Shown: positions 1 through 64,000 of the stretch, piece after piece
How the letters are laid out: the number at the start of each line of letters is the position of its first letter
Position numbering within the stretch: position 1 is the stretch's first letter
Origin: Enterobacteria phage KhF2
Length of the DNA: 64,000 bases
Sequence record: KT184314.1
Direction: 5' to 3' (one strand)
Made by a program: the position numbers and the translations under genes
Notes under the pieces: model-generated
Databases searched by the model: none
What the model was told of the DNA's origin: nothing
Seen by the model: the letters and a program-made list of their open reading frames with translations, nothing else

Positions 1-688
1 TATCACGAGCTTTACAAACATCATCAAAACAGACTAATAAGATACCTGATAAGAAACCATTGATATTCGTTTTCAGGTACTCTGCAATAAGAGNNNATTN
101 TTNTNCNNTCATCTGCACAACTTCATCTGCATAAGCTGTAATCTTCGAAATACCTTCATTAATCTTACTAACAGCTTGGTTAGCTAAATCAGAAATAGTA
201 TCAAGACCTTTGTCAATAGCATCTTGTAAGTCACTTAATACATCATTAACGACATCTAGTGCACTGTTAATTGTGTCAATAGCTTTTTGACCATATTCTG
301 TAGCAACGCCCATAATACCACTAAACGGTGTACAGCCAACTTGTTCCCCTGCTGCACCCATAACATTGGAATACCCCTTTGCTACCTGCATACGTGATGA
401 AAACTCATCAATAGACTTTTGACCATAGTCTGTTAAGGTCTTAGTAGTCGCTGTAGTGCTTGTAAGGCTTGTTGTAAAGCTGTTTAGAAGGACTGTTGTA
501 AGTCCAGCAGCAACAAGTTTCTCCTTCATTGTAGGGTCTGTTACAGAGCTAATAGAACTTACAAGTGATGTAGAGGCAGCTACGGTTCCACCGAGAACTG
601 CTGCACCAGTAATAAGGGGATTAGAAAACCCTCTACCGGTTTTTAAGAGATTAAAAATCTCCTTACCTTGTTCTGTCATCTCTTTCAT
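1..688 (-). CDS. partial CDS, hypothetical Ala/Thr/Ser-rich protein (N-terminal part; 3' end lies beyond window start)
   Basis: Continuous minus-strand frame from ATG at 686-688 (MKEMTEQGKEIFNLL...); interrupted by N-run at 94-108; the listed plus-strand ORF 456..701 is its antisense shadow. Confidence 0.4.
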   Translation of the reverse strand, partial: MKEMTEQGKEIFNLLKTGRGFSNPLITGAAVLGGTVAASTSLVSSISSVTDPTMKEKLVAAGLTTVLLNSFTTSLTSTTATTKTLTDYGQKSIDEFSSRMQVAKGYSNVMGAAGEQVGCTPFSGIMGVATEYGQKAIDTINSALDVVNDVLSDLQDAIDKGLDTISDLANQAVSKINEGISKITAYADEVVQMXXXXXXLIAEYLKTNINGFLSGILLVCFDDVCKARD

Positions 689-704
689 TAAGCACCTTTG
701 AAAT

Positions 705-780
705 TGGTAGTCCAGTGGGATTTGAACCCTCTTCTCATGTTTTTCAGACACGCGCTTTAACCATATAAGCTACTTGGACT
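705..780 (-). tRNA. tRNA-Phe (anticodon GAA)
   Basis: Hand-folded cloverleaf; T-loop TTCAAAT; anticodon loop CTGAAAA; CCA encoded. Confidence 0.6.
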
Positions 781-786
781 ATAAAT

Positions 787-862
787 TGGGGTGACCTACG
801 GGATTTGAACCCGTATAGACCATGTTCACAGCATGGGTCATTACCATTTATGATAAGGCCAC
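787..862 (-). tRNA. tRNA-His (anticodon GTG)
   Basis: Anticodon stem CCATG/CATGG with loop CTGTGAA; T-arm CGGG-TTCAAAT-CCCG; CCA encoded. Confidence 0.6.
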
Positions 863-893
863 ATTTAAGGACTCTCGTAAGAATCCTTAGAAG

Positions 894-969
894 TGGCAGC
901 GGCATAAGGATTTGAACCTTAATAGGACAGCTTCAGAGACTGTTGCATTGCCAGTTATGCTATACCGCT
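894..969 (-). tRNA. tRNA-Gln (anticodon CTG)
   Basis: Acceptor AGCGGTA/TGCCGCT, D-stem GCAT/ATGC, anticodon loop CTCTGAA, G73, CCA encoded. Confidence 0.6.
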
Positions 970-974
970 AAATT

Positions 975-1054
975 TGGTACTCCATATCGGATTCGAACCG
1001 ATACATAACACAGATTTTAAGTCTGGCCTCTCTGCCAATTGGAGTAATGGAGCA
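975..1054 (-). tRNA. tRNA-like, anticodon probably TAA (Leu by anticodon), atypical short variable loop
   Basis: T-arm ATCGG-TTCGAAT-CCGAT and CCA present; anticodon loop CTTAAAA on a 4 bp stem; D-arm weak. Confidence 0.35.
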
Positions 1055-1055
1055 T

Positions 1056-1131
1056 TGGCGGGGGATGTTGGAATTGAACCAACTTCTTCGATTTCAAAGA
1101 CCGAGGTTTTAACCTTGTAAACTAATCCCCT
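1056..1131 (-). tRNA. tRNA-Gln (anticodon TTG)
   Basis: Acceptor AGGGGAT/ATCCCCC with G73; D-stem GTTT/AAAC; anticodon stem TCGGT/ATCGA with loop CTTTGAA. Confidence 0.55.
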
Positions 1132-1139
1132 TTAAATCT

Positions 1140-1697
1140 TTACTTTCTCAGTGGATGAATAAAGAATGCCAACATAACTCTTTCCCTTGAGAATGCTCTT
1201 TCTTCTGGGACAACACTTTTTAGTTTCCATCCAATATAAATTCTCCAGTAAAACTGTTTACCAAAGACTTTAATTGATGGGATAAAGGCGAATAATCCCC
1301 AAGCATTACTGTTCCACATTAGGAGATAACCAGTCTGATTATCTTCAGGGTCAGAACTTACGTTGATATTACCTTTCCACTTAGTAACATCTTTTACATC
1401 TCTTCCTAATACATGGTAAGAGAAGTTATAAGCTTTGTTTCTCCAGAGCCATCCGACTCTTTGCATGTAGACGCCTAGTTTACCAATCCATCTAATATTA
1501 GCCCATCTTTTAACGTGACCTTCATCACCATCAATTGGGTTGTCATATGTCTCCATCCATCTGAACCCGAAAGGTAAGCGTCCTTTCTTCTCACTGTAGA
1601 ATGGAACTACAAAAGGTGCTAAGATAACTGCTAAGATTGCTGCAAATGGCTCTAACAAAGCTAAGAAAATCCATGAAACATATTTTAAGTATCTCAT
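1140..1697 (-). CDS. hypothetical membrane protein (185 aa) embedded in tRNA array
   Basis: ORF track; hydrophobic N-terminus; start overlaps stop of upstream ORF (ATGA). Confidence 0.45.
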   Translation of the reverse strand: MRYLKYVSWIFLALLEPFAAILAVILAPFVVPFYSEKKGRLPFGFRWMETYDNPIDGDEGHVKRWANIRWIGKLGVYMQRVGWLWRNKAYNFSYHVLGRDVKDVTKWKGNINVSSDPEDNQTGYLLMWNSNAWGLFAFIPSIKVFGKQFYWRIYIGWKLKSVVPEERAFSRERVMLAFFIHPLRK

Positions 1698-1936
1698 TGT
1701 CTAACCCTCGTAAGGAGGTAAGCATTATTATTTGTTTCTGAGCTTTCTGGTAACATTGTCTCAAAATTGACGCTTTTAAGTTGTCTTCCACCAAAGCAAT
1801 GACCAATAAATCTTTCTACTTTTATTGGGTCGCATTCCCATCCGACTTTCAAGAAAATGTGGGTATCTATAGTGGGAACCCTTACAAACTCAATACTATT
1901 GGGATTTTCATGTTCAACGACGATTAATGTTTGCAT
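1694..1936 (-). CDS. hypothetical protein (80 aa)
   Basis: ORF track; translationally coupled to 1140..1697. Confidence 0.4.
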   Translation of the reverse strand: MQTLIVVEHENPNSIEFVRVPTIDTHIFLKVGWECDPIKVERFIGHCFGGRQLKSVNFETMLPESSETNNNAYLLTRVRQ

Positions 1937-1954
1937 AAATTCCTCTTGCTTATC

Positions 1955-2030
1955 TGGCGCAGGATAAGGGATTCGAACCCCTATTAACAGCTTCGTAGAC
2001 TGTTGCTCTATCCATTTGAACTAATCCTGC
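1955..2030 (-). tRNA. tRNA-Arg (anticodon ACG)
   Basis: Acceptor GCAGGAT/ATCCTGC, anticodon stem ACAGT/GCTGT with loop CTACGAA, T-loop TTCGAAT, CCA encoded. Confidence 0.6.
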
Positions 2031-2035
2031 AAAAT

Positions 2036-2113
2036 TGGTGTTCCAAGACGGATTCGAACCGTCACTAGTACAAGGTTTGAGCTTGCATCCTCTGCCAATT
2101 GGGATACTGGAAC
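2036..2113 (-). tRNA. tRNA with anticodon CAA (Leu by anticodon) but class-I-like short variable loop
   Basis: Acceptor GTTCCAG/TTGGAAC with A73; anticodon stem GCAAG/CTTGT with loop CTCAAAC; only a 6 nt variable region. Confidence 0.45.
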
Positions 2114-2114
2114 A

Positions 2115-2193
2115 TGGTACTCACTAAAGGACTTGAACCTTTTTCTTCATCTTGTAAGGGTGATGTTTTACCATATAAACTAAGCGAGTATGA
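2115..2193 (-). tRNA. tRNA-Val (anticodon TAC)
   Basis: Acceptor ACTCGCT/AGTGAGT, D-stem GTTT/AAAC, anticodon loop CTTACAA, A73, CCA encoded. Confidence 0.55.
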
Positions 2194-2195
2194 AA

Positions 2196-2283
2196 GAGGT
2201 CTGGAGTTGTGCCGCTAACTCAACTCCGTGGAATTTGTTACGGTCTTCAGTTGACTCAAAGCGGTCTTTCACTTGACCTCTGA
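2196..2283. ncRNA. structured RNA candidate / non-canonical tRNA-like element
   Basis: Closing stem GAGGTC...GACCTC plus internal hairpins (GGAGTTG...CAACTCC; CCGT...ACGG); no canonical T-loop found. Confidence 0.25.
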
Positions 2284-2285
2284 AT

Positions 2286-2362
2286 TGGTGCTGCTCACAG
2301 GACTCGAACCTGCATTTCCATCCTTACAAGGGATGTGTAATAGCCAATTATACGAAAGCAGC
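2286..2362 (-). tRNA. tRNA-Thr (anticodon TGT)
   Basis: Anticodon stem CATCC/GGATG with loop CTTGTAA; T-loop TTCGAGT; CCA encoded. Confidence 0.6.
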
Positions 2363-2368
2363 ATTGTT

Positions 2369-2443
2369 TGGAGCATCCAGAGGGAATCGAACCCTCAACC
2401 TCAGTTTGGAAGACTGTAATTTTCCCGTTTAAACTATGGATGC
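2369..2443 (-). tRNA. tRNA-Gly (anticodon TCC)
   Basis: Acceptor GCATCCA/TGGATGC; anticodon loop CTTCCAA; T-arm GAGGG-TTCGATT-CCCTC. Confidence 0.6.
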
Positions 2444-2449
2444 ACTAAT

Positions 2450-2526
2450 TGGTGGAGAAGCAGGGAATTGAACCCTGTACTTAAGTTTGCAAAACTTATG
2501 TTTTAACCATGTAAACTACATCCCCA
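2450..2526 (-). tRNA. tRNA-Ala (anticodon TGC)
   Basis: G3:U70 wobble pair in acceptor stem (Ala identity element); anticodon stem TAAGT/ACTTA with loop TTTGCAA. Confidence 0.6.
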
Positions 2527-2531
2527 ATGTC

Positions 2532-2607
2532 TGGTACAGGTGGAGGGAATTGAACCCATCGTCTTACTGATTAAGAGTCAGCCGCATAACCATTTTGCTA
2601 CACCTGC
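2532..2607 (-). tRNA. tRNA-Lys (anticodon CTT)
   Basis: Acceptor GCAGGTG/CACCTGT; anticodon stem GCTGA/TCAGT with loop CTCTTAA; T-stem only 3 clean pairs. Confidence 0.5.
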
Positions 2608-2614
2608 ATTAATT

Positions 2615-2692
2615 TGGTAGGAGACAAGGGATTCGAACCCTCAAACACCAACTTCTAAGGATGGTAGGTTTACCAATTACCATCAATCTCCC
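2615..2692 (-). tRNA. tRNA with anticodon TAG (Leu by anticodon), short variable loop
   Basis: T-arm GAGGG-TTCGAAT-CCCTT; anticodon stem CCATC/GTTGG (one mismatch) with loop CTTAGAA; A73. Confidence 0.4.
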
Positions 2693-2948
2693 ATTAAATC
2701 TTTTTAGAGAACTTCTAAGAACCTGAGCAACAAGGTTCCACAACAAGCGACTAATAACCTTAGAAGCCCTCTAAAAAGACCTAAATAGGTCTTTGCATAG
2801 TCTTGTTTAATCCGGTGACTAGAACCTTTGGAGAGCTTGATATTATCTCTTCTCCGTGACACCTACTAGGTGCTTTGACAGTGTACGACAATACACGAGG
2901 GATAAACCGACAATGCGAACAAGCATGGACGGAGTAAATCTTATTAGG

Positions 2949-3036
2949 CGGTAAGTAAAGGAGTCGAACCCTCACCGTATCTCTACAGTGGCAACTGTTT
3001 TCAAGACAGTTTGGCTACCATTAGCCGCTACCTACC
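2949..3036 (-). tRNA. tRNA-Ser (anticodon TGA), class II with long variable arm
   Basis: 88 nt; acceptor GGTAGGT/ACTTACC, G73; anticodon stem ACTGT/ACAGT with loop CTTGAAA; long extra arm; CCA not encoded. Confidence 0.55.
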
Positions 3037-3049
3037 CCTAATAAGACTT

Positions 3050-3132
3050 TGGCATGGGACGGAGGAGTTGAACCCCTTTGAAACGGTTTTGGAGGCCGTT
3101 GCTCATGCCTTAGAGTCTTAACATCGTCCCAT
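3050..3132 (-). tRNA. tRNA-like, possible Trp (anticodon CCA), atypical 5' region
   Basis: Good T-arm and acceptor ATGGGAC/GTCCCAT with G73; anticodon-like stem-loop ACGGC-CTCCAAA-ACCGT; about 7 extra nt between acceptor and D-arm. Confidence 0.3.
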
Positions 3133-3274
3133 ATTATAATTCGAAGCTTACCCTGTTATCTCAACACTGTCAAGCTTCTTCTCAGATTATTTACATGTTC
3201 TGGAAAACATGAGATACAGACCACCTCCCTACAGGAAGACCCGCTAAGGCCGTCTAAGTAATCTGCTAACTATT

Positions 3275-3356
3275 TGGTCGAGGCGGCAGGACTCGAACCC
3301 GCATACTCCACTTACTCGGTTAACGGCGGTTTAGAAGACCGCTGAGATACGCCCCG
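3275..3356 (-). tRNA. tRNA-like, possible Arg (anticodon TCT), atypical architecture
   Basis: Acceptor CGGGGCG/CGCCTCG, T-arm GCGGG-TTCGAGT-CCTGC, perfect stem-loop GCGGT-CTTCTAA-ACCGC; D-arm not identifiable, 23 nt between anticodon arm and T-arm. Confidence 0.3.
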
Positions 3357-3604
3357 TAATTATCTTTAAAGACTCTCTTAGAAAGCCCTTAAAGATGCCC
3401 ACCTTATTAATCATACCGTGGGCGAGTACGCCAAATTCTTTAATGAGGGATTGGAAGACCTCACTGGTGTTTAGCCTATCAAGCTACTGCCAGAAAAACA
3501 TTGTCGTTTGCATTTATTTTAAATTTGCAAAATAGACGCTACGCAACGAAAACTAAGGTTACTATAAAGCAGTCACATCTCAATGTCAACAACTTTATTG
3601 AAAT

Positions 3605-3680
3605 TGGTACTGGTAGGTGGAATCGAACCACCGATGTTCCCTTATCAGGGGAGTGTTATAACCTTCTTAACTATACCAGC
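3605..3680 (-). tRNA. tRNA-Ile (anticodon GAT)
   Basis: Acceptor GCTGGTA/TACCAGT; T-arm GGTGG-TTCGATT-CCACC; anticodon loop CTGATAA. Confidence 0.55.
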
Positions 3681-3681
3681 T

Positions 3682-3758
3682 TGGAGGTTCAGATGGGAAT
3701 CGAACCCACATTCATAGGGCTTATGAGACCCTTGCATTACCTTATCTGCGACTGAACC
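3682..3758 (-). tRNA. tRNA-Met (anticodon CAT; elongator, initiator or Ile2 not distinguished)
   Basis: Acceptor GGTTCAG/CTGAACC; anticodon stem AGGGT/GCCCT with loop CTCATAA. Confidence 0.55.
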
Positions 3759-3762
3759 ATAT

Positions 3763-3838
3763 TGGTAGAAGTGGAGGGATTCGAACCCATCGCCTGTCAG
3801 ATTAAAAGTCTGCCGCATCACCATTCTGCTACACTTCC
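3763..3838 (-). tRNA. tRNA-Lys (anticodon TTT)
   Basis: Acceptor GGAAGTG/CACTTCT; anticodon stem CAGA/TCTG with loop CTTTTAA. Confidence 0.5.
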
Positions 3839-4035
3839 ATTAAATTATCTTTGTAGATAAGCTACCCAGACTTGCTTAAGGTCTGTAGCGATGTGCCTTG
3901 TTGGGTTTAAATCTAGAATTTACCCTTTCACCCTTTGTGGTCGCATACTCACAGGTAAGCTTAATAACTTATCTACAAAGATAATTACCAGACCGTTGTT
4001 TATCATCTTAAGTGCTACCATTACACCAACTCGAC

Positions 4036-4063
4036 ATCTGCCGAGTGAAGGAATCGAACCTTC
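4036..4063 (-). pseudogene. tRNA 3' fragment (T-arm plus acceptor 3' strand without a matching 5' half)
   Basis: GAAGG-TTCGATT-CCTTC T-arm followed by ACTCGGC-A; no complementary 5' acceptor strand within 100 nt. Confidence 0.25.
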
Positions 4064-4270
4064 GCCTTTTCTTTACCGGAGAAATAGATTGTTTAAGTTT
4101 TGCTGTAAACGGTCTTCTGTAAATTTGTTGAGCCAGACCAAGTTTTAAATTTTTTCAAAATTAAATTGGCTTGAAATTTTCATACGTTCTTGATGTATTT
4201 GGTCTTCTGCTCCTTTAAAGAATACTCGTAAGAACTCTTTAAGGGAGGGGCTAAATAGCCCTCTCAAAAT

Positions 4271-4347
4271 TGGCGGCTACGATGAGACTTGAACTCACAT
4301 CATCTCCCGTGACAGGGGAGTATTTTCTCCAGTTAAACTACATAGCC
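4271..4347 (-). tRNA. tRNA-Asp (anticodon GTC)
   Basis: Acceptor GGCTATG/CGTAGCC with G73; anticodon stem CTCCC/GGGAG with loop CTGTCAC. Confidence 0.6.
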
Positions 4348-4352
4348 TTTAT

Positions 4353-4440
4353 TGGTGTGCCGTGTAGGAGTCGAACCTACCGAGTCTCAATGACAAGGGA
4401 TTTACAGTCCCCACCGCTACCATCTACGGGATAACGACAC
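4353..4440 (-). tRNA. tRNA-Tyr (anticodon GTA), class II
   Basis: 88 nt; anticodon loop CTGTAAA; long variable arm; T-arm GTAGG-TTCGACT-CCTAC. Confidence 0.6.
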
Positions 4441-4448
4441 ATTTAATT

Positions 4449-4525
4449 TGGCGGTTAGTCAGGGATTCGAACCCTGTGCCATTCGCTTAACAGGCGACCG
4501 CACATACCTTATGTGCTTCCTAACC
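4449..4525 (-). tRNA. tRNA-Asn (anticodon GTT)
   Basis: D-arm GCAC-ATAAGGTAT-GTGC; anticodon loop CTGTTAA; G73. Confidence 0.55.
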
Positions 4526-4602
4526 TTAATACATTGCCAGACCGTGTTTTTTCTTTTATCCGCAAAAAGTATTTTGTTGCTGAATACGGTCTTCTGCAAA
4601 AT

Positions 4603-4679
4603 TGGAGGCGGGTGCAGGAGTCGAACCTGCCGATACCATGCTAATGAGACATGTGAGACGCCCTTTCTCTATACCCGCA
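4603..4679 (-). tRNA. tRNA, anticodon probably CAT (second Met/Ile2-type), fold imperfect
   Basis: T-arm GCAGG-TTCGACT-CCTGC; candidate anticodon stem CATGT/GCATG with loop CTCATTA (unusual T37). Confidence 0.4.
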
Positions 4680-4768
4680 ATTCTTAATGACCAGACCAAA
4701 TATCTTCTTTGTCCGATTAACTTTCAGATGAGTAGATTAAGTTTGCTGTAATTGGTCTTCTGTCAAAA

Positions 4769-4847
4769 CTGGCGTTCCAGAAGGGATTTGAACCCTCAGA
4801 TATCCACTTTGAAAGAGTGGTGACTTTACCATTTTGTCTACTGGAAC
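4769..4847 (-). tRNA. tRNA-Glu (anticodon TTC)
   Basis: Acceptor GTTCCAG/CTGGAAC with G73; anticodon stem CCACT/AGTGG with loop CTTTCAA. Confidence 0.55.
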
Positions 4848-4854
4848 ATTAATT

Positions 4855-4930
4855 TGGTCTCTGTTGGAGGACTTGAACCTCCGGCCTTACCGCCCCAAAC
4901 GGAACGCTCTACCAAGCTGAGCTAAACAGA
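4855..4930 (-). tRNA. tRNA-Pro (anticodon TGG)
   Basis: Canonical D-arm AGCTCAGCTTGGTAGAGC; anticodon loop TTTGGGG; T-arm GGAGG-TTCAAGT-CCTCC. Confidence 0.6.
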
Positions 4931-5096
4931 GATAAACTTTTCAAACTCTATGTAACAACTTTAACATTATTTTTTAGTGGTTGTCAAGAACTTTTTTAAA
5001 ATATTTTTCAGTATCTTAGAAAAGCTCTCATTTCGTTTCTATGTAGAACATATTAAAGGGTATTAAACACATTGTCAATACCCTTTTTAAAACTTT

Positions 5097-6512
5097 TTAC
5101 CAGATGTAACGGTCAATCATTACTGCTTTGAGCATTACGCTGATTGGGTCAAACTTCTCACCACCAAGCAGAGCTTTTAAAGTGGCTGGAGAGAAACCAG
5201 ATACCATTGCTACACCGTTATCCTTAACAGACACTTCGCAAGTACCACTACGGTTTGCTAAGTACCAGAATACCAGTTGTGGCATTTCGTATCCAGCTTT
5301 TTTGTACTTACTACGAATTGCTTCAAAGTTTGTACGACCATTTGCACCGTCAACCTGATTGAACTCCATATCAGAGAAGATGATAAGCTTACTTGGCATA
5401 TCTTTCTGAGTCAAGTTGTTTCTCTTACCTGTCTCAAGGATGCGGTCAAAAGCTGCTTGTAAGTTAGTTGAACCGTATTCAACATGTCGCATTACTTGAC
5501 GGTGACGGTTCTTTAAATCGCCACTCAGTTCGATGAAATGAGGGTTTGTTGAATAAACCATTAACTCGTTCTTAAAGCAACCTGTATTGCGTTCTGCTAC
5601 ATACAAGGCAAGTGATACACCAATATCAAGGGCAGTAATTGAGCCAAAATTCACCCAAGACATTGAACTTGAAACATCAGACATACATAGAATGTTTTCA
5701 CCCTCTGCCATCCAGTTTGGTAGTGCTTTCCACTGCTCATTAGCAACATCTGCATTACCATACTTAACAGATTTAATCACATCGTATGGGTAAACAGCAC
5801 CAGCATTAATCTTAGCCTCACCCTTTGATAATGACTCGATGTAAGCTTTGTAGCGTTCTCCATCTTTACGGTTAAACAGTTTTTGGTAACGTGCAGCAGC
5901 AAGTGAAGGAATCTTACTGTAGTCAATCTTACCAAACTCATTAGCAGAGATTTTTTGCTCAACTGTATCAGATAGTGCAGACAACAGTGTGCGGTACTCT
6001 TTCTCACTTAAGTTTGCAAACTTGCAGAAACGTTTTACAAACTGCTTATGACGTGGTTTGACTCGTGGTAACCACTTAGCTGCCAAACCTGCTGTTGCAG
6101 GGTCTAGTAATGCTGCTTCTAAATGTTTGAAGGCATCTGTCTCGAAACGAGTACCTACGAAGATTTTGAAGTCATCAAAACGACCAAGTTCTGCAATCTT
6201 ATCCATAATACGAAGAACCTGTGTAGGCTCTAAAACTTTGTCTTCGATTGCTTGAAGTAAAACAGTTCGGAAAGCTTTACGCTCACCCATACCTTCTCGT
6301 ACATCTCGCATATGCAGTAAAATACGAACTGCAACATCAACACCCTCACGCAAAGCTTTGTAGAACAGGTCTGGTAAGATTTCTACATTGCTACGGCTTG
6401 AACCAGCAGCTTTGTAAAAGTCTACCAGAGCAGACATTGATGAAGTATGGTTTACAGCACCATTTTCAGTTCGACCTGCATGAAGGTGCGCATGTTTAAA
6501 TAATTCGCTCAT
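5097..6512 (-). CDS. vWA-like domain protein (putative MIDAS motif D-x-S-x-S)
   Basis: 471 aa ORF; motif LCMSDVSSSM resembles a von Willebrand A metal-ion site; no other recognisable motif. Confidence 0.4.
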   Translation of the reverse strand: MSELFKHAHLHAGRTENGAVNHTSSMSALVDFYKAAGSSRSNVEILPDLFYKALREGVDVAVRILLHMRDVREGMGERKAFRTVLLQAIEDKVLEPTQVLRIMDKIAELGRFDDFKIFVGTRFETDAFKHLEAALLDPATAGLAAKWLPRVKPRHKQFVKRFCKFANLSEKEYRTLLSALSDTVEQKISANEFGKIDYSKIPSLAAARYQKLFNRKDGERYKAYIESLSKGEAKINAGAVYPYDVIKSVKYGNADVANEQWKALPNWMAEGENILCMSDVSSSMSWVNFGSITALDIGVSLALYVAERNTGCFKNELMVYSTNPHFIELSGDLKNRHRQVMRHVEYGSTNLQAAFDRILETGKRNNLTQKDMPSKLIIFSDMEFNQVDGANGRTNFEAIRSKYKKAGYEMPQLVFWYLANRSGTCEVSVKDNGVAMVSGFSPATLKALLGGEKFDPISVMLKAVMIDRYIW

Positions 6513-6594
6513 ATTTTACTCTCTTCTCTCATTTTGTTTGTTGATGTGACAGACTTTAGAGCAACTTTGTAGAGTCTGTCAACACCTTTTAAAA

Positions 6595-6966
6595 TTATTT
6601 TTTGAGGGTTGCAACAGCAGAGAACGTTGGTTTGTTATCTGTCTGAGACTGACCGCCGTTATCAGGGGTCTTCTTAGTGTCTGCTGCAATTGCTTTCATC
6701 TCACCTGCTGAGTGAGTCATGATAGTTTTACCGACCTCAATCATACTCTTGATGGTTACGTCATCTGTGTTTAACCCGAACTCTGCAAGCTTAGCAGCAT
6801 CCCTTGTAACAATCGCTTCAAATAACTTTGCAGCAAACTCAGCAGAATTGTCAATGGTCAGTTGAGCTTTTACAAGTGAGCTTTTGTTACGAGAGCCTTT
6901 TGGTCTTCCAGATGGGTTTCCAGACTGGCCTTTTTTAAACTGGCCTTTGTTTGTTCTGTTTTTCAT
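6595..6966 (-). CDS. hypothetical protein with N-terminal basic GNPSGRPKG motif
   Basis: ORF track; motif KGQSGNPSGRPKGSRN. Confidence 0.5.
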   Translation of the reverse strand: MKNRTNKGQFKKGQSGNPSGRPKGSRNKSSLVKAQLTIDNSAEFAAKLFEAIVTRDAAKLAEFGLNTDDVTIKSMIEVGKTIMTHSAGEMKAIAADTKKTPDNGGQSQTDNKPTFSAVATLKK

Positions 6967-7193
6967 TGGTATGCCTCTTATAAGACCTCTTAAAAGGCTT
7001 TTAAGATAAAAGATAGATATCCAGAAAGATATCTGTTTAAATAGCCTTTTTAGAGGAACCTTTTAAGTTATCTTCTAAGTATTTATAAGCCTACACCTTG
7101 TCAAGTACTTTGTCAACAACTTTTTAACTTGCAATAGTTCTTGACTTGTTGTATGGATTACTGTACCATCTTAGTTAAAGCTGTAGGTCTGCC

Positions 7194-7376
7194 TTGTTCT
7201 ACAAAGGAGACTTAATGAGAAAATCAAATAAACCGAAGAAAGGTAAGAATACCAATCACTGTAAGGAATCAAAAAGGGTAGAGTTAATCTACTATTCATC
7301 CTCTGAAATTGGTCTGTACCTGTTCTTTCAAAATTACAGAAGACAAGAGGATTATCTATGTGTAGTTCCCAATTAG
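7194..7376 (+). CDS. hypothetical small basic protein
   Basis: ORF track; AGGAG RBS upstream. Confidence 0.3.
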   Translation: MFYKGDLMRKSNKPKKGKNTNHCKESKRVELIYYSSSEIGLYLFFQNYRRQEDYLCVVPN

Positions 7377-7591
7377 AAATCGCAGATATTATAGATTTAT
7401 ATCAAACTGCAAAGAGTCATGGCTATATAACCTCAATTGGAAAGAATAGTCACTATGATGCTTTGACTGGAATGTATTTCAGGGCAATGGCTCAATCTAG
7501 TGAACAACACTTAATGGTTTCTTCCAGTGAGTTTACTTCGTTTCTCTATTGCAGCAAAATTATAAATCGCAGGAGAACTGAAAAATGTTAA
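7358..7591 (+). CDS. hypothetical protein
   Basis: ORF track; GAGG RBS. Confidence 0.3.
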   Translation: MCSSQLEIADIIDLYQTAKSHGYITSIGKNSHYDALTGMYFRAMAQSSEQHLMVSSSEFTSFLYCSKIINRRRTEKC

Positions 7592-8175
7592 CAGTAAGTT
7601 TTAATTACAATAGTGATGGCTCTGTATCAATTAATTCACCATATGCAAATGACCTTCTTAAAGAGCTAGTCAATCAGTGTGATAGAGGTCTTCACTATGT
7701 TCAAAATTCTTTTAAACAGAAGACTATTGCTAATAACTTGATGCGTGTAACAGTGACGCCATCGAATCCAAATTATGACTTTGATAGTGAAAGTCCGTAC
7801 TCATTAGTTGCGCTTGGAGAGAGCAGCCAATTCAAACTTGTTTGCCACGACTCAGAAACATTTCTTAAGGTATTTTCCAACCTTATCCATAATAATAAGT
7901 ACAGCTACGTTGATGGTAGTGTAAACTTCTATCCAGCAAACTATACATGTTTGTTGGTTGATAATATGAGAAAAAGTAAGCAAGAACCTACAGAAATTTC
8001 ATTTGATGTGAACTCTAGTCCAGACGCAGAAACAAGTAAGAACTTCGATATGAGTTACGCATTGTCACTCAGTAAGAAATCCGAGTTCATTGATTATGTC
8101 AATGGATTTGGTTTTAAGTTTGATGAGAGTATGAATCTTAAAAAACTTAAGAACCTACTTAAGACCAAAGCTTAA
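7585..8175 (+). CDS. hypothetical protein
   Basis: ORF track; AGGAGA RBS; followed by hairpin GGGGCtgatGCCCC. Confidence 0.5.
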   Translation: MLTVSFNYNSDGSVSINSPYANDLLKELVNQCDRGLHYVQNSFKQKTIANNLMRVTVTPSNPNYDFDSESPYSLVALGESSQFKLVCHDSETFLKVFSNLIHNNKYSYVDGSVNFYPANYTCLLVDNMRKSKQEPTEISFDVNSSPDAETSKNFDMSYALSLSKKSEFIDYVNGFGFKFDESMNLKKLKNLLKTKA

Positions 8176-8222
8176 GTGTGAATAGGGGCTGATGCCCCTT
8201 TAACTATTTATAAGGATATTTA

Positions 8223-8594
8223 ATGAAAGCTAAGAGTGCAAAAGACTTTTATTGCTTCCTACAATCCTATATCAATTCCGTGCAAAATGGTGAAAGGTAC
8301 AACCTTAATGATGTTATCCCGACACCTTTGACATGGAGACTAAGTAAATGGCCTGAAGAAGATATTACACCAACAATCGAACAACGCACCTACAAACCCG
8401 AAATCAATATTCCAGACTCTGAGAATCTATTATATCCAATGTTCCATATTGTTGGTCTTGGAAGATTCCTTATGGATATTCAGTATGTAATTGGTAAAGG
8501 TTATAAGGTTAAAGGTATTGTTGTTGGTGATGTATCTCCGCATCACAAAGGTTATTTTAGACTAAACGCACATTTAGAGGCTAAAAAGAAATGA
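8223..8594 (+). CDS. hypothetical protein, paralog of the N-terminal domain of the next gene
   Basis: Alignable by eye to residues 1-100 of 8591..9475 (shared ...RY...W...KP...LLY...MDLQY...). Confidence 0.55.
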   Translation: MKAKSAKDFYCFLQSYINSVQNGERYNLNDVIPTPLTWRLSKWPEEDITPTIEQRTYKPEINIPDSENLLYPMFHIVGLGRFLMDIQYVIGKGYKVKGIVVGDVSPHHKGYFRLNAHLEAKKK

Positions 8595-9475
8595 TTAAAG
8601 CAAAGACTTACCCAGACTTCAAAGAGTTTGTGAAGGGCTTCATTGCAAACGTAAAGGCTGGTAAGAGGTATGATTTTAGAACATATCAAGAGGCTATTTT
8701 ACCACTTACCTATAGCTCGTATTGGCCTGAAGCTGATATTGCAGAAGTTGAGAAGTTTGACTATAAACCAGACTATAAAGTTCCTTTTAGTGATGAACTC
8801 CTTTACAGTGTTGGTGCACAGATGAGAACTGCTGATTTCTTCATGGATTTGCAGTATGCAATCATCAATGGTAAAGATGTTGACACTATTTACTGTGAAT
8901 GGTTGGCAAGAGTTAAGCCGTTCTCAATGTTGAATGCTAAGCTGAAGGATGCTATCAAGCCACCAGCAATTACTCAGCAACCAACAGGTCAAACAGTCAA
9001 TGAGGGTGGCACACTTACCCTAAGCATTCTAGCAACTAACGCCACTGGATATCAGTGGAAGAAGGATGGTGAGGATATCCCTAGTGCCAATTCTGCAACT
9101 TACACAAAACAGTCAGTAGCACCTTCTGATGCTGGTTCATACACTTGTGTTGTATCTGGAGAGGGTGGAACAAGTGTTACCTCAGATGCAGCAACAGTGA
9201 CTGTGAATGCACTTCCAGTAATCACTCAACAGCCAACCAATCAAGAAATCACTGAAGGTGAAACCTTAACGCTGAATGTTGTGGCAACAGGTGCGACAGG
9301 TTACCAGTGGAAGAAAGGTGAGGAAGACATCCTCGATGCAACTACTGCAACTTACACCAAAGAAGGTGCAACCGCTGCTGATTCAGGAAGCTACACCTGT
9401 GTAGTGACTGGTGCAGGTGGTTCTGTAACGTCTAATGCTGCAACAGTTACTGTTAACCCAGCAGGGGAGGCATAA
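8591..9475 (+). CDS. protein with N-terminal paralog domain and two tandem Ig-like repeats
   Basis: Two about 80 aa repeats (TQQPT.Q...EG.TLTL...ATGATGYQWKK...SGSYTCVV.G.GG...TVTVN) typical of Ig-like folds. Confidence 0.55.
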   Translation: MIKAKTYPDFKEFVKGFIANVKAGKRYDFRTYQEAILPLTYSSYWPEADIAEVEKFDYKPDYKVPFSDELLYSVGAQMRTADFFMDLQYAIINGKDVDTIYCEWLARVKPFSMLNAKLKDAIKPPAITQQPTGQTVNEGGTLTLSILATNATGYQWKKDGEDIPSANSATYTKQSVAPSDAGSYTCVVSGEGGTSVTSDAATVTVNALPVITQQPTNQEITEGETLTLNVVATGATGYQWKKGEEDILDATTATYTKEGATAADSGSYTCVVTGAGGSVTSNAATVTVNPAGEA

Positions 9476-9939
9476 TGCAACTCTCAAGAAAAGGTTTAGA
9501 AGCTATTAAGTTCTTCGAAGGTCTTGAGTTAGAGGCTTACGAAGACTCTGCCGGAATCCCAACAATCGGGTATGGTACAATTCGTATTGACGGAAAACCT
9601 GTTAAGATGGGAATGAAAATCACCGCTGAACAAGCTGAACAGTATCTTCTCGCGGATGTTGAGAAGTTTGTTGCAGCAGTGAACAAAGCTATCAAGGTTC
9701 CAACTACTCAGAATGAGTTCGATGCACTTGTAAGTGAAACATACAACATCGGTATCACAGCTATGCAGGATTCCACATTTATCAAGCGCCACAATGCTGG
9801 TAATAAGGTAGGTTGTGCAGAAGCTATGCAGTGGTGGAACAAGGTTACAGTCAAAGGTAAGAAGGTCACTTCAAACGGTCTTAAAAACAGACGTAGGATG
9901 GAAGCTGACATTTATCTTGACAGTGTATACCCAAAGTAA
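9475..9939 (+). CDS. GH24 lysozyme (T4 e-type endolysin)
   Basis: E-x8-D-x5-T catalytic triad pattern (EGLELEAYEDSAGIPTIGYG) matching T4 lysozyme; followed by terminator. Confidence 0.8.
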   Translation: MQLSRKGLEAIKFFEGLELEAYEDSAGIPTIGYGTIRIDGKPVKMGMKITAEQAEQYLLADVEKFVAAVNKAIKVPTTQNEFDALVSETYNIGITAMQDSTFIKRHNAGNKVGCAEAMQWWNKVTVKGKKVTSNGLKNRRRMEADIYLDSVYPK

Positions 9940-9951
9940 TATCTTCATAGG

Positions 9952-9978
9952 CTCCTTCGGGAGCCTTTTTTATTTTCT
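9952..9978 (+). terminator. rho-independent terminator
   Basis: GGCTCC-ttcg-GGAGCC followed by TTTTTTATTTT. Confidence 0.7.
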
Positions 9979-9990
9979 AAGGAGAAAACT

Positions 9991-10389
9991 ATGAAACTTT
10001 GGGCTAGTGACTTTGGAACTTTTAAGTACACTCGTAATGGCTCGCTTGTACGCATTGTAGGAAACAATGTGGTTTCAAGAGGCGACAAGGTATATACACG
10101 GTTTACTGTAGAACTTGTTGAATTGTCACCTATTGAGTCTGTGAACAATGGCCTGTTCAAGTTTGAGACTTACAATGTCAACGAACATGGACAATTCAAC
10201 CCTCTTGGTGAAAGTGGACTTGATATTATTTCAGAGCACCCATTGACAAAAGAGCAACTCGCAAGTTATTATAAAACTGTTCTGGAAAGGCAGTTAGCAA
10301 CACATGAACAAGAAGCTAACTATCATTTACAACATTGCGAAGCTTTAAGAGCAAAAATAGAACAAGCAGAGAGAGGTTTTTATGAATAA
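9991..10389 (+). CDS. hypothetical protein
   Basis: ORF track; GGAG RBS. Confidence 0.5.
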   Translation: MKLWASDFGTFKYTRNGSLVRIVGNNVVSRGDKVYTRFTVELVELSPIESVNNGLFKFETYNVNEHGQFNPLGESGLDIISEHPLTKEQLASYYKTVLERQLATHEQEANYHLQHCEALRAKIEQAERGFYE

Positions 10390-10771
10390 AGAGATTCAAG
10401 TAAAAGTTGACACCTTTGGCCATGATGGTCGAGAAGATGCTGGACTTGCTGACGCAGTGATTTTTGAGTGTAATGGAAATATTAGTCTTCGCTTTACAGG
10501 CTCAGGTAGCACCCTTCGCAGAATGCGAGATGATGCAGATGGTTGCCCTGTATTTGGTTGGTATGACATGGAGTTTCCTCTTTACGCCATCCATTATCCA
10601 GATGGTGGAGAAGACTGGACAACTCAATCAATCCGCGATGAGCTTAATGGCATTCCAGTTGAGCAAGAAGAGCAAGAGCCTGTTGAACTCACATTCACTT
10701 TTATCAAAGAAGAGAAAGTTGGTGATTTGTCTGTAACTGAAGCAATTCAAGTCTCACAGGTTATTCGTTAA
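10382..10771 (+). CDS. hypothetical acidic protein
   Basis: ORF track; start overlaps previous stop. Confidence 0.5.
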   Translation: MNKEIQVKVDTFGHDGREDAGLADAVIFECNGNISLRFTGSGSTLRRMRDDADGCPVFGWYDMEFPLYAIHYPDGGEDWTTQSIRDELNGIPVEQEEQEPVELTFTFIKEEKVGDLSVTEAIQVSQVIR

Positions 10772-11064
10772 TGAGTAAAGTACAGGTTGTTTTCCCTATT
10801 TGTGACTTCTCACTAGAGCGTGAACTTGACCTGTACGAAGAAATTACTGACGAAATTATCTGGTCTGTTGTAGAAGAGGCTATCAAGAAGCTGTATGGTG
10901 GCCTCTTAAATCCATCAAGTAAGAAGTTAAGCACTAAGCAAGTAGCTGACCCATATGTTTCATACGATGCCTACAACAAGCCTTTTGAAAATACCTGCTT
11001 TGACCTTATGGTAGGTAATAACAAAGTCAACTATTTCTTCGTCAGAGAGTTTAACGATGAGTAA
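10771..11064 (+). CDS. hypothetical protein
   Basis: ORF track; coupled starts. Confidence 0.5.
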   Translation: MSKVQVVFPICDFSLERELDLYEEITDEIIWSVVEEAIKKLYGGLLNPSSKKLSTKQVADPYVSYDAYNKPFENTCFDLMVGNNKVNYFFVREFNDE

Positions 11065-11401
11065 GCTCCATGTCACAGTTTACAAAAACTTCTCAGATAT
11101 CAAAGAGTCTTTAACAAATAAGCTTGACTTACAACGTAAAAGACTCTTTTTAATGTATGACATAGACAACTACAACCATCCTAAAGAGTTTAACTACAAA
11201 GATGGTACAAAGGTTGTTGAGTTTGAAGATTCTGTGACGGTGTATGTCAAGCATGACTTACCAGCAAAGTATATAGGGATGTTAGAGTACTACATATTCA
11301 AACACACTGGTATGCGTGGTGAGTCTGTCAAGATATCTTCTATAGAAGTTTTTGAGAAACCTAACACACAACTTAAAAAGTATTTAATGAGGAAACTGTA
11401 A
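11057..11401 (+). CDS. hypothetical protein
   Basis: ORF track. Confidence 0.5.
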   Translation: MSKLHVTVYKNFSDIKESLTNKLDLQRKRLFLMYDIDNYNHPKEFNYKDGTKVVEFEDSVTVYVKHDLPAKYIGMLEYYIFKHTGMRGESVKISSIEVFEKPNTQLKKYLMRKL

Positions 11402-11991
11402 TGTCCGAAGAGCAACAGAATATTACCCCACAAGTAACACTAGTCCAACATTTTGGGAACATTGAAGGTTGTGTTGCACTTTTTCAACCAAATATCAATT
11501 CTCCTGCAAAAGTCTGTAAGTTGACTATGAATGTCAACAATATCAGTGTTTGCCTTGTTGACGAAGTACAATACTTCAAATTCAATGACAGAGAAGTTGA
11601 TGCTGCACTATTGAAGTATCGAGCAAGCCTCGAAAAAGATATTGACCACAAAGAACTTGTAACACTGTTTGGTGACCTTCACAAGCTTCTTGAAAAGGTT
11701 ATTAAGCGTACATACTACATGAACAATGGTTCAATCATCACAACTTTGATTTCTCCATGTATCTCAGAGCCAATTCTGACTGATGAAGGTGGATACTACG
11801 TAGTGGCATCAGCAGATTCTGATTGGTGGATGAAAAATACAGCACTTAAGACAGTTATTGAGGCTATTCGTGAGCATATCCCTTCATTCAGCCCGTGGAA
11901 AGGTAAAGGTGATGACTTTATCGCACTATTGAGTGAAGAAAGTAGCAAACGCAGTGCATTAATGCCTAAGAAGTACTCTTGCCGAGTATAA
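11401..11991 (+). CDS. hypothetical protein
   Basis: ORF track. Confidence 0.5.
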   Translation: MSEEQQNITPQVTLVQHFGNIEGCVALFQPNINSPAKVCKLTMNVNNISVCLVDEVQYFKFNDREVDAALLKYRASLEKDIDHKELVTLFGDLHKLLEKVIKRTYYMNNGSIITTLISPCISEPILTDEGGYYVVASADSDWWMKNTALKTVIEAIREHIPSFSPWKGKGDDFIALLSEESSKRSALMPKKYSCRV

Positions 11992-12063
11992 AATATTGAC
12001 TATAATGGGAGCTATCGAGAGGTAGTTCCCTTTTTAGCTTCTTAAGAAGATGCGTGGTGAAAA

Positions 12064-12282
12064 ATGAAAAAACTAACTACAGTTGAAGATTACTACAAAC
12101 TGTCCCTATTAGAACAATATCGTAGGAGTCAGAATATCAGAAAATGCTATGGTAAACACGCTGAAGGTGACTTTTACCGTTGCTACGATGCAGATTTAAA
12201 AGGTGTAACACCTAGAGGGAAAGTCCTGCAAAGACTTGTTGACCTTGAGTGGAATAAACGATTGAGAGGGATTGGAAAATGA
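12064..12282 (+). CDS. hypothetical protein
   Basis: ORF track. Confidence 0.4.
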   Translation: MKKLTTVEDYYKLSLLEQYRRSQNIRKCYGKHAEGDFYRCYDADLKGVTPRGKVLQRLVDLEWNKRLRGIGK

Positions 12283-12782
12283 TTTATGAAGAAAGATACA
12301 AAATAGACTATCAAGATACTCGTCATCACACCTCTTTGAGAGTAACCAAACCAAATGGGGATACTGGTATCATAGCGCATTTTGGTGGTGATTATTGGTA
12401 TGGTACAGGTTGCTTTGAAGGCTACACTCAAGAATACTTGAAAGCTTTCTACAGAGACTTTACAAATGACTACAACAGGGTTGTTGAAGAGAAGAATAAG
12501 TGCATTAAGCATGAATACCATGCCAGAGGTTGTCTGAATATTGCTATGATACTGGTTTTCTTCTTAGCAACATTACTAGCTGTATCAGCAATCAGCTACA
12601 TAGCTCAAGACTTGACCATTACACAGATTACTGCAAAGTTGCATGATGTCTGGTACTTGTATGCTGTTCCTTTAGCTGGTATCATAATCTCACTACTAAG
12701 ATTCAGAGTTCATAAGAAACGGCTTAAGGACTCTGAGGTTAAACTTGAAGAGGTAAGTAAAGAATGCAACCTACAATTATAG
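12279..12782 (+). CDS. hypothetical protein with C-terminal transmembrane helix
   Basis: ORF track; hydrophobic stretch LNIAMILVFFLATLLAVSAISYIA. Confidence 0.5.
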   Translation: MIYEERYKIDYQDTRHHTSLRVTKPNGDTGIIAHFGGDYWYGTGCFEGYTQEYLKAFYRDFTNDYNRVVEEKNKCIKHEYHARGCLNIAMILVFFLATLLAVSAISYIAQDLTITQITAKLHDVWYLYAVPLAGIIISLLRFRVHKKRLKDSEVKLEEVSKECNLQL

Positions 12783-12858
12783 CTGTATGTGTTCGTTTTG
12801 CAATCGCTGAAATGATTAACAAGGCAATCTTAAAAGATGCCTATGGAGAGACTAAGTA

Positions 12859-13083
12859 ATGATTAAGACACCTGTACCAATTTTTGGATTTCCTTCTATA
12901 GAAGAGTTCAAAGTTTATCTTGACAAAAACTTCTACAACGAGCAGCCTGTTACTTTGCTGAAGAGTGACTTATCAGAGCTTCTTGATATGGTTATCAAGG
13001 CAACTTCTGAGAAGGAACCTGAGCAGAAAGCTGAGAAGAAGACTAGTAAGAAATCTGATAAGAAGACTGAAAAGTCTGAGTAG
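12859..13083 (+). CDS. hypothetical protein with lysine-rich C-terminus
   Basis: ORF track. Confidence 0.4.
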   Translation: MIKTPVPIFGFPSIEEFKVYLDKNFYNEQPVTLLKSDLSELLDMVIKATSEKEPEQKAEKKTSKKSDKKTEKSE

Positions 13084-13136
13084 TAACTTGAGGGGTTACT
13101 TGATAGCCCCTTTGTAGAAACTTAGAAGGTAGCGAA

Positions 13137-13559
13137 ATGAAAGAGCTTATTGGTAAAAGATTGACAGTTTACTGCTCTAAAACAAAGAAACCACTCACTT
13201 CTGTGAAGGTTTTTGATGTTGACACCACTGGTGTAGAGTACCCAATCCAATGCACAATAATTACTCCATTCAATGCAGATGATATGGATTTTAAAGAGTG
13301 TGAAGTGATATCTTTTAATGCTGATGGGTATTGGAGAGGTAAGTTAAACAAGCAATCAAAAGATTTTGATATGCAAATCCTTATCAATGAAGGCTATATC
13401 TGTGTAAAAGATATCCTCGTAGAAGCCTATGAAGAAGGTATAATTGATATTGTGCATGATGTTGAAAAAGCTTTAAAGCTTGTTATGCCGCATTTAGAAT
13501 CTGGAAAGCTGACTTTAGAGATGCTTAATAGGGTTATTCGGAGAGCTTATGAAAATTAA
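13137..13559 (+). CDS. hypothetical protein
   Basis: ORF track. Confidence 0.5.
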   Translation: MKELIGKRLTVYCSKTKKPLTSVKVFDVDTTGVEYPIQCTIITPFNADDMDFKECEVISFNADGYWRGKLNKQSKDFDMQILINEGYICVKDILVEAYEEGIIDIVHDVEKALKLVMPHLESGKLTLEMLNRVIRRAYEN

Positions 13560-14013
13560 AGAAGTAGTGCAAAGAGCAATGCTTGACAATTCTACTAAAG
13601 ATGAGATGTACACAGAAATTTGTGATAAGTTGAACTGCTCAAGACATGCTGCTAAGGTTCTTGTACATTGTTTTATTTGGGAATGCTCAGAAGCCTATAT
13701 GAAACACGTAGCTTTTGAGAGTTCTCATTTACTCGGTGATGCAAAAATAGGTGTAGCACTAAAAGAGCCTGAGATGAAAACAGTACCTAAAGTTGGTAAT
13801 GTGTATAAACTAAAAAATTTTATTACAGGCGAGATTGTTGCAGAAGGTGAAGTGCAACAGGTTTATCATGATGGTAAATATCTGTTTAAGATATTCGAGT
13901 ATGATAGTCGTTACAGACACTTATGTGGTATTACATTTTTAGTTTCAGAGGATGACCTCATCAAGAACAATAGTAATAAATTCGCAGTACCAGAATATCA
14001 AGTTTTACGATAA
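13549..14013 (+). CDS. hypothetical protein
   Basis: ORF track. Confidence 0.5.
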   Translation: MKIKEVVQRAMLDNSTKDEMYTEICDKLNCSRHAAKVLVHCFIWECSEAYMKHVAFESSHLLGDAKIGVALKEPEMKTVPKVGNVYKLKNFITGEIVAEGEVQQVYHDGKYLFKIFEYDSRYRHLCGITFLVSEDDLIKNNSNKFAVPEYQVLR

Positions 14014-14026
14014 TGGTGTGATAGAT

Positions 14027-14575
14027 ATGGAAAAAGATAACTTAAAAGAAGTTGAAGGTAACTACTTAGTACTTGACTGGAAGGATGTTCGGGAAGCACT
14101 CTCCGAAGAAAATCTTGACTGGTTCGAACAAATTATCTTTGCAGTACGGCATAACAGAGAAGTTGAAAATGGTAAAGAGCCACTTGAAGGAATCTTTGTA
14201 GAAAGGTCTTATCCGTTCTATGAAGACACTTTGCAGAAAGTTAAGATGTACTTTAAACAGAAGAACCGTAAAGTGGTCACTATGGTATCTCTTGGTGGAC
14301 AGAGTATGTCTGTGATGGAAGATATCAACCCTAAGAGACCGAGTAAAGGTGTTTGTATAAAAATCACAGGTCATGAAGAGTATATCTCAGTTGATGACTT
14401 TAGTGCATTCTGTAATGGCTCTTGTGTCTTTAATGGTTTTCACTATGATATCCGAGTGTACCCAATCAAGGGAGATGATATCATGATGCAGGTATTTGAT
14501 AACAACAACGGATTTACTCATTTTTATCAGACAACCAAGTCATCATTAAAAACAGTTCTGGAAACACTGATTTAA
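14027..14575 (+). CDS. hypothetical protein (start moved to internal Met to remove 62 nt overlap)
   Basis: ORF track 13952..14575; in-frame ATG at 14027. Confidence 0.45.
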   Translation: MEKDNLKEVEGNYLVLDWKDVREALSEENLDWFEQIIFAVRHNREVENGKEPLEGIFVERSYPFYEDTLQKVKMYFKQKNRKVVTMVSLGGQSMSVMEDINPKRPSKGVCIKITGHEEYISVDDFSAFCNGSCVFNGFHYDIRVYPIKGDDIMMQVFDNNNGFTHFYQTTKSSLKTVLETLI

Positions 14576-14585
14576 AATATCTTAA

Positions 14586-14614
14586 GAGCCTCCTTAATCG
14601 GGGGCTTTTTTATT
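14586..14614 (+). terminator. rho-independent terminator ending the plus-strand block
   Basis: AGCCTCC-ttaatc-GGGGGCT followed by TTTTTTATT. Confidence 0.65.
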
Positions 14615-14619
14615 GAGTA

Positions 14620-16100
14620 AAATTTACGAAATTTATATTTTTTATAAAAATTTTATCGGTTGTCCCAACCTCTGGGTCACCATCATATGTGAATAAAGTA
14701 TCTACCCTTCTTAACAACCTTCTTAAGCTTACTCTCTATATAGTTATATAGTACTATATAGTATCTTAGTAACTATCTAGTGGTCTTAATAGCCCTCTGT
14801 ATAGCCCTTCTAAACACTCTTCTAACAAGCCTTCTTAACAACCTATACAATCACCTTAACCATCTCTCTACATCCTCTTAGAAGCTCCTATACACCTCTT
14901 AATCTCTATGTCAGCTATGATACTCTCTATAGGTGTTCACTAGGTGCTACTAAGCCTCTATATAGACTGTTTTAACAAACTTAACAGGAATGTCTTCACA
15001 GACCTTATCTCACAAGGTCTAACACGGTACTAACAAGGTATCTTATAAGCCTGTTATTACCTGTATTTTAGAAAGACTGTATAGGTAATTATTCAGATTT
15101 TTAAAATTTTTATAAAATAGGACTATCAAGTCATTTTTTAGGGTCTTTGAAGGAACTGAAAAATATCTGTAGAAGATGTATATCTGCTTGGTAGCCCTTA
15201 ACAACTCCCTTACAAGTACTTTGCAAAATTTTAAAATATCATTAACAATTCCTTAACAACTCTCTCAAGTTCTTAACATCTCTTCAGAGGTCTTAACAGA
15301 TTCTTAACAGAACTAACAAGGTTGTAACAAGTTCTTAACAGTTGATACATAGGCTTTACAGAATCTTAACAGATGACTAACAAGAGCTAACAAGTTAATT
15401 TTTAAGAGTTATTTTGTTAAGATAATTAACAAGTCTCTAATAAGTGTTTAATCTTTTTAACAAGCTATTAACATGGTCACTACTCTTTTCTTATCGTTCC
15501 CTTTCCTTTCTTAGTGATTCTTTAAACATACCTCTTAAAAGCTCTCTATAGCCCCTTGTAAGCCCTTTTAAGCCTCTTCCTAGTAATTACACCCCAACTG
15601 TACAGATACCTCTTTATAGGGCTTTACAGGAGCTTTTAAGGCTATGTCAAAGGTTCTTACAAGGCTTTTACGTGGTCTTAACAGAGATTTAACAAGGGGC
15701 TAACAAGTCTCTAACAAGTGCCTTAAAAGCATAACTATGTAGGGATTGTTAAGAAATTGTTAAGAAAATGTTAAGGGGGCTAGCATTTACGTAACTTTTA
15801 AGCAACTTCAAAGTAACTTTATAGCCCCTATAACATACTTTTAAGACACTAACAAGCCCTTTTTAGATATTCACAAGAATACTAATGAGATGATAAAGCT
15901 TACACCCTTATAAGATTCTTTTAAGTCTCTGGGAAGCTTTATAAAGGGCTTTTAAGGGTGAGGTAATGCAATCCCTTAAGTTAGGTTGATAAGGCTGTTA
16001 TAGAGCTTTATAGAGCGTTTAAATGGGCCATCCCCTTTCTGGGGTTATTGGCTTTTATTTAAGTTGATTTGATAAGAGGTTATAGAGTAGACTATAGAGT
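14620..16100. repeat. non-coding iteron field: more than 30 copies of (C)TTAACA(A/G) / CTAACAAG in both orientations
   Basis: No ORF of 60 aa or more on either strand; motif recurs every 10-40 bp (e.g. 15291-15400 has ten copies); lies where convergent transcription units meet. Confidence 0.7.
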
Positions 16101-16167
16101 TATTGTTTTTAAGGTCTGATAAGATTCTGGAAAGGAAAGGAAAAGGATTGTATAGAGGCTATTACAT

Positions 16168-16195
16168 AGACGTAAAAAGCCCCATTTTAAGGGGC
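16168..16195 (-). terminator. rho-independent terminator ending the minus-strand small-gene array
   Basis: Minus-strand reading AGCCCCTTAAAATGGGGCT followed by TTTTTAC. Confidence 0.6.
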
Positions 16196-16234
16196 TGTTC
16201 AGGTATCTGGGGCTATTTAGCCCCGTTGCGTCGA

Positions 16235-16483
16235 TTAGTTATAATCTTGTTTGTTGTAGTACAGGGAGACGATTTTTTCTCCCCAATAGTGATAAGTATA
16301 ACCATCCTTGAGAACTTCTTGTTTTGTTTCCTCCCAGAACTCATCCGAAGGATTATAATCTTTGATGGTCTGACTGATAAGACATTTCACCATTTCAAAG
16401 GCGTTATCAGTGCCTGCAATGTCAAATTTAACATCCAGAGAGGAAAAACCGAACTCGTTAACAGTAGCGCGGATAGTTGCCAT
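16235..16483 (-). CDS. hypothetical small protein (array gene 1)
   Basis: ORF track; conserved leader module directly upstream. Confidence 0.55.
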   Translation of the reverse strand: MATIRATVNEFGFSSLDVKFDIAGTDNAFEMVKCLISQTIKDYNPSDEFWEETKQEVLKDGYTYHYWGEKIVSLYYNKQDYN

Positions 16484-16549
16484 TTTTGAATCTCCTAGTT
16501 TAAGGGTTTTATTTAGTGGGGAGGTTATCGCCTCCCGTTGATTAGTAAT
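16484..16549. repeat. leader module, subfamily A (hairpin GGGAGG...CCTCCC + conserved RBS)
   Basis: Shares TAGTGGGGA(A)GG...CCTCCCCGTTGAT and RBS block CTAAACTGGAGATTC with six other copies. Confidence 0.7.
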
Positions 16550-16813
16550 TTACTGCATATTGGCGTATGTTGCAAGCCTTTTTTCGTTGTATTTTGTAAG
16601 AATCTCACAAGATACAACATCATACTTTGTAACAGCGTTGCCTTTATCGAGGTCAAAAAAGCCAAACGCTTTACCATCTTTGAATCCGACAACTTCGTAA
16701 GATTCTTTGATGATTTCACCATTGAACAAATCACTTTCGATACGGTGAAATAATGCTACATCTTCTTTGTCGGTTGCAATTTGTAAAAGTGTGGTTAATT
16801 CTACGTTTTCCAT
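16550..16813 (-). CDS. hypothetical small protein (array gene 2)
   Basis: ORF track; leader module upstream. Confidence 0.55.
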   Translation of the reverse strand: MENVELTTLLQIATDKEDVALFHRIESDLFNGEIIKESYEVVGFKDGKAFGFFDLDKGNAVTKYDVVSCEILTKYNEKRLATYANMQ

Positions 16814-16879
16814 CTTGATAACTCCAGTTTAGGATTTTATTTAGTGGGAAAGGTCATTCCCTCCCCGTTGATTGACAAT
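16814..16879. repeat. leader module, subfamily A
   Basis: Conserved sequence with other A copies. Confidence 0.7.
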
Positions 16880-17410
16880 TTACAGACTTTTGATTGTCTC
16901 GTCAATATCTTTTTCAATATCTTTTAAAGTTTTTTCTAAGTTCTTGATATTGAACGTTAAACCTTCACCAAGAGTCTTAGAGTAACCACTAGGACGTAAA
17001 TTATACAGTTTAATTTCTTCCACTTTAAAGAGGCTAGCTAACTCACCGTTTACATCATAAGCCATTGAAACAGTATTTGCAGGTGCATTGTAAAACTTGT
17101 TTAGTGACTTGATAGAACGTTCATAAGCCATTTTATAACCGTTTAAAAGGCTTTTAACGTGGTTGTGAACGTTTTTACACTCATCTAGATAAATCTCTAA
17201 GAATAACGGTAATAATTCCGCTACAGCTTGCATAAAGTGAGAGACTACAACGGTTGAGACATTACGACGATGAACGTAATAAGCCCCGTTTTCTGATTTG
17301 GTGATTGTTGCGAAATGTACCCCATTACAACGAAATTCGTATGTATCTTTTACAGGCTTAGACATTACAGCATTTGAACGAATGAAGTTGATAGCTTGAA
17401 ATTTGTTCAT
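16880..17410 (-). CDS. hypothetical protein (array gene 3, 176 aa)
   Basis: ORF track; leader module upstream. Confidence 0.55.
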   Translation of the reverse strand: MNKFQAINFIRSNAVMSKPVKDTYEFRCNGVHFATITKSENGAYYVHRRNVSTVVVSHFMQAVAELLPLFLEIYLDECKNVHNHVKSLLNGYKMAYERSIKSLNKFYNAPANTVSMAYDVNGELASLFKVEEIKLYNLRPSGYSKTLGEGLTFNIKNLEKTLKDIEKDIDETIKSL

Positions 17411-25613: not shown

Positions 25614-25854
25614 ACGTTAGTACCTCTTTTGTGTGCTTATTCTTAGCAAGCACATCTTTCAAATCATTTTTGTAATTGGTGCTGAGTGTGGCTAAACCTT
25701 CCTGATAAGCATCTTTGGCAACACTTATTAGTTTCTCATTATTTAGCTCAGTTTCAGCAACTTGGTAGTCTCTGTAAGAGTATCCTCCCCAGACACCTGT
25801 CCCAACTAAGAAAACAATTATGAAAGTAGCTTGACAGAACTCTTTAAATGTCAT
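25507..25854 (-). CDS. putative i-spanin (N-terminal TM helix, charged helical periplasmic domain)
   Basis: TM segment FIIVFLVGTGVWGGYSY followed by a Glu/Lys-rich region; architecture only. Confidence 0.45.
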   Translation of the reverse strand: MTFKEFCQATFIIVFLVGTGVWGGYSYRDYQVAETELNNEKLISVAKDAYQEGLATLSTNYKNDLKDVLAKNKHTKEVLTYEKTKPEFYNVCVTDNYVRVFNEQSEQYIQKLPSK

Positions 25855-25871
25855 TTAACAATCTCCTGAAA

Positions 25872-25899
25872 TGAAAAAGGCTCCCGAAGGAGCCTGTAT
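25872..25899 (-). terminator. rho-independent terminator
   Basis: Minus-strand GGCTCCTTCGGGAGCC followed by TTTTTCATTT. Confidence 0.6.
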
Positions 25900-25906
25900 C
25901 TTAACC

Positions 25907-26386
25907 TTAACCGAGGACTTTAGCAAGGATATTCGCAGCCATCGAAGAAGCTTTTGCAGCAGCAACTACGCCAGCTTTGACAGTGCTATCCTTAATAGCA
26001 GATACCGTTGCAGCATCAGTAAAGAGATAAGTGATTGTTTTGGAACCACTTGTAAAGGAAAGCATAAGGGTAGTTTCCAGATTGAAAGAGCGATACGGAG
26101 CACCTTCTTTAACGATACCTTCAGCACCTAACTCTGAAGCCTTACCCATATCATAGATAGTCATCAGGTTTTCTTTGTGTGCAGTCGTTGAACCAACACC
26201 TTTTACGTGCTTCTTAACGTTCAACAATGCACGATATTCACGAATGCTGCCATCAGCTTTTACATTAACAGCACGGAAAATTTTACCTTCAAAGTTACCT
26301 TGAATCATTTTACGAACTACTTCAGATTTGTTTGCCGTATCGTCCAGTGCTACCGTAATGATATTGTTCATAAGTTCTTCTCTCAA
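25907..26386 (-). CDS. hypothetical protein
   Basis: ORF track. Confidence 0.5.
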   Translation of the reverse strand: MREELMNNIITVALDDTANKSEVVRKMIQGNFEGKIFRAVNVKADGSIREYRALLNVKKHVKGVGSTTAHKENLMTIYDMGKASELGAEGIVKEGAPYRSFNLETTLMLSFTSGSKTITYLFTDAATVSAIKDSTVKAGVVAAAKASSMAANILAKVLG

Positions 26387-27078
26387 TGTTTAACTAACAT
26401 GGTTTTAATGTGTGGAAGGATTCTGTTTACCTTCTGAACATTCTTCTCTGTATCTTCTATAAAGCATACTATATTAAAGTAAGGAAGAATGCAAGACTGA
26501 ATCATCCTCACTTTCAAACTTTCTGCACTTATAGAGTTAGTTCCAAAACCACGCATAAAAAGCAAGTAATCATGCTCTATATTGTGCCTTAAAAACATCT
26601 CAGTAGGTATTCTCTGAGATTCACCTCTTGCTGTCAAGAGTCCAACTGCTGCATGATTTGCAATTGCATCAATAATGTTGAAAACATATGTTGGTTTTGC
26701 TCTTACAGAATCAAGAAGATTAGTGTACTGTGAGAATGACCCATCAGTCAATTCCGTTGAGCAATCTTCGTGATTAAAATTTGTAAGAACACCATCAATA
26801 TCTGCTAAGATGAGGTTACCTTTTTCTACAAGGTCTTTATTGACTATCACTAAGCTATCACGCCTTACACCTATAGTTTGTCCAGTCTCTTTGTCCACAA
26901 CGTTCACAATGGGTTCTGATGTGTGGAACTCTTCAAGTGAACATACAACCTCTCTTGCAGTATCTTCAAAATCCCTGCACTGTTCTGGAGTCCATACACA
27001 GGAATCAAGACCTAACTCATGAGGGTGCAAGTCGTAAGCATGGCACAGTACTTCATCAGACTTTCTTAATTTTTTCAT
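26383..27078 (-). CDS. HAD-superfamily phosphatase-like protein (possible nucleotidase)
   Basis: Motif ILADIDGVLTNF resembles HAD motif I (DxDG[TV]); assignment by motif only. Confidence 0.45.
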   Translation of the reverse strand: MKKLRKSDEVLCHAYDLHPHELGLDSCVWTPEQCRDFEDTAREVVCSLEEFHTSEPIVNVVDKETGQTIGVRRDSLVIVNKDLVEKGNLILADIDGVLTNFNHEDCSTELTDGSFSQYTNLLDSVRAKPTYVFNIIDAIANHAAVGLLTARGESQRIPTEMFLRHNIEHDYLLFMRGFGTNSISAESLKVRMIQSCILPYFNIVCFIEDTEKNVQKVNRILPHIKTMLVKH

Positions 27079-27604
27079 GGTTTACCTTAGAAATGTTTGT
27101 TGCAAATTCACATTGAGCAATAACTTTCATGTTGTTATAGACATCTTGAGAATATTTCTTAGCTTTAGGGATTCTGTACGAATACCCAGCATTATATGAT
27201 GCTAAAACTTTTTGTAAAGTCTTCTTTGACTTTGGCTGACCATGCACCTTTGTCCAAAACTCAAGCTCTTTGTGAGTTTCCTTCGCAGCATAGTCAAAGT
27301 CTTTTAAGAGTTTCTTTTTAGCCACATTAGGACTAATTTTGTTACGCTTTACAACAGTCTTCAAGTGATTCTGGAAAATACCATAATCATGTGTCTTTTT
27401 ATTCTCTACCTTCAGACCTAACTCTGACTCTTGTAAGGCTATAGCAGCTAGAGTGATACCCCAACCTTTACCCATGTTATTCTCACCATACTGGTAAGCT
27501 TTTAACATGTTTACTTTTTGGCTAATTGATAGCTCTGGGCAGTCAACTGCATAAGATAAGTGTGCTGTAAACATTAAGCACAAACCTAGAATCAATTTCT
27601 TCAT
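27056..27604 (-). CDS. secreted lytic-transglycosylase-like protein
   Basis: Signal peptide MKKLILGLCLMFTAHLSYA; motif AAIALQESELG resembles the SLT catalytic Glu-Ser region. Confidence 0.4.
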   Translation of the reverse strand: MKKLILGLCLMFTAHLSYAVDCPELSISQKVNMLKAYQYGENNMGKGWGITLAAIALQESELGLKVENKKTHDYGIFQNHLKTVVKRNKISPNVAKKKLLKDFDYAAKETHKELEFWTKVHGQPKSKKTLQKVLASYNAGYSYRIPKAKKYSQDVYNNMKVIAQCEFATNISKVNHEKIKKV

Positions 27605-27662
27605 TGGTTCTCCTGTTTAGTTTATCGTGACAACAATTATACAGTACTCTGCACAAAATACA

Positions 27663-27690
27663 AATAAAAAAGGCCGCCGAAGCAGCCTTT
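27663..27690 (-). terminator. rho-independent terminator
   Basis: Minus-strand GGCTGCTTCGGCGGCC followed by TTTTTTATTT. Confidence 0.6.
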
Positions 27691-27704
27691 TAAGAAATTA
27701 CTTA

Positions 27705-28814
27705 TTAGATTTCACGTTTACGCTGAGAGATAAGTTCACCAGCAGTGCCAACGATGACATGCAGAGCTTCAGTCTTGCCATCCCACGCTTTCAGTACCTT
27801 ACGTTGATTATCAACGATTGCTGCAACTTCATAACGAGACGAGCGCATCTTCATATCATTGTAATCAGTTGGAACAGATACAACATCTCGTGGATGGACA
27901 CGAACCTTCAGAATTGTATCGCCTGAGAAGCAACGAACATAATCCCAAGCACCAACGTGAAGACCTTGAGAGCAAGTCACGTTACGGTTATTATCAACCA
28001 TCCAACGTGGCATTTCTACAACGTTACCCAAATCATTAGGTACTTTGTAGGTGTGGGAGTCAACCAGCTTGCCTTCACGAGTGGATACTTTCTTCCAACC
28101 AATGATGTAGCCTTCCTCATCAATTTCGACATCAAGGTGAGATACGAAGCCCCAAAGTTGTTCTACAGAGTCTTTAGATGGGTTTTCCATCAGTTTTTCG
28201 AAGAACATCACAAGGCGTTCAAAGCCTTTGTCTCCAGTCTTCATCATGTGAAGAATACGGTCAACCAGAGTAGAACGCATCTCAACAGCACCGTAGAATA
28301 GCTTGTCGCCTTTGATTGTGATAGCACCCTGAGTGAAGTTTTCGATAGACTTACGAATGTTCATCAGTTCAAATGCTTTCTTGAACTCACCTTTCACAAC
28401 ATGAACTACAATCTCTTGATAGTTCGGATGAGTAGACTCAACAATTTCAGATTCTGAACCATAAGTCATAATTACAGAATCACCAGTAATCATGTACTCA
28501 ATCTTGTCATCTTTCTGCATAGCTTCGTGCAGTTTATTTACTGGAGCTTTCTGTACAGCGTCTTTAACTACCTTTTCAACTGGTTTTCCATCTTTCTTCT
28601 TAAAGGTCTTAGCAACTTGTTTCAAAGTCTTCGTAGCTGGTGTAGAAGTTGCCTTCTTATTCCCTTTTAAGGTTGCTTCATGACGCTCTACAGCACGACC
28701 GACTGAACGGGTTGAAGTATTAAATTTCTGTGCAATAGCTGTTTTAGTCAGCTTACCTTCTTTAACCAGTTTGTAAATTTCTGCGTCAATCTGTGCTTTA
28801 GTTTTAGTAGTCAT
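27705..28814 (-). CDS. rIIB: rIIB-like protein
   Basis: Directly downstream of the rIIA-like gene, similar size class; assignment by synteny, not motif. Confidence 0.4.
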   Translation of the reverse strand: MTTKTKAQIDAEIYKLVKEGKLTKTAIAQKFNTSTRSVGRAVERHEATLKGNKKATSTPATKTLKQVAKTFKKKDGKPVEKVVKDAVQKAPVNKLHEAMQKDDKIEYMITGDSVIMTYGSESEIVESTHPNYQEIVVHVVKGEFKKAFELMNIRKSIENFTQGAITIKGDKLFYGAVEMRSTLVDRILHMMKTGDKGFERLVMFFEKLMENPSKDSVEQLWGFVSHLDVEIDEEGYIIGWKKVSTREGKLVDSHTYKVPNDLGNVVEMPRWMVDNNRNVTCSQGLHVGAWDYVRCFSGDTILKVRVHPRDVVSVPTDYNDMKMRSSRYEVAAIVDNQRKVLKAWDGKTEALHVIVGTAGELISQRKREI

Positions 28815-28857
28815 CTTATTACTCTCTCTTGTTAGTTAATAAATCATTTTGTGATGC

Positions 28858-28893
28858 TATTTTAAGGGGCTTTGAAGCCCCTTGTCAAACACT
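28858..28893 (-). promoter_or_regulatory. sigma70-like promoter with a hairpin in the spacer
   Basis: Minus-strand TTGACA - AGGGGCTTCAAAGCCCC (17 nt) - TTAAAAT upstream of the rIIB-like start. Confidence 0.45.
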
Positions 28894-31260
28894 TTAATCG
28901 TAAATTGTAGTCCCTTCTGGAACACATTTTACATCAAAACCTAAGAACTTACTCACTTCGATGGGTGACACTTTATTCCAATCTAAATGAGAAAGCAAGA
29001 AGTTTTCTTGTTTTCTTTTTGAAAGATAGTTTGTCACCTTAATAACCATACGGTCACCAGCTTTCTTAATTTTCTTGTAAAGCTTTGTATCGTTGTCAAG
29101 GCAGTCTTTCAAAGTTTTCAATACACTAATGGTATAAGTGTATGCAAATGGTGCAGCAACGTATTGGATTTTACCGAACATTGCCTCTACAGCCTCTTCA
29201 TTTCCTTCTAGGAAGATAGTTTTGTTTGTATCCCTTGAATAACAATACCCGCGAGAAATCTTCCTGTTATTAAACGTAAAGTTTCTGGCAATAATCCAAC
29301 TGCTTGTAAGGTCAAGGACACCATTCATATAGATACGCGTCATATATCTGTTATGGTTAATCCAGTGAACATCAGTTAAGCTGTCGTTCAAGAGTTTCTC
29401 ATCTACTTCAATCCAATCTTCTGGTATCTTTTTCCAATTTGCTTTTCGGAAAACATAGACTGTCTTACCTGTAACATTAGCAACTGACTTAGCTACATCT
29501 TCTGGAGATGAGCAAAAACATTCACCATCAACTGTGTCACCGATTGCCTTAATGTAAAGCTGAGGTTCTTCAATTGTGTCTAAGTCCTCTGACACCTCTT
29601 TGTAGGAGGCTACACCTTCTGCTGGAACAGCTTTCCAGAGTTTTACAACACCTCTTACAGCTTCTTTACGTTGGTAATGGTGTTCCTTATCAGACATTTT
29701 CACAATCTTTAACAAGCTTTTATCAAGTTTGTGCAGATTGATTAAGTCATCTAACTCTTTTTCAGTCGAGAATACAAAGACAATACCATTGTATCTGTGA
29801 AACAGACTTGACTCACTGGCATAGTCTCGACATGCACCACGCAAGATTTGGTTGCGTCCTACAGTCTTCTCAGTACCATTTTTATTGCGACGGTCATTTA
29901 TAACAAACAAAAACTGTTCAATTTGGCTTTTACGCATTGCGCCAAAGATATTGAACATACTTGCCTCTTGAGTGTAGGAAAGTGCTGTTGCACGAATCTT
30001 ACTCTCTAAAGAGTTGAACTTGACATAAGCAACTGGGTCATAAAGATAATCTACTTTAGGGATGTTGTTTCCGTTCCTATCAACCTTAATATTACCTTTA
30101 CCGTCACGTTCATAAATGACTGAGCCGTCTTCTGCGTAGATAATTCCACGACGAATGTTTAGTAATTCTTCTTCCAGAGAATCAAGCTTAACGCCTCCCC
30201 ACTCTAACTTTGGACACACAGCATTAAACATCTCTCGTGAGTTCAAACGTAACTCAGCATAAGCCTGTGCAGCATCCATGAGTGTAGGTTGACTGTTAAC
30301 TTTCTTGATAACATCCTTTGTAATTGCTTCAGTTATCTTTTTAGTAGCCTCAATGATAACATTTTTTGTCGTGTCATTCATCTGCAATGCTTCACGAGAA
30401 GCTGCAATAGCGACTGAACCAATAGGCATGTAGATGTTTACAAGGTCTACGCTCCTACGGAAAAATTCTGGCAATACTTTGAAGAAATCATCACCAAGTA
30501 ATGCTTCCATGTTAACAGGGTAGGCAATGTTACCCATCACCACATTAAACTCTGTCCTGTTATCACTAGAACGCCAGCTGTGCTTATGAATCATGGCATC
30601 ATAAACACCTTCTTCACGGGCAATGACGTTCATATCTGCTAATACATCGTCGTACTCAATATTACTTTCTGGTTTTACAGTGAAGTATGAGTACACATTC
30701 CCAGCTTCTTCAAAGAACTTTGAGATACGGTGGTCAGCAACCGCCACACGTACAGCTAAACCATTAGGTTCTTTTGTTGGGTTAGTTGTCAGCTTAGTTA
30801 CTTGAGGGATACCATTCTCAAGATAAACAGAGTACTTATTAACAACACCATCAACATAGCTAGATACTGTGAATGACTGAGCAATTGCAAATGGTGACTT
30901 TGAGCCGATACCCATTGCACCAATGTAGTCATTAGAGTCATTCTTCGTAGAAGCTCCATAGTTTAGGTACAAACTCATAACTTTATCATGAGTCAATCCA
31001 GTTCCAAAATCACGAACTTCGAAGTAAGGCTCAAAACGAGTAGGTAAATGCACATGGAACGGGATGTTCTCTTTTCCAGCCTCTTTCTGAGCATCTACTG
31101 CGTTACATGACAGTTCACGAATCACTGCCCTTTCTTTAAAGGTATATACACCAGAACTCAAAAGGCTGAACATCTCAGGTGTCATTGTAATCTGTGCTTG
31201 AGACGTCTCTAAAGAAGTTGAACTCTTAATCACTTCTGCGTGGTCGTTTACCATGCGCAT
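28894..31260 (-). CDS. rIIA: rIIA-like protein with N-terminal GHKL (Bergerat-fold) ATPase motifs
   Basis: Motifs VIRELSCNAVDA, RDFGTGL and GAMGIGSKSPF correspond to the N, G1 and G2 boxes of GHKL ATPases as found in T4 rIIA; 788 aa. Confidence 0.6.
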   Translation of the reverse strand: MRMVNDHAEVIKSSTSLETSQAQITMTPEMFSLLSSGVYTFKERAVIRELSCNAVDAQKEAGKENIPFHVHLPTRFEPYFEVRDFGTGLTHDKVMSLYLNYGASTKNDSNDYIGAMGIGSKSPFAIAQSFTVSSYVDGVVNKYSVYLENGIPQVTKLTTNPTKEPNGLAVRVAVADHRISKFFEEAGNVYSYFTVKPESNIEYDDVLADMNVIAREEGVYDAMIHKHSWRSSDNRTEFNVVMGNIAYPVNMEALLGDDFFKVLPEFFRRSVDLVNIYMPIGSVAIAASREALQMNDTTKNVIIEATKKITEAITKDVIKKVNSQPTLMDAAQAYAELRLNSREMFNAVCPKLEWGGVKLDSLEEELLNIRRGIIYAEDGSVIYERDGKGNIKVDRNGNNIPKVDYLYDPVAYVKFNSLESKIRATALSYTQEASMFNIFGAMRKSQIEQFLFVINDRRNKNGTEKTVGRNQILRGACRDYASESSLFHRYNGIVFVFSTEKELDDLINLHKLDKSLLKIVKMSDKEHHYQRKEAVRGVVKLWKAVPAEGVASYKEVSEDLDTIEEPQLYIKAIGDTVDGECFCSSPEDVAKSVANVTGKTVYVFRKANWKKIPEDWIEVDEKLLNDSLTDVHWINHNRYMTRIYMNGVLDLTSSWIIARNFTFNNRKISRGYCYSRDTNKTIFLEGNEEAVEAMFGKIQYVAAPFAYTYTISVLKTLKDCLDNDTKLYKKIKKAGDRMVIKVTNYLSKRKQENFLLSHLDWNKVSPIEVSKFLGFDVKCVPEGTTIYD

Positions 31261-31288
31261 AATACTTTCCTCTTAGTTTACTGTTAAA

Positions 31289-31465
31289 TTACTTGTTAAA
31301 CATTTTACCAGAACCACCACACATAGGGCAACAACCTGCTCTTGTATAACCTTCCCCATTACAGTAGTCACATTTTTTGTGCTCTGCATAGTACTTACAA
31401 AGAAGGTAAACAAACACTGCTACGCCACCAAGTGACAGTAAAATTTCTATCCAATATGCTTGCAT
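31289..31465 (-). CDS. small membrane-anchored protein with DnaJ-type zinc finger (58 aa, below the ORF-track cutoff)
   Basis: Hand translation MQAYWIEILLSLGGVAVFVYLLCKYY...CDYCNGEGY...CPMCGGSG; two CxxCxGxG motifs. Confidence 0.4.
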   Translation of the reverse strand: MQAYWIEILLSLGGVAVFVYLLCKYYAEHKKCDYCNGEGYTRAGCCPMCGGSGKMFNK

Positions 31466-31782
31466 GACTCACCTCTCATATTCTTGTAAAGGATAAAGCT
31501 TCTGTCATGGACGATACTTGTAGATACTGCAAAGTTACTTTCAAGCATCTGTTTATTTGGATTGTAGAAGCTTTCTTTAAACTCGTCAAGTGCAAATTGG
31601 TGATTGTCTGGAAGACCTTTTACACAGACCTTTATTGTGATTGCTGCTGCAATCTTACCAGTCAGTTCTTCTTTAGCTGCTACTAAAATTTTGTTAAGGA
31701 ACTTATGACCATTTTCAGGTTTCTTGATGTTCTCCCAACGTTCCTCTAAGACGATGTTGATGTTCATCTCTTTGATTTTCAT
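31447..31782 (-). CDS. hypothetical protein
   Basis: ORF track. Confidence 0.45.
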   Translation of the reverse strand: MKIKEMNINIVLEERWENIKKPENGHKFLNKILVAAKEELTGKIAAAITIKVCVKGLPDNHQFALDEFKESFYNPNKQMLESNFAVSTSIVHDRSFILYKNMRGESCKHIG

Positions 31783-31802
31783 AATCTTCTCCAGAAATTA
31801 AA

Positions 31803-31828
31803 AAGGCTCCCGTAGGAGCCTCTTATCA
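31803..31828 (-). terminator. rho-independent terminator
   Basis: Minus-strand GGCTCCTACGGGAGCC followed by TTTTTAATTT. Confidence 0.6.
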
Positions 31829-31835
31829 TATACTT

Positions 31836-33617
31836 TTAAAGCTGCTTGTCAATATTATTTCGAATATCACCAAGAGTTGTGTATCCGAACTGCTCAGAGT
31901 CACTAAAGACTAGACGTAAAGCACAAGCTGGATGTTCAAGTGCATCTGCAAAGCTCTGGAACCCATAGCCATCTACAGCTTTCAGATTTTCACCATCCCA
32001 CATAGGTGCTACACCACCAAAAGCAGACTTCTTAACACCACTATCTGTTTTAGGGTCTTTTGCAAGCATAATCTCTTTACCACCAATGCTTGCAAGGGTT
32101 GCTTTGACAGCAAATGCAAAGGTGTCACGAGTCATGTACTGGTAAGTGTAAGAACCTACACCAAACACTACGTTAGAGCTTGCAAAACCCATTTCATACA
32201 AACGCTTCAGTATTTCATTTGCACGTTCCAACGTGATAGAGTCGCCATAAATAAGTCCAATATGCTCATCCAGTACCTTAAAACCTTTAGAGTTAATAGT
32301 TCCTCCAAAGATGTTATACAGTGTCTTGATAGCTCCATCAATCTCAGCTACAGGACGTGTTACAACGTTTGCAGAACCAACCATATAAGCATTTTTCAAC
32401 ATCACTGTATCAGCAACTTCAAAGTCTTCTCTGTCAACAACCATCTCGTAGCCTTCTGACAGTAGCCATCCAGCAATACCATAGTTGATGTTCTCAAGCT
32501 TCATGTTCAGAACAGCATTCAACATTGTGTCACTGGCTTCCAGCTTGCTTAGGTGCTCGTAATAAGCCTTCTTAGCACATTCTAAGTGGATTGCTTTATA
32601 ACCTGTGACAATATGTACAGGGTCTCCAGAGTCAGGGCGAATTACCAGTTTGCCATCACGTCCCATAATTTCTTTACGAAGTGCTGGTAAGATTTCTGAC
32701 ACAGTTCTCCAGAAGTTATAAGTATCTGAAACAATGCTTGCAATACCTGTTGGGTAAGTTTCTGTTAAGAAACGACGGAAGGTTTGTAACTCACCTTTAA
32801 AGCGTCTTTCTTCTTCAATCAACTCATTACCACCTTCCCAAGCAATGTTTGCACACATTACAGAGTGCTCAGTGGCTGGTACAGAACTACCAATATCAGA
32901 GATTGGGTAGGACTGTCCATAGATTCGTTTAGCCGTGTATACAGCAGGGAAGCTATCAGTCCCTTTAAAGCTGGTTAAGTGACCTACAGCGTTAAATGCG
33001 TCATCAGTAAAGCCGGACATACCACGCATAGCAAAATCATGGCACTGATAAGGTAAATGTAAGTCATTGTCACAAGTAAGGTCAGCCCACTTCTTACAGA
33101 TGCGTTTGTAATGCAATGCAATAGTTGCAATGGTGCAAGCCTTCCAAATTTCAGCAGAGAAAGCATCTTCCAGATAACCTGCTACCCAATGAAAACCTGA
33201 AACAGTGTTCTGAAAGACAATCATCGGGACACGCATTGGAACAACTGTGCCTTCTTCTACAGCGTATACTTCAACTGGTAGATAACCTAAGTCGTGAAGT
33301 GCTTCCCAATGCTCTCGACCGATAGCATCTTTACCCAGAACACCATTCATGACTTCTAAGATTTCATCAATGGCTTCTTTTTTATCACGTTCAAAGAAAG
33401 TGGCATTCCAGTGGTCTATCAAGTAATCTTTAACAAAACGTTGAATACCAAAAGCCACTACACCGTCAATTGCTAAGGGGCTGTTAAACCATTTGTCGCT
33501 ACGTGGTGTCAGATTGAACATCAAGTACTCTGTTGCGCTAGGATACTGGTAAACATGACCAGATTTGTAAGCATCTGCATTTAAACCTGCTGGTACTGCA
33601 TAAAGTGATTTAGTCAT
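31836..33617 (-). CDS. nicotinamide phosphoribosyltransferase (NAMPT/NadV)-like protein
   Basis: 593 aa; recalled similarity to the NadV/NAMPT family (not motif-verified); paired with a PRPP-synthetase-like gene. Confidence 0.6.
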   Translation of the reverse strand: MTKSLYAVPAGLNADAYKSGHVYQYPSATEYLMFNLTPRSDKWFNSPLAIDGVVAFGIQRFVKDYLIDHWNATFFERDKKEAIDEILEVMNGVLGKDAIGREHWEALHDLGYLPVEVYAVEEGTVVPMRVPMIVFQNTVSGFHWVAGYLEDAFSAEIWKACTIATIALHYKRICKKWADLTCDNDLHLPYQCHDFAMRGMSGFTDDAFNAVGHLTSFKGTDSFPAVYTAKRIYGQSYPISDIGSSVPATEHSVMCANIAWEGGNELIEEERRFKGELQTFRRFLTETYPTGIASIVSDTYNFWRTVSEILPALRKEIMGRDGKLVIRPDSGDPVHIVTGYKAIHLECAKKAYYEHLSKLEASDTMLNAVLNMKLENINYGIAGWLLSEGYEMVVDREDFEVADTVMLKNAYMVGSANVVTRPVAEIDGAIKTLYNIFGGTINSKGFKVLDEHIGLIYGDSITLERANEILKRLYEMGFASSNVVFGVGSYTYQYMTRDTFAFAVKATLASIGGKEIMLAKDPKTDSGVKKSAFGGVAPMWDGENLKAVDGYGFQSFADALEHPACALRLVFSDSEQFGYTTLGDIRNNIDKQL

Positions 33618-33662
33618 CTTTTAATCTCTCTCAAAATGGGGCTTGGAAGCCCCTATAAAGTT

Positions 33663-34559
33663 TTAATCAAGGTTTGCTACAGTAACTTGGCTATAATGTG
33701 TTAAGCCACGGTCTTTAGCTTCCCCTAAAGAGTTTGTAGTGTAGATATGGTCAATACCATTGTCAAGCAAGTTTTCAACATCTTTAGAGAAAATACCATG
33801 AGTTACATAGAGTTCCACACGTTTTGCACCTGCTTCACGAAGATGTTTGGCTGCTTCTATGAAGGTTCGACCTCCATCACAAATATCATCCAGAATCATG
33901 ACAGTTTTATCTGTCAAATCAACATCGTCAAGGATTCGCATACCAGTAATTTCACCAGTCTTAAGGTTACGCACCTTAGACATTGTGATGTATGGTTTAT
34001 CCACCTCTTTAGCAGTCTCTGCAATCTTCTTAGCAGCACCTGCATCTGGGGCTACTAAGTAATCAATCAGTGGGTCATTTGCGTAGTGAACTGCAATCTC
34101 CTTTTGAGGAATACTCTGGAAGCAGTTAAACAGGTTATCTGGAACGTAACTGTGAGGGTCAACTGCACAGACTGCACCAAATCCCATTGCATTTACCTGT
34201 TTAGCAAAAACCTTTAAAGCTGCTGCGTCGCCTTTAAACATGTGACGGTCATAACGTGCATTTGGTAAGTAGTAAAAGATGACAGTCTTTAAAGCATAAT
34301 CATGAGGAATTAAATCATCAATTGCTTCTTTAGCAAGTGCCACAGCAAACAATGTATCCTTATCATAACCTTTTACAATCATAATCACATTGTTGATGGA
34401 TGATGCTGCATAAGCAGTGAAATCAACAAACTCTGGCGAAAAGTGTCCACCAATCTCACCAGAAGGAAATTGGATGATGTTAAACTCTTCTTCATGAGTT
34501 CCTTTAGTTGGTGAATGAACTGTAACACGGATAGATGTTTTCATAGTTTTCTCTCTCAA
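33663..34559 (-). CDS. ribose-phosphate pyrophosphokinase (PRPP synthetase)-like protein
   Basis: PRPP-binding signature VMILDDICDGGRT; 298 aa. Confidence 0.6.
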   Translation of the reverse strand: MREKTMKTSIRVTVHSPTKGTHEEEFNIIQFPSGEIGGHFSPEFVDFTAYAASSINNVIMIVKGYDKDTLFAVALAKEAIDDLIPHDYALKTVIFYYLPNARYDRHMFKGDAAALKVFAKQVNAMGFGAVCAVDPHSYVPDNLFNCFQSIPQKEIAVHYANDPLIDYLVAPDAGAAKKIAETAKEVDKPYITMSKVRNLKTGEITGMRILDDVDLTDKTVMILDDICDGGRTFIEAAKHLREAGAKRVELYVTHGIFSKDVENLLDNGIDHIYTTNSLGEAKDRGLTHYSQVTVANLD

Positions 34560-34834
34560 TCAAAAGTTACGTTTGTTACTGCCATTGCAGATTTGCATTT
34601 TGCAGGGTCTACAACGTGATAAAGTACACTACAGTTACCTGTGCTGTCTGGTACAGGTTTAACCCATTGTTGCTTGACAGTTGGTTCGCCTAAGTCTTTG
34701 TAAGAACCATCTGTAAAGTTGTTTACCATCTCAAGTGCAATTGGCTCTGGAACATGACCACGTATCATGTACATTTCACAACCATTACCTCCTTCACTGA
34801 CTAATGGTAAAATCTCCCACTTTTCTTTAGCCAT
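34556..34834 (-). CDS. hypothetical protein
   Basis: ORF track; coupled start. Confidence 0.45.
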   Translation of the reverse strand: MAKEKWEILPLVSEGGNGCEMYMIRGHVPEPIALEMVNNFTDGSYKDLGEPTVKQQWVKPVPDSTGNCSVLYHVVDPAKCKSAMAVTNVTFD

Positions 34835-35342
34835 TATAAGTTGCCCTATAAACTGTCTCGAACTTCAACAGGAGAGATATTGCCAAATCTGTATAGTTGT
34901 TGTCAAGCACATCTGGCATATTATTTTTGATATATTTCTCTTGCTCTTCATAGGTCATCTTAGGGATACTTAGGAGGCTATCTCCTTGCTTCTGGTTATC
35001 AGTTTTAGTTTGGATAAACCAGTTCGCACAGTGATGTTCACCACCTTTTGTAACAGGTTTGTGGTGGCCTAGTGTAAATGTTTGCTTACCCGTATACCTG
35101 CAAAGATTGTTCAGTGTTGCAATGGTGTTCTTCACAACACACCATTCATACAGGTTATCTATTGTGTAGTGTGGGTAATAACGGACAAGTGCTCTTTCAC
35201 GGAAGTTATCACGATTCCAAAGAACCATGTGATTAGAATTTGAAGGGTCATATTTGTGGGAGTCTATAAACTCTTGACGCTCATCAAAGCTGAGTCTTAG
35301 AACTGACATTGCAACCGAACGTTTCAGGTTTGACAGATACAT
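34827..35342 (-). CDS. possible HNH-family endonuclease
   Basis: His-rich segment GHHKPVTKGGEHHCANW resembles an HNH core; weak. Confidence 0.3.
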   Translation of the reverse strand: MYLSNLKRSVAMSVLRLSFDERQEFIDSHKYDPSNSNHMVLWNRDNFRERALVRYYPHYTIDNLYEWCVVKNTIATLNNLCRYTGKQTFTLGHHKPVTKGGEHHCANWFIQTKTDNQKQGDSLLSIPKMTYEEQEKYIKNNMPDVLDNNYTDLAISLLLKFETVYRATYNG

Positions 35343-35393
35343 TTTACCTCCAAAATAAAAAGGGAACCTTTACAGTCCCCTTATAGTATCTGT

Positions 35394-35714
35394 TTACTGA
35401 GCTACTTTCAAGATGCTTGTGAATGAAATATCACTCTCATCCATAAACTCTTTTGCTTCTCCAGTAACTTTCACAAAGTTATCTAGGCAGATAATCTTCT
35501 TATCTTTCTTGCTGTAGGTTAGCTTAACCTTTTCAATATCTTTCTTAGAGCTTTTCTCTTCATTAAAGAGTTTTACAGCTTCTTTGAATGGGAGGTATGA
35601 GCCATCATCATCGCTAATAAAACCTGTACCACAATAGTAGAAGTTGTATTCTTTAGCCATAAACTGGCACAGTACGAAAATCTGTAATTTACGAGTGTTA
35701 TAAACTTTGCTCAT
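35394..35714 (-). CDS. hypothetical protein
   Basis: ORF track. Confidence 0.45.
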   Translation of the reverse strand: MSKVYNTRKLQIFVLCQFMAKEYNFYYCGTGFISDDDGSYLPFKEAVKLFNEEKSSKKDIEKVKLTYSKKDKKIICLDNFVKVTGEAKEFMDESDISFTSILKVAQ

Positions 35715-35716
35715 GG

Positions 35717-35983
35717 TTATTTAACCTTCTTGTTACGTTTACGGTTACGAGCTTTCTTAGCTGCTCGTTTAATAGCTGCTGCACCAGATTGGCGGTGGGC
35801 TTGTTTCTTACCACCTTTACCACGTCCTACGTAGATGTAAGGATGCTGTTCAATTTGGCTTGCAAGAACCTGTGCAACCGCTGAAGCATCTACACCGACC
35901 TGCTTTCCAGTCATAGAAACAATTGCTGCTGCTTTTTCCAGTGCCTTCAAGAATCCAGCTTTCATATTACCTAAAATTCCCAT
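35717..35983 (-). CDS. hypothetical basic protein (Lys/Arg-rich C-terminus)
   Basis: ORF track. Confidence 0.45.
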   Translation of the reverse strand: MGILGNMKAGFLKALEKAAAIVSMTGKQVGVDASAVAQVLASQIEQHPYIYVGRGKGGKKQAHRQSGAAAIKRAAKKARNRKRNKKVK

Positions 35984-36079
35984 TTTTAGTCTCTCTCATT
36001 AAAGTTTAATACAGAACTTATGAAGTTCTTCTTCAGTGATACCAATTGGAGTTATACCTTAGTCCATTTGCCAGAATAA

Positions 36080-36565
36080 TCACTCTGCTCTCCACTGACA
36101 ATCACCTTGCCATCCGTACTCTTTTCTCCAGAGGTTTTGGTTATCTGAACCACGATACGGTTTAACTGTTGGTTTAGATGAATCATACTTACCATCAATC
36201 ACCACGTCAACATATTTCATCACATCAAGGTGAATTTTTTCATGTAACTGAAAACCTGTCCAGAGCCAGATAGATTTTTCTGGGTAAACGGTTTTAATAC
36301 GTTTGCATATGTTGGTAACCTCTTGAATGTTTCTATCATCCAGAGGTTCTCCACCAAGTATTGACAGCCCACTGATGGCATTATCATCCATTAACTTAAT
36401 GATGCCATAAAGGTTTGCATAAGTGAACTCTTTACCAGCATTAAACTTCCAAGATTCCTTATTAAAGCAACCTTCACAGTGATGCTTACAACCAGCTACG
36501 AAGAGGCTTACACGAACCCCTTCACCATTAGCTGTGTCAAATGGTCGAATCTCCATGTAATTCAT
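36080..36565 (-). CDS. nrdG: anaerobic ribonucleotide reductase activating protein (radical SAM)
   Basis: CxxxCxxC cluster (CKHHCEGC) near N-terminus; about 160 aa; near nrdD. Confidence 0.7.
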   Translation of the reverse strand: MNYMEIRPFDTANGEGVRVSLFVAGCKHHCEGCFNKESWKFNAGKEFTYANLYGIIKLMDDNAISGLSILGGEPLDDRNIQEVTNICKRIKTVYPEKSIWLWTGFQLHEKIHLDVMKYVDVVIDGKYDSSKPTVKPYRGSDNQNLWRKEYGWQGDCQWRAE

Positions 36566-36574
36566 CTAGTTACC

Positions 36575-36874
36575 TCACCAATACATATAAGTGTTCTTAG
36601 CGGCTTTCTTTGGAGACTTGCTATCAATATCAAAATCTTCATCTAAGAAGGATGTCTTAGAAAGCTGCCTTATTTGTGTTCTTGTAAGACGTTTAGTGGC
36701 CTTCTTAATCTCTCTACAAGGCTGGCTTGTGAAGTCGTAAGAGCCACCTTTTCTGGACATCATATCAGAATGGAAGTAGACATCTGAAGCATTTTCTCTG
36801 TTACGTACCTCATTTCTCCACTCATAGAGTCCATGAACGTTCTTTAAACCTTTTCTTCGAATTGTTTTACTCAT
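36575..36874 (-). CDS. hypothetical protein
   Basis: ORF track. Confidence 0.45.
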   Translation of the reverse strand: MSKTIRRKGLKNVHGLYEWRNEVRNRENASDVYFHSDMMSRKGGSYDFTSQPCREIKKATKRLTRTQIRQLSKTSFLDEDFDIDSKSPKKAAKNTYMYW

Positions 36875-37266
36875 TCAAACACCACCTGACAAGGAACCTG
36901 TTTAGTAATAAATTCTTCACAGTGCTCTTTAATGAAGTTTTGTAGTGGCACACAGTCTTGTGCACAAGTCATTAGCATAATGTACTCTGGATTCATAATA
37001 TTTTCAAGACTGTAGAAGACAACATCGTCAGATAGCTCGTGACCATCTTCTTCACTCCACGTTCCAGTGACTACAGCTAATTTATCAAGCAATTCATTAG
37101 GCAATGCTACACCATCTTCTACGGAATCGCTTAGAACGTTGTCGCTGATATACAATGTGAAGGCCGTATGGAATGTTGAGTATTTTACGTGATTCTTTTC
37201 GCAAGAGCCACACTCTGAGGCGTAATCTTTAATCCACTCTAACTGTTTTTGGTTTAACTTAATCAT
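36871..37266 (-). CDS. hypothetical protein
   Basis: ORF track. Confidence 0.45.
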   Translation of the reverse strand: MIKLNQKQLEWIKDYASECGSCEKNHVKYSTFHTAFTLYISDNVLSDSVEDGVALPNELLDKLAVVTGTWSEEDGHELSDDVVFYSLENIMNPEYIMLMTCAQDCVPLQNFIKEHCEEFITKQVPCQVVFE

Positions 37267-37463
37267 AATTTCACCTTAGTTGGTAATGCACTGAATGCTA
37301 TAGCTAACCCTAAAAATGGTTTGAAGCATGACCATAAATCCATCTGACCATGATATGATAAACTCCATTGTGGGTCTGAAAAACCCCATAACATAACACT
37401 AACCCCAAAGAAGAAGATTAGAATGTGGAGTATGTATATCATCGTTTTTGATATCTTAAACAT
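37263..37463 (-). CDS. hypothetical small membrane protein
   Basis: ORF track; two hydrophobic segments. Confidence 0.4.
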   Translation of the reverse strand: MFKISKTMIYILHILIFFFGVSVMLWGFSDPQWSLSYHGQMDLWSCFKPFLGLAIAFSALPTKVKL

Positions 37464-37617
37464 TTTAACTTATCTCTCAATTCACAATAAGAGAGTCCTA
37501 AAAAGAACCCTAGTAAGACAGAACCTATGAATAGGCCAATGATGTTCTCTGCCATATCTAACATCCAATAAAAAAGGTGATGCAAGCCTATCAAGACCCA
37601 CATCACCTTGTCAAGTT

Positions 37618-39762
37618 TTACATAGAAATTCTGTCACGAATCTCAGCGATTTTTGCATCATTCATTCGAGATTCACCTTTAATCTTAGTCCACCCAAGAT
37701 ATCCGCACACCCTGTTAATCACAGAGATGTCGTGTGAATGGCAAACCTCACATTCTTCAACATCAGCCTTTGGTCTGTTACCACAATGTTCACAGATTGC
37801 TAAGTCAAAGTTAAGTCCCTGATAAAAACCCTTCAACATCCCTCTGGTAATACAACTTTTAAGTGCTGGCAAGTTTTCTGGGTTAGCTACCCTTACATAC
37901 TGGATTCTGCCGCCTCTACAGATATGGAAGAATGGCTCTTCTAAGTCCTGCTTCTCAAATGGTGAGATGTCTGCTGCAACATTCATATGGAAACTGTTTG
38001 TAAAGTATTCCTTGTCAGAGACACCTTTAATGACGCCAAACATATCTCTGAACTGTTTTAACTGAGTTCCACAAAGTGATTCTGCTGGAGTGCCATATAC
38101 CGCATACAAGAAGCCATCTTCGTTCTTAAACTCTTCAGTTTTCATGTTGATGTATTCCAGAACATCATATGCAAAACTATAGCCTCCAACTTCATGAAGT
38201 CGTTTACCTTCAGCAAGAACAGACAGCTCATCAAGAGCAGTAACCCCAAAAGAAGCTGTGAAGGACTTCACGATATCCCAACCAACCTTGTCAGTAGGTT
38301 TCTTAGTCCCTTTGTACAGACCACCTTGTGTGAATGCAAGAGGGTTAGAACTTGCTGGCATATTAGCAATCATTTCGTAGCGTTTCTTGTGGAAGCTGCG
38401 AATCATCTCTAGGTACTTATCAAGCTCTTTCCAGAAATCTAAACCATTCTCTTTAGAATACTGGTAAATCATTGGTAAGTTCAAAGATACAGCACCAATG
38501 TTAGCACGACCAACGTAGAACTCTTCCCCATCCTCGTTAAGATATGGAGATAAGAAGGCTCTACAACCCATCGGCGAGATTACCTTGCCAGAACGCTCAA
38601 AAGCTTCTGCTACAGCACCATGACCAGATACACTTAAGAAATCTGGATACATCGCTTTAGAGCAACACTCTATAGCTTTACTGTACAGGTGGCCTTGACA
38701 GATATTCTCATTATGTCTCTTCTGGTCATAAATATAAACCAGTTTAGGGAATACAACAGGTTTCTTGCTCTTACCTTGTCCATTCATACGAACATCTAGG
38801 AGAGTACTTGCAATCATATATTGCAGTCGGTTATCTTCATTAGACATATCTGAGTCAAGTAACCCGAATGTCAAAGTTGTAAATGCAAAATCCCCACGGC
38901 TACAAGGTACGGTATTTAGTTTCATTTCAAGTGACTGGAAACCTTGAGTTAGTTCAATCTGTAGCTGCTCCATTACATAATTGTGGTAATGCTCTTTAGG
39001 AATACCATAAGATGATGCTTTCTCAGCATGATAGCGTAGAGACTTCTTAGCATACGGTACAAGTACCTTATCAATCTCTGCTAAAGTAAAACCACCAAAT
39101 TGCTGTGCAGTTGCTGAAAGTACTACGTCACCAATAACCTGCAACGCTGACAGTACAGATTTAGGTTCACAGTACTCAATGCCGGACATTTCAAAGCCAC
39201 CTTTTAGTACTTTACCAATGTCAAACAGGCAACAGTTAATACCACCAAAAATCAGGTCTCTCAAATCGTGGATATAGATAAAGCCTTTCTCAATGGCTTC
39301 AAGTTCCTCTGGTGTTAGATGATACTGTTTAAATATTTCTTTAGTCAGGTAACCACGGATAATTGAACCTTTCGTAGAAATTAAACTGCTGTCAAAGTTA
39401 GCATTTTCACGGTCACCTAAGAAGAGTGTATCTTTAGTCTTCTGGTAGAGTTCGTCCCAATTTTGAGCAACCTCTTTACGGTAATTTCTGTATGTTGAGT
39501 AAGACTCATAAATCTCGTGATTGACCTCTGCCAAAGCACCTTCAACAATACTGTGAATATCATTTACCGAGATAAGCAAATTATTCTGCTTAGTGGACTT
39601 TACCAAAATCCTCATGAATGCTGACTCAAGAGCTTGGGTAACATCTGGTGGAAGTTCTTTATATCCAACCCTGTTAGCTGACTTAGCTACTGCTGCTAAA
39701 ACTTTTTTGATATCGGGTTCTTCAAGTGAGCCGTTCTTTTTAATAATCTGTACTTTGTTCAT
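37618..39762 (-). CDS. nrdD: anaerobic ribonucleoside-triphosphate reductase (class III)
   Basis: 714 aa; C-terminal glycyl-radical motif RVCGYLG and C-terminal Cys cluster (CEHCG...CEVCHS). Confidence 0.8.
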   Translation of the reverse strand: MNKVQIIKKNGSLEEPDIKKVLAAVAKSANRVGYKELPPDVTQALESAFMRILVKSTKQNNLLISVNDIHSIVEGALAEVNHEIYESYSTYRNYRKEVAQNWDELYQKTKDTLFLGDRENANFDSSLISTKGSIIRGYLTKEIFKQYHLTPEELEAIEKGFIYIHDLRDLIFGGINCCLFDIGKVLKGGFEMSGIEYCEPKSVLSALQVIGDVVLSATAQQFGGFTLAEIDKVLVPYAKKSLRYHAEKASSYGIPKEHYHNYVMEQLQIELTQGFQSLEMKLNTVPCSRGDFAFTTLTFGLLDSDMSNEDNRLQYMIASTLLDVRMNGQGKSKKPVVFPKLVYIYDQKRHNENICQGHLYSKAIECCSKAMYPDFLSVSGHGAVAEAFERSGKVISPMGCRAFLSPYLNEDGEEFYVGRANIGAVSLNLPMIYQYSKENGLDFWKELDKYLEMIRSFHKKRYEMIANMPASSNPLAFTQGGLYKGTKKPTDKVGWDIVKSFTASFGVTALDELSVLAEGKRLHEVGGYSFAYDVLEYINMKTEEFKNEDGFLYAVYGTPAESLCGTQLKQFRDMFGVIKGVSDKEYFTNSFHMNVAADISPFEKQDLEEPFFHICRGGRIQYVRVANPENLPALKSCITRGMLKGFYQGLNFDLAICEHCGNRPKADVEECEVCHSHDISVINRVCGYLGWTKIKGESRMNDAKIAEIRDRISM

Positions 39763-39773
39763 TATTGCCCCTT

Positions 39774-39798
39774 TACATGCTAAAAAGGTCTCCGAAGA
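39774..39798 (-). terminator. rho-independent terminator
   Basis: Minus-strand GGGTCTCTTCGGAGACC followed by TTTTTAG. Confidence 0.55.
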
Positions 39799-39810
39799 GA
39801 CCCTTTCATT

Positions 39811-40017
39811 TTAAATCTTTTTAGAAAACTTAGAAACGAGTTTTCTCAGTTTTTCAGTGATGCCTAGCTGTATCTCTAATATTTCGAAGATAACCCATAG
39901 TAACATGGCTCCAAACAATGAACCTTGTTCAAAGTCAGTAAATAGGTTAACAATAAGCATACCAATCACAATAGCTGGTGCATCAACAACCAAACCTTCC
40001 CAAAGGCGTTTAAGCAT
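39811..40017 (-). CDS. hypothetical small membrane protein
   Basis: ORF track; hydrophobic. Confidence 0.4.
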   Translation of the reverse strand: MLKRLWEGLVVDAPAIVIGMLIVNLFTDFEQGSLFGAMLLWVIFEILEIQLGITEKLRKLVSKFSKKI

Positions 40018-40252
40018 TATTCACCTCTGCCATAAAATTCTGTAGCGTTCCAACAGGTTTTAGGTTTTGTCCATCAGTTTTCATGATGAACGGCATCTGA
40101 CGAACTGGCATCTGTGCAATATCCATCAGGTCTGACAGTTCATAATCCTGCCCTAACATTCTCACAACATGGTCAATACCACGAGCTTTTGCAAAATTCT
40201 TTGCAGTCTCACACTGAGGGCATCCAGTTTTGGAGTAAATCACATAAGTCAT
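40010..40252 (-). CDS. glutaredoxin / NrdH-like redoxin
   Basis: 80 aa; CPQC redox motif near N-terminus; adjacent to nrdB. Confidence 0.6.
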   Translation of the reverse strand: MTYVIYSKTGCPQCETAKNFAKARGIDHVVRMLGQDYELSDLMDIAQMPVRQMPFIMKTDGQNLKPVGTLQNFMAEVNNA

Positions 40253-41325
40253 TAAGGAACCTCTAAAAATCCACTATTCAAATCATCTACAATAGTATTC
40301 AACAGGTACGCACCGTTCTGTTGCTCCTGATTAGCATTCTGCTCTTTATCAATTTCCATCTTCTTAATCATATACTTCAAAGGTGGTTCTTTAGGAGCTA
40401 CAAAATCTCTGGGAATGCCAAACATATCATACAGTGGGGCAGCATTATAGTAAACCCACTCATGAAGAAGCTTTGTATTTAAGCCAACTACAGCACGTCC
40501 TTCGGAGAAGATATAATACGACCATTTCTCTTCACTTTCAACTACTTCATCTAAGATTACTTTAATCTCTGGAAGAATTTGTTGAAAAGCTTTCTGCCAC
40601 TCATCATCTCTTAAAGTTTCTTTTAAAACTTCAATATCAATTTTAGTGTGAAGGATTTCATCAAGCATAATCTTCTGCACAGCTTGAGCAATACCCTGAA
40701 ATTTATCTTGAGCATCAAGTGCAAAAGTACATGCAAAGGATGCCATAAAAGATATACCTTCCAGTGCAGTCACTGCAAATAGACCTTTTAGAATCACTTT
40801 ATGGAAGTGTAAAGGGTCTTTGTCCAGAAGCGAATCACGCACATAACTCAGGCGATAGTTTATACCTTCATCCAGTAATTCTTCAAGAACACGATTCACA
40901 GTTTTTAATCGGTCTTGCACAGCAACATTCTGGTTAATCTCATCTAAGATTGTTTCAGGGTTTTTAATACATTGTCTTACAATCTCTGAGTAAGTAAGAG
41001 CATGTAGGTTTTCAATCTCAGACTGCTTCATAATTGCAGTTGCATAGATGTCATCAGAGATAAAGGGTGCAAAGGCAAATGCCAAGCTCTTAGCAACTTG
41101 AGTGTCTGCTTCCCATTGCCACTTAAGAATCTCAAGCATTACACCTGACATTGATGCTGGAACACTCTCAAAATCAAGACGTGATTGTTCAAAAGGGAAC
41201 TCATCTTCTGACCAGTCTTGTGCTTTTTGTTGTTTATAAAGTTCAAAGATTTTTGGGTAGTGCTTATTAAGTGAGTCAAAAGTTTTTCTCTCACCACCTA
41301 AAAAGATTGGGTGCTGGTTAATCAT
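40252..41325 (-). CDS. nrdB: ribonucleotide reductase small subunit (class Ia)
   Basis: About 360 aa directly downstream of nrdA; start set at internal Met (MINQHPIF) to give ATGA coupling with the upstream small ORF; track start is 41385. Confidence 0.65.
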   Translation of the reverse strand: MINQHPIFLGGERKTFDSLNKHYPKIFELYKQQKAQDWSEDEFPFEQSRLDFESVPASMSGVMLEILKWQWEADTQVAKSLAFAFAPFISDDIYATAIMKQSEIENLHALTYSEIVRQCIKNPETILDEINQNVAVQDRLKTVNRVLEELLDEGINYRLSYVRDSLLDKDPLHFHKVILKGLFAVTALEGISFMASFACTFALDAQDKFQGIAQAVQKIMLDEILHTKIDIEVLKETLRDDEWQKAFQQILPEIKVILDEVVESEEKWSYYIFSEGRAVVGLNTKLLHEWVYYNAAPLYDMFGIPRDFVAPKEPPLKYMIKKMEIDKEQNANQEQQNGAYLLNTIVDDLNSGFLEVP

Positions 41326-41579
41326 AGCGTGATTTCTCCTTTCTTTATCATTTCTAAGGCTTGTTTTCTGTCTAAAACTTCCCAATTTTCTTTGTTAAAC
41401 ATCTCATAAGGTCTTGCGTAAATTTTACCATCTGCTGTAGAGATATAAGAGGCTCCAGTGACCCATAAGTCATCATTCTGCTTTATCATGATACCTGTGC
41501 TGCTCACATAGTACAATGTTTTGCGGGGTTTGTAGAGCAAGTATATTGGTCGCTCATGTTTTTCTATTAAATCTTTCAT
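41322..41579 (-). CDS. hypothetical small protein between nrdA and nrdB
   Basis: ORF track 41322..41663, trimmed to Met MKDLIEKH. Confidence 0.4.
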   Translation of the reverse strand: MKDLIEKHERPIYLLYKPRKTLYYVSSTGIMIKQNDDLWVTGASYISTADGKIYARPYEMFNKENWEVLDRKQALEMIKKGEITL

Positions 41580-41634
41580 GGTCTCTCCAAAGTTATTTTT
41601 AGAGGGTCTTTTACGACCCTCATAATTGTTAAAA

Positions 41635-43869
41635 CTAAACACCACAACCCTCGCAATAAGCATCTTGCAGTGCAGATTTACCTACACCAATGCGACTGTT
41701 AAGGTAGTACATAGTTTTCATACCTACTGAGTTAGCATAAATCATGTACTTCAAAGCTTGAGCCAATGATACCTTCTTAGCTTTTGCGTAGTCAACATAG
41801 AAATCTGAAGAGATAGCTTGACCAGTGAACTTTTGAACAATTGCATAACAATCAATCAGGTCAAAGGTGTCAATATCCCAAGCAATTTCATAGACATACT
41901 TCAACTCTTCGTAATCTGGAACAATAAACAGTACGTTACCAGTTGCAGACTTTTTAGTTAAAATAAAGTCACGAATTGGGTACAAGCCGTTTGTCGTATT
42001 AGTTGCCAGTGAAGAACTCTCATTAGGCATGTAAGCCTCTAATACAGAGTTACGGATTCCACCATTTTCTTTAATACGTTGTGCTAAGTCATCCCAATCA
42101 TAACGAAGTTTTGCATCATGCTTCTCATCAATCTTCTTGTTAGCTGTCTTTGGAGGAACCCAGCCTTCAGGATACTTAGTGAACTGCATATACTCAGGTA
42201 CACCACGTTCTTTAGCAAGTCTTAAAGAAGCTTCGTGTAAGTAGTAAGAGTGCATTTCAGCAAGCTCATGAAGCTTCGTCTTACCTGCTCTTGAAGAGTA
42301 GTTCACGTAGTTTTTTGCAAGGTAATGAGCCACATTTGTAAGGCCAATACCAACAGAACGACGCTTCTGAACATGGTTACGCATCGACGGATACGGATAA
42401 TCCATAAGGTCAATAACGGAGTCAACCATTGCAAGAGCATAATAAGCAACGTCAGCGTATTCATCTTCTGAAATTCTCCCTGCAACCAAACTAGCTAGGA
42501 AGCAAAGAGCTACCTCACCATCCTCTTTCACAGCATCATCTCTGTAAAGGTCTGTCTCTTTCTCAAAGCCGTACACTGGCAACACAATTTCCATACAAAG
42601 ATTTGACATCTTCAAAGGTTCTTTAAATGGCGTATGTGTGTTTGCATTATTCGTGAAGAATGGGTACACACGGCCTGTTGCATAACGCTGCTGGATAAAC
42701 AGTTTAGCAATTTCACGAGCCTTTACTCGTCTGTGCTTAACACCTGAATGGACTGCGTGACCAACTGCCATAGCAAACTCATCAGCAGATGCTGTGTAGA
42801 ACATGTCATAGAGTTTTGGTGCATCCTTGTAAGAGAATAGCAACCAGTCTGTATCATATTGAACACACTGCCAGAAATAATCATTTGTACCAAATGAGTA
42901 GTCCATCTCGTTAATACGTTTCGAAGGAACCGTTGTAGGGTGCTTCAAACGCAGTAAATCTTCAATCTGCGGGTCTAGAGCAGTATAGAAGTTGTTAGCT
43001 GAACCACCACGACTCTTCTGTTTGTTTGCCTCTACAGATGAACGTACAAGCTTGTAATAAGGTAGCTTACCCATGTGTTCAATAGTATTTTGACGGATAC
43101 CATCACCAATAGTGCGAGTCTCCATCAGCATCCCGATACCAGCTTGCTTTGTAGTCATATCATAAGCAACCTTTGCAGCAATACCGAGAGATTCAGCGGT
43201 ATCATTCGCCTTAATCAAACAGCATGACGCATAACCTGATTTAGTGGCTCTTAAACCATTCAGGTAAGGAGTAGGAGCGTTAATCTTCAGGTCAGATAGG
43301 TAAGTGTACAGCTTGATAACATCTTGCAGTCTACGGTGCTTTGGTTGCTTCTCAAAGGCTTTCATAGCCATACCCATAAACATAAATTGTGGTGACTCAA
43401 AAAGTCTTCCCGTTTTAATATCACGGATACCATACTTGTCTCTGAACTGTTTCAGGACTGCATAACCATAAGAGATATCTTTTGAGTGCACAATGTACCC
43501 TTGCAGGTATTCAAGCTCTTCCTGAGAATAGTCCATCTTCTCCCAAAGTCCTGCTCTCTCCATATTTTTAACGAAGGTAACCAGCGTAGGAACCTTAGTA
43601 AAACCTCCAAAGGCTTCTTTGTAGATAATTCCCAGAAGTAGCCGTCCAGCCATATCTGAGTACTCTTGAGTTTGTTTATCAACACAAACATCAATCATGG
43701 CTTGGTGCATCTCTTTTGTAGTGCAACCTTCATAGACACGTTTCATGGCTTCCATAGTGACTTCTGACCAGATGATTCCGCGCTTATCTGCCCATGATGC
43801 CCACTTATTCAGTCTTTCTGGGTCAAAGCTTACTACTGTACCGTTTGATTTTTTAATTGTCTTAATCAT
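41635..43869 (-). CDS. nrdA: ribonucleotide reductase large subunit (class Ia)
   Basis: 744 aa; active-site region SNLCMEIVLP (NxCxE) and operon context with nrdB. Confidence 0.75.
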   Translation of the reverse strand: MIKTIKKSNGTVVSFDPERLNKWASWADKRGIIWSEVTMEAMKRVYEGCTTKEMHQAMIDVCVDKQTQEYSDMAGRLLLGIIYKEAFGGFTKVPTLVTFVKNMERAGLWEKMDYSQEELEYLQGYIVHSKDISYGYAVLKQFRDKYGIRDIKTGRLFESPQFMFMGMAMKAFEKQPKHRRLQDVIKLYTYLSDLKINAPTPYLNGLRATKSGYASCCLIKANDTAESLGIAAKVAYDMTTKQAGIGMLMETRTIGDGIRQNTIEHMGKLPYYKLVRSSVEANKQKSRGGSANNFYTALDPQIEDLLRLKHPTTVPSKRINEMDYSFGTNDYFWQCVQYDTDWLLFSYKDAPKLYDMFYTASADEFAMAVGHAVHSGVKHRRVKAREIAKLFIQQRYATGRVYPFFTNNANTHTPFKEPLKMSNLCMEIVLPVYGFEKETDLYRDDAVKEDGEVALCFLASLVAGRISEDEYADVAYYALAMVDSVIDLMDYPYPSMRNHVQKRRSVGIGLTNVAHYLAKNYVNYSSRAGKTKLHELAEMHSYYLHEASLRLAKERGVPEYMQFTKYPEGWVPPKTANKKIDEKHDAKLRYDWDDLAQRIKENGGIRNSVLEAYMPNESSSLATNTTNGLYPIRDFILTKKSATGNVLFIVPDYEELKYVYEIAWDIDTFDLIDCYAIVQKFTGQAISSDFYVDYAKAKKVSLAQALKYMIYANSVGMKTMYYLNSRIGVGKSALQDAYCEGCGV

Positions 43870-43885
43870 TTTTGAATCCTACAGA

Positions 43886-43910
43886 TGAAAAGAGCCTCCG
43901 AAGAGGCTCC
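43886..43910 (-). terminator. rho-independent terminator
   Basis: Minus-strand GGAGCCTCTTCGGAGGCTC followed by TTTTCATCTG. Confidence 0.55.
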
Positions 43911-43915
43911 CTAGT

Positions 43916-44251
43916 TTAAATCTTGAAAATTTGCTCATTCTGCCACATATCGTAAAACTTATCACTTACTTTTGTGATAGACGAAGCGTGCATACAATTT
44001 AAGAGCCATGATGGAGTCTTGCTATCCATGATTATTTTGAGCTTTTGTGCGACGTTGCCATCCATATCTGAAACAACATAATTACCGCGTATTTTACATA
44101 CAACTTTTCCAAACAAGATTGCACTTCTTCCTCTTCGGTCATCACAGTACATAACTGTGTCTCCGTGTTTAACGTCCCGTCCGAGACTGTCAACACCTAA
44201 TTTAGCACCAGAGATAATGGCATCGTAATCTAACTTCTTTGCTTTAAACAC
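43916..44251 (-). CDS. hypothetical protein
   Basis: ORF track. Confidence 0.45.
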   Translation of the reverse strand: MFKAKKLDYDAIISGAKLGVDSLGRDVKHGDTVMYCDDRRGRSAILFGKVVCKIRGNYVVSDMDGNVAQKLKIIMDSKTPSWLLNCMHASSITKVSDKFYDMWQNEQIFKI

Positions 44252-44576
44252 GGTATTTCTCCAAGTTTCTTTTTAGATATAACCAACCGTAGTCAGTCCT
44301 TTCTACACCCATAAAAAGTGGAGCCATCACAACTTTACCAAAAGTATTCCTGTGTTGGCAGATTTCAAAAGAATACTCTTTCTCAATGTCAATCCCGTAT
44401 TTGTACAGGACTGCTTTTAAAACTTGTTCATTATCCAGAAGTGTATCTGGAGTCTCACCATACTTTTCAAGTAACGGGTCATTCATAAACACCGTCATAG
44501 AAATATTGTAGTTTGAGAAGTGGCTCTTCTGAGCCACACCTTCTTTATTAATGTTCTGTGAATCCATTATAACCAA
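44244..44576 (-). CDS. hypothetical protein
   Basis: ORF track. Confidence 0.45.
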   Translation of the reverse strand: MVIMDSQNINKEGVAQKSHFSNYNISMTVFMNDPLLEKYGETPDTLLDNEQVLKAVLYKYGIDIEKEYSFEICQHRNTFGKVVMAPLFMGVERTDYGWLYLKRNLEKYRV

Positions 44577-45303
44577 CCCCTTTTAACCAGCACTTCAGGT
44601 TATTAGCATCATAATTCAGTTTCGGGTATGAGGTTACATGGAACTGCTCACCATCATAGTAGACAATATCTGCAATCCATAGTCCATTCTCTTTACAGAA
44701 GTCTTTATCTGCTTTAGAGGTAATTGGATTAACTTCTACAAAACCATCTACACCCAAATCCTTTAAGCTACATACAATACCTTTGCAGATAACGCATGTG
44801 TCAGATACTACCACAAAAAGTTCTTGGCTTTCAAGTTCTACAATGTATTCACCAAGCTGAACTTTAGGGAGATTAGATTGCTTCATAATCTTCCCATCGG
44901 CTGCGCGAACAATTGCATACCACTCTTTACCATCAACTACTGACATTCTGATGATACACTCTTGACCAGTACGCTTCTCAATATCTGCAAGACGTTTTAA
45001 AGCTTCTTCATAGTCGTCTGTGTACTTCAGGTCATTATTATGGCAAACGGCTTCCATAGCGCCATTGTGGTCATGCTGTGACAGATAAATCAGACCGTCA
45101 AGAACATATTGCAAATCTGCCTGAGCATCCAGTGTCTCAATGGGGTCTTTCTCTTCAATTGCTTTTACAAGCTCTTTTGCTTCTTCAAGCATACATAGAG
45201 ATTGAGATTTCAAAGACTCCCAATACTCATCACTGTAAGGTTGCTTTTGAGTGTTTCCACAACGAAGATTCCAGTTTTTTACTGATTCTCTTGAGTTAAA
45301 CAT
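44548..45303 (-). CDS. hypothetical protein
   Basis: ORF track. Confidence 0.45.
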   Translation of the reverse strand: MFNSRESVKNWNLRCGNTQKQPYSDEYWESLKSQSLCMLEEAKELVKAIEEKDPIETLDAQADLQYVLDGLIYLSQHDHNGAMEAVCHNNDLKYTDDYEEALKRLADIEKRTGQECIIRMSVVDGKEWYAIVRAADGKIMKQSNLPKVQLGEYIVELESQELFVVVSDTCVICKGIVCSLKDLGVDGFVEVNPITSKADKDFCKENGLWIADIVYYDGEQFHVTSYPKLNYDANNLKCWLKGVGYNGFTEH

Positions 45304-45542
45304 TTGGACTCCTTAAAATATCTGTTAACCTTTAGCTCTCGTGTTTCAATATATTCCAGATGTTCACGTAGCTCTTGACGTTTAAGCATTAGGTGCTGCA
45401 TTTGAGATTCAACAGCTTCAACCTCTTTAATTATTGACTCTCTGGCATTTGCAAGAATGCGCTCAAGTTCTTCAATCTTGCTGTCAACTTTTGCTACATG
45501 ACTCACAGCTTTACTTTTGTTAAACATTTTATTCTCTCTCAA
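45279..45542 (-). CDS. hypothetical coiled-coil protein
   Basis: ORF track; heptad-like charged pattern. Confidence 0.4.
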   Translation of the reverse strand: MRENKMFNKSKAVSHVAKVDSKIEELERILANARESIIKEVEAVESQMQHLMLKRQELREHLEYIETRELKVNRYFKESKCLTQENQ

Positions 45543-45548
45543 TAGTTA

Positions 45549-46046
45549 TCAAGCACAGTTTGCTTTCATTACCTTATGGATTCTTTTTTCAGCATCTTCA
45601 TAAGTTTCTTTAGTAATAAACTTAATTGCTGCAATATTGGCATTGTAGAAGAGCCTGAGCTTCGAGTCAATCCTTTTTGTCATTACATCGAATTTATGTT
45701 GAAGGTTTGCTTCACCATAGACTAGACCACCTTTTGTGTAGTAGGTTTGAATAATGTAAAAATCAAAAGATTCTTTTCCAAAGCTTTCAATATCTTTTTT
45801 AATATACTCAGAAGAGGTTTCGTAAGTCATCCAATCACTCTCCTTAGTGACTACCTTCTTCCGAGTCTTCCCAGCAACTTTTCTTTTTGTCACACTGTTA
45901 AGCTGTTTCTTTCCGATATAATATTGTCCAGTCTTCTTACAGTGCACTAAATAGACAAAGCCAAAATGTTTAGTGGGGTCAACTTCCCCACATAAAGATA
46001 CCCAATGACCGTAGGTAGGGCAATTGCCAAATCCTTTAATCTTCAT
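45549..46046 (-). CDS. putative GIY-YIG endonuclease
   Basis: Motif FVYLVHCKKTGQYYIGKK resembles the GIY-x(10)-YIG signature. Confidence 0.4.
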   Translation of the reverse strand: MKIKGFGNCPTYGHWVSLCGEVDPTKHFGFVYLVHCKKTGQYYIGKKQLNSVTKRKVAGKTRKKVVTKESDWMTYETSSEYIKKDIESFGKESFDFYIIQTYYTKGGLVYGEANLQHKFDVMTKRIDSKLRLFYNANIAAIKFITKETYEDAEKRIHKVMKANCA

Positions 46047-47076
46047 TCATACACGGCTCCCAATTATATTTCTTGAAAGAGAAATTGTCTTTTGGATTTC
46101 TCTCTTGATATGCTATCCAGAAATGCTGTTCCATTAACTCTAATGGTGTTTTGGTAACAGTCTGTCCATCCCATGACACATAGGTATAAGAATCTTTTTT
46201 AGCATAAAGTTCATAGATAGCGTCAAGACACTCTTTGTAGGTCTCTTTACCCTCTAAAGCATTCATCACAGCTACTTTACCAGCACCTTTTAGGCCGAAG
46301 TAGTTGTCTGCATTATCTCCAGCAACAGCCTGATAGCACAAGAATTTAAAACCTACACCAACTGTTTTTGCAGCTTTTGGTTTTGATTTGATAGGACAAT
46401 CCCAGATATCACCAACATTATTGTCAGCAATAAAGATTAGTGGTGATTTTTCATAGGTCATATCAATGCAGTAAGTCCCTTCAGCTTGTCGAAGGTCTTT
46501 GTCAATGCTCATAAGAGCAGCTTTCTTACCCATCTTTTCAGCTTTAGCAATTACGATTGAATCGGCTTCGAAGCCACCCTTTAAGAGTTTGAATTCTGGT
46601 CTTGACAGAAGATACTCACGACAAGCAACTAAGTGTGTTGGTGTGACAGCATCTTTACGGTTACCTTGATATTGGTGCTCAAGACCTTTAATGTCTTTAT
46701 GTTTATGCACACCTTTCTCTGTTAAATAACCTACCCAAGTTCTCTCTTTACCAACAATCTTAAGCCATTCCTGAAGCACCTGTTGAGTAGCCATGATAGC
46801 TTCTTTTTCACTCTTAGCTTCTTTCCAAGTCTGTCTTTCCCATTCATCTTCATCAAATGCTAGGCCAAGCTCTTCTACAAGGATTCTCTGGTCTGCTAAC
46901 CATCTTGCAGCATCTTTTGCATTATCAAATGATTCAGATTCTTCTGCTGTGAGTTTATTAACGTATTTATATTTTGCTTTCTCAACTACACAAGCACCTT
47001 TATAGGCAATACTGTCAGAGTCAATAAAAACATGTGTAACTGAATCGGGAAGTTTTGTTAATGTGTACTTCTCCAT
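46036..47076 (-). CDS. putative 5'-3' exonuclease / flap endonuclease (PIN-like)
   Basis: N-terminal THVFIDSDSIAYKGA resembles the Pol I 5'-nuclease / FEN motif (LVDGSSLAYRA). Confidence 0.35.
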   Translation of the reverse strand: MEKYTLTKLPDSVTHVFIDSDSIAYKGACVVEKAKYKYVNKLTAEESESFDNAKDAARWLADQRILVEELGLAFDEDEWERQTWKEAKSEKEAIMATQQVLQEWLKIVGKERTWVGYLTEKGVHKHKDIKGLEHQYQGNRKDAVTPTHLVACREYLLSRPEFKLLKGGFEADSIVIAKAEKMGKKAALMSIDKDLRQAEGTYCIDMTYEKSPLIFIADNNVGDIWDCPIKSKPKAAKTVGVGFKFLCYQAVAGDNADNYFGLKGAGKVAVMNALEGKETYKECLDAIYELYAKKDSYTYVSWDGQTVTKTPLELMEQHFWIAYQERNPKDNFSFKKYNWEPCMNED

Positions 47077-47091
47077 TATGGCTCTCCATAT

Positions 47092-47120
47092 GAAAAAGCC
47101 CCATACTAAGTACAGGGCTT
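47092..47120 (-). terminator. rho-independent terminator
   Basis: Minus-strand AGCCCTGTACTTAGTATGGGGCT followed by TTTTTCATA. Confidence 0.55.
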
Positions 47121-47138
47121 TAAAGTAACTTTTAGAGA

Positions 47139-47996
47139 TTAGTCTTCTGTATCGAAGTCTTCATCTTCTTCGTCATCTGGGTCTGGCAAGTCTTCATCGT
47201 CACCATCATCAGAATCATTCGAAGGTTTGTGGTCTTTTGCGTCTTCTTCAGTGATTTCACCGTTATCTTCAACACCATCAAGACCAAGCATAGCCAGTTC
47301 GTCTTCATCCAGTTCAGGTTCACCGTTAGCACCGTTGCCACCAGTGTAAGGTACAAGAGTATCAATGATAAACTGTTCCTGAATAGGTTTTGTCAGAACA
47401 TTGTTCTCAAAAGTGTAGAAGTGAGTAGAAAGAATCACACTACCAAAAGAACCGTTACCGACTGCAATATCTGGATGAATTACATCATAGTTCTTGTCAT
47501 CTTCATGTTTATCAGATGCTTGAGCTTTGATTTTCTTCATCGGCTGTTTAACAGCTACACGTTTACCATTTACTTCTTCAATCAGCATTACAGGGAATGA
47601 CTGTTTAGCTGTCCACACAGCACCATCTTTATAAGCTGCTGCACGACTTACTTTCAAGATGTAGTAAGTGTCTGCTTCAAAAGGTGGTTTACAACCAAAC
47701 TTCTCTTCGAAGTCGTCTGCATCAACTGCTTCAGTAGTAACTTTATCCCATCCTTCTGGATTTTTCTTAGACTTAGTAAACTCTTTAAACAGTTTGTTAC
47801 CGTCTTCTGCCAGAATTGATACGCTGTAGTTACAATCTTTTCCTGGGAATTTCTTATCAATAGACTTACCTTTTCCCGGACGTGGTGAAGTATTCAGGTA
47901 ATAAAACCAGACATCTTTCAGCAGGTAACGCAGAGTTTGACGTTCAGTACCGTTGTACTTCTCTACCGGAGCTTTCATTTTAACAACTTTAGACAT
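47139..47996 (-). CDS. putative ssDNA-binding protein with acidic C-terminal tail
   Basis: 285 aa; last 45 residues almost entirely Asp/Glu, ending ...DEDFDTED (as in T7 gp2.5-type SSBs). Confidence 0.4.
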   Translation of the reverse strand: MSKVVKMKAPVEKYNGTERQTLRYLLKDVWFYYLNTSPRPGKGKSIDKKFPGKDCNYSVSILAEDGNKLFKEFTKSKKNPEGWDKVTTEAVDADDFEEKFGCKPPFEADTYYILKVSRAAAYKDGAVWTAKQSFPVMLIEEVNGKRVAVKQPMKKIKAQASDKHEDDKNYDVIHPDIAVGNGSFGSVILSTHFYTFENNVLTKPIQEQFIIDTLVPYTGGNGANGEPELDEDELAMLGLDGVEDNGEITEEDAKDHKPSNDSDDGDDEDLPDPDDEEDEDFDTED

Positions 47997-48069
47997 TATT
48001 TTAAACCTCTATCTCAATTTATGAAGAGTACCAATTCTAATTTGTTGATACTCTATTGTCAAACATTAA

Positions 48070-48219
48070 TTACTGGAAGTTGTGCTTATCTTTAGAAGCT
48101 GCTTTACGTGCAGTTTTTCCAGTTCTTACACGTTTTTCTTCATAGTATTTTGCTGGTTTTCCAACAGTGGCTTTTAAAGAGTCCCCAAAAACTTTTTCAA
48201 ATGCTTTAGAGTGTTTCAT
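48070..48219 (-). CDS. small basic protein (49 aa, below the ORF-track cutoff)
   Basis: Hand translation MKHSKAFEKVFGDSLKATVGKPAKYYEEKRVRTGKTARKAASKDKHNFQ; GGAGAA RBS. Confidence 0.35.
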   Translation of the reverse strand: MKHSKAFEKVFGDSLKATVGKPAKYYEEKRVRTGKTARKAASKDKHNFQ

Positions 48220-48509
48220 GATATTCTCCGATATACTTGATATTCAAACACATTTTCTTTCATTATAAACAGCCAACCAATATTATGTTCAGGTATAGTA
48301 ATAGTGACTGTGATAATACTGTGATGGAACTTTTCTTCTACCTCAACACCCCCATCACATTTCATGTAGAGCATTCTATAGAACCTATCAATCTTTGTCA
48401 AACACTCTTCCTGAAATTTATTTAAACTTTTTTCTTCAAAGAAGGGTGTGAACCCCTCTCTTTTATAACTATCACTCAGTTTCAAACGGGCAGTCATCTG
48501 CATCCTCAC
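48216..48509 (-). CDS. hypothetical protein
   Basis: ORF track; coupled to primase-helicase stop. Confidence 0.4.
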   Translation of the reverse strand: MRMQMTARLKLSDSYKREGFTPFFEEKSLNKFQEECLTKIDRFYRMLYMKCDGGVEVEEKFHHSIITVTITIPEHNIGWLFIMKENVFEYQVYRRIS

Positions 48510-50463
48510 TTAATACAGGTGGAATCGTTGAGCTTTGACGTTGTTCTTCAGTATAGACTTCACCAGTCTCACGGTCAAACACTTCATCCTCATAATGAGG
48601 CAAAGAGTCATCATAATGGTCTTCAGCTTCACCAATACCAAACTGTTGACGAATATTTTCTGCTGCGCCATCAATGTCAACACCACATCCAGAAGCTTTA
48701 ATAAGACGTCCTGTATCTGGATTATACCAAGTATGACCAGCAATACCTGTTGACTTACCATGACGACGACACTTAGTTAACTTGATTTTTGTCAAGTTTT
48801 TCTTAACTGGGTCTGGGTCAACCTTGTTACGCATTAACAGAATGTTATTCATAGAAATCTGAAAATACGCACCAGAACCTTTGATATCCTCTTCAGAGAT
48901 ATCTCCACCTTCAGAGTTAGCTTTCTGACCACCTGCACTCTTACGAACGTGACATACGTTTACCTGCGCATACTGGTAGCGTTTGCAACGACGCAATAGC
49001 TCAGACAAAACTTCTTCTTCATCCGTATCAGAACGTGACAGGGCTAACGTGATAGGGTCAAGAATGATAATCTTACAGTCTAAACTGTTAACAAGATAGT
49101 CAACAAACTCTAGCAGGTTATCTTGGTCAATTGCCCCTTGATGGTCAACGATATGGATACGACGGCCTTTAGATAGTTCTGCGTGTGCTCCTTTTAATTC
49201 ATCCCAATCCCGTTCATCATAAGGAATCTCAGAAATCTGCTTGCTCAGGTGGATTGCACAGAGCATCTCCATCAACTCTTCATAGGTATCTTCTACAGGA
49301 ATTACACCGATATTATAATCAGTTTCTTTCCAAGCTGAGTAAATCATCTCACGAGTGTAAGCTGACTTACCTACTGAAGATGGTGCTGCAATAGTTGTAA
49401 TCTCACCTAAACCGTAACCACCATAAGTCAGCCTGTTCAAATCTCCGAAAGATTCTGGGAAAGGAATCAATGGAATCTGACCACGATTCTTCATTGCCTC
49501 AAAACCATCTGCGAAGTTCTTGATACCAGCAGGGCAGTAACGGGGTGCATTGTAGATACGCTGCTTAAATCCTTCCAGAACTGTATCTTTTTCTTTATAG
49601 AACTTTGTCCACCATTCGTTAAGGTCTTTTACACCTTCTGGATACTGGAATAAACGAACCTTCTCAATAGGTAGGATACCAGCAGCCTCTTTAGTGGCTT
49701 TAGCACCTGCTTCATCGTTATCAAAGCACAAGTAAATCTCATCAAATGATGTAATGTACTGATAGTTATCCTTGATAGACTTGATGTTTGCACCTGATGG
49801 AACAGATACGTGACAGTAATTCTTACGACGAGATTTGTCCTTAATCGCAAGAGAAGTCATATAGATTGCTGTCGCACATTCCATCTCACCTTCCCAGATG
49901 AATAGACGGTTACCACCTTCTGGAGCAATCCATGAACCGAACATTGCCAGTTCACCTTTAATGTCTCCAACACCACCAGAAAAGTCTTTTAACTTACCTC
50001 GTAGGTGCTCTTTTGGATGGTCTTCTGGGTAACGGTGACGAACACGATATCCAACATGCTCTAGCTTGCCATCTTCATTGCGTTTGTAAGTTGGGTAGAA
50101 ATGCGCGTCAATTTCACCATCACTGTCAATGTCAACCTTGATACCCAAACGCTCAAGAACTTTTGCAGGAATCTTCCTGTCTTTCAAGTCCATCGCTTCA
50201 AGGTTTTCTTTCACATCGTCTAAATCCATTCCACGGAAAGTACGGTTTTTATTGTCTGAACCAGTAGAATAAGTGCTCACGATTTGTCCTTTATCAAAAT
50301 CCCACTCTGGGAAACCTTTGTTACAACTAAAGCAAGTCATTGAATAAGAACCATCGTCATGATGATAGATTGAACCAGCATCTGATGAACCACAACGTGG
50401 ACATGCGCAATGACCAACAAACTGACCAGCCTCTTTCAATTTACGACCTTTAGACATTAGCAC
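48472..50463 (-). CDS. bifunctional DNA primase-helicase (zinc-ribbon + TOPRIM + DnaB-like helicase)
   Basis: Zn ribbon CxxC (HCACPRCGSSD ... CFSCN), TOPRIM-like LCFDNDEAG, Walker A APSSVGKS; 663 aa. Confidence 0.75.
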   Translation of the reverse strand: MLMSKGRKLKEAGQFVGHCACPRCGSSDAGSIYHHDDGSYSMTCFSCNKGFPEWDFDKGQIVSTYSTGSDNKNRTFRGMDLDDVKENLEAMDLKDRKIPAKVLERLGIKVDIDSDGEIDAHFYPTYKRNEDGKLEHVGYRVRHRYPEDHPKEHLRGKLKDFSGGVGDIKGELAMFGSWIAPEGGNRLFIWEGEMECATAIYMTSLAIKDKSRRKNYCHVSVPSGANIKSIKDNYQYITSFDEIYLCFDNDEAGAKATKEAAGILPIEKVRLFQYPEGVKDLNEWWTKFYKEKDTVLEGFKQRIYNAPRYCPAGIKNFADGFEAMKNRGQIPLIPFPESFGDLNRLTYGGYGLGEITTIAAPSSVGKSAYTREMIYSAWKETDYNIGVIPVEDTYEELMEMLCAIHLSKQISEIPYDERDWDELKGAHAELSKGRRIHIVDHQGAIDQDNLLEFVDYLVNSLDCKIIILDPITLALSRSDTDEEEVLSELLRRCKRYQYAQVNVCHVRKSAGGQKANSEGGDISEEDIKGSGAYFQISMNNILLMRNKVDPDPVKKNLTKIKLTKCRRHGKSTGIAGHTWYNPDTGRLIKASGCGVDIDGAAENIRQQFGIGEAEDHYDDSLPHYEDEVFDRETGEVYTEEQRQSSTIPPVLSEDADDCPFETE

Positions 50464-50650
50464 CTCTTCGTTGTAGTTCTTCCTTCAATCCATTTTCAAT
50501 CTTGTCCAGTTCATGAATTTCATCTGCAATCTCTTTCCTTCGTGATTCAACTCTCTTAAGACGTTCAATCATTACCTCATTGGAAAGAGATGAGAGTTCC
50601 ACTAAACGGTGGTCAATAACTTTAAAATTGTCTTTTACTCTCATCTTCAT
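50450..50650 (-). CDS. hypothetical small protein
   Basis: ORF track. Confidence 0.4.
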   Translation of the reverse strand: MKMRVKDNFKVIDHRLVELSSLSNEVMIERLKRVESRRKEIADEIHELDKIENGLKEELQRRGANV

Positions 50651-50658
50651 TCTCTCTT

Positions 50659-51402
50659 TTAAACTTTAATGATGGCTCTTAGCTTGTTCTCAAGGTCTGC
50701 AAGAGTACCATTATTATGAATAATGTCACGCTCATATTTTGTAGAAATCCCATTTTCTGAAACATGTGATGAAACTTTGTCCACATTGTCTCTTTTTACT
50801 TCAATAGTTTGGTGTGCAAATCTACTCAGCCATTCAGCTTCAGAGTCAAATCTTAAATCACTGATTAAGACAAAACCATATTGGTTTCTAAGTGAGCACA
50901 TTTCATGGAATCTAACCATTCTTTTTTCAAGGTCTTTAGACCAGAACTTGTCGCCCATTACTTTACGGACAACTTCAGTACCCCAAACCTGTTGAATTTG
51001 TCTTGATGAGAATTTATACTTTTTACTAAACCCCAGACGTGTCAATAGAGTCGGTTTAGCAACCTTCTTAAGCTCCATGATTAATCGTCCGGTTAACTCT
51101 GACATAAGCTTGAAGTCCATATGGTAACGTTCATCTCTGAAGGTGAACTCCATAGCTTCCGTAACTTTAAACATCAGTTCAGAGTATGATAAGTCAAAAA
51201 CCTGTGGAGTCTCTTTAGTTTCACCGTACAGGTCATTCCAAGTCAAGTCAAATATCTTTGATGCAGATAGTTTAAGGTTGTCTGCAAAGGCCATTACAGC
51301 AACATTGTAGCCAAACTCATCCTCTAAGATGTTCTTCACAATAGAACATGAGGTGTCTTTTCCAGAACGTGCCTTTCCAGTAAATGCGATAATATTACTC
51401 AT
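50659..51402 (-). CDS. deoxynucleoside monophosphate kinase-like P-loop protein
   Basis: N-terminal IAFTGKARSGKDT resembles the T4 dNMP kinase P-loop. Confidence 0.55.
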   Translation of the reverse strand: MSNIIAFTGKARSGKDTSCSIVKNILEDEFGYNVAVMAFADNLKLSASKIFDLTWNDLYGETKETPQVFDLSYSELMFKVTEAMEFTFRDERYHMDFKLMSELTGRLIMELKKVAKPTLLTRLGFSKKYKFSSRQIQQVWGTEVVRKVMGDKFWSKDLEKRMVRFHEMCSLRNQYGFVLISDLRFDSEAEWLSRFAHQTIEVKRDNVDKVSSHVSENGISTKYERDIIHNNGTLADLENKLRAIIKV

Positions 51403-51463
51403 TTTATCTCCCTTAATTACTAAAAAGCCCCCAACTAAGGAGGCTTGTAAGATTTATAAAGAC

Positions 51464-52264
51464 TTAGTGCAGTTGCTCAGCAGACTCTTTTTCAGCCATA
51501 GCTGAGATTTGCTTCACAAAATCATCACCGAAGTTAATGCGTAGTTTCTCTTCAATGATTGAAGCACCAATGTTCACCAAAACATCATTGATTGCTTGCA
51601 TACTAACGCCACCAGTCATTTCCTCAATGAACTCAATACTCACACCCATCATCTGTGACAGTTGGATTAGTGCAACGATATTCATCATCGTAGAGATAGC
51701 TGGAATCATCAGTGCAACTTTCACCTGAAGTGGTTCAATGTCAGCTACAGAGTCATTTTCAACAGCTTCTTCCAAAGACTCTTTAGTTTGCTGGATAATC
51801 TCTTTGATTCGTGGGTTTAATTCTTCTACGCCCCAATCAAGTTTTTCATATCGTGAAAGTTTCTCTTCCATACGCTTCTCAAGAACAGCCATAACAGCAC
51901 TCGTTGATGAGATAAGCGTATCAATAATGAAATCAGTGTCCTTAGTCAGCAACAGTTCCTTATCTTCGTCTGACATCCTGATATAGTCATTCTTTTGCAT
52001 TTCATAAAAAATGAACTCAGCAAGTGCATCAACACCAACCGCAATAGATGCCAGAGCAAGTGTAGTGTCTGTTAACATCATGTTGACCTGTTCTGCAAAA
52101 GCACCGTTATCAGACTTGTCTTCAGGCAAGTTATAGCTTGCAGGCATAAACTGTTCTGTGTAGTTGTTACCACGAAGAATCATAGCCATGCTTTCTACGG
52201 CATTGATTAAGAATGCTTCATCAACACCTTTCTCTTCAAGCATCTTTTCTACATCGATATTCAT
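51464..52264 (-). CDS. hypothetical protein
   Basis: ORF track. Confidence 0.45.
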   Translation of the reverse strand: MNIDVEKMLEEKGVDEAFLINAVESMAMILRGNNYTEQFMPASYNLPEDKSDNGAFAEQVNMMLTDTTLALASIAVGVDALAEFIFYEMQKNDYIRMSDEDKELLLTKDTDFIIDTLISSTSAVMAVLEKRMEEKLSRYEKLDWGVEELNPRIKEIIQQTKESLEEAVENDSVADIEPLQVKVALMIPAISTMMNIVALIQLSQMMGVSIEFIEEMTGGVSMQAINDVLVNIGASIIEEKLRINFGDDFVKQISAMAEKESAEQLH

Positions 52265-52265
52265 A

Positions 52266-52688
52266 TTATTTCTCTCTCAGTTGGTTAAGTTTCTTTCTAG
52301 AACATTTTAAGTTTTCAGATGAAGAAAAGTCAAGTGTCTTTTCAGAACGTGGATAATAGTGCCTATCCCAAGAAGTTTCAACATCGTTAATCAGTGATGC
52401 TAGATTACACAGGTCTGTACCACTTTGCAACCTCTTTTTAAGAGAATCTAGTAAAGCAACTGTGTCTTTAGCTTTACGTCTCGCTGTAGCAACATCTTTC
52501 ATATGCTCAAATACAGAGCATTTTAAGTCATCTTCATAGTCTTCAGACAACTCTATTTCATGTTGTATATCAACCATTCTCCTGTGATGGTGAGCATATT
52601 CCCGTTGAGCAGCAATGTCAAGTTCTTCCAACTTCTGCAAAGCTCTAACAAAGTCAGCTATGTCTGGGTGAACAAACATTTTCTGCAT
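52266..52688 (-). CDS. hypothetical protein
   Basis: ORF track. Confidence 0.45.
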   Translation of the reverse strand: MQKMFVHPDIADFVRALQKLEELDIAAQREYAHHHRRMVDIQHEIELSEDYEDDLKCSVFEHMKDVATARRKAKDTVALLDSLKKRLQSGTDLCNLASLINDVETSWDRHYYPRSEKTLDFSSSENLKCSRKKLNQLREK

Positions 52689-52863
52689 GTAAGCCTCTTT
52701 TAAGTAGCTATTAAGTTTTAATCTTTTATCTTAACGTATTCTATACGTTATACTTTAAAGCTTTTTAAAAGCTATTAAATAATCTTTTAAGAATTTTAAA
52801 GTATCTGTATAGTTAAACTGTTAAGTAACCTTTTAAGTAAAAACCCACTTCGCAAAGATTAAC

Positions 52864-52888
52864 ACCTTGTCAAGTGCATTGTCAACTT
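52864..52888. promoter_or_regulatory. conserved operator/promoter-like motif ACCTTGTCAAGTGCATTGTCAAC in a divergent intergenic region
   Basis: Near-identical to 7093-7118 (ACCTTGTCAAGTACTTTGTCAAC); TATAAT box 10 bp downstream. Confidence 0.5.
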
Positions 52889-52945
52889 GCTTTTTATAAT
52901 TTTTTGCAGTAATGTATGAGGTTAATGATTTTAGAGGGAGTAAAA

Positions 52946-55645
52946 ATGGAAAACGTAGATTTTAAAAACTTACATTTAGTTGGTGATACAGAAACTGATG
53001 GTTTACTCCTTGAGTTCACTAAAGTGCACGTAATGGCCTTTGCAGACTATAAATCTGACGATGAAGAGCCACCTGTATGGGTCTTTACAGATGAACCTAT
53101 TCTCGGTCACAAGTACACCAAGTACATCAAGGGTGGCTTACGTGAAGGTATTGAGTTTGCGTTAAAGGCAAAACGTCTTTGCATCCATAATGGTCTCGGT
53201 TATGACTGGTGGGTTTTCAATCACATTGCACCTGATTTATGGAACTTTGATAATCCAAAGTGTAAACCGTGGAGTAATTTCTTTCAGGATTCTCTTATCC
53301 AGTCTCGTGTTCAGTGGATGGATAGACCAACTCCAAAGGGTTATAAAGGTGCTCATGGTTTGGCTGCATGGGGTGCTCGTGTTGGTGTTCGTAAACCAGA
53401 GATTGAACACTGGGGTGTGTGGAATGCAGAAATCTTCACTCGTGTTGTAGAAGATATCCGTATTAACGCCAAAACTAAACGGGCACTTGATAACGAGTAT
53501 CTCAAGCTTAAGAAGTGTGGCATAGACACTTATGAAACTTACATGAGAGCTAAAGAGACATCTTTCTGGATGAGCCAACAAGCTATCAATGGTTGGAAAG
53601 CTGATAAAGAGCTTATGGAGTTTCATGTAAAGGAACTTGACAAGTTGACTAATGAGCTTGCTTCAGAGGTTGAACCACATCTACCTCCAACTATTAAGAC
53701 CAAAGGTAAAGTCACTGGAGAAGAGTTTGCAAAAGCTTGGAATGAGTATGTTGAAGCATTTGGTCATGCAGATGGACTGAAAAGAATTACCAAGTACCCT
53801 AAGACGAAGTATCGTCAGCAGGTTCGTAATGGTGAGATGCAGACTTACGCTATCAAACCTTTTGGTAAACCAACTACCAAGATTTTCAACATTGAGAAGC
53901 GGAACTGCTACACTCCAACTAACACAGTTACTGGAGAAGAGTACAAGGAAGGTTTTGTAGCAATGAAGGATGCTCGTGCAATTTGCAACGAGTTGAATGC
54001 AAAGATTGGTAAGAAATGCAAAGACTGGAAGCCAGTAAAAACAGTCAAAACTGTGAAGTACTACAACAGTCATGTTGTTAACCACTTTGAACTTGAGTCA
54101 AGTCGCTATACAGGTTTGATTGATGCACCATATACACCAATTGAGTTCGAAGTTTCTCGTATGACTCAGGTAGCAGTTGTTAAAGACTACTTGAAATCAG
54201 TTGGTTGGATTCCAGATGACTGGAACTACAAGAAAGACTCAGATGGTCGCCCTGTCAAAGTTTGTCGTTTCAAAGACAACAAAAAGATGATTACAAAGCA
54301 TCCTAAGTGGCAGGAGATGGTTGAACGGTGTGGCTTGAGTTATGTTGAACATGAAGGTGTCCAGTACATTGAGCATAACTGGTCTGTGAAGAAGTACACA
54401 GATTTGCTTGAGCCTTGCTTAATCCGTACTTCACCAAAACTTACTGAATCATCTTATGATACGATTGAAGGCGAGCTTGGACAGAAGATTGCTAAATACT
54501 ATACTTTGATGCACCGACGTAGAACTATTGAGAACTCAAAGGATGATGAAAAAGGTTGGTTGAACCAGATTCGTCCTGATGGTCGCCTTAGTGCTGGTGC
54601 AATGGTGTTTGGTACTTCAACTGGACGTATGACACAATATGGTATTGTAAACGTACCGTCTGGTGCTGCTGTCTATGGGGAACCAATGAGGGCAGTGTGG
54701 ATTTGTGAAGAAGGTACTAACGTCGTCTCTGTAGACATGAACTCAGCCCAGCTAGTTCTTCTTTGTAACTTTATGGGTGATAAAGAGTTCACCAAAGCGG
54801 TAACGCAAGGTAAAGAAGAGATTGAGTTTATTCGTCAAGAAGATGGACGCTATTACTGCAAACATTTTGATGAGTACCTCAACCCAGAGATTGATAAGTA
54901 CCTTCGCTATGACTCTGAGAATGACCTTTACGTTGTCTATTCAGGGACTGATGCACACACACTGAACAGTATTTACTTTAGCTTGAATGATGAGCAGGAT
55001 ATCTTGACTTGTCGAGCTACTCAGGATGAGAATCTTCTTCATGAGATTAGTAAAGGTCGTAAGAAAGCTAAGAATGGTATCTATGCACTGCTGTTCGGTG
55101 CAGGGGATGAGAAGTTTGCTAAGACGATTAAAGCTGCAACTACTCAGGAAGGTGCACTGACTAAACAAACTTACTTTATTCGTTTGCCTAAAATTAAGAA
55201 GCTACTAGATGACTTGGAAGCTGACTACAAAGCAACTAAAAAGGCACTTGAAGAGGTGTTTGGTAAGACTGCTGCAATCTCTAAAGGGGGTTTTGTAAAG
55301 GTTGCTGGAGCTTGGTTGTGGTGTAAATCTCCACACAAACTGTTGAACTACCTTTTGATGGGTTCAGAGGCCCAGATTCAAAATGAGGCAATTAACCTTG
55401 CTTGTCGTCGCATGATTGCCGAAGGGTTGATGAAGCTAAATGGGCGTAAACCAGCTATAGGTGCTCGCTTATTGTGCGCATATCACGATGAGACTAGCTG
55501 GGAATGTCCAGAGAGTATGACGGCAGAAGTAAAAGCAGTTACTGATTGGTATTACGGGCAAGCTTCTAAGAACTTAGGTCTTAAGAAAGAAACACTTGTA
55601 ACTGGTACAGGTAAGGTTGGAAAGAGTTGGCTTGAGGTTCACTGA
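52946..55645 (+). CDS. family A (Pol I-like) DNA polymerase with N-terminal 3'-5' exonuclease-like region
   Basis: Exo I-like DTETDG; Pol A motif A (VDMNSAQLVLL), motif B (RKKAKNGIYALLFGAG) and motif C (YHDE); start set at ATG 52946 after GAGGGAG RBS (track start 52916). Confidence 0.75.
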   Translation: MENVDFKNLHLVGDTETDGLLLEFTKVHVMAFADYKSDDEEPPVWVFTDEPILGHKYTKYIKGGLREGIEFALKAKRLCIHNGLGYDWWVFNHIAPDLWNFDNPKCKPWSNFFQDSLIQSRVQWMDRPTPKGYKGAHGLAAWGARVGVRKPEIEHWGVWNAEIFTRVVEDIRINAKTKRALDNEYLKLKKCGIDTYETYMRAKETSFWMSQQAINGWKADKELMEFHVKELDKLTNELASEVEPHLPPTIKTKGKVTGEEFAKAWNEYVEAFGHADGLKRITKYPKTKYRQQVRNGEMQTYAIKPFGKPTTKIFNIEKRNCYTPTNTVTGEEYKEGFVAMKDARAICNELNAKIGKKCKDWKPVKTVKTVKYYNSHVVNHFELESSRYTGLIDAPYTPIEFEVSRMTQVAVVKDYLKSVGWIPDDWNYKKDSDGRPVKVCRFKDNKKMITKHPKWQEMVERCGLSYVEHEGVQYIEHNWSVKKYTDLLEPCLIRTSPKLTESSYDTIEGELGQKIAKYYTLMHRRRTIENSKDDEKGWLNQIRPDGRLSAGAMVFGTSTGRMTQYGIVNVPSGAAVYGEPMRAVWICEEGTNVVSVDMNSAQLVLLCNFMGDKEFTKAVTQGKEEIEFIRQEDGRYYCKHFDEYLNPEIDKYLRYDSENDLYVVYSGTDAHTLNSIYFSLNDEQDILTCRATQDENLLHEISKGRKKAKNGIYALLFGAGDEKFAKTIKAATTQEGALTKQTYFIRLPKIKKLLDDLEADYKATKKALEEVFGKTAAISKGGFVKVAGAWLWCKSPHKLLNYLLMGSEAQIQNEAINLACRRMIAEGLMKLNGRKPAIGARLLCAYHDETSWECPESMTAEVKAVTDWYYGQASKNLGLKKETLVTGTGKVGKSWLEVH

Positions 55646-55706
55646 TTAGTATTGACAAGGTTCTCATGGAAGAGTACCTTATACTGTATCTTATATAGGA
55701 GGGCTT

Positions 55707-55916
55707 ATGAGCCACCGTGGAAGAACTCATGCAGCAATGATGAAAGGTGCTTCAAAGGAGACTATCAAGAATCGTAAGCAAAAGTTGTTTGAGAGAATGA
55801 ATAGACTCATTGATAACACTTCCCTGTCTGGTGGTGAGAAAGTTTTCCTTAAAAGTAACCTTAAAAGCATTGCACAAGAACTTATAGACATTGAATATTG
55901 GAGATATCAAAAATGA
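55707..55916 (+). CDS. hypothetical protein
   Basis: ORF track. Confidence 0.45.
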   Translation: MSHRGRTHAAMMKGASKETIKNRKQKLFERMNRLIDNTSLSGGEKVFLKSNLKSIAQELIDIEYWRYQK

Positions 55917-56131
55917 CACTTGCAGACGTTATTCAGCAACTTCATGATAACTGCTATACTCCAGAGCTGATTCAGGAGATGTGCATTGTAGTCATGCCTA
56001 GTAGGTTCGTAAAAACCTTTAACAGCGACACTTTAAGGTCTGCACACATTCTTATTGTTGAAGGTAAGATTGCAAAAGACCGTACTGGAGTACTCAAAGG
56101 TGAACGTATTGATATTCTGGAGTTGCTATGA
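55898..56131 (+). CDS. hypothetical protein
   Basis: ORF track. Confidence 0.45.
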   Translation: MEISKMTLADVIQQLHDNCYTPELIQEMCIVVMPSRFVKTFNSDTLRSAHILIVEGKIAKDRTGVLKGERIDILELL

Positions 56132-56263
56132 AGAAAATGTACAGTCTCTGGGGGAGGGTTGGTAAAGGTTTTGACTGGACACTTCTTCGTTCAAACGTTA
56201 AACGTAGTGAATTACCAGAACTCATCACTCACTATTTAAAAACATACAGAGAGGTAGATTATC

Positions 56264-56524
56264 GTGAACAATAAGGTTAAGAGTTGTGTGAAAGCAATGG
56301 TTGCACTTGGAGTAATTTTTCTGGCTGGCTGTAACCCATCTTATGAAAACAAAGATGCCTCTTACAGCCTCCCTCCAGAGATGCAAGACTGCAAAATCTA
56401 CAAACTCAATGGGGATGCTATAAGCAGGGATATTGTTGTTGTCAGATGCCCAAACTCTCAAACAACAACATCTTATAGATATGGCAAAAATGGTCAATCA
56501 CACACTACTGTTATTGATGGATGA
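56264..56524 (+). CDS. putative lipoprotein
   Basis: Signal peptide with lipobox VIFLAGC; 86 aa. Confidence 0.5.
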   Translation: MNNKVKSCVKAMVALGVIFLAGCNPSYENKDASYSLPPEMQDCKIYKLNGDAISRDIVVVRCPNSQTTTSYRYGKNGQSHTTVIDG

Positions 56525-56531
56525 GACTAAT

Positions 56532-56738
56532 ATGCAAGTTTTAATACACTATATCTACTGCTACGATGTTGTTTATTCCACTGCAACCGTGGCCCAACGT
56601 AACCCAATCGTACCGCGAGAAGGTGAATTGGTTCGCATTGAGGGTTGGACTTACACTGTGGAAAACATCATTCATAAGTTTGATGTTGCTGGTGATGTTC
56701 AAGTTATTGACGTAGAGATTGGTGGTAAGAGAAAATGA
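56532..56738 (+). CDS. hypothetical protein (start trimmed to internal Met)
   Basis: ORF track 56433..56738 overlaps the lipoprotein gene; Met at 56532. Confidence 0.4.
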   Translation: MQVLIHYIYCYDVVYSTATVAQRNPIVPREGELVRIEGWTYTVENIIHKFDVAGDVQVIDVEIGGKRK

Positions 56739-56926
56739 ACAAAGAAGATAAGCATAAAAATGCTGTACGGACTCCTGATGGAAAGGTTCAATCCTTCATC
56801 CTGACAGTTGGTGGAAAGCCGTTTCGTTGCCACTGCGGAGCAAACTGTTTTCATAAACCAGATAAAAATGACTTAGAGCTTTACGCATGTAATGCTTGCA
56901 ATACTTGGTATCACTCAGAGGATTGA
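56735..56926 (+). CDS. small zinc-finger protein
   Basis: CHCGANC...CNACNTWYH Cys/His cluster. Confidence 0.45.
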   Translation: MNKEDKHKNAVRTPDGKVQSFILTVGGKPFRCHCGANCFHKPDKNDLELYACNACNTWYHSED

Positions 56927-56928
56927 TT

Positions 56929-57453
56929 ATGATTGACAATAGGCGCAGAAATATAATCATCAAAAACTTCCGCGAAGTGTCGCAAAATTTAAGACTAGAT
57001 GATGTCAGACTTAGGAAATCTTGGTATGACATGAAGGTATTAGAATATTCTAAAAATCAGCCAATTAAGTTATCTATCTTAGAACATTGGTATACAAACT
57101 TTGCAACACCTGAAAATCATAATAAATTATACAAAAACTATGTAGATGTTTGTAAAAAGTTTGGTGTAGCAATAGTCGACGACAGTATTGGATTGCTTTA
57201 TGACCTGTACACAAGGTTCTCTGAATATGCTTTTAATGTTCAGTTCAAGAACTACTTAAAGTATGATGATGGTTCATTAAAGTTGTACAACTATGGTTAT
57301 GGAAAACTAGCCTGCAAACAAGATGATGGTTCTTTTATAGACTTCTACACAGGGGTTTTTGTGTACTTACCTGAACAGTGTATGTCACTATCTGATTTAG
57401 CAGTCTCACAATTTGGTATCTTTATTCCAGTAAAATCACACATGCTAAGGTAA
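56929..57453 (+). CDS. hypothetical protein (start at RBS-proximal Met)
   Basis: ORF track 56896..57453; GAGG RBS before ATG 56929. Confidence 0.45.
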   Translation: MIDNRRRNIIIKNFREVSQNLRLDDVRLRKSWYDMKVLEYSKNQPIKLSILEHWYTNFATPENHNKLYKNYVDVCKKFGVAIVDDSIGLLYDLYTRFSEYAFNVQFKNYLKYDDGSLKLYNYGYGKLACKQDDGSFIDFYTGVFVYLPEQCMSLSDLAVSQFGIFIPVKSHMLR

Positions 57454-57458
57454 TTTGA

Positions 57459-58559
57459 ATGACAATTCTATACAAACAAAATAAAGATGGCTCTTTTAAC
57501 GTCTGGTCATGTGTCGCTGTAGGTGACAAAGTTATTACAACCTATGGTAAAGAAAATGGCAAGATGATGTTTGAAGAGTATACAGCAGAACCTAAAAACA
57601 TCGGTAAAAAGAATGAGCGTAACGCTGAACAGCAAGCTCTCTTTGAAGTTGCTGCTAAGTATAAAAAGCAAGTTGACCGTAAAGGTTATGCTTACACAAA
57701 AGAGTCTGCACAGAATACTGAAAAGGTAGGTGTACAGCTTGCTCATGATGCTGCAAAGGTTAGTCACGCAAAGTATCTGAAGTTCCCTGCTGATGCTCAA
57801 CCGAAACTTGATGGTGTCCGTTGTAGGATTTCAAGAGATGCTGATTTAGTTAACTTCACGGCTTATTCTCGTGAGAATACTATTTACAACGTCCCAGAAG
57901 AACTAATCCCAGATTTGCTTTTGTTGCTTAAATTGCATCCACAAGTAGAAGACTTTGATGGTGAGATTTATGCTCATGGTTGGGACTTAGAAGATATTGT
58001 GTCTATGATTAAGAATGCTGACAATCCAGACCGACATCTACTCCAGTTCTACTGGTACGATATCTGTGACAGCACTAAGACGTGGCCTGAGCGTAGAGAT
58101 ATTATTGAGACTTCACCTATTGTTGAGCTTGGTGATACCTGTAGAGTGGTTCCTGTACAGACTATCCGTGTAAATTCTTGGGAAGAGTTTGATGAAGCCC
58201 ATGATAAGTGGGTTGAAGCTAAGTTTGAAGGTGCAATGTACCGTTCAATCTCTGAAGACTCCTTCTATGAGTGTGGTCACCGTTCATACTTCTTGATTAA
58301 GCACAAGAAGATGCACACTGAAGAGTTTAAAGTAACTGGTGTAAAGACTGATAAACGTGGTCATGGTAAGTTCGTCGTAGAGACTCTTCCTAACGTCTTT
58401 GTAGATGTCTCATGGAAGACTACTCATGAGAAGAAACAGTATCTTGCTGAACATCCTGAAGAGTTTATCGGGAAACCTTTAACTGTTCAGTTCCAGAAGA
58501 TGACTCGTAAGGGTTCTTTACAGTTCCCTGTTGGGTTAGTTATTCGAGATTACGAATAA
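57459..58559 (+). CDS. lig: ATP-dependent DNA ligase
   Basis: Adenylation motif I KLDGVR (KxDGxR); 366 aa. Confidence 0.7.
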   Translation: MTILYKQNKDGSFNVWSCVAVGDKVITTYGKENGKMMFEEYTAEPKNIGKKNERNAEQQALFEVAAKYKKQVDRKGYAYTKESAQNTEKVGVQLAHDAAKVSHAKYLKFPADAQPKLDGVRCRISRDADLVNFTAYSRENTIYNVPEELIPDLLLLLKLHPQVEDFDGEIYAHGWDLEDIVSMIKNADNPDRHLLQFYWYDICDSTKTWPERRDIIETSPIVELGDTCRVVPVQTIRVNSWEEFDEAHDKWVEAKFEGAMYRSISEDSFYECGHRSYFLIKHKKMHTEEFKVTGVKTDKRGHGKFVVETLPNVFVDVSWKTTHEKKQYLAEHPEEFIGKPLTVQFQKMTRKGSLQFPVGLVIRDYE

Positions 58560-58566
58560 AAAGTTG

Positions 58567-58594
58567 TTGACATAAAAAATTTGGTGAGTATACT
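58567..58594 (+). promoter_or_regulatory. strong sigma70-type promoter (TTGACA - 16 nt - TATACT)
   Basis: Consensus -35 at 58567-58572 and -10 at 58589-58594. Confidence 0.6.
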
Positions 58595-58619
58595 GAGCAG
58601 CATAAACCAACGGGTACTC

Positions 58620-58880
58620 ACCAGCATCACTTAAGAGTCTTTTAAAAGGGTTTTTAAGTGATGTTTGGTAAAGTATGGTTCTGTCCGGTAATGCGATGTA
58701 TGCTATGGTTTGGTGTGGGTAGTTAGTCTCAGCTACATTAAAATGAGACTTACCTTTTTAAAAGGTCTTTAAACAGGGTCTTTTAATAAGGTCTGGTCGT
58801 GTCCGGTTCGGTAGTGTTGGGCTTGGCTTGGTCTGGTCTGGTAAGGGTGGATGGTAGTAGCCACGTTAAAAATCTACCAA
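58620..58880. repeat. tandem G/T-rich elements (about 2 copies of a roughly 120 bp unit beginning AAAAGGGT(C)TTTAA and ending GGT...GGTAGTAGCC)
   Basis: Copies near 58628-58735 and 58738-58880; a third related copy at 60018-60140. Confidence 0.55.
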
Positions 58881-58936
58881 GTTTCTAAAGAGTCTTCTGT
58901 TGAGGGTTCTTTACAAACAACTTAACAATCAACTAA

Positions 58937-59542
<606 letters not shown>

Positions 59543-59544
59543 TT

Positions 59545-59985
59545 ATGAATACGAAAGCATTAGCAGCAAAGTTTAGTTACGGTGACACTGTATCACATTC
59601 TGAGATGGACACCTTCTTAGGTATTGTGAAACCAACTTATCAAGGTGACATTGTTAAGTACGAAGATGAAATGAAGGCTTATGCGCTTACACGTCTAAAC
59701 CGACTTGAGAAGTTTATTGAGAAGCTTCTTAAAGAAGAGAAGATTTATCTGGTTGCTTCAATGGGTGTTGGTTATCGTGTGGTTGAACCTAAGCATCAAG
59801 CAACTATTGCAAAACGTAAAATGTCTGGTAAGATTGGTCGTGCTTTAAAGCAAGCCACTCAAGCAATTGAGAATGTGAACACTATGGCACTTAGTCATCA
59901 AGAACGTTCACGGTTGATTGAACAGCAAAACCATTTAGCTGCTATGAAAGCTAACATTAACAAGCAACGCAGAAAACCTTTCTAA
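59545..59985 (+). CDS. hypothetical protein
   Basis: ORF track. Confidence 0.5.
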   Translation: MNTKALAAKFSYGDTVSHSEMDTFLGIVKPTYQGDIVKYEDEMKAYALTRLNRLEKFIEKLLKEEKIYLVASMGVGYRVVEPKHQATIAKRKMSGKIGRALKQATQAIENVNTMALSHQERSRLIEQQNHLAAMKANINKQRRKPF

Positions 59986-59995
59986 GTTGACTAGG

Positions 59996-60022
59996 TAGCC
60001 TCTTCGGAGGCTCCTTTTTAAA
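59996..60022 (+). terminator. rho-independent terminator
   Basis: GGTAGCCTC-ttcg-GAGGCTCC followed by TTTTT. Confidence 0.6.
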
Positions 60023-60140
60023 AGGTCTTTAAGAGGGTCTTTTAATGAGGTACGGCGCGGTTAGGTAAGGTCTGGTAGGGTAGGGTGAGGTTTGGTATGG
60101 AAGGATGGCAGTAGCCTTATAAAAAATCTGCCAAATAAGC
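60018..60140. repeat. third copy of the G/T-rich element
   Basis: AAAAGGTCTTTAAGAGGGTCTTTTAATGAGGT...GGTAGGGTAGGGTGAGGTTTGGTATGGAAGGATGGCAGTAGCC parallels 58738-58880. Confidence 0.55.
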
Positions 60141-60224
60141 TATAAAATCTGTTGACAAGTCAGGTGTTATAGCTTATTTTTATACTCAATGTAATACAAA
60201 ATTTAATATAACTTTGAGGTCATT

Positions 60225-60608
60225 ATGAAAAAGATTTTATTAGCTGCTGCAATGGTTATGGTAATGAATTTACCAGTCAATGCAACAGAACTTCCAAATG
60301 TGGACTTATCAGGTGTTCCAGAAGACACTTGCCAGATTGTTAAAGGTGTTGCCCTATCTAAAGGTGAACTACTTAAACCAATCTCTGAAGAGTCTTTAAC
60401 AGAGATGACTGATAAGGTAACTGACTATCAGTATCGTGTTCTTGCAGAGTATTTCCTGCAATCTGCAAATATTAAAGAGAAGCACCCTGATGATATTGAT
60501 GTACAGGCTATGCTCAATCATCGTATCCAGTTTAAAGAAGATTTGATGCAAAAAGCTATGTATGGTGTTGAGTATTTCTTAGAAAACAGAAGCTGCACAG
60601 GTATTTGA
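60225..60608 (+). CDS. secreted/periplasmic protein
   Basis: N-terminal signal peptide MKKILLAAAMVMVMNLPVNA. Confidence 0.5.
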   Translation: MKKILLAAAMVMVMNLPVNATELPNVDLSGVPEDTCQIVKGVALSKGELLKPISEESLTEMTDKVTDYQYRVLAEYFLQSANIKEKHPDDIDVQAMLNHRIQFKEDLMQKAMYGVEYFLENRSCTGI

Positions 60609-60609
60609 T

Positions 60610-60822
60610 ATGGCTCTTAAAAAGTTACATCCCAGAAGCGGTTATGGTAAGATAATTGACGATACAGACGGCTTTACAGTCTTTACAGTCATCTGTCAGG
60701 ATGATTCACAGATTGAAAAGGCTCTTGACGATTATCTTAATGATGAACGTGAAAAGGTCAGAGCTACAAACATAGACTCATTAATTGATACTTCACGTAA
60801 ACGGAAGAAGAAAGATGAATGA
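60610..60822 (+). CDS. hypothetical small acidic protein
   Basis: ORF track. Confidence 0.45.
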   Translation: MALKKLHPRSGYGKIIDDTDGFTVFTVICQDDSQIEKALDDYLNDEREKVRATNIDSLIDTSRKRKKKDE

Positions 60823-61114
60823 GGTTTTTGACCCTTATGCTCCACAAGATGATTGGGAGGCTGATAGAGAGGCTGAAATGGAGAGTTATATTTGTCCAAT
60901 GGATGTAGACGAGATGAGGGATTTCGTTGCACATCGTTTTAAGAGAGAGATTAAATCCAGAGGTCTTTCTCAAGAGCAAGTTGCTAAAATTTGTGGTATC
61001 TCTCAAGCTCGTGTATCCAACATAATCCACCTCACTGGGAATGTCTCTCTTGAGTATATGTTGGGTGTCTGTGAAAAATTTGGTGTTAATTTTAATTTAA
61101 GGTTGGCAGATTAA
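60815..61114 (+). CDS. helix-turn-helix DNA-binding protein
   Basis: HTH-like segment LSQEQVAKICGISQARVSNIIH; start set at ATG 60815 overlapping the previous stop (ATGAATGA); track start is 60785. Confidence 0.5.
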   Translation: MNEVFDPYAPQDDWEADREAEMESYICPMDVDEMRDFVAHRFKREIKSRGLSQEQVAKICGISQARVSNIIHLTGNVSLEYMLGVCEKFGVNFNLRLAD

Positions 61115-61115
61115 T

Positions 61116-61475
61116 ATGAAACGTGAAAACATTATCCACTCTGAAAACTTTGCATTAGGCTTTTATGGTGTACCTACTCACCTTGAAAAGTATTATGGTG
61201 TGAAGATTCTCTCCAATCTCATTATGGCTTACAAAGATGGTAAGATTAAGCATACTGAGAAGAAACGTGTCATGGGCTATATGGCTGTAGGTTCAGCAAT
61301 CTCAAACATTAAGCTGGAAACAACTAGCAGCCAGATTGTAAAAGACCACTTCATCAAAGAGCTTTACCACAACCTTGATGGTGTAGATGTTCAGGCTGTT
61401 TGGCTGGATGTTGATGGTCATAACTACACAAGTTTTGTTTTCAAAAATGATGACATTAAGTGCTTGTTCCCATAA
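61116..61475 (+). CDS. hypothetical protein
   Basis: ORF track. Confidence 0.45.
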   Translation: MKRENIIHSENFALGFYGVPTHLEKYYGVKILSNLIMAYKDGKIKHTEKKRVMGYMAVGSAISNIKLETTSSQIVKDHFIKELYHNLDGVDVQAVWLDVDGHNYTSFVFKNDDIKCLFP

Positions 61476-61488
61476 TAGGTGATTAACT

Positions 61489-62004
61489 ATGATTGATATC
61501 TACTTACAAGATGCTCATGCAGATTTCCTTAAAGAAATGCTTAAAAAGTTTATGGCTTCACAGTATGAGAATGAAGCATCTTTTAAAATAGTTACATGTG
61601 GCGACGAAGCTGGTTTTGTTGAGATTGAACATGAAGGTACTGGAAAGACTGTTTGTAAGCTACCTGATAGCATGTTCTCTAAAACGTTCTTAACAAAGAC
61701 TAGTATAAATGTTAAGCTTGTTCCTCAGATTGAAACATACTCTGGTACAGGTTACCCTAAAGGCTTCAAGTCACTGATGAAACACTTCTTAGATGACTTT
61801 GTGAGTAATCTTCTAAGTGAGGTAACAGAAAGCCGTACAATATTAACTGTAGAGAATATAGGGAACACTATCAGGGTTACTTCTGACCGATATTCTATGA
61901 GCCTCTTCGACTTTGTACCTAAGAACTTTGATGGTATTCTGGATGAAGAAGATGTCTGTGTAGACTTTATATTGGTTCTTGAACCAGTTTTTGAGGTTAA
62001 ATAG
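61489..62004 (+). CDS. hypothetical protein
   Basis: ORF track. Confidence 0.45.
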   Translation: MIDIYLQDAHADFLKEMLKKFMASQYENEASFKIVTCGDEAGFVEIEHEGTGKTVCKLPDSMFSKTFLTKTSINVKLVPQIETYSGTGYPKGFKSLMKHFLDDFVSNLLSEVTESRTILTVENIGNTIRVTSDRYSMSLFDFVPKNFDGILDEEDVCVDFILVLEPVFEVK

Positions 62005-62265
62005 ATGAAAATTGAACACTGCTATGAGTCTGATGGGACACCTATCCGATGTCCACATTGTGGGTGTACAGACTTACAAGGTGAAGTTCATGTGATTGTT
62101 AATGGTCATATAGCTGAAGAAAGTACTACATGTGTTGGTTGTGGTGAGCATCTATCATTCTGGGCTTATGGTTCATACCAACCTACACCACACCTAATAT
62201 ACCATAGCAATAAAGCCGTGAAGAATGTTATCAACTGGTTCATTAAGAAAGGATTTACAAAATGA
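62005..62265 (+). CDS. small zinc-ribbon protein
   Basis: CPHCGC ... CVGCGE. Confidence 0.45.
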   Translation: MKIEHCYESDGTPIRCPHCGCTDLQGEVHVIVNGHIAEESTTCVGCGEHLSFWAYGSYQPTPHLIYHSNKAVKNVINWFIKKGFTK

Positions 62266-62807
62266 TTAAATTAATCTTTGCAAGTGGTGAAAATGGGGAG
62301 TTTGGTACTCCAACTGGTATGCCGTGGCCTCGACATAAACAGGACATGCAAGAGTTTAAGAGACTCACTAAAAACAACTTAGTAGTGATGGGTAACGAGA
62401 CTTTCAAGACTCTGGGGAGTAAACCTTTACCAGAACGTGCAAATCTCATCTTAACAAATTCTGTACCATACTTAGGCATAGACTTTGGCAAAGATGAGGT
62501 AATGTATGCTAAGGCCAGCAAAGAATCCTTTGGAGCATTTTTGAAGTATCTTGATAGCTCTATTGATGAAGATGTCTTTGTAATTGGTGGTGCAGGTGTC
62601 CTTGTCAATGCTTTACCGTATGCTGGTGTGGTGTTCCATACAGTCTTCCATAAAGTTACTGAAGAGGTCACTGTGCATTTACCTTTTGAAAACTTCTTTG
62701 AGAAGCTGTATGATAACCGTGTATTTACAAAGGTACAGTCAAAACCATCAGAGGATGGTAAAGCAACTTTTGAAATTTATGTTCCACAAGTAAAAGGACA
62801 CTTTTGA
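62262..62807 (+). CDS. folA: dihydrofolate reductase
   Basis: 181 aa; resembles T4 Frd by recall (MIKL... N-terminus, VIGGAGVL...LPYA NADPH-binding region); adjacent to thymidylate synthase. Confidence 0.65.
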   Translation: MIKLIFASGENGEFGTPTGMPWPRHKQDMQEFKRLTKNNLVVMGNETFKTLGSKPLPERANLILTNSVPYLGIDFGKDEVMYAKASKESFGAFLKYLDSSIDEDVFVIGGAGVLVNALPYAGVVFHTVFHKVTEEVTVHLPFENFFEKLYDNRVFTKVQSKPSEDGKATFEIYVPQVKGHF

Positions 62808-62808
62808 T

Positions 62809-63708
62809 ATGTCACAAGCAGATTCAAGTTACAAAAATATCCTGAACCATGTTTTATCCGTTGGTGAACTGCGTACTACACGAACTGGAGATGTTATCTC
62901 TGCATTTGCTCCACCTCAGTTTCGTTTTGATATGCGAACTGGTTTCCCACTCTTAACATCTAAACAGGTGTTTACACGGCAAGTTATCGGAGAAGCTTTA
63001 TGGTTCCTGAATGGTGAGAATAAACTGGGTGAACTCCGTTACCGCACTTGGGGTGAAAATGACGGAGAACGTTGGACTATCTGGTCAGATGATTTTAAAC
63101 GTTGGTTAAGCTCTAACTATTCTTCTGAGCAAGACTGGTTAGAAGATGCAGGTGGGAGAATCTACGGGGTTCAGTGGAGAAACTTCGAAGGTCATAATGG
63201 TTGTGTTGTAGACCAGTTAGAGGCCTTAGTAACGAAGATGAAGGGTGATATCACAGACCGTTACATGCTTGTTAATGCTTGGAATGCAGCAGATATTGCA
63301 GCAAACTCAATGGCTTTAGCACCTTGTCATGTTCTGTTTCAGATTTATATCACTAATGAAGGTGAAGTGGATTTGCAATGGTATCAGCGTTCTGTAGACA
63401 CCTTTTTAGGACTTCCATTTAACATTGCGTCTTATGGCTTCATCTTAGAAGTTCTTTGCAAGATGACTGGATACACTCCACGGTACTTGATAGGTGTCTT
63501 TGGAGATACTCAGATTTATCAGAACCATATGAAGCAGGTTTATGAACTGATGAACAATGAAGAGTTCCATGCACCTACTTTTGAGATTGGTGTACAGCTT
63601 AACACTTTAAGTGACTTAAAACATCTTACTGCAAGTGACTTTATTGGTGGAATTAACAACTACCAACATGCAGGGAAGATTGAAGCACCTCTGTCAGTAG
63701 GCAAGTAA
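62809..63708 (+). CDS. thyA: thymidylate synthase
   Basis: Active-site region MALAPCHVLFQ (catalytic Cys) and conserved N-terminal block (...PLLTSKQVF...EALWFLNG); 299 aa. Confidence 0.8.
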   Translation: MSQADSSYKNILNHVLSVGELRTTRTGDVISAFAPPQFRFDMRTGFPLLTSKQVFTRQVIGEALWFLNGENKLGELRYRTWGENDGERWTIWSDDFKRWLSSNYSSEQDWLEDAGGRIYGVQWRNFEGHNGCVVDQLEALVTKMKGDITDRYMLVNAWNAADIAANSMALAPCHVLFQIYITNEGEVDLQWYQRSVDTFLGLPFNIASYGFILEVLCKMTGYTPRYLIGVFGDTQIYQNHMKQVYELMNNEEFHAPTFEIGVQLNTLSDLKHLTASDFIGGINNYQHAGKIEAPLSVGK

Positions 63709-63712
63709 AACA

Positions 63713-63742
63713 AAAAAGGCTCCCGTAAAAAGGAGCCTTAAA
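63713..63742. terminator. bidirectional rho-independent terminator
   Basis: AAAAAAGGCTCC-cgtaaaaa-GGAGCC flanked by T/A tracts on both strands; sits between convergent genes. Confidence 0.6.
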
Positions 63743-63748
63743 CTTTAT

Positions 63749-64000: not shown

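Follow-up and report, generated by a model that had tools for sequence, protein, structure and literature searches.

The window, a stretch of 64,000 nucleotides from Enterobacteria phage KhF2 (KT184314.1), comes from a Felix O1-like phage of the genus Felixounavirus, and its (-) strand carries 23 ARAGORN-predicted tRNAs between positions 705 and 4931 together with several RNAs of irregular design and, directly upstream on the same strand, a gene for a putative Ro60-like protein (Table 1). A large tRNA array had been recognized here in a first-pass annotation made from the sequence alone, and the elements it described lie where it placed them; it overlooked the second of the two Met(CAU) tRNAs and, of the stem-flanked RNAs, the three shorter ones. 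The array itself is already known, as the same tRNAs are annotated in RefSeq and GenBank relatives. Over its full length of 4.5 kb it is 95.9% identical to phage KhF1, and 278 phage records, chiefly Felixounavirus, match it. The relatives encode a set of 26 tRNAs that covers 19 amino acids and lacks Trp alone; it includes Ser(GCU) and Cys tRNAs to the left of tRNA-Phe, past the left end of the window.

Table 1 Features of the KhF2 small-RNA locus, all on the (-) strand, in leftward order.
Feature	Positions	Basis
Ro60-like protein gene, 471 aa, Pfam DUF2828 + DUF7788	5097..6512	Pfam, AlphaFold, Foldseek, Bas63 synteny
Two sigma-70-like promoter matches, upstream of tRNA-Pro	4958..5078	consensus matches only
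tRNA-Pro(UGG), first gene of the array	4855..4931	ARAGORN; Rfam 57.7 bits
tRNA-Glu(UUC)	4770..4847	ARAGORN, Rfam
E1, short Y-RNA-like	4688..4765	covariance model 32.2 bits, E 6.8e-6, best in window
tRNA-Met(CAU), initiator-like acceptor stem, U1.C72, U37, U73	4603..4679	ARAGORN
E2, short Y-RNA-like	4534..4599	covariance model 26.6 bits, E 2.2e-4, second in window
tRNA-Asn(GUU)	4449..4525	ARAGORN, Rfam
tRNA-Tyr(GUA), class II, long arm, 88 nt	4353..4440	ARAGORN
tRNA-Asp(GUC)	4271..4347	ARAGORN, Rfam
E3, short Y-RNA-like	4130..4212	covariance model 18.7 bits, E 0.027
E4, YrlA-like RNA, longest of the four	3985..4122	fold; pair counts
tRNA-Lys(UUU)	3763..3838	ARAGORN, Rfam
tRNA-Met(CAU), U73; Ile2 or elongator Met possible	3682..3758	ARAGORN, Rfam
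tRNA-Ile(GAU)	3605..3680	ARAGORN, Rfam
Promoter-like site TTGACA-17-TATAGT, 11/12, within array	3561..3589	consensus match
D-arm-less tRNA(UCU)-like RNA	3275..3356	Rfam alignment; family alignment; pair counts
Promoter-like site, immediately upstream of Trp-like RNA	3136..3164	consensus match
Non-canonical tRNA-Trp-like RNA	3050..3132	covariation; fold
tRNA-Ser(UGA), class II, 90 nt	2947..3036	ARAGORN
tRNA-Leu(UAG), 5-nt variable loop, A73	2615..2692	ARAGORN cloverleaf
tRNA-Lys(CUU)	2532..2607	ARAGORN, Rfam
tRNA-Ala(UGC), G3.U70	2450..2525	ARAGORN, Rfam
tRNA-Gly(UCC)	2369..2443	ARAGORN, Rfam
tRNA-Thr(UGU)	2286..2362	ARAGORN, Rfam
tRNA-Val(UAC)	2115..2189	ARAGORN, Rfam
tRNA-Leu(CAA), 6-nt variable loop, A73	2036..2113	ARAGORN cloverleaf
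tRNA-Arg(ACG)	1955..2030	ARAGORN, Rfam
Two small protein genes (80 aa, no family; 185 aa, DUF7338)	1140..1936	
tRNA-Gln(UUG)	1056..1131	ARAGORN, Rfam
tRNA-Leu(UAA), 7-nt variable loop, A73	975..1053	ARAGORN cloverleaf
tRNA-Gln(CUG)	894..969	ARAGORN, Rfam
tRNA-His(GUG), encoded G-1, C73	787..862	ARAGORN
tRNA-Phe(GAA), last tRNA of the window	705..780	ARAGORN

Standard and short-arm tRNAs

Models of the Rfam tRNA clan match 22 of the 23 ARAGORN tRNAs, 20 of which reach at least the tRNA gathering score. The Ser and Tyr tRNAs, whose long arms had been recognized earlier and are drawn by ARAGORN as well, are matched by the related tRNA-Sec model alone, with scores short of its threshold, and the Met(CAU) tRNA at 4603-4679 has no tRNA-clan match among the matches listed. 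As judged from their sequences, 20 of the 23 tRNAs are ordinary, with discriminator bases and key identity marks that fit the synthetases of E. coli and Salmonella (G3.U70 in Ala, G-1/C73 in His, U73 in Gly, and G73 in the Gln, Asp, Asn, Glu and Ser tRNAs). They would serve codons that are commoner in the AT-rich phage than in its host, and they could also substitute for host tRNAs cleaved by defence nucleases, as has been shown in other phages. In the ORFs of the window TTA, TTG and CTA account for 24%, 15% and 10% of the Leu codons and AGA for 25% of the Arg codons; the related phage Sf14 over-uses TTA, CTA and AGA relative to its host (PMC12482277).

The atypical elements are all kept in about 30 related genomes with compensatory base changes, and thus they are not chance patterns. 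Three of them are tRNAs with Leu anticodons, which ARAGORN draws as cloverleaves of 78-79 nt with the short, class-I-like variable loops proposed in the first-pass annotation, and not as class II folds with a long arm. They are conserved with compensatory changes, Leu(UAG) occurring as two such alleles, and all three are present in each of the roughly 30 related loci as well as in the distant Pectobacterium phage Arno162; other phage contigs also hold Leu tRNAs of 77-78 nt. They match E. coli leuZ in each segment and differ from it by the absence of the 15-nt arm. Retained are A73, U8:A14, A15:U48 and a D arm with a 3-bp stem whose 11-nt loop contains G18G19. Since these comprise every element known to be used by E. 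coli LeuRS, the host enzyme most likely leucylates all three isoacceptors.

The Trp-like and UCU RNAs

The Trp-like RNA has an 8-bp acceptor helix, a D stem of 3-4 bp, a 4-bp T stem and an anticodon loop CUCCAAA (anticodon CCA) with a C31.A39 mismatch, and it carries A1-U72, G73 and a 3' CCA. The element, with the extra nucleotides noticed earlier before its D arm, is real and under selection: an 8-nt connector, AUGUUAAG, joins the acceptor to the D stem where 2 nt are usual, and it is invariant among relatives. In the alignment 94.8% of the cells are paired and both sides have changed in 7 of 21 pairs, a result approached by none of 500 shuffles and by no slid control. ARAGORN makes no call, the Rfam score of 23 bits is under every threshold, and among the 25 phage records listed no tRNA is annotated over this element. 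We consider it most likely to be the tRNA-Trp of the phage in an irregular fold, in which case it would fill the sole amino-acid gap of the set.

The UCU RNA was also missed by ARAGORN, and scores 31.7 bits with the Rfam tRNA model (threshold 29). It consists of an acceptor CGGGGCG/CGCCUCG, a linker UAUCUCA, an anticodon arm GCGGU-CUUCUAA-ACCGC, a 23-nt segment CGUUAACCGAGUAAGUGGAGUAU, a T arm and ACCA. Its D arm, which had not been recognizable by hand folding, is indeed deleted in the Rfam alignment (4 nt in place of 15), with 20 nt inserted in the variable region, and the RNA is under selection, the family alignment being 99.3% paired with compensatory changes in 12 of 17 pairs. Homologs of 83-90% identity occur in T5-like, jumbo, Vequintavirinae, phi92-like and Vibrio phages, and because near-identical copies are found in such unrelated phages we regard it as a horizontally spread family as far as the sequences tell, often adjoining an HNH endonuclease gene; in Roth39, FO1a, JN01 and tootiki this gene borders the element or has been annotated across it. 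Among 32 related genomes 19 have the canonical tRNA-Arg(UCU) alone and 13 the D-arm-less form alone, with none having both or neither. This either/or occupancy of the slot suggests that the two forms are interchangeable, and most likely the UCU RNA fills the tRNA-Arg(UCU) slot and does that tRNA's job.

RNAs E1 to E4 and the Ro60-like protein

Four further RNAs, E1 to E4, combine paired ends with a CAGCAA-type motif. In E1 an outer stem UGAC/GUCA, an AGA/G internal loop and an inner stem AGACCAA/UUGGUCU are followed by UUACAGCAA; E2 has UUGC/GCAA, AGACCGU/ACGGUCU and AUUCAGCAA, and E3 has GAGC/GCUC, AGACCAA/UUGGUCU and AUACAUCAA, the motif being CAGCAA in most relatives of E3. The ends of E4 are formed by UUAC/GUAA and AGACCGU/ACGGUCU, with UUACAGCAA and a V hairpin. 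Inside E4 lies a tRNA-like domain with a T arm GAAGG-UUCGAUU-CCUUC, an acceptor-like hairpin ACUCGGC-AGAU-GUCGAGU (100% paired, three compensatory pairs) and a D arm GUGU-AAUGGUA-GCAC. Its T-arm/acceptor part at about 4046-4096, a partial Rfam tRNA match of 22 bits, does exist as described in the first-pass annotation, but the claim that it lacks a 5' half does not hold, as the acceptor 5' strand and the D arm sit directly downstream. We therefore rejected the fragment as a feature of its own: within the terminal stem the order is V, T arm, loop-closed acceptor-like hairpin and D arm, an architecture known from bacterial Y RNAs of the YrlA type (PMC4201824). Judged by this order, E4 is a YrlA-like RNA with a permuted tRNA-like domain.

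The string AGACCNNWTWCAKCAA occurs four times in the array against 0.25 expected per window, and the scores of E1-E3 in Table 1 come from a covariance model trained solely on elements of distant phages and run on the 64-kb window. The terminal stems of E1-E4 do not vary within Felixounavirus, so it is paralogs and distant phages that support them. A stem + CAGCAA element lies on the same strand and no more than 800 nt away in 52 of the 75 distant DUF2828 loci; the opposite strand gives 10 loci and permuted hexamers about 8. The count has meaning only through the permutation, strand and covariance-model controls, as the scan demanded complementarity by design.

The AlphaFold model of the protein encoded next door (pLDDT 89.4) has Ro60/TROVE proteins as all of its best nine Foldseek matches, over the full length, with TM 0.52-0.64 and E 6e-8, and the product is thus predicted to be Ro60-like. 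By synteny the gene is the ortholog of Bas63 gp130, which a published study describes as resembling Ro60 and as counteracting the "ppl" defence system; its authors guessed that some "tRNAs" could be Y RNAs (PMC11482910). The linkage points to E1-E4 as probable partners of the Ro60-like protein: enzymes processing the flanking tRNAs would free them from shared precursors, they would bind the protein, E4 would present its tRNA-like domain as bacterial YrlA does, and the particle may act in RNA surveillance or anti-defence.

Interpretation and alternatives

Taken as a whole, we read the locus, with a probability of roughly 0.7, as a Felixounavirus small-RNA module of standard tRNAs, host-charged short-arm Leu tRNAs, a tRNA-Trp, a UCU tRNA substitute and the Ro60 partners E1-E4, transcribed leftward from several putative promoters and beginning right after the Ro60-like gene. 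What was observed is the structures with their conservation and covariation, the linkage of the genes and the mutual exclusion of the alleles, and from these we infer expression, processing, aminoacylation, protein binding and role. It could be argued that the short-arm Leu tRNAs, the Trp-like RNA, the UCU RNA and the T-arm "fragment" are pseudogenes in decay or arise only because short AT-rich sequence was folded, and that the standard tRNAs alone matter. The missing ARAGORN calls and low Rfam scores of the Trp-like and UCU elements would fit this, as would an annotated tRNA pseudogene in the phage T5 array and folding-energy z-scores that are unremarkable and not significant. All four are, however, kept across genera with compensatory substitutions and nearly no broken pairs, in the UCU RNA neither the unpaired linker nor the 23-nt segment varies among unrelated phages, and exactly one UCU form is kept per genome; the covariation largely refutes decay or artefact, which is hardly credible. 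Minimalist and arm-deleted E. coli tRNA-Leu variants reportedly stay substrates (Larkin et al. 2002; Asahara et al. 1993), which speaks against a different charging of the Leu-anticodon tRNAs, with another amino acid or none, if host LeuRS required a class II body. Such a requirement would agree with the report that E. coli LeuRS, described as type II only, did not charge Streptomyces type I tRNA-Leu (PMC6614811), but the Leu-type D arm, A15:U48 and A73 are retained, the Leu isotype model of tRNAscan-SE scores highest for all three Sf14 orthologs (PMC12482277), and hundreds of genomes maintain all three isoacceptors, making this very unlikely.

A possible though rather unlikely alternative is that the UCU and Trp-like RNAs are tRNA mimics, for instance decoys for tRNA-cleaving defence nucleases or tRNA-binding factors of the host, or that the UCU RNA is selfish cargo of the HNH endonuclease displacing the canonical gene. 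E. coli ArgRS depends on A20 of the D loop, which the UCU RNA does not have in its usual place, and some family members encode no CCA and have flanks that close and prolong the acceptor helix to 12-13 bp, an uncommon length for a tRNA. The HNH neighbours and the horizontal spread also suit cargo, and in published tests the enzymes of E. coli were unable to charge irregular 8/4 tRNAs that bear an additional loop (PMC7609411). Against mimicry stand the strict either/or use of the slot, an anticodon loop that is invariant in the family but for a single anticodon change, to CCU, which is also Arg, a D-loop-like AANUGGA within the 23-nt segment, and in the Trp-like RNA the E. coli TrpRS marks CCA, G73 and A1-U72 at the only amino-acid gap. 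For E1-E4, passive spacers, RNase-processing or terminator hairpins, or cis-regulatory sites on the DUF2828 mRNA, none of them bound by Ro, would be in keeping with a location between tRNAs, where processing signals are expected, with a position directly upstream of the DUF2828 gene in many distant phages, as for an autoregulatory leader, and with the absence from all four of GNCGAA, the motif thought to bind bacterial Ro60 (PMC4201824). Yet among homologs of 29-48% identity the stem + CAGCAA signature follows the protein gene on either side and often in several copies, it is missing where phages lack that gene, both from the T5 tRNA region and from the 12-kb locus of Arno162, in which there is no DUF2828 gene, and many copies bear the complete domain of T arm, hairpin and D arm, superfluous in a spacer; we therefore hold such roles to be unlikely and favour E1-E4 as probable Ro60 partners. 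In Bas63 the tRNA genes are mostly non-essential on laboratory hosts (PMC11482910).

tRNA complement of the array

ARAGORN places 23 tRNAs between 705 and 4931, all on the minus strand, and Rfam tRNA-clan models match 22 of these, 20 of them at or above the tRNA gathering score. The Ser and Tyr tRNAs match the tRNA-Sec model only, below its threshold, and Met(CAU) at 4603-4679 has no listed Rfam tRNA-clan match. Extra Rfam matches were obtained at 3278-3356 (above the tRNA threshold) and, weakly, at 3056-3130 and 4046-4096. An encoded CCA is present in all tRNAs but Ser. The Ala tRNA carries G3.U70, the His tRNA G-1/C73 and the Gly tRNA U73, while G73 is found in the tRNAs for Gln, Asp, Asn, Glu and Ser, and A73 in those for Leu, Phe, Val, Thr, Lys, Ile, Tyr and Pro. 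On sequence, these discriminator bases and hallmark pairs fit the known E. coli identity rules (in part PMC9976931).

The surroundings of the array are 95.9% identical to Enterobacteria phage KhF1 across 4.5 kb, and 278 phage records match, most of them from Escherichia, Salmonella and Shigella phages of the genus Felixounavirus; Escherichia virus TH10 shows 99.4% identity across a 791-nt stretch. Since RefSeq and GenBank relatives have the same tRNA genes annotated in the same order, with Ser(GCU) and Cys added downstream, past the left edge of the window, the tRNA array as such is already known, and it is the annotated Felixounavirus array. It resembles the clusters of large virulent coliphages (Felix O1, T4, T5) in packing about 20-26 tRNAs with encoded CCA densely onto one strand, interspersed with small ORFs and stable non-tRNA RNAs. 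The T5 record (NC_005859, 30284-33949) lists seven “stable” or “tRNA-like” RNAs of unknown function in its tRNA region. Two protein genes lie mid-array within 1140-1936 (-), one for a 185-aa DUF7338 protein (1140-1697) and the other an 80-aa ORF.

The G+C content of the window is 38.6%, and in its long ORFs TTA, TTG and CTA make up 24%, 15% and 10% of the Leu codons, and AGA 25% of the Arg codons. In the related Shigella phage Sf14, TTA, CTA and AGA are significantly over-used compared with the host (PMC12482277).

Two Met(CAU) tRNAs are present in the array, one of which had been named in the first-pass annotation. In the Met(CAU) tRNA at 4603-4679 (-), U1 and C72 are mismatched in an initiator-like acceptor stem (UGCGGGU), position 37 holds U in place of a purine, the discriminator is U73, and the anticodon stem lacks three consecutive G-C pairs. 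This tRNA may represent a variant initiator that resists nucleases of the VapC type.

Leu, Arg and Trp members with unusual bodies

The non-canonical members of the array are real and selected, and they are poorly described or undescribed. Genome pipelines and papers list such arrays as ordinary tRNAs, whereas about one quarter of the RNA genes are non-ordinary here, and two array RNAs have either no RNA-gene annotation in the relatives examined or spurious ORFs on top of them. The first-pass annotation, made from the sequence alone, had proposed a large tRNA array holding Leu tRNAs with atypically short variable loops, a Trp-like element with extra nucleotides before the D arm, and a TCT-anticodon element without a D arm, and all four points are borne out by the tRNA calls, alignments and compensatory pairs reported here.

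The three Leu tRNAs fold as cloverleaves of 79, 78 and 78 nt in ARAGORN, with variable loops of 7, 6 and 5 nt versus the 15-nt arm of leuZ from E. coli MG1655, with which they were compared segment by segment. The 3-bp D stem is identical in the phage tRNAs and leuZ, the 11-nt D loop reads CAAUUGGCAGA versus GAAUCGGUAGA, and A14, A15, G18G19, A73 and the U (U48) ending the variable loop are common to both. Thus the anticodon, A73, Leu-type D arm and U48 of a bacterial class II tRNA-Leu are all found, and the long variable arm (>10 nt, with a stem) is absent from all three. Judged by their sequences they would work like tRNA-Leu, but with variable loops of only 5-7 nt they are not class II.

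These Leu tRNAs were found in 100% of about 30 Felixounavirus and Mooglevirus loci, and the distant Pectobacterium phage Arno162 has Leu(UAG) and Leu(UAA) too. Leu tRNAs of 77-78 nt that share their D arm are found in further phage contigs and in Proteus phage Mydo as well, whereas T5 (85 nt) and phi92 (86 nt) carry ordinary class II tRNA-Leu. Leu(UAG) comes in two alleles, between which the acceptor and anticodon stems show many differences, all of them pairwise, and for all three Sf14 orthologs the top tRNAscan-SE isotype model is Leu (PMC12482277). In the Leu(UAG) allele of the window (2615-2692, -) the D stem is weak and the anticodon stem contains a U.U mismatch, and the other allele (locus L001, 3515-3591) is more regular. 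Across 81 mixed phage loci, five of nine Leu tRNAs combine a short variable loop with the Leu-type D arm.

From the studies of Asahara (1993) and Larkin (2002), E. coli LeuRS reportedly does without the variable arm of tRNA-Leu. Short variable loops on tRNAs with a Leu anticodon are otherwise described from animal mitochondria and Streptomyces coelicolor, as type I tRNA-Leu (PMC6614811), a parallel that includes co-existence with class II tRNA-Leu in one compartment. Unlike these, the phage genes act in enterobacteria and have a D arm of the E. coli Leu type, and the host LeuRS that they would meet is the one reported to reject the Streptomyces type I tRNA, which is not charged by the E. coli enzyme (PMC6614811). 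If E. coli LeuRS does charge the phage tRNAs, they are a natural minimal substrate and the “class II only” statement needs revising.

The UCU element, a tRNA(UCU)-like RNA lacking a D arm, scores 31.7 bits with the Rfam tRNA model (threshold 29), in an alignment that shrinks the D arm to 4 nt and places a 20-nt insert in the variable region. It has the UCU anticodon, A/G73 and acceptor, anticodon and T arms, and instead of a D arm carrying A20 it has a 7-nt linker, UAUCUCA. Homologs with 83-90% identity occur in a T5-like Klebsiella phage, the jumbo phages SE_PL, SP27 and Ecwhy_1, Proteus phage Mydo, phi92-like phages, an rV5-like phage and a Vibrio phage, and a pattern scan of viral contigs returned 36 elements, 23 of them distinct. 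In an alignment of 16 of the 23 distinct elements, 99.3% of cells are paired and 12 of 17 pairs are compensatory. Within the family the linker is invariant and a 23-nt segment, YUUAAYCGAGUAANUGGAGUAU, nearly so; 13 of 16 sequences have CUUCUAA as their anticodon loop, and the sole anticodon variant, CCU, is also an Arg anticodon. Among 32 loci from Felixounavirus, Mooglevirus and Arno162, 19 have only a canonical tRNA-Arg(UCU) of 75-77 nt and 13 only the D-arm-less form, none having both and none having neither. An HNH endonuclease gene adjoins the element in Roth39, and one is annotated over it in FO1a, JN01 and tootiki. This leads us to infer a mobile cassette by which the canonical gene is exchanged for a functional, differently built substitute.

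The UCU element probably does the work of tRNA-Arg(UCU), but two points speak against a plain tRNA role. A20 is a determinant for ArgRS and is not in its usual place, and some members of the family (L130, L133, L141 and L142) lack the CCA, their leader and trailer lengthening the acceptor helix to a closed 12-13 bp. The substitute proposed for the cassette resembles the D-arm-less mitochondrial tRNAs such as mt-tRNA-Ser(AGY), having no D arm between the acceptor and anticodon stems, but at 82 nt it is not miniaturised, it belongs to a bacterial and phage context, and its near-invariant 23-nt segment, with a D-loop-like AANUGGA inside, follows the anticodon arm. A passage in a 2024 paper describes the known bacterial tRNAs as all being cloverleaves (PMC11551756).

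ARAGORN makes no tRNA call at the Trp-like RNA, and its best Rfam score is 23 bits, with the tRNA-Sec model. Aligning ten distinct sequences, Arno162 included, gave a cloverleaf with 94.8% of cells paired and both sides changed in 7 of 21 pairs; none of 500 shuffles reached the observed values, and slid registers gave zero compensatory pairs. The anticodon loop is CUCCAAA (7 nt, CCA anticodon), closed by a constant C31.A39 mismatch, the discriminator is G73 and the first pair A1-U72. A CCA anticodon, G73 and A1-U72 are the marks recognised by E. coli TrpRS. An invariant 8-nt connector, AUGUUAAG, leads from the acceptor helix to the D stem, in place of the 2-nt connector of a canonical 7/5 cloverleaf. 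An eighth acceptor pair, G8-C72, with a 4-bp T stem is possible in 10 of 10 sequences and never varies, and position 56.72 is A.C in all ten. The variable loop is 5-6 nt and a Ser/Sec-like long arm is absent. The RNA is present in 235 phage records, all of Ounavirinae type, and none of the 25 records listed has an annotated tRNA over it; the tRNAs of relatives cover 19 amino acids, Trp alone missing.

The closest described RNAs are the irregular 8/4 allo-tRNA-like RNAs (Mukai et al. 2017, reviewed in PMC7609411). The Trp-like RNA may likewise form 8 + 4 bp rather than 7 + 5, has 6-8 extra nt between the acceptor and D stems, and is polycistronic with other tRNAs. It differs in its short variable loop without a Ser/Sec-like long arm, and in coming from a phage rather than soil bacteria, with a Trp anticodon and TrpRS identity marks. 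Allo-tRNA-like RNAs of the 8/4 type with an extra loop were not charged by E. coli enzymes (PMC7609411).

Stem and CAGCAA RNAs beside a Ro60-like gene

Four small RNAs within the array, E1-E4, share one frame (see table). An outer stem of 4 bp differs in sequence from copy to copy, with pairing kept in all four, and is followed by an AGA/G internal loop and a 7-bp stem AGACCNN/NNGGUCU. Directly after the 5' strand of the stem stands (U)UACAGCAA or a near variant, and the 16-nt core has four copies in the array versus 0.25 expected in the whole window.

Coordinates of the small RNAs, atypical tRNA-like RNAs and Ro60-like gene
Feature	Coordinates	Strand	Description
E1	4765-4688	-	shared frame
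E2	4599-4534	-	shared frame
E3	4212-4130	-	shared frame
E4	4122-3985	-	shared frame + tRNA-like domain
UCU element	3275-3356	-	D-arm-less tRNA(UCU)-like RNA
Trp-like RNA	3050-3132	-	tRNA-like, CCA anticodon
Ro60-like gene	5097-6512	-	471 aa, DUF2828 + DUF7788

Inside this frame E4 holds, in order, a V hairpin, a T arm GAAGG-UUCGAUU-CCUUC, a loop-closed hairpin of 7 bp and a D arm GUGU-AAUGGUA-GCAC. Its middle, acceptor-like hairpin occurs in three versions that differ in three pairs and are 100% paired, and the minimum-energy fold gives the same four hairpins within the terminal stem. The order V, T, acceptor-like stem, D is that of the YrlA RNAs found beside bacterial Ro60 genes (PMC4201824). 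The element that the first-pass annotation had read as a T-arm/acceptor fragment, the one of its five points that did not hold, is part of the tRNA-like domain of a YrlA-like RNA. A circularly permuted tRNA gene of the algal or archaeal kind at 4046-4096 was also considered and rejected, as there is no anticodon arm, the ends form the conserved terminal stem common to three shorter RNAs, and a Ro60-like gene lies upstream. Two further helices of E4 were dismissed, CUUAA/UUAAG being a closing helix of the minimum-energy fold that is not conserved, and the alternative AUCU/AGAU showing no covariation.

The comparison with YrlA holds in several respects. Like YrlA Y RNAs and the Yrl RNAs of Thermus phage phiLo (PMC4201824, PMC12135203), E1-E4 lie on the same strand as, and within a few kb of, a gene for a Ro60-fold protein (330-1,130 nt downstream, within the roughly 4 kb typical of YrlA), and their 5' and 3' ends pair as a stem. 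The YrlA combination of terminal stem and V-T-acceptor-like-D domain is found in E4, while E1-E3 have stem and motif only, and such shorter paralogs alongside E4 may be compared with YrlB. Unlike in YrlA, the genes are embedded in a tRNA operon, and the single-stranded motif is a conserved CAGCAA, the YrlA motif GNCGAA(N)G (GNCGAA/CGAA) being absent near the 5' ends of E1-E4. Against Rfam, with E up to 10, E1-E4 gave only the tRNA clan and weak chance matches.

The 471-aa product of the Ro60-like gene has Pfam matches to DUF2828 and DUF7788 only and none to TROVE, and neither phmmer nor a profile search found Ro60 in the PDB by sequence, which sets this DUF2828/DUF7788 branch apart from known Ro60/Rsr. 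An AlphaFold model from a 54-sequence alignment reached pLDDT 89.4 (single-sequence run, 43.8), and its nine best Foldseek PDB matches are all Ro60 (probability 1.00, TM 0.52-0.64), from Xenopus (including a structure with RNA), human, Deinococcus (Rsr) and Thermus phage phiLo. The model thus predicts the Ro60 fold of a HEAT-repeat ring and a vWA domain, in which the MIDAS residues DxSxS...T...D (D279, S281, S283, T349 and D381) are invariant in 54 homologs. In Bas63 the orthologous gene is gp130, which a preprint describes as Ro60-like and as countering the “ppl” defence system, with the speculation that some of the neighbouring “tRNAs” are Y RNAs (PMC11482910). A literature search on DUF2828 returned only unrelated plant and animal papers.

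The protein has more than 2,800 homologs, chiefly in phage contigs, and the RNAs accompany it over large distances. One homolog gene of 40% identity is directly followed by AAGACCC-CCACAGCAAC, then a V hairpin and a T arm, and finally GGGUCUU; in AT-rich phages, three tandem stem + UUACAGCAA elements stand ahead of the genes for homologs of 29% identity. A further 75 contigs (39-48% identity) were scored for elements having a stem of at least 7 bp with CAGCAA at most 4 nt after it, at most 800 nt from the gene and on its strand; 52 contigs have at least one, compared with 10 loci on the opposite strand and a mean of 7.9 for 40 permuted hexamers (maximum 14, the overlapping ACAGCA excepted). 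Many distant elements hold a T arm, a hairpin and a D arm. A covariance model of 20 short elements from distant contigs alone ranked E1 first in the window (32.2 bits, E 6.8e-6), E2 second (26.6 bits, E 2.2e-4) and E3 fourth. Stem + CAGCAA elements are absent from the T5 array, its seven “stable” or “tRNA-like” RNAs included, and the 12-kb Arno162 locus has neither these elements nor a DUF2828 gene. At gathering thresholds, Rfam matched only tRNA and tmRNA in 15 distant loci.

Bas63 carries all four elements, one of them under a hypothetical CDS on the opposite strand (bas63_0137, L037 4249-4401). Short ORFs at 3891-4148 and 4012-4122 (+) similarly overlap E4 and are annotated as hypothetical proteins in relatives; such opposite-strand ORFs are probably spurious. 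A covariance-model match at 61278-61337 (+; 19.2 bits, E 0.021) lies inside a 119-aa ORF and is probably due to chance. The Thr-Val spacer (2190-2285, -) has a stem AGAGGUC/GACCUCU with an inner 7-bp hairpin and contains GAAGACCGUAACAAA, possibly a decayed copy of the 5' motif of E1-E4. Copies of GGTCTTC at 3235, 3334 and 3454 (-), considered as terminal-motif copies, are instead anticodon-loop-like CUUCU/CUUCC hairpins.

Proposed working and further spacer structures

Given the observed structures, conservation, covariation, gene linkage and either/or Arg(UCU) forms, the array most likely works as follows. It would be transcribed from promoter-like sites at 5078-5050, 4987-4958, 3589-3561 and 3164-3136 (-), which are consensus matches only, and the transcript would be cut by host tRNA-processing enzymes; the same cuts would also release E1 and E2, which stop 8-10 nt short of the following tRNA. 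Host enzymes would charge the array tRNAs, the short-arm Leu set included and probably also the Trp-like and D-arm-less RNAs, for service in the AT-rich codon usage of the phage, and the tRNAs may also buffer it against tRNA-cleaving defences. E1-E4 would bind the Ro60-like protein through stem and CAGCAA, with E4 presenting a tRNA-like handle, as proposed for YrlA.

A joint reading, to which we give a probability of roughly 30%, is that the array hides two RNA classes that we did not find described. One would be non-cloverleaf tRNAs that are truly aminoacylated and take part in translation on E. coli or Salmonella ribosomes, comprising the family of D-arm-less tRNA-Arg(UCU) and the 8/4 tRNA-Trp with its extra connector; the other would be stem + CAGCAA Y-like RNAs partnering DUF2828 Ro60-like proteins, in an RNP with a tRNA-like handle for anti-defence (countering “ppl”) or tRNA surveillance. 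If so, bacterial translation would have in the former its first natural departures from the cloverleaf rule, and their decoding would bear on how far ribosome, EF-Tu and synthetases tolerate non-cloverleaf bodies, with direct relevance to orthogonal tRNA engineering. The stem + CAGCAA RNAs are a concrete candidate partner for a phage protein family that is very large and functionally uncharacterised, although an anti-defence phenotype is already on record for one of its members, and a true pairing would supply RNA partners for the DUF2828 proteins of thousands of phage sequences.

Rfam matches to tmRNA and permuted tmRNA at 3358-3663 are weak, stay under the threshold and overlap tRNA-Ile. The Lys(UUU)-proximal spacer at 3847-3982 (-) has a stem of about 20 bp, AUCUUUGUAGAUAAG.../...CUUAUCUACAAAGAU, enclosing about 100 nt with internal hairpins that include CAGAC-CUUAAGCAA-GUCUG; it varies little across the 22 loci in which it is conserved, and may represent either an RNase III site or a further stable RNA. 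A hairpin at 3444-3463 (-), UGAGG-UCUUCCAAUC-CCUCA, presents CUUCCAA in the manner of an anticodon loop, and three of its pairs show compensatory changes among relatives; the structured spacer of 250 nt that holds it lies downstream of a strong match to a promoter. A repeated hairpin type, CUUUAAAG/UAAGGA...UCCUUA, stands between tRNA blocks at 863-893, 3360-3390, 4212-4240 and 2700-2775 (-); with compensatory changes in some copies, these hairpins may be processing or termination signals.

Follow-up and report, generated by a model that had tools for sequence, protein, structure and literature searches.

Phage tRNA arrays are now viewed as counter-defense toolkits, and some phage tRNA clusters also hold small RNAs that are not tRNAs. 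In phage T4 the tRNA cluster ends with two small stable RNAs, rnaC and rnaD (species 1 and 2), which mature together with the tRNAs and are dispensable, with no known function. The tRNA operons of bacteria give rise to spacer-derived RNAs, such as the 3'ETS-leuZ sponge and RtT RNA, which are functional by-products of tRNA precursor processing and are characterized by base-pairing action or by repeats. Felix O1-like phages, the subject of this report, are classic typing and therapy phages.

Two further systems are relevant. HDV-like theta ribozymes are found at the 3' ends of phage tRNAs (PMC10879173). YrlA and other Y RNAs are characterized by permuted T, AS and D arms and by a CGAA motif (GNCGAAN0-1G) in a bulged closing helix (PMC4201824; PMC12135203). 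The PhageMaP preprint reported that gp130 of the Felixounavirus Bas63, encoded directly upstream of the tRNAs, resembles Ro60, and suggested that some of the “tRNAs” of this phage are Y RNAs (PMC11482910).

Here we analyze an element in the tRNA array of Enterobacteria phage KhF2 (the window is the whole stretch of 64,000 nucleotides from record KT184314.1). Like T4 rnaC and rnaD, it is a non-tRNA RNA gene within a phage tRNA cluster and on the tRNA strand. However, rnaC has a canonical GGGUUCGAAUCCC T-arm, whereas the element lacks a T-arm and is built around a pseudoknot. Nor are they homologous: a search with covariance model R1, filters off, gave no match at either rnaC or rnaD, and its one weak match to the T4 locus (9.8 bits, E = 2.7) is on the opposite strand and outside both genes. 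Unlike 3'ETS-leuZ and RtT, the element has no significant pairing with MicF, RyhB or RybB and no RtT match. The element belongs to a known kind of gene, the non-tRNA small RNA in a phage tRNA cluster, but its fold and sequence fit no described family.

An unannotated slot in the tRNA array

The window belongs to a Felixounavirus (Felix O1-like phage), and in its first 5 kb ARAGORN and Rfam identify 23 tRNA genes, every one of them encoded by the minus strand. Megablast of positions 1900-3400 returned 260 phage records at 80-99% identity, nearly all of them Felixounavirus and related Ounavirinae, with E. coli, Salmonella, Shigella and Citrobacter as hosts. The ARAGORN calls confirm that the element lies between tRNA-Val and tRNA-Thr, as a preliminary description of this DNA had read from the letters:

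2286-2362, minus strand: tRNA-Thr(UGU), upstream in the RNA sense (ARAGORN and Rfam)
2196-2280, minus strand: the whole element, about 85 nt (match to covariance model R1, 113.8 bits)
2115-2189, minus strand: tRNA-Val(UAC), downstream in the RNA sense (ARAGORN and Rfam)

The closing stem of the element (P1) begins 5 nt past the CCA end of tRNA-Thr, and 6 nt separate its far end from the 5' end of tRNA-Val, the RNase P site. Both gaps are like those at other tRNA-tRNA junctions of the array, with spacers of 1-8 nt, and the element shares its strand with the 23 flanking tRNAs. The slot is empty in annotated relatives or occasionally covered by a “hypothetical protein”, and the element is without annotation in approximately 260 phage genomes. 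A transcription-signal scan revealed sigma-70-like sites upstream in the array, for example at 3589-3561 on the minus strand, and no minus-strand terminator-like site near the element. These results are consistent with co-transcription of the element with the flanking tRNAs.

Fold and covariation

With RNA position i defined as 2281 minus the window coordinate, the element RNA reads GAGGUC AAGUGAAA GACCGC UUUGA GUCAACUGAAGAC CGUAACAAAUUCCAC GGAGUUG AGUUAGCGGCA CAACUCC A GACCUC. Its parts, in RNA order, are as follows:

2275-2280, minus strand: 5' strand of P1, GAGGUC, RNA 1-6; partner at 2196-2201
2267-2274, minus strand: A-rich joining strand AAGUGAAA, RNA 7-14; connects P1 to the pseudoknot strand
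2261-2266, minus strand: 5' strand of the pseudoknot, G-A-CCGC, RNA 15-20; partner is the P3 loop
2256-2260, minus strand: variable unpaired linker, RNA 21-25; UUUGA, UGGU, UUGA or UUGG, with a 1-nt length change
2229-2255, minus strand: nearly invariant core GUCAACUGAAGACCGUAACAAAUUCCA, 27 nt, RNA 26-52; holds the box CUGAAGACC
2243-2255, minus strand: candidate mini-hairpin of 3 bp, GUC-AACUGAA-GAC; its pairs never vary
2203-2227, minus strand: P3, 7-bp hairpin, RNA 54-60 with 72-78; 100% of cells paired
2211-2215, minus strand: 3' strand of the pseudoknot, GCGGC, RNA 66-70, within the P3 loop; 99% of cells paired
2202, minus strand: single bulged A, RNA 79, between P3 and P1; invariant alignment column
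2196-2201, minus strand: 3' strand of P1, GACCUC, RNA 80-85; 98.4% of cells paired among 21 haplotypes

Both stems named in the preliminary description are present, the closing stem as GAGGTC (2196-2201) with GACCTC (2275-2280) and the 7-bp hairpin as GGAGTTG (2203-2209) with CAACTCC (2221-2227). On the RNA, the latter consists of GGAGUUG at 2221-2227, an 11-nt loop at 2210-2220 and CAACUCC at 2203-2209. The “further short stems” of that description exist as well, but what they are had to be corrected: they comprise a 5-bp pseudoknot, in which G15 and C17-C20 pair with GCGGC of the P3 loop, and a possible 3-bp mini-hairpin.

The predicted fold of the minus-strand RNA has a free energy of -29.4 kcal/mol (z = -3.8), which none of 200 shuffles matched, and the plus strand gives z = -3.0. 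We collected 21 distinct haplotypes and aligned them (alignment A4). Under the four-helix model 99.3% of the 441 pair cells are standard pairs, and sliding the partners by one column lowers pairing to approximately 40%. Compensatory changes on both sides occur in four pairs, and 0 of 500 shuffles reach the observed values; these results should be read with the origin of the variation in mind, since it comes mostly from few lineages and independent compensatory events are few, about four double changes. The P1 pair 3:83 is G-C, with U-A in the Av-05 clade and G.U in haplotype L196. P3 stays intact in every haplotype, even though variation affects four of the seven pairs (G-C/G.U/A-U; A-U/G-C/G.U; U-A/U.G; G-C/G.U). 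As for the pseudoknot, pair 15:70 is G-C, changes to A-U in the Av-05 clade and has one exception, A.A in L195, and for pair 19:67 we find G-C in 19 haplotypes, with G.U in L213 and A-U in both L190 and L191, a path that is seen in independent metagenome contigs. At the sequence level these patterns support the 6-bp closing stem, the 7-bp hairpin and the 5-bp pseudoknot. RNAalifold suggested a nested fold instead, but four haplotypes disrupt it, and as a model it is the weaker of the two.

The strand can be read from the same alignment. One pair of the 7-bp stem is a G.U wobble in 15 of the 21 haplotypes. Read from the plus strand, the G.U wobbles of P3 would turn into A.C mismatches, so the functional strand is the minus strand. 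We consider it very probable that the product of the element is a structured RNA of this strand that contains P1, P3 and the pseudoknot. The same data bear on whether the slot encodes a peptide. A frame of 28 codons from ATG at 2190 to TGA at 2274-2276 does exist on the plus strand, and a few GenBank records place a “hypothetical protein” there, but this frame, or any role of the element at the DNA level, deserves virtually no weight. In relatives the start codon is GTG or lost (TTTAAA) and the 1-nt indel of the linker shifts the frame, which excludes the ORF. Moreover, the substitutions preserve RNA pairs, including G.U pairs that are valid on the minus strand only.

The remaining parts differ in how they vary. 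The linker changes without a matching partner change anywhere in the element, and the core GUCAACUGAAGACCGUAACAAAUUCCA shows only three point variants among the 21 haplotypes. In the joining strand UGAAA is conserved, and the Av-05 clade has AAUGAAA together with CAU instead of CAC; this strand may run along P3, or its GUG may pair with the CAC at 2228-2230. We infer that the continuous 3' strand GCGGC-A-CAACUCC-A-GACCUC pairs successively with the pseudoknot strand and with the 5' strands of P3 and P1. The 3' 20 nt would then give a quasi-continuous stack of 5+7+6 bp, broken by two single bulged A's, which the A-rich strand AAGUGAAA and a 33-nt loop would have to span.

Conservation and distribution

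Searching with the 96-nt gap between the two tRNAs, blastn returned 261 phage records, including Suspvirus and Mooglevirus; 259 cover at least 80% of the query and 238 are at least 95% identical. The element is 95-100% identical across the Ounavirinae. It is also found, at 82-84% identity, in seven records of the Avunavirus group (Av-05, 19-1-2 and relatives), whose genomes are unrelated. Its conservation is comparable to that of the array tRNAs: when the window is compared with Moogle, SUSP2 or Sf14, identity is 95-98% for the element and from 47% to 100% for the adjoining tRNAs, and between the window and Av-05 tRNA-Gly (89%) alone is better conserved than the element (84%). The core GUCAACUGAAGACCGUAACAAAUUCCA, which occurs once in the window, is identical in Ounavirinae and Avunavirus, whereas the rest of the element differs by approximately 16%.

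A covariance model made from 13 variants detected exactly one copy per genome in 56 sources. No more distant homologues were found beyond Ounavirinae and Avunavirus by blastn from both clades, two IMG/VR scans and one metagenome scan, or by the covariance model in other phage tRNA regions and Ro60-linked loci. Three related marine contigs share 24 of 26 core nucleotides, but there the match lies at a start codon and no tRNAs are nearby, and we treated it as chance. A link to the DUF7338 gene, a companion of the element in Av-05, was likewise discarded, as L171 and contigs of approximately 120-180 kb have DUF7338 but lack the element.

Judged from these comparisons the element is a real, conserved RNA gene, and the preliminary reading of the slot as a structured, tRNA-sized RNA and not a spacer holds. 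It could nevertheless be hypothesized that the element acts in cis only, as a part of the precursor that guides or insulates RNase processing or stabilizes the tRNA transcript. It lies inside the array at tRNA-like spacing, and in L215, a near relative of the element-bearing L195, it was lost along with the adjacent tRNAs as part of the whole block Thr-element-Val-Leu-Arg...Gln. This loss indicates that the element is dispensable for growth, at least there. However, spacers of 1-8 nt suffice at most other tRNA-tRNA junctions of the array, and a purely cis-acting role would leave unexplained both the 27 nearly invariant unpaired nucleotides and the maintained pseudoknot. Moreover, both neighbors differ in Av-05, where tRNA-Gly lies upstream and an ORF downstream, and the element is still kept. 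We therefore regard an exclusively cis-acting element as quite unlikely.

Comparison with tRNAs and known RNA families

None of the 4227 Rfam 15 models matches the element at the gathering score, at E<=10 in a 1.4-kb search, or at E<=1 in the whole window. The sole overlapping match, snoR101 (15.8 bits), is on the other strand and is noise. The preliminary description had taken such an absence as counting against the element, but the missing family match does not refute it, because conservation and covariation point to a real, undescribed RNA.

The size, position and strand of the element are those of a tRNA, and the preliminary description suggested a divergent tRNA, possibly a class II tRNA-Leu that it took to be otherwise missing. 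Nothing is missing in this respect, as the array has three tRNA-Leu genes (taa, caa, tag). The topology is also suggestive. P1 stacked on P3 (6+7 bp) resembles the coaxial stack of acceptor on T-arm, the P3 loop contacts a 5' segment near the position of a D-loop, and a 7-nt loop, AACUGAA, sits on a 3-bp stem. Nevertheless, ARAGORN called no tRNA at 2190-2285 and the Rfam tRNA model (RF00005) gives no match at E<=10. The absence of a canonical T-loop, correctly noted at the outset, is confirmed: GTTCRANYC does not occur in the element, and all 23 ARAGORN tRNAs carry a GGTTC-type T-loop. Instead of a T-arm, the element has 13 bp arranged as 6+7 with a bulged A, and the 11-nt P3 loop AGUUAGCGGCA makes five Watson-Crick pairs. 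There is no 5-bp anticodon stem, as the only 7-nt loop is that on the 3-bp GUC/GAC stem. A D stem is missing too, since relatives do not keep the AAAG/CUUU pairing that could have formed one. Nor does the element encode a CCA. Its 3' tail is UUUCAU (UUUCAC, UUUAAA, UUCAAA and UACUAU in relatives), and 22 of the 23 ARAGORN tRNAs encode CCA, with tRNA-Ser as called ending in CGCC. Finally, local alignment to 25 tRNA or tRNA-like genes of the array scored at chance level (z<=1.9), without sequence similarity to any of them.

Taken at the level of sequence and predicted structure, the element is not a tRNA, and the resemblance is one of topology only, without homology. A highly divergent functional tRNA or a decaying tRNA pseudogene is accordingly very improbable; decay in particular is ruled out by the strong purifying selection and the compensatory changes.

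A further alternative is that the element cleaves itself, as a ribozyme whose class is undescribed, or senses a ligand, and in this way aids maturation of the adjacent tRNAs. A compact pseudoknot, covarying helices and invariant joining nucleotides are the usual signature of ribozymes and aptamers, and the theta ribozymes offer a precedent at phage tRNA 3' ends. Like these, the element is pseudoknotted and begins with a G a few nucleotides (five) past the 3' end of a phage tRNA. The core sequence CUGAAGA (RNA 31-37) moreover fits the hammerhead motif CUGANGA. Against this stands, first, that no Rfam 15 ribozyme or riboswitch family matches at E<=10. Secondly, hand threading onto HDV-like, hammerhead, twister and hairpin ribozymes gave no fit. 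The helices of the element cannot be accommodated in an HDV-like nested double pseudoknot, because P1 joins the first 6 nt to the last 6 and no P4, J4/2 or P2' can follow; in the same test, relatives carry either C or U at the site two nucleotides ahead of the 3' strand. A hammerhead does not fit either, since GAAA is missing after a stem II and neither stem I nor stem III finds a place. Unlike theta ribozymes, the element has no P1.1, P2 or P4 arrangement and no conserved J4/2 cytosine, its hosts are Enterobacteria and not Bacteroidota, and its upstream tRNA already encodes CCA, with a 5-nt trailer that would still need trimming. By analogy with the described classes, we consider a catalytic or ligand-sensing role in tRNA maturation highly unlikely.

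Mimicry of other RNAs and base pairing with them were likewise explored, and each candidate was rejected. Mimicry of the 16S decoding site (UGAAG-CGUAACAA) gave an alignment score of 18, against a shuffled mean of 18.4. The best antisense site on E. coli rRNA, in 23S near the P-loop, reached -33.9 kcal/mol (shuffles, -29.1 +/- 2.2), but the paired nucleotides are not conserved in Av-05 and complementarity to the rRNAs is at or near chance. Among phage transcripts the best site (34152-34186, minus strand; -29.6 against best-of-shuffle values of -21.5 to -28.4) is weak, in the middle of a coding sequence and away from any start site. As a sponge for host sRNAs, for which three were compared, the element gave p = 0.45 for MicF, p = 0.62 for RyhB, and p = 0.05 for RybB outside its seed.

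Proposed function

We tentatively favor, with somewhat less than even confidence, the interpretation that the element is a stable small RNA freed by tRNA processing, whose invariant loop lets it serve in trans as a decoy or scaffold. According to this hypothesis a non-coding RNA of approximately 85 nt would be transcribed from the minus strand within the polycistronic tRNA precursor and adopt a compact pseudoknot fold. RNase P cleavage at the 5' end of tRNA-Val would free it on that side, and endo- and exonuclease trimming after tRNA-Thr would free the other end. The paired ends of the RNA would confer stability, and the nearly invariant 27-nt loop could then bind a conserved phage or host factor in trans, most likely a protein. 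Processing, stability and binding in trans are all inferred. T4 rnaC and rnaD, themselves in a tRNA cluster, provide the precedent, and the proposal is close to the “tRNA-like decoy or small regulatory RNA” that the preliminary description had offered as further options.

The hypothesis should be interpreted with some caution. The core pairs with E. coli rRNAs, phage transcripts and the three host sRNAs about as well as chance would predict, the element is dispensable in L215, the independent compensatory events are few, and a long invariant loop is also expected of a ribozyme or a ligand-binding RNA. On the other hand, the element is kept as strictly as the surrounding tRNAs, so the phage benefits from it.

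It is unlikely, but deserves consideration, that with the element a new class of functional RNAs, compact and pseudoknotted, has its first member in phage tRNA arrays. Such a class may take two forms: a self-cleaving or ligand-binding RNA, or a non-tRNA-like effector of a Ro60/Y system directed against host defenses. The trans-acting RNA that we favor and the alternatives weighed in this report leave the remaining probability to other functions. A conserved non-tRNA RNA whose pseudoknot is maintained and whose 27-nt loop hardly varies is a concrete and easily testable candidate for a new RNA decoy, scaffold or catalyst.

A Ro60-like gene and Y-like RNAs in the array

The array also contains a counterpart of Bas63 gp130:

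5097-6512, minus strand: Ro60-like ORF, 471 aa, counterpart of Bas63 gp130

Its product matches DUF2828, DUF7788 and PHROG 850 (“RNA-binding protein”), and a sequence-profile search of the PDB found nothing. An AlphaFold model (AF2) built on an alignment of 63 homologues reached a pLDDT of 90; this alignment was required, as single-sequence prediction gave a pLDDT of 44 only. Foldseek matched the model over its full length to Ro60 (2i91, 1yvp, 9nfa), to Ro60 of Thermus phage phiLo (9kop, 9l5y) and to Deinococcus Rsr (2nvo), with a best TM-score of 0.66. As modeled, the product of the ORF is a structural homologue of Ro60, a relationship that is visible from fold comparison only. Klebsiella phage FBKp34 encodes a 52% identical homologue, followed by an Rfam YrlA match (39.6 bits, E = 2.5e-7). 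The YrlA and Y_RNA models, of which YrlA is recovered in FBKp34 by the same search, gave no match at E<=1 in the whole window, and none to the element at E<=10.

Four other non-tRNA inserts of the array (Y1-Y4) share an architecture of outer stem, AGA bulge and inner stem (AGACC.../...GGUCU). Their closing helix is bulged (CAGAAGACC...GGUCUGG) and their conserved 5' box reads CAGAAGACC..(U)ACAGCAA. The stem nucleotides that follow GACC covary between the paralogues, AA with UU and GU with AC. Within one of these RNAs (approximately 3988-4120) a T-arm comes first, then a closed hairpin resembling an acceptor and then a D-arm, a permuted arrangement typical of YrlA.

It could be hypothesized that the element is an accessory RNA of this Ro60/Y-RNA system, an atypical fifth member of the Y-like set whose box CUGAAGACC is offered to the Ro60-like protein. 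Several findings point in this direction. The gene of this structural Ro60 homologue lies 2.8 kb upstream on the same strand, four Y-like RNAs share the array, and the FBKp34 homologue has its YrlA match next to it. The heptamer GAAGACC is enriched and clustered in the array, and the core sequence CUGAAGACC matches eight of nine box positions, for which we estimate a chance of approximately 0.01, making it a genuine lead. The proposal of Y RNAs among the Bas63 “tRNAs” in the PhageMaP preprint (PMC11482910) is in line with such a role. Moreover, like YrlA (RF02553) and phiLo Yrl1/2, the element pairs its 5' end with its 3' end, is to some degree tRNA-like in topology and carries a GAAG-type box, near a Ro60-type gene and on its strand.

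Two lines of evidence oppose this hypothesis. First, the element and the Ro system occur without each other. Av-05 keeps the element with its core unchanged but has no Ro60-like gene (tblastn at E<=10, whole 121-kb genome) and no Y-like RNAs. Conversely, the Ro60-like gene is found without the element in L215 (protein 63% identical), in L216 (57% identical), where tRNA-Thr and tRNA-Val are 35 nt apart, in FBKp34 and in hundreds of other phages; the covariance model also found no element in FBKp34, KVP40 and one mycobacteriophage. This mutual independence argues against an obligate link. It should be added that the array segment of Av-05 and the array of the Ounavirinae are clearly related (89% identity for tRNA-Gly; 78% for the DUF7338 protein). 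The Av-05 segment may be a recent acquisition, and its element may then be an orphan. Secondly, the structure of the element differs from that of Y RNAs. Its box sits in an internal loop or mini-hairpin, outside any bulged 5'/3' closing helix; the alternative fold that would supply a bulged helix is broken in four haplotypes, whereas P3 never is; and permuted T/AS/D arms, the CGAA motif and a YrlA match are all lacking. A fifth Y-like RNA is therefore unlikely, and a trans-acting small RNA remains the reading that we prefer.

Irrespective of the element, the structural model and the comparison of the four inserts indicate that the array encodes a Ro60-like protein together with four Y-RNA-like RNAs, which would make the Felix O1-like phages a tractable system for the function of viral Ro60 particles. 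The Y-like boxes recur in SUSP2, Moogle, L195 and L215, and FBKp34 carries boxes of the form (A/U)GAAG..UACAGCAA, also around its YrlA. Within the window GAAGACC occurs 15 times, against 6.2 +/- 2.6 expected, and most of these copies are in the array.

Ro60-like ORF and Y-RNA-like RNAs

Directly upstream of the tRNA array lies an ORF whose product is a structural homologue of Ro60 over its full length, with a TROVE ring and a vWA domain. The relationship was not detected by sequence search against the PDB, and the Pfam assignment is DUF2828+DUF7788. Homologues are carried by 709 phage records, including KVP40, Campylobacter, Listeria and Staphylococcus phages as well as mycobacteriophages. The same strand encodes four Y-RNA-like RNAs that share one architecture:

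5097-6512 (-), Ro60-like ORF, 471 aa
4684-4766 (-), Y-RNA-like RNA, common stem/bulge/box architecture
4532-4600 (-), Y-RNA-like RNA, same architecture
4132-4212 (-), Y-RNA-like RNA, same architecture
about 3988-4120 (-), Y-RNA-like RNA, same architecture

All four RNAs have two stems, an outer one and an inner one (AGACC/GGUCU), with an AGA bulge and the 5' box CAGAAGACC..(U)ACAGCAA. The RNA at about 3988-4120 encloses, in the order found in YrlA (the Rfam family of Ro60-bound bacterial Y RNAs), first a T-arm at 4050-4060, next a closed acceptor-like hairpin and last a D-arm; it falls under the detection level of the Rfam YrlA model. The boxes are kept in the related Ounavirinae SUSP2 and Moogle and in two metagenomic Ounavirinae (L195 and L215), and are lacking in the Avunavirus Av-05.

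Klebsiella phage FBKp34 has related boxes, and unannotated RNAs of its own lie between its Ro60-like gene (DUF2828) and its tRNA array:

FBKp34 7520-7920, YrlA-like RNA plus short hairpin RNAs (three or four)

Here the YrlA-like RNA scores 39.6 bits with Rfam, and the short hairpin RNAs bear (A/U)GAAG..UACAGCAA boxes.

Atypical genes and spacers in the array

Two tRNA-like genes were not called by ARAGORN, and the three tRNA-Leu genes are short:

3278-3356 (-), atypical tRNA-like gene, Rfam tRNA 31.7 bits
3050-3135 (-), second tRNA-like gene, weak tRNA-Sec match
975-1053, 2036-2113 and 2615-2692 (-), tRNA-Leu genes
2693-2800 (-), hairpin and U-run (AAAGACCUAUUUAGGUCUUUUU), then a long imperfect hairpin
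3357-3604 (-), 248-nt spacer

The first combines a 7-bp acceptor stem, a 23-nt variable region and a canonical T-arm with the absence of a D-arm and CCA; its anticodon-like loop is CUUCUAA (UCU, Arg-AGA), and the counterpart position in the L195 gene order (flanked by tRNA-Ile and tRNA-Ser) is occupied by a normal tRNA-Arg(tct). The only match of the second is to tRNA-Sec (23 bits); its sequence may represent tRNA-Trp(CCA), because it has the T-loop GGUUCAACUCC, a CCA end and the loop CUCCAAA. The tRNA-Leu genes measure only 78-79 nt, CCA included; bacterial class II tRNA-Leu have far longer variable arms than these.

The long imperfect hairpin (about 95 nt) lies just upstream of tRNA-Leu(tag), and the structure at 2693-2800 may act as a terminator or processing structure within the array. 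Matches of this hairpin to miRNA precursors were spurious. The 248-nt spacer weakly matches tmRNA and permuted-tmRNA models, at 29 bits and an E value of about 0.003 for 4 kb searched, and contains the region's best sigma-70-like promoter match (TTGACA-17-TATAGT, 3589-3561).

Distribution of the element and its neighbors

Sequences resembling the nearly invariant core of the element, the pseudoknotted RNA gene between tRNA-Thr and tRNA-Val, occur in three related marine metagenome contigs with 25% GC:

L207 2280-2351, core-like sequence AACUGAAGACCGUAACAAAUGCCA
L212 405-476, same sequence
L189 1858-1929, same sequence

In each, AACUGAAGACCGUAACAAAUGCCA equals the core at 24/26 nt and straddles a small ORF's start codon. 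The surroundings lack tRNAs, and the resemblance is probably due to chance.

A natural deletion variant exists among two closely related metagenomic Ounavirinae: the whole block of tRNA-Thr, element, tRNA-Val, Leu(caa), Arg(acg) ... Gln(ttg) is present in L195 (4590-5331) and absent from L215 (11790-11797). Downstream of the element, inside the array, both Felixounavirus and Avunavirus encode a membrane-anchored DUF7338 protein:

1140-1697 (-), DUF7338 protein gene
Av-05 5598-6140, DUF7338 protein gene

The two proteins are 78% identical, and IMG/VR contigs of about 120-180 kb without the element also carry DUF7338.

Follow-up and report, generated by a model that had tools for sequence, protein, structure and literature searches.

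A conserved 144-nt RNA, closed by a long inverted repeat, in the tRNA operon of a Felix O1-like phage

The DNA analysed here, a 64,000-nucleotide stretch of Enterobacteria phage KhF2 referred to below as the window, belongs to a Felix O1-like phage (Felixounavirus), and a 2-kb query around the element described in this report matches 274 phage records, mostly at 90–99% identity. ARAGORN predicts 23 tRNA genes in the window, and since all of these (23/23) are located on the minus strand, the relevant transcript is that of the minus strand, a point missed in an earlier note on this DNA. The first gene of the operon is tRNA-Pro (4931); shortly upstream of it lies a gene for a 471-aa protein, also on the minus strand (6512→5097), and the promoter-like minus-strand sites nearest to the element, as located by consensus scans, are at 4987–4958, 5078–5050 and 3589–3561. 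As well as tRNA genes, the cluster holds at least six non-tRNA structured RNAs. Neither ARAGORN nor Rfam finds a canonical tRNA between tRNA-Lys (3763–3838) and tRNA-Asp (4271–4347), the interval in which the element is located. Two simple identities for the element were tried and rejected: no cloverleaf was found in it by ARAGORN or the Rfam tRNA model, and the consensus scans placed neither a promoter nor a terminator on it. The principal features, in the sense order of the operon, are as follows.

6512 to 5097, minus strand: gene for a 471-aa protein with a modelled Ro60 fold (Pfam DUF2828 plus DUF7788/vWA), orthologue of Bas63 gp130
4347 to 4271, minus strand: tRNA-Asp, followed in sense order by two small hairpins
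4209 to 4133, minus strand: hairpin RNA, preceding the tRNA-like unit
4122 to 3985, minus strand: YrlA-like unit, a putative circularly permuted tRNA mimic with a bulged closing helix and arms
3986 to 3843, minus strand: the whole element, very probably a structured non-coding RNA of 144 nt (from its fold, covariance model score and conservation), adjoining the 3' end of the YrlA-like unit and followed by 4 nt, UAAU
3838 to 3763, minus strand: tRNA-Lys(UUU), with the element 4 nt upstream of it, followed by tRNA-Met and tRNA-Ile

The ends of the element are formed by an inverted repeat, which the earlier note had described as a perfect 15-bp repeat flanking 107 bp. Reading the sequence directly, we find the left arm, ATCTTTGTAGATAAG, at 3847–3861, exactly where it had been placed, and the complementarity of the arms is indeed exact; the right arm, CTTATCTACAAAGAT, is located at 3968–3982 and not at 3969–3983, and the spacer that the arms enclose is 106 nt. 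Perfect complementarity extends over 19 bp (3843–3861 / 3968–3986), a repeat finder stretches the inverted repeat to 22 nt at 95%, and when G·U pairs of the minus strand are counted there are 24 consecutive pairs, 3963–3986 with 3843–3866. The window contains no other perfect inverted repeat of at least 14 bp with a spacer of up to 200 nt. Equivalent repeats might have been common by chance in such AT-rich DNA, as the earlier note had cautioned, yet a 15-bp repeat arose in only 1% of 100 first-order Markov simulations of the window (mean 0.01), and we confirm that the inverted repeat is real and not a chance product of AT-rich DNA. The same note had held that the spacer 3840–4035 contains no canonical tRNA; ARAGORN and Rfam agree, except that the part from 3985 onwards is a tRNA-like element of the YrlA type.

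Read as RNA from 3986 to 3843, the element has a predicted folding energy of −47.8 to −48.3 kcal/mol. Comparison of this energy with that of shuffled controls, a check proposed in the earlier note, bears out a structured RNA, with z = −5.8 against dinucleotide shuffles for the minus strand (−48.3 kcal/mol) and z = −4.7 for the plus strand. R1, a covariance model derived from the element, gives 152.9 bits for the minus strand of the element versus 50.9 bits for the plus strand, the window itself and two metagenomic relatives (L087 and L090, see below) all having been used in building the model. The parts of the predicted fold are listed below from the 5' end.

3963 to 3986, minus strand: 5' strand of the closing stem P1, AAUUAUCUUUGUAGAUAAGUUAUU, pairing with 3843–3866
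3928 to 3959, minus strand: H1, internal hairpin with loop AGUAUGCG, from the minimum-energy fold
3903 to 3925, minus strand: H2, internal hairpin with tip AUUCUAGAUU / CUAG, from the minimum-energy fold, its pairing register being ambiguous
3867 to 3885, minus strand: H4, 5-bp hairpin stacked directly on P1, with a 9-nt loop CUUAAGCAA (3872–3880)
3843 to 3866, minus strand: 3' strand of P1, GGUAGCUUAUCUACAAAGAUAAUU, followed by UAAU and the 5' end of tRNA-Lys; the G·U pairing at its top exists on the minus strand only

P1 is an unbulged, near-perfect, AU-rich duplex, and H4 is the 3'-most of the several hairpins that it encloses.

The element is present at the same position in approximately 240 Ounavirinae genomes representing several genera, and no genome with an empty site was found among them. 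An A-type element occurs in 189 phage records at 94.7–100% identity, and a diverged B-type, which can be aligned with the A-type in the ends and a central block only, occupies the same place in about 60 records (Mooglevirus, Suspvirus and some Salmonella phages); the spacer between tRNA-Lys and tRNA-Asp is about 430–456 nt throughout the records of both types. More distant syntenic contigs were recovered via the neighbouring protein, which in these is 53–63% identical to that of the window. Seven metagenomic relatives (L087–L093) show a like fold in the spacer immediately 5' of tRNA-Lys: a terminal stem of 18–26 bp and, directly against its 3' strand, a hairpin with a 9-nt loop. The variants of the 9-nt H4 loop are CUUAAGCAA, CUUUAGCAA, CCUUAGCAA, CCUAUGCAA and CUUGAACAA, and the loop sequence is kept in lineages in which the flanking protein is only 53–56% identical, with covariation of the H4 stem (CAGAC/GUCUG, CAAACC/GGUUUG, CAGUC/GACUG, GUUC/GAAC, AAAGUC/GACUUU and GAGAC/GUCUC). 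By inspection, the CUAG core of H2 is unchanged in types A and B and in L087/L090, and the H1 loop is common to the window and L087/L090, on a stem that differs by eye (GUG/CAC versus GGGG/CCCC). The length of the element is 141–166 nt in all lineages. A search with R1 of the window and 83 further loci (75 distant DUF2828 loci, L012–L086, and L087–L094) found the element in the window, L087 and L090 only; however, the sensitivity of R1 is low, as even with filters off the homologues recognized by hand in L088, L089, L092 and L093 scored only E = 0.02–1, and absence from the distant lineages in this search is therefore uninformative.

Covariation was assessed in a MAFFT alignment of 11 sequences (types A and B together with L087/L090), from which RNAalifold predicts P1 (23 pairs) and H4 (5 pairs). 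Standard pairs are found in 99.0% of the 301 cells, only three cells being unpaired on the minus strand, and 10 of the 28 pairs show double-sided changes (31 cells); for P1 alone, 98.8% of cells are paired and eight of the 23 pairs have changes on both sides. None of 500 column shuffles matched the observed percentage of paired cells or the observed covariation score, and when the 3' partner was slid by 1–3 columns pairing was 32–43% and compensated pairs numbered 0–1. Read on the minus strand, thirty cells are G·U or U·G; on the plus strand the same cells would be A·C mismatches. The compensatory changes, together with G·U pairs confined to one strand, indicate that it is an RNA helix of the tRNA-sense transcript, and not the DNA sequence, that is under selection. 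The two arms of the inverted repeat form P1, which closes a conserved RNA of 144 nt whose gene occupies the minus strand within a polycistronic tRNA operon, and we consider it very probable that the element as a whole is a conserved minus-strand structured RNA. A structured RNA was one of the options raised in the earlier note, and it is strongly supported by the covariation of P1 and H4, by the minus-only G·U pairs and by conservation of position across Ounavirinae genera; a lack of conservation, which the note had named as counting against a significant repeat, is contradicted by the approximately 240 phage records that contain the element.

The element, hitherto unannotated, has no match among described RNA families. 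Rfam returned no family for 3843–3986 at E up to 10, YrlA and Y_RNA included, from scans of 1–6500, 3835–4275 and 3985–4128 at permissive E-values, and we found no description of this RNA in the literature on the Felix O1 genome, on Y RNAs or on phage Bas63.

The unit that precedes the element resembles YrlA, its domain order agreeing with that given for YrlA by Chen et al. (2014; PMC4201824), and the following arms can be assigned to it.

4068 to 4084, minus strand: anticodon-arm-like 'V' hairpin
4047 to 4063, minus strand: T arm, GAAGGUUCGAUUCCUUC, invariant
4029 to 4046, minus strand: closed acceptor hairpin, covarying in 3 of 7 pairs
4012 to 4026, minus strand: D arm, GUGUAAUGGUAGCAC, invariant

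A partial Rfam tRNA match of 22 bits on 3985–4122 covers the anticodon-like arm, the T arm and the 3' strand of the acceptor; the permissive Rfam scans gave no RF02553 (YrlA) match on the unit, and other matches were weak and at chance level. The closing helix of the unit reads CAGA-AGACCG…CGGUCU-GG followed by UUACAGCAA, and this closing-helix motif with UUACAGCAA recurs in three short hairpin RNAs that lie between other tRNAs, at 4133–4209, 4537–4596 and 4691–4762. On the minus strand of the cluster the motif AGACC-N5-CAGCAA is present in four copies, a count equalled in none of 100 shuffles. The H4 loop, as CCUUAAGCAA, resembles this motif, a likeness that is without statistical support, the motif being short. 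The form of H4, (C)CUUAAGCAA flanked by CAGAC/GUCUG, is nevertheless suggestive of a minimal version of the hairpin-RNA motif.

Of further relevance are two hairpins elsewhere in the cluster that are related to P1.

2694 to 2784, minus strand: hairpin of 91 nt with 27 bp in its stem, a paralogue of P1 (R1 with filters off, 28.8 bits, E = 2e-5)
3357 to 3396: third hairpin, 17 bp, with UCUUU…AAAGAUAAUU ends, preceding a tRNA-like gene at 3278–3356

The paralogue ends 2 nt before the 5' end of tRNA-Leu(UAG) and is kept in L087/L090 with a covarying stem, GUCUUUGUAGAUGGCUAC…, which is closely like the P1 of the window; its loop, UUGUUGCU, is complementary to the AGCAA motif. All three long AU-rich hairpins (the element and those at 2694–2784 and 3357–3396) have a common core, UCUUU...AAAGAU, and each of the three stems ends 2–4 nt ahead of the 5' end of a tRNA or tRNA-like gene, which places it at the head of a tRNA or of a tRNA sub-cluster. 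Perfect duplexes of at least 22 bp and near-perfect AU-rich duplexes of 17–27 bp are classical substrates of RNase III, and P1 is an uninterrupted stretch of dsRNA of at least 20 bp (about two helical turns) in the sense strand of the tRNA operon. From the position and length of the stem, from its paralogue and from the third hairpin we infer a second role for P1, that of a processing stem comparable to those flanking 16S and 23S rRNA, and on this analysis it probably does act in that capacity. The large conserved interior argues that the RNA excised in this way would be more than a by-product.

The gene for the 471-aa protein is located 1.1 kb upstream of the element on the same strand. According to an AlphaFold model (pLDDT 89), this protein has a Ro60 fold: the best 11 Foldseek matches in the PDB are all Ro60/TROVE structures, with TM scores of about 0.5–0.65 and including the Ro60 protein of Thermus phage phiLo, and vWA domains rank below these. 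Homologues are found in 691 phage records, those of mycobacteriophages being annotated 'Ro-like RNA binding protein'. In two mycobacteriophages the gap directly behind the homologue gene contains an Rfam YrlA match (38–40 bits, E ~1e-5, sub-gathering), and at nine other DUF2828 loci no YrlA match was obtained at E ≤ 0.01. Many unrelated phage lineages have a tRNA array directly behind the DUF2828 gene and in the same orientation. Stems of at least 13 bp within 2.5 kb of the DUF2828 genes at 75 loci number 218 downstream versus 188 upstream, by a criterion too loose for the counts to be informative.

Bas63 is also a Felixounavirus, and its element is 95.9% identical to that of the window. The Bas63 preprint reports that gp130 resembles Ro60 and counters the ppl defence, and suggests that some of the downstream 'tRNA genes' near gp130 might be Y RNAs; the same preprint ascribes to phage tRNA clusters a role against tRNA-depleting defences. 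As annotated in Bas63, g138 (a 36-aa ORF) is located wholly within the element and g137 within the YrlA-like unit. PhageMaP scores for the g138 barcode insertion were +1.02, +1.03 and +0.31 on S17 and +0.56, +0.62 and +1.07 on MG1655, and were positive on TerY-P and AVAST4 hosts too. On ppl, g138 scored +0.87, +0.39 and +0.18 and g137 scored +0.63, +0.55 and +0.73; g130 scored −2.87, −3.35 and −3.65 on ppl, and about +0.6 to +1.1 elsewhere. The neutral or positive scores of the g138 insertions indicate that the phage can do without the element under laboratory conditions and that the one known gp130 phenotype does not depend on this RNA individually, with the proviso that there is a single insertion site in the element and that redundancy among the 5–6 candidate RNAs is possible.

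Our current explanation is that the element is a structured RNA that is excised from a tRNA precursor and that possibly partners the Ro60-like protein much as a Y RNA does, and we put the probability of this reading at roughly 0.45. The RNA would be made within the tRNA precursor, its 3' end being set by RNase P cleavage at the 5' end of tRNA-Lys, 4 nt downstream, and the 22–24-bp duplex P1 would be cut by host RNase III, which would both punctuate the precursor and free the RNA; the shorter paralogous stem at 2694–2784 would serve in the equivalent position before tRNA-Leu. Once freed, the RNA may persist as a stable accessory RNA, and we propose that the element, the YrlA-like unit and the three small AGCAA-motif hairpin RNAs are Y-RNA-like partners of the Ro60-like protein. 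The functional link of the element to that protein is a tentative part of this proposal, for which we would give somewhat less than even odds.

Several other readings of the same observations must be weighed. The element might be a purely cis-acting processing or insulating module, the excised piece having no function of its own; in that case its stem, like those at 2694–2784 and 3357–3396, would be an RNase III or RNase E/P signal that splits the precursor or prevents misfolding of the tRNAs. The three AU-rich hairpins with their UCUUU...AAAGAU core, each placed 2–4 nt before a tRNA or tRNA-like 5' end, are what such a module predicts, as is a perfect duplex of at least 22 bp of the kind classically cut by RNase III, and the neutrality of insertions inside the element under the PhageMaP conditions examined agrees with it. 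We nonetheless regard this reading as somewhat unlikely, since the interior is conserved beyond the needs of a stem: the H4 loop is kept at 53–56% protein identity on a stem that covaries, AGUAUGCG persists in the H1 loop, as does CUAG at the tip of H2, and length is held at 141–166 nt, although the paralogue manages with an interior of ~40 nt. A quite improbable alternative is that of a free-standing regulatory or decoy RNA, independent of the Ro60-like protein, in which H4, as a mimic of an anticodon arm, diverts a defence nuclease aimed at tRNAs, or else base-pairs through its loop with another RNA. The element always adjoins tRNA-Lys(UUU), and this tRNA is a frequent target of anticodon nucleases; H4 (CAGAC-CUUAAGCAA-GUCUG) resembles the tRNA-Lys anticodon arm (CAGA-CUUUUAA-UCUG), the paralogue loop UUGUUGCU could pair with the AGCAA motif, and a decoy would suit the role against tRNA-depleting defences ascribed to phage tRNA clusters. 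However, the H4 loop is of 9 nt and not 7, chance could account for both the arm likeness and the 5-nt complementarity, given how short they are, and g138 has no defence-specific phenotype in the PhageMaP sheets examined.

Explanations in which no RNA is involved fare far worse. The repeat could in principle be a DNA-level element, namely the termini of a MITE, a target for recombination or a homing endonuclease, or a cruciform, as a perfect 19-bp inverted repeat around ~100 bp and the homing endonuclease genes inserted in the tRNA cluster of some relatives might suggest. Yet the same locus is occupied in essentially all relatives, the arms change in a compensatory fashion with G·U on one strand only, the HNH insertions of relatives lie between tRNA-Ser and tRNA-Ile, away from the element, and the window contains a single full copy, with no blastn match in 5,426 E. 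coli genomes. The flanks, …GGUCUGGU before AAUU… and …AAUU before UAAU, show no direct duplication of a target site. Two other options of the earlier note are not supported by these results: a recombination or homing target, given the lack of presence/absence polymorphism among the approximately 240 genomes (a comparison that the note itself had put forward) and the location of the HNH insertions elsewhere in the cluster, and a miniature inverted-repeat insertion, given the single full copy, the lack of an E. coli match and the lack of an empty site. Mimicry of a host sequence was considered separately and rejected, the element having no blastn match in those complete E. coli genomes. Alternatively, the region might be protein-coding and the repeat incidental. 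Short hypothetical proteins are annotated here (ORF94 of Felix O1, gp138/gp137 of Bas63), and an ORF of 85 aa runs along the plus strand of the window at 3891–4148; these ORFs are without a Pfam match and their boundaries vary between records, single-nucleotide indels occur in close relatives (+1 in heid, three separate −1 in EC6), and substitutions preserve the helix and not the codons. A DNA-level element is hardly credible, a coding region carries negligible probability, and both are essentially excluded as explanations of the repeat.

The reading as an RNA excised from a tRNA precursor can be extended to the whole locus. In this larger picture, which we consider unlikely, the Ounavirinae 'tRNA cluster' would be a Ro60-RNP operon comprising a divergent Ro60 (the anti-ppl gp130) and its client RNAs, the element representing a new class of Y-like adaptor. 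The clients would be the permuted tRNA mimic, the three mini hairpin RNAs (with their shared bulged helix and UUACAGCAA) and the two long-stem RNAs, and the AGCAA motif of the H4 loop would be a common handle for the protein. Alternatively, the H4 loop might kiss the UUGCU loop of the paralogue and so tether the RNP to host RNases or to damaged tRNAs, perhaps in the setting of defence-triggered tRNA cleavage. Single insertions would then be neutral owing to redundancy among the client RNAs.

Felix O1-like phages have a classical use in diagnosis and are now among the candidates for therapy, and their tRNA region has hitherto been annotated only as tRNAs and spurious small ORFs. A covariation-backed RNA gene can now be given exact coordinates there, in a cluster behind an anti-defence Ro60-like protein, and the published hint of Y RNAs in Bas63 is turned into concrete candidates; several genome annotations at this locus need correcting. 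The succession of DUF2828-type Ro60 homologues and tRNA arrays in many unrelated phage lineages is a wider pattern into which the locus fits. Were the link to Ro60 true, Ro60/Y-RNA biology would reach a large new protein family as well as phage counter-defence; otherwise, the element still shows phage tRNA precursors to be punctuated by conserved processing stems.

Comparison with known systems places the element among several partial likenesses. Dictyostelium Class I RNAs (RF01414) have a short terminal stem followed by CCUUACAGCAA, the small hairpin RNAs of the phage consist of a stem plus UUACAGCAA, and H4 contains CCUUAAGCAA; the RF01414 matches in Rfam are of 24 and 12.8 bits, far under the gathering score of 41.5, the organisms are unrelated, and the likeness is almost certainly due to convergence or chance. 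Phage T4 encodes rnaC and rnaD (species 1 and 2), non-tRNA RNAs of ~120–140 nt that are co-transcribed with its tRNA cluster, are released by the tRNA-processing machinery and are dispensable in the laboratory. The element is likewise embedded in a phage tRNA cluster, and only this genomic setting is shared: rnaC has a tRNA-like fold with a T arm, and T4 is without a Ro60-like gene. Homology of the element to rnaC/rnaD was rejected, R1 with filters off giving nothing above noise in the T4 tRNA region and the folds being different. With the RNase III stems of 16S and 23S rRNA the element has in common a long-range duplex of at least 20 bp around an RNA within a polycistronic stable-RNA precursor, although the RNA enclosed here is only ~96 nt and its cleavage is predicted.

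Among the closest known systems are also the Y RNAs (YrlA/YrlB, Yrn1; RF02553), which partner Ro60/Rsr proteins. Bacterial and phage Y RNAs are recognized by a bulged helix and a GNCGAA(N)G / CGAA motif, whereas the element has neither this motif nor a bulge in its stem, and it lacks the tRNA-like domain (T arm, closed acceptor, D arm) and an Rfam YrlA match. The candidate partner is of the DUF2828 type and not Pfam TROVE, and the g138 insertion does not phenocopy the loss of gp130 on ppl, which argues against an obligatory partnership. On the other hand, the gene is located within 1–2 kb of a Ro60-fold gene on the same strand (well inside a limit of 4 kb), the 5' and 3' ends of the RNA pair in a long stem (the 24-bp, covarying P1) around a structured module, and, as at Y RNA loci, several different RNAs are encoded together, the element adjoining a unit that has the architecture of YrlA.

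The tRNA cluster of the KhF2 window lies downstream of a gene pair of which the second member encodes the orthologue of gp130, the Ro60-fold protein with which phage Bas63 is reported to counter the ppl defence.

6595-6966, minus strand: DUF5681 protein, preceding the Ro60-like gene
5097-6512, minus strand: Ro60-fold protein with DUF2828 and vWA domains, the Bas63 gp130 orthologue

In PhageMaP, a published barcode-insertion screen of Bas63, the DUF5681 gene (g129) was strongly required in every condition read; among these same conditions gp130 was required only on the ppl host. Besides gp130, the sole clearly negative gene of the tRNA cluster on that host was tRNA-Ala (g148), which scored -2.75, -1.45 and -2.04 with large variance (PhageMaP supplementary table) and +0.83, +0.68 and +0.64 on the S17 laboratory strain, the comparison covering these two sheets, ppl and S17.

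The arrangement of Ro60-like gene and tRNA genes is found well beyond these phages. In many unrelated phage lineages, with protein identities of about 40-45 %, a DUF2828 Ro60-like gene is succeeded within 60-700 nt by an array of tRNA genes in the same orientation (viral contigs L012, L013, L016, L018, L020, L022, L023, L033 and L037-L041), and four loci (L042, L043, L046 and L054) carry a tmRNA gene some 4.5-5 kb downstream. The recurrence of this gene-then-array order across unrelated lineages, with tmRNA downstream in some, suggests that the DUF2828 Ro60-like family and phage tRNA arrays are functionally linked in general.

Within the cluster itself, two tRNA-related sequences were not called by ARAGORN, and the best sigma-70-like match of the region lies downstream of tRNA-Ile.

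3278-3356, minus strand: non-canonical tRNA (Rfam tRNA model, 31.7 bits, above the gathering score)
3056-3130, minus strand: tRNA-like sequence (weak Rfam tRNA-Sec match, 23 bits)
3589-3561, minus strand: sigma-70-like promoter match, TTGACA-17-TATAGT, 11/12

The variable region of the non-canonical tRNA appears to be enlarged, and its Bas63 counterpart is annotated as tRNA-Arg(AGA); the weaker tRNA-like sequence seems to possess an acceptor stem, a T arm and a CCA-containing loop. Repeated sub-threshold matches to the Rfam 'Plastid-ycf2 5'UTR' model on the plus strand, antisense to tRNA genes (e.g. 2371-2443 and 3607-3680), were rejected as artefacts of a model that contains tRNA-derived sequence. 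The position of the promoter match inside the cluster hints that internal promoters serve the distal tRNA sub-clusters. In some relatives, among them phage heid (L002, 771-1169), Alf5 and mio, but not in the window, an HNH endonuclease gene separates tRNA-Ser from tRNA-Ile, a presence/absence polymorphism at a cluster site other than that of the 144-nt structured RNA.

Adjacent to this 144-nt RNA is an unannotated unit with the domain layout of a YrlA-like, circularly permuted tRNA mimic.

3985-4122, minus strand: YrlA-like unit, including a bulged closing helix
4068-4084, minus strand: its anticodon-arm-like hairpin
4047-4063, minus strand: its T arm
4029-4046, minus strand: its closed 7-bp acceptor hairpin
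4012-4026, minus strand: its D arm

The acceptor hairpin shows covariation, and neither the T arm nor the D arm varies; the unit does not match the Rfam YrlA model.

Further hairpin RNAs lie among the tRNA genes.

2694-2784, minus strand: second long-stem RNA (length 91 nt, stem 27 bp)
3357-3396, minus strand: 17-bp hairpin directly 5' of the non-canonical tRNA
4133-4209, 4537-4596 and 4691-4762, minus strand: one short hairpin RNA each, between tRNAs

The 91-nt RNA, which ends 2 nt short of tRNA-Leu(UAG), is a paralogue of the closing stem of the 144-nt RNA (28.8 bits, E = 2e-5 with R1, the covariance model of the latter) and is kept, with covariation, in the closer relatives L087 and L090. 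The 17-bp hairpin has the same UCUUU…AAAGAUAAUU ends as the other long-stem hairpins. The three short RNAs have in common a closing helix, CAGAAGACC…GGUCUGG, that contains an asymmetric bulge and precedes UUACAGCAA. On its minus strand the cluster has four occurrences of the pattern AGACC-N5-CAGCAA, a count attained in none of 100 shuffles. The AGCAA(CAA) motif of the short RNAs and of H4, the 3' hairpin of the 144-nt RNA, is complementary to the internal loop UUGUUGCU of the 91-nt RNA. Among known RNAs, the three short hairpin RNAs bear a weak, sub-threshold likeness to the Dictyostelium Class I RNAs of Rfam, in which CCUUACAGCAA adjoins the terminal stem.

Follow-up and report, generated by a model that had tools for sequence, protein, structure and literature searches.

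The tRNA array of the window, which here means the whole 64-kb stretch of phage DNA analysed, contains spacer elements that are most likely structured RNAs, one of them a tRNA mimic, sharing a docking helix for the adjoining Ro60-like protein. We consider it quite probable that elements A, B, C and D (and probably also E) are small non-coding Y-RNA-like RNAs and partners of this protein, whose gene adjoins them upstream on the same strand. The basis is a sequence repeat, a covarying structure, the Ro60 fold of the neighbour, and the tie of handle and gene in strand and position across unrelated phages. Ro60–Y RNA particles are conserved from bacteria to humans, but little is understood of what they do in bacteria and phages. 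For Felix O1-type phages, the analysis names concrete candidate RNAs that may partner their Ro60-like counter-defence protein. It partly supports the interpretation given by an initial annotation of this DNA, which had described a repeated spacer element and suggested small transcribed RNAs, processing signals or decayed tRNA remnants.

A bipartite handle is repeated in the spacers of the tRNA array

The sequence CAGAAGACC, the reverse complement of GGTCTTCTG, has four copies within 650 nt of the 64-kb window (4111–4119, 4201–4209, 4588–4596 and 4754–4762), all on the minus strand, which is the strand of the tRNA genes. A lone fifth copy is located at 50019–50027. The repeat is far above chance: CAGAAGACC is expected 0.5 times per 64 kb, five copies were reached in none of 100 shuffles, and the pattern AGAAGACC-N40-70-GGTCTGG has three matches against 0.00 expected. 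TTGCTG occurs at 4100–4105, 4577–4582 and 4743–4748, and the fourth site (4190–4195) reads TTGATG in the window versus TTGCTG (CAGCAA in RNA) in relatives. Because the tRNA array is encoded on the minus strand, the orientation of the elements is 5'-CAGAAGACC...CAGCAA...GGUCUGG-3'. Motifs of the CCAGACC/GTTGCTG/GGTCTG type are thus present at the sites named in the initial annotation, and the repeat it described is real, but the elements number four rather than three. Its first spacer, placed at about 4064–4270, actually extends over 3839–4270 and includes both C and D as complete copies, along with a fifth structured RNA, E. A start at 4064 splits element D midway, probably because the T-arm-like sequence of D resembled tRNA.

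RNAfold gives all four copies a common bipartite helix, referred to as the handle. It consists of a 4-bp outer helix, an AGA/G internal loop, an inner helix of the form AGACC(N2-3)/(N2-3)GGUCU, and then UUA-CAGCAA; its 5' strand reads CAGA-AGACCNN-UUA-CAGCAA. The helix exceeds the proposed pairing of CAGACC with GGTCTG, measuring 7–8 bp in all four copies, with the outer helix added beyond the internal loop. Each of the four copies keeps complementarity at the three variable pairs of its outer helix (UGA/UCA, UUG/CAA, GAG/CUC and UUA/UAA), and CGU:ACG is exchanged for CAA:UUG between copies of the inner helix. The interiors of A–D differ from one another, and taken singly these elements have modest RNAfold z-scores (−1.4 to −2.0).

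Element A (~78 nt, 4688–4765, minus strand) lies between tRNA-Glu and tRNA-Met. Its handle has the outer helix UGAC/GUCA, the AGA/G loop, the inner helix AGACCAA/UUGGUCU and UUA-CAGCAA (4743–4748), followed by a variable interior, and the element is also found in Mooglevirus and L089. Element B (~66 nt, 4534–4599, minus strand) lies between tRNA-Met and tRNA-Asn and has UUGC/GCAA, AGA/G, AGACCGU/ACGGUCU and AUU-CAGCAA (4577–4582). Close relatives (L004–L006) have a different interior in B and an unchanged handle; the interiors of both A and B are replaced in close relatives with the handle invariant. Element C (~83 nt, 4130–4212, minus strand), which has orthologues in relatives, is composed of GAGC/GCUC, AGA/G, AGACCAA/UUGGUCU and CAUCAA (4190–4195), the last reading CAGCAA in relatives. 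The motif of C in the window thus carries a G-to-U change. Comparison with relatives, a check proposed by the initial annotation, places A–D at fixed positions across Felixounavirus and Mooglevirus.

The handle lacks the sequence that Ro60 canonically binds in the 5' strand of the helix (animals, GGUCCGA; bacteria and phage phiLo, GNCGAA(N)G or CGAA). In Rfam scans of positions 1–7000 (E ≤ 1), positions 3830–4280 (E ≤ 10) and 14 related loci, no family covers the handle RNAs. Three other readings of the motif were rejected. A plus-strand promoter with TTGCTG as the −35 box would have a 14-nt spacing to any −10-like hexamer, and the scan has no plus-strand promoter there. The AGA/G loop does not resemble a kink-turn, judging from its sequence: the non-bulged strand is a single G and tandem G-A pairs are absent. 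A self-cleaving ribozyme was dropped because the interiors, ranging from ~20 to 200 nt, have no common core.

The adjoining gene encodes a protein with a predicted Ro60 fold

The gene just upstream of the elements (5097–6512, minus strand) encodes a 471-aa protein with the Pfam domains DUF2828 and DUF7788. Its AlphaFold2 model (pLDDT 86.8, pTM 0.87) is composed of a HEAT-repeat ring and a C-terminal vWA domain. The best 12 Foldseek matches in the PDB are Ro60/TROVE structures without exception; they align over the full length, with E-values of 3e-8 to 1.4e-6, a probability of 1.00, and TM-scores normalised to the query of 0.39–0.65. The MIDAS motif of the vWA domain (DxSxS...T...D), formed by D279, S281, S283, T349 and D381, is invariant in 35 homologues. 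The Pfam search at E ≤ 0.01 returned DUF7788 and DUF2828 only, with no match to TROVE (PF05731), and phmmer against PDB sequences returned nothing at E ≤ 1. As modelled, the 471-aa protein has the Ro60 fold, and we propose it as the partner that would bind RNAs A–E.

Two sigma-70-like promoter matches, TTGACA-17-TAATAT and TTGACA-18-TAAAGT, are located at 4958–5078 on the minus strand, upstream of tRNA-Pro; both are pattern matches from a consensus scan. The scan found no terminator-like site (G+C-rich hairpin followed by a U run) on the minus strand from 4931 to 3839.

The handle recurs on the strand of DUF2828 genes in diverse phages

The handle helix recurs beside the Ro60-like gene in very diverse phages. 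We used two covariance models, the handle model R1, trained on 35 RNAs from distant phages with Ounavirinae excluded, and the model R2, trained on 12 tRNA-like RNAs from distant phages only. Together the two models pick out A, B, C and D as the top matches of the window. Over a search space of 128 kb, R1 ranks B (32.3 bits, E 4.8e-5, its top match in the window) and A (31.9 bits, E 6.1e-5) first and C fourth (18.6 bits, E 0.088). R2 matches D over its full length with 47.1 bits (E 3.4e-8), the next best match having 24.8 bits. A weak handle-model match at 61278–61338 (plus strand) falls inside a 119-codon ORF of a tightly packed operon and was taken as chance.

In 84 viral or annotated-phage loci (947 kb), R1 has 90 matches at E ≤ 0.1, 55 of them outside the training set, and all are on the strand of the DUF2828 gene. 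Of these matches, 73 are within 500 nt of the gene, a zone holding 9.8% of the non-gene bases. A replicate on 80 untouched loci from bacterial genome and MAG assemblies gave 68 R1 and 25 R2 matches, again all on the strand of the gene, so that the two sets (164 other loci) have 158 of 158 handle-model matches on that strand. Pairing holds in 93% of the cells of the replicate, with compensatory changes at 14 of 16 pairs; none of 500 shuffles reaches that level, and slid controls reach 29–48%. For the handle, the pairs with compensatory changes are seven of seven. The sequences in A2, A4 and A5 were selected partly by a pairing criterion, so the covariation there is partly circular; the model-based replicates are free of pairing selection, and their alignments are fitted to the model. 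R1 has no match in 28 of the 84 viral or annotated-phage loci, KVP40 included, or in a comparable fraction of the 80 genome loci. Hence, handle and gene are not paired everywhere, or else the handle diverges. In distant loci, enrichment is seen for the generalised handle alone and not for the exact Felix-type motif AGAAGACC.

These loci define a new putative docking motif at the sequence level, in which a helix starting AGR/YCU is followed by G on the 3' side and UUA-CAGCAA on the 5' side. With it, candidate Y-like RNAs can be picked out next to DUF2828 genes of Felixounavirus, Mooglevirus, Klebsiella, Campylobacter, Listeria and mycobacterial phages as well as many uncultured ones. The handle RNAs escape the current Rfam models, and in genome annotations their place is blank or taken by odd tRNAs.

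The survey bears on two other explanations, both of which we regard as improbable and to a similar degree. The first is that the elements are cis-acting punctuation of a polycistronic tRNA precursor, with hairpins that guide or block RNase E, RNase III and 3' exonucleases and are then degraded. The elements indeed lie exactly between tRNA genes, beginning 3–6 nt after one CCA end and stopping 4–8 nt before the next tRNA, and a shared (A/G)UUUUG follows the upstream CCA. However, most junctions of the array are only 1–8 nt long and manage without such an element, and the handle is found near DUF2828 genes with no tRNA gene within ~6 kb in many loci (e.g., L009, L012, L014, L016, L031, L040, L042, L058 and L062), which also counts against the processing signals of the initial annotation. 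Nor would a cutting signal need a conserved single-stranded motif, lineage-specific interiors of 20–200 nt or a whole tRNA mimic.

The second explanation takes the handle as a cis-regulatory site by which the Ro60-like protein autoregulates its own mRNA or operon, with no free-standing RNAs. In many distant loci the handle RNA is 7–60 nt upstream or 23–60 nt downstream of the gene, so near that it could belong to the untranslated regions. In the window, by contrast, the elements lie on the same strand 335–1100 nt past the stop codon of the Ro60-fold gene, behind two promoter-like sites and two tRNA genes, and up to five copies have differing interiors. In bacteria, too, yrlA and yrlB are cotranscribed with rsr and yet function as free RNAs (Chen et al. 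2014).

Element D encloses a circularly permuted tRNA-like domain

Element D (~138 nt, 3985–4122, minus strand) is supported by its minimum-energy fold and the R2 model. Its handle has the outer helix UUAC/GUAA, the AGA/G loop, the helix AGACCGUU/AACGGUCU and UA-CAGCAA at 4100–4105, and encloses a circularly permuted tRNA-like domain whose arms are exactly those given by the minimum-energy fold. On the minus strand these are an anticodon-like hairpin (4068–4084), a T arm (GAAGG UUCGAUU CCUUC, 4047–4063), a closed acceptor-like hairpin (ACUCGGC AGAU GUCGAGU, 4029–4046) and a D arm (GUGU AAUGGUA GCAC, 4012–4026). The acceptor-like stem covaries in Mooglevirus in the orthologue comparison. Misalignment kept RNAalifold from recovering the acceptor-like and D stems in the MAFFT alignments; the evidence for these stems comes from single-sequence folds, model-based alignment and comparison of orthologues. 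The GGCGAAG string in D (4061–4067) forms the 5' strand of the T stem, a place where Mooglevirus HP1 reads GAGAGAAGG.

A true circularly permuted tRNA gene in D, or an origin of A–D as tRNA relics, with the paired ends as a processing or ligation junction, is very unlikely. Permuted tRNA genes do occur in the red alga Cyanidioschyzon, D has a complete T arm, D arm, 7-bp acceptor-like stem and anticodon-like hairpin, and some GenBank records annotate it as a 131-nt tRNA-Thr(GGT). In addition, other phages have non-permuted relatives of D with CCA ends (L026:7895-8015, L027:4278-4390 and L088:5503-5616). However, the acceptor-like stem of D lacks CCA and is closed by a 4-nt loop, and the "anticodon" loop, with C at position 33, is not constant among close relatives (CCGGUAA versus CUUAUAA). 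In the non-permuted relatives the ~40-nt handle persists as an insertion at position 26, which makes it a retained feature and not a removed junction. ARAGORN called nothing between 3839 and 4270, and the partial match of the Rfam tRNA model (RF00005) to D, 22 bits where the gathering score is 29, spans only the anticodon-like and T arms. Of the decayed tRNA remnants suggested in the initial annotation, a tRNA-derived domain is thus present in D only, where it is permuted, conserved and covarying rather than decayed, and A, B and C have no tRNA-like part. The handle-bearing tRNA mimics are circular permutations of each other and clearly illustrate a way in which tRNA genes can give rise to Y RNAs.

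Least probable of all are miniature mobile DNA or homing-endonuclease footprints with CAGAAGACC/GGTCTGG as terminal inverted repeats, which would suit the inverted-repeat ends, the variable interiors and the HNH endonuclease genes inserted in the same tRNA region of relatives, but not arms that covary instead of being conserved as DNA, CAGCAA on one side only, positions shared by the two genera, or a strand bias that DNA mobility would not impose.

Proposed transcription, processing and action

We infer transcription, processing, physical binding and a biological role of the elements as follows. The small transcribed RNAs of the initial annotation are favoured by the covarying structure, the independent models, and the strand and position tie to the Ro60-like gene, with transcription itself, and discrete species of 60–140 nt, a prediction. 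The RNAs would be cotranscribed with the tRNAs from promoters at ~5078 and ~4987, which would drive the block with A–E. Enzymes that trim tRNAs could release them: RNase P would cut at the following tRNA 4–8 nt past each element, 3' trimming of the preceding tRNA would end 3–6 nt ahead of it, and the paired 5' and 3' ends may shield the RNA. The handle, with its C-G-closed outer helix, AGA/G loop, AGACC.../...GGUCU helix and single-stranded UUA-CAGCAA, would be the docking site for the ring-shaped protein, and the variable interior the effector module. In D, the interior may act as a tRNA mimic with an intact T-loop/D-loop elbow and a capped acceptor stem, and tRNA-binding host factors could be engaged by it or become tethered to the protein through it. 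Counter-defence or control of RNA metabolism early in infection would be the likely result.

More speculatively, and with clearly less confidence, the handle may define a modular RNA-display system in wide use among phages, in which a Ro60-like ring, packaged in the virion in at least some phages, carries genome-specific decoy or adaptor RNAs and neutralises defences that sense or cut nucleic acids. The decoys would include tRNA mimics, both permuted and non-permuted, and Ppl would be an example of a defence sensing or cutting tRNAs or other nucleic acids. If so, the complex would be an RNA-programmed counter-defence particle and not an RNA quality-control factor.

Comparison with known Ro60 and Y RNA systems

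The phage T4 species 1 and species 2 RNAs (rnaD and rnaC) are small stable RNAs in the T4 tRNA cluster. By description, these are small structured non-tRNA RNAs cotranscribed and coprocessed with phage tRNAs, as is proposed here for the elements. T4 itself is not known to have a Ro60-like protein.

YrlA, a bacterial Y RNA that mimics tRNA and binds to the Ro60 orthologue Rsr, occurs in Salmonella, Mycobacterium and 22 phages (Chen et al. 2014, PMC4201824). As with YrlA, the Ro60-type gene adjoins the RNAs on the same strand and their 5' and 3' ends pair. D has the same order as YrlA, namely 5' handle, V hairpin, T arm, closed acceptor-like hairpin, D arm and 3' handle (PMC4201824), and likewise has canonical T-loop (UUCGAUU) and D-loop (AAUGGUA) residues. 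The docking sites differ, the helix being followed here by UUA-CAGCAA whereas YrlA has GNCGAA(N)G in the 5' strand of its closing helix. The partner is also different, being a DUF2828/DUF7788 protein without a Pfam TROVE match, and the RNAs lie inside a tRNA array. The Rfam YrlA model (RF02553, gathering score 69 bits) has no match at E ≤ 10 in 3830–4280 or at E ≤ 1 in 1–7000; on the RNA of mycobacteriophage Snenia, which has the same CAGCAA handle, it covers the T, AS and D part only, at 39.3 bits.

YrlB, Deinococcus Yrn1/2, metazoan Y RNAs and Yrl1/Yrl2 of Thermus phage phiLo (PMC12135203) have a terminal Ro60-binding helix and a variable inner module. Such inner modules tether other factors, e.g., PNPase, and several paralogous RNAs occur per genome. 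Elements A, B and C resemble the short YrlB/Yrn/phiLo Yrl type, from which they differ in the signature of the docking helix, the tRNA-array context and the presumed processing by tRNA enzymes.

The Felixounavirus Bas63 encodes, directly upstream of its tRNA genes, the Ro60-like gp130, which counters the Ppl defence, and some annotated tRNA genes, none of them named, were guessed to be Y RNAs (PhageMaP preprint, 10.1101/2024.10.10.617714). The ORF of the window is like gp130 in genus, gene position and Ro60 resemblance, and from the description in that preprint the two are probably orthologues. In contrast to that proposal, the candidates here are in inter-tRNA spacers, only one is tRNA-like, and they have a defined common handle. 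A Listeria phage has abundant unannotated transcripts within 2 kb upstream of the homologous gene (PMC12282133), and a related phage has three handle RNAs at the corresponding position.

Element E and neighbouring hairpins

Element E (144 nt, 3843–3986, minus strand) coincides with inverted repeat I1 and is closed by a 22-bp stem. RNAfold gives it −47 kcal/mol with z = −6.45. It contains the mini-hairpin CAGAC-CUUAAGCAA-GUCUG (3865–3885), which resembles a handle without interior. The long stem and the mini-hairpin both covary in Mooglevirus and L089, and we tentatively assign E to the same system as A–D. Two further hairpins, GAGGGCU.../...AGCCCCUC and CCUUAAAGAG.../...UUCUUUAAAGG, are located just 5' of element C at 4213–4264 (minus strand; inverted repeat I3). 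They are kept in eight of eight aligned relatives, with one compensatory change from A-U to G-C in L002 and L006.

A repeated element in the tRNA array

Felix O1-type phages (Felixounavirus) share 95-98% identity with the region, and 274 phage records match window 3000-5100. ARAGORN places 23 tRNA genes at 705-4931, every one on the minus strand, and the spacer elements are therefore to be read on that strand. The motif CAGAAGACC, which is GGTCTTCTG of the initial annotation, occurs at 4111-4119, 4201-4209, 4588-4596, and 4754-4762, in all four cases on the minus strand. A fifth, isolated copy at 50019-50027 (minus strand) is probably due to chance. With 0.5 copies expected per window, five were reached in none of 100 shuffles, and the pattern AGAAGACC-N40-70-GGTCTGG has three matches versus 0.00 expected. 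Hence, the repeat noticed in the initial annotation is real. Its allocation to three spacers holds in part: the repeats are present there, but they belong to four minus-strand elements, A (4688-4765), B (4534-4599), C (4130-4212), and D (3985-4122), and the supposed first spacer is really 3839-4270, which holds two full elements and another structured RNA, referred to as E (3843-3986, minus strand).

The C-D-E region is kept in 251 phage records in GenBank, mostly without annotation. A few records label part of it as a 131-nt "tRNA-Thr GGT"; in Escherichia phage REP5 (locus L091, 801-931) this label spans parts of C and D, and is an annotation artefact caused by the tRNA-like domain of D. Over window 3000-5100, the close relatives heid, Alf5, mio, SP22, and BPS15Q2 have HNH homing endonuclease genes inserted at differing places in the tRNA/ncRNA array. 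A tRNA-Arg(UCU)-like gene missed by ARAGORN lies at 3278-3356 (minus strand; Rfam tRNA, 31.7 bits); the annotations of phages Sf14 and REP5 list it as tRNA-Arg TCT. Between it and a strong promoter match at 3589 there are about 250 non-coding nucleotides (3357-3604, minus strand), where tmRNA-type matches are weak and all below threshold.

A common closing structure with unrelated interiors

RNAfold gives A-D one common closing architecture, termed the handle. Its outer helix of 4 bp (UGAC/GUCA, UUGC/GCAA, GAGC/GCUC, and UUAC/GUAA) is followed by an asymmetric internal loop, AGA opposite G, and by an inner helix of 7-8 bp, AGACC(N2-3)/(N2-3)GGUCU, whose inner pairs alternate between CGU:ACG and CAA:UUG. 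After the 5' helix strand come unpaired UUA, AUU, AUA, or UA and then CAGCAA, which in copy C reads CAUCAA in the window and CAGCAA in relatives. The interiors have no relation to one another, and close relatives have those of A and B swapped for others, with an identical handle.

In the RNAfold structure, the interior of D has four arms. The anticodon-like hairpin is UUUCU CCGGUAA AGAAA and the T arm is GAAGG UUCGAUU CCUUC; the acceptor-like stem has 7 bp and an AGAU cap, and the D arm is GUGU AAUGGUA GCAC. As modeled, the interior is a circularly permuted tRNA with canonical T and D loops and no free acceptor end. Among orthologues (Felixounavirus, Mooglevirus, and one relative of 63% identity), the acceptor-like stem ACUCGGC/GUCGAGU is replaced by ACCCUUC/GAAGGGU and by ACACG/CGUGU. 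The "anticodon" loop differs among them, which argues against decoding by D.

A 14-sequence alignment, whose members were selected partly by pairing, has compensatory changes in every one of the seven pairs of the handle and in four of the five pairs of the T stem, and 90.9% paired cells versus 32-47% with slid partners. A replicate alignment of 25 model matches, itself fitted to the model, has 93.4% paired cells (slid controls, 29-48%) and compensatory changes in 14 of 16 pairs, values reached in none of 500 shuffles.

E is a 144-nt RNA with a 22-bp closing stem (RNAfold z = -6.45); this stem and an inner hairpin both covary in Mooglevirus and locus L089. The inner hairpin, CAGAC-CUUAAGCAA-GUCUG, looks like a handle without an interior. 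Ahead of C, the segment 4213-4264 (minus strand) contains two conserved hairpins, one of which has a compensatory A-U to G-C change in relatives.

A Ro60-like protein encoded beside the array

An ORF of 471 aa at 5097-6512 (minus strand) ends 166 nt short of the array's first tRNA gene. The protein matches DUF2828 and DUF7788 and no other Pfam families, and a sequence search against PDB chains gave no match. Its AlphaFold2 model, with 35 homologues as input, has a pLDDT of 86.8 and a pTM of 0.87. The 12 top-ranking Foldseek matches in the PDB, each a full-length alignment, are without exception Ro60/TROVE structures (E 3e-8 to 1.4e-6; query-normalised TM-scores 0.39-0.65), namely Xenopus and human Ro60, Deinococcus Rsr, and Thermus phage phiLo Ro60; isolated vWA domains rank below. 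The MIDAS residues are invariant in the 35 homologues. RefSeq already labels orthologues "RNA-binding protein", and mycobacteriophage homologues (32-34% identity) are labeled "Ro-like RNA binding protein". The homologue in Pectobacterium phage CBB is annotated "structural protein". In the Felixounavirus Bas63, the Ro60-like gp130, whose gene is directly upstream of tRNA genes, counters the Ppl defence system, and the authors speculated that Y RNAs are among the genes annotated as tRNAs (PhageMaP preprint, 10.1101/2024.10.10.617714).

Handle RNAs beside DUF2828 genes of other phages

The distant set comprised 80 viral contigs with relatives of the 471-aa protein, 75 of them only 39-45% identical. 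"Orphan" T arms, present on the gene's strand only, led to RNAs with the plan of D: helix strand, three nucleotides, C(A/C)GCAA, and T arm, then a closed hairpin of unrelated sequence, D arm, 3' helix strand, and G. In the 75 distant loci, a stringent pattern (AGR helix with 6 bp or more, 2-4 nt, C[AC]GCAA ... YCU, G) has 60 matches on the gene's strand versus 3 on the opposite strand. Interiors are short (47-70 nt), tRNA-like (104-136 nt), built on a recurrent CCUUUCUGGAGGGGAAAGCAAAAACUCGCC module, or, in several cases, 157-210 nt long. The CCUUUCUGGAGGGGAAAGCAAAAACUCGCC inner module, with no matching Rfam family, is found at L007:5272-5375, L008:3129-3237, L011:149-281, L015:1261-1378, and L028:5730-5833 (L numbers denote fetched loci). 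Mycobacteriophage Snenia has three tandem handle RNAs directly after its Ro-like gene, the middle one being tRNA-like; in Listeria phage List-36 there are three a short way upstream of the gene, in Campylobacter phage CP30A two, and in Klebsiella phage FBKp34 at least two between gene and tRNA array. Handles of one genome tend to share their first base pairs (AGACC in every Ounavirinae copy, UGGAC in each of the three from Snenia), which fits sequence-specific recognition by a cognate protein; recent duplication could be an alternative source.

Two covariance models were built without any Ounavirinae sequence to avoid circularity. R1, from 35 short handle RNAs, specifies the 7-bp helix only. 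Over the whole window and both strands, its best match was B (32.3 bits, E 4.8e-5), followed by A (31.9 bits, E 6.1e-5), with C in fourth place (18.6 bits, E 0.088). Its third match, at 61278-61338 (plus strand, 23.4 bits), is weak, lies inside an ORF (61116-61475), and is probably due to chance. For R2, from 12 tRNA-like RNAs, the best match was D, aligned over its whole length (47.1 bits, E 3.4e-8); the next matches, at most 24.8 bits, are adjacent-tRNA junctions. With a cutoff of E<=0.1, R1 gave 90 matches on 84 loci (947 kb), every one on the strand of the gene and 55 of them outside the training set; 73 are within 500 nt of the gene, a zone making up 9.8% of non-gene sequence. In a replicate on 80 untouched loci from bacterial genome and MAG assemblies, the 68 R1 and 25 R2 matches were without exception on the strand of the gene, and most lay a short distance upstream of it.

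Non-permuted tRNA-like genes with CCA ends occur at L026:7895-8015, L026:8025-8137, L027:4278-4390, and L088:5503-5616 (FBKp34). Their handle is a capped hairpin plus UUA-CAGCA inserted between D arm and anticodon arm, and these genes and the D-type RNA are mutual circular permutations. The FBKp34 copy is annotated as a 114-nt tRNA-Asp. That D is a functional permuted tRNA is unlikely, because its acceptor stem is capped, its anticodon loop varies, and the non-permuted relatives keep the handle. A site that regulates the gene's own mRNA in cis would suit some distant loci but not this phage, in which promoter-like sites and tRNAs intervene. The processing-signal reading in the initial annotation, taken as tRNA processing, is contradicted by the many handle-RNA loci that have no tRNA genes. 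Mobile DNA is contradicted by the covariation of the arms and the absolute strand bias of handle matches. The repeat is best explained as a set of candidate Y-RNA-like partner RNAs of the phage Ro60-like protein.

In List-36 (L083), 1926-2477, 3116-3389, and 6310-7521 form one co-oriented block containing a ROOL-like RNA (91.5 bits versus a gathering score of 99.1), the three handle RNAs, the DUF2828 gene, and an RtcB-type ligase gene, reminiscent of the bacterial rsr-yrlBA-rtcBA operon. Two uncultured phage contigs that also have DUF2828 genes contain a two-piece (permuted) tmRNA gene (L027:1317-1767) and a group I intron (L017:11696-11922).

Relation to Y RNAs and proposed mechanism

The domain order of D is that described for the bacterial Y RNA YrlA, which lies close to genes annotated as TROVE in 254 bacterial species and 22 phages (Chen et al., 2014, PMC4201824). 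The Rfam YrlA model (RF02553), whose conserved GNCGAA sits in the 5' strand of the closing helix, gave no match to D at E<=10. With the Snenia RNA it matched the T, acceptor-like stem, and D arms only (39.3 bits versus a threshold of 69), the closing helix being flagged as non-pairing. By sequence-defined tests, the handle RNAs fall outside Y RNA and YrlA membership. They have a different putative docking motif, the handle, paired with the DUF2828 branch of Ro60-like proteins; the RNAs are best explained as acting like Y RNAs, and D like YrlA. The handle is a newly defined, widespread putative docking motif within a known kind of system (Ro60/Y RNA), and literature searches on DUF2828, DUF7788, YrlA with phage, and Ro60 with Felixounavirus found no paper identifying the elements or the CAGCAA handle. 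In phiLo, the phage Ro60 binds two phage Y-like RNAs and host PNPase (PMC12135203).

Promoter-like sites at 5078-5050 and 4987-4958 lie ahead of tRNA-Pro, and no terminator-like site was found on the minus strand from there down to 3839, which suggests that A-E would be co-transcribed with eight tRNAs. They may be freed as RNase P and 3'-trimming enzymes process their neighbors, and stabilised by their paired ends and bound protein. The handle would serve as a dock for the Ro60-like ring and the interiors as adaptors or decoys, with D displaying a tRNA elbow whose acceptor end is blocked. In Listeria phage CKA15, unannotated transcripts of very high abundance were reported from the 2 kb upstream of the homologous gene (PMC12282133). 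The Ro60-like protein may be packaged and delivered with the DNA; its CKA15 homologue was found in purified virions with 20 peptides (PMC12282133).
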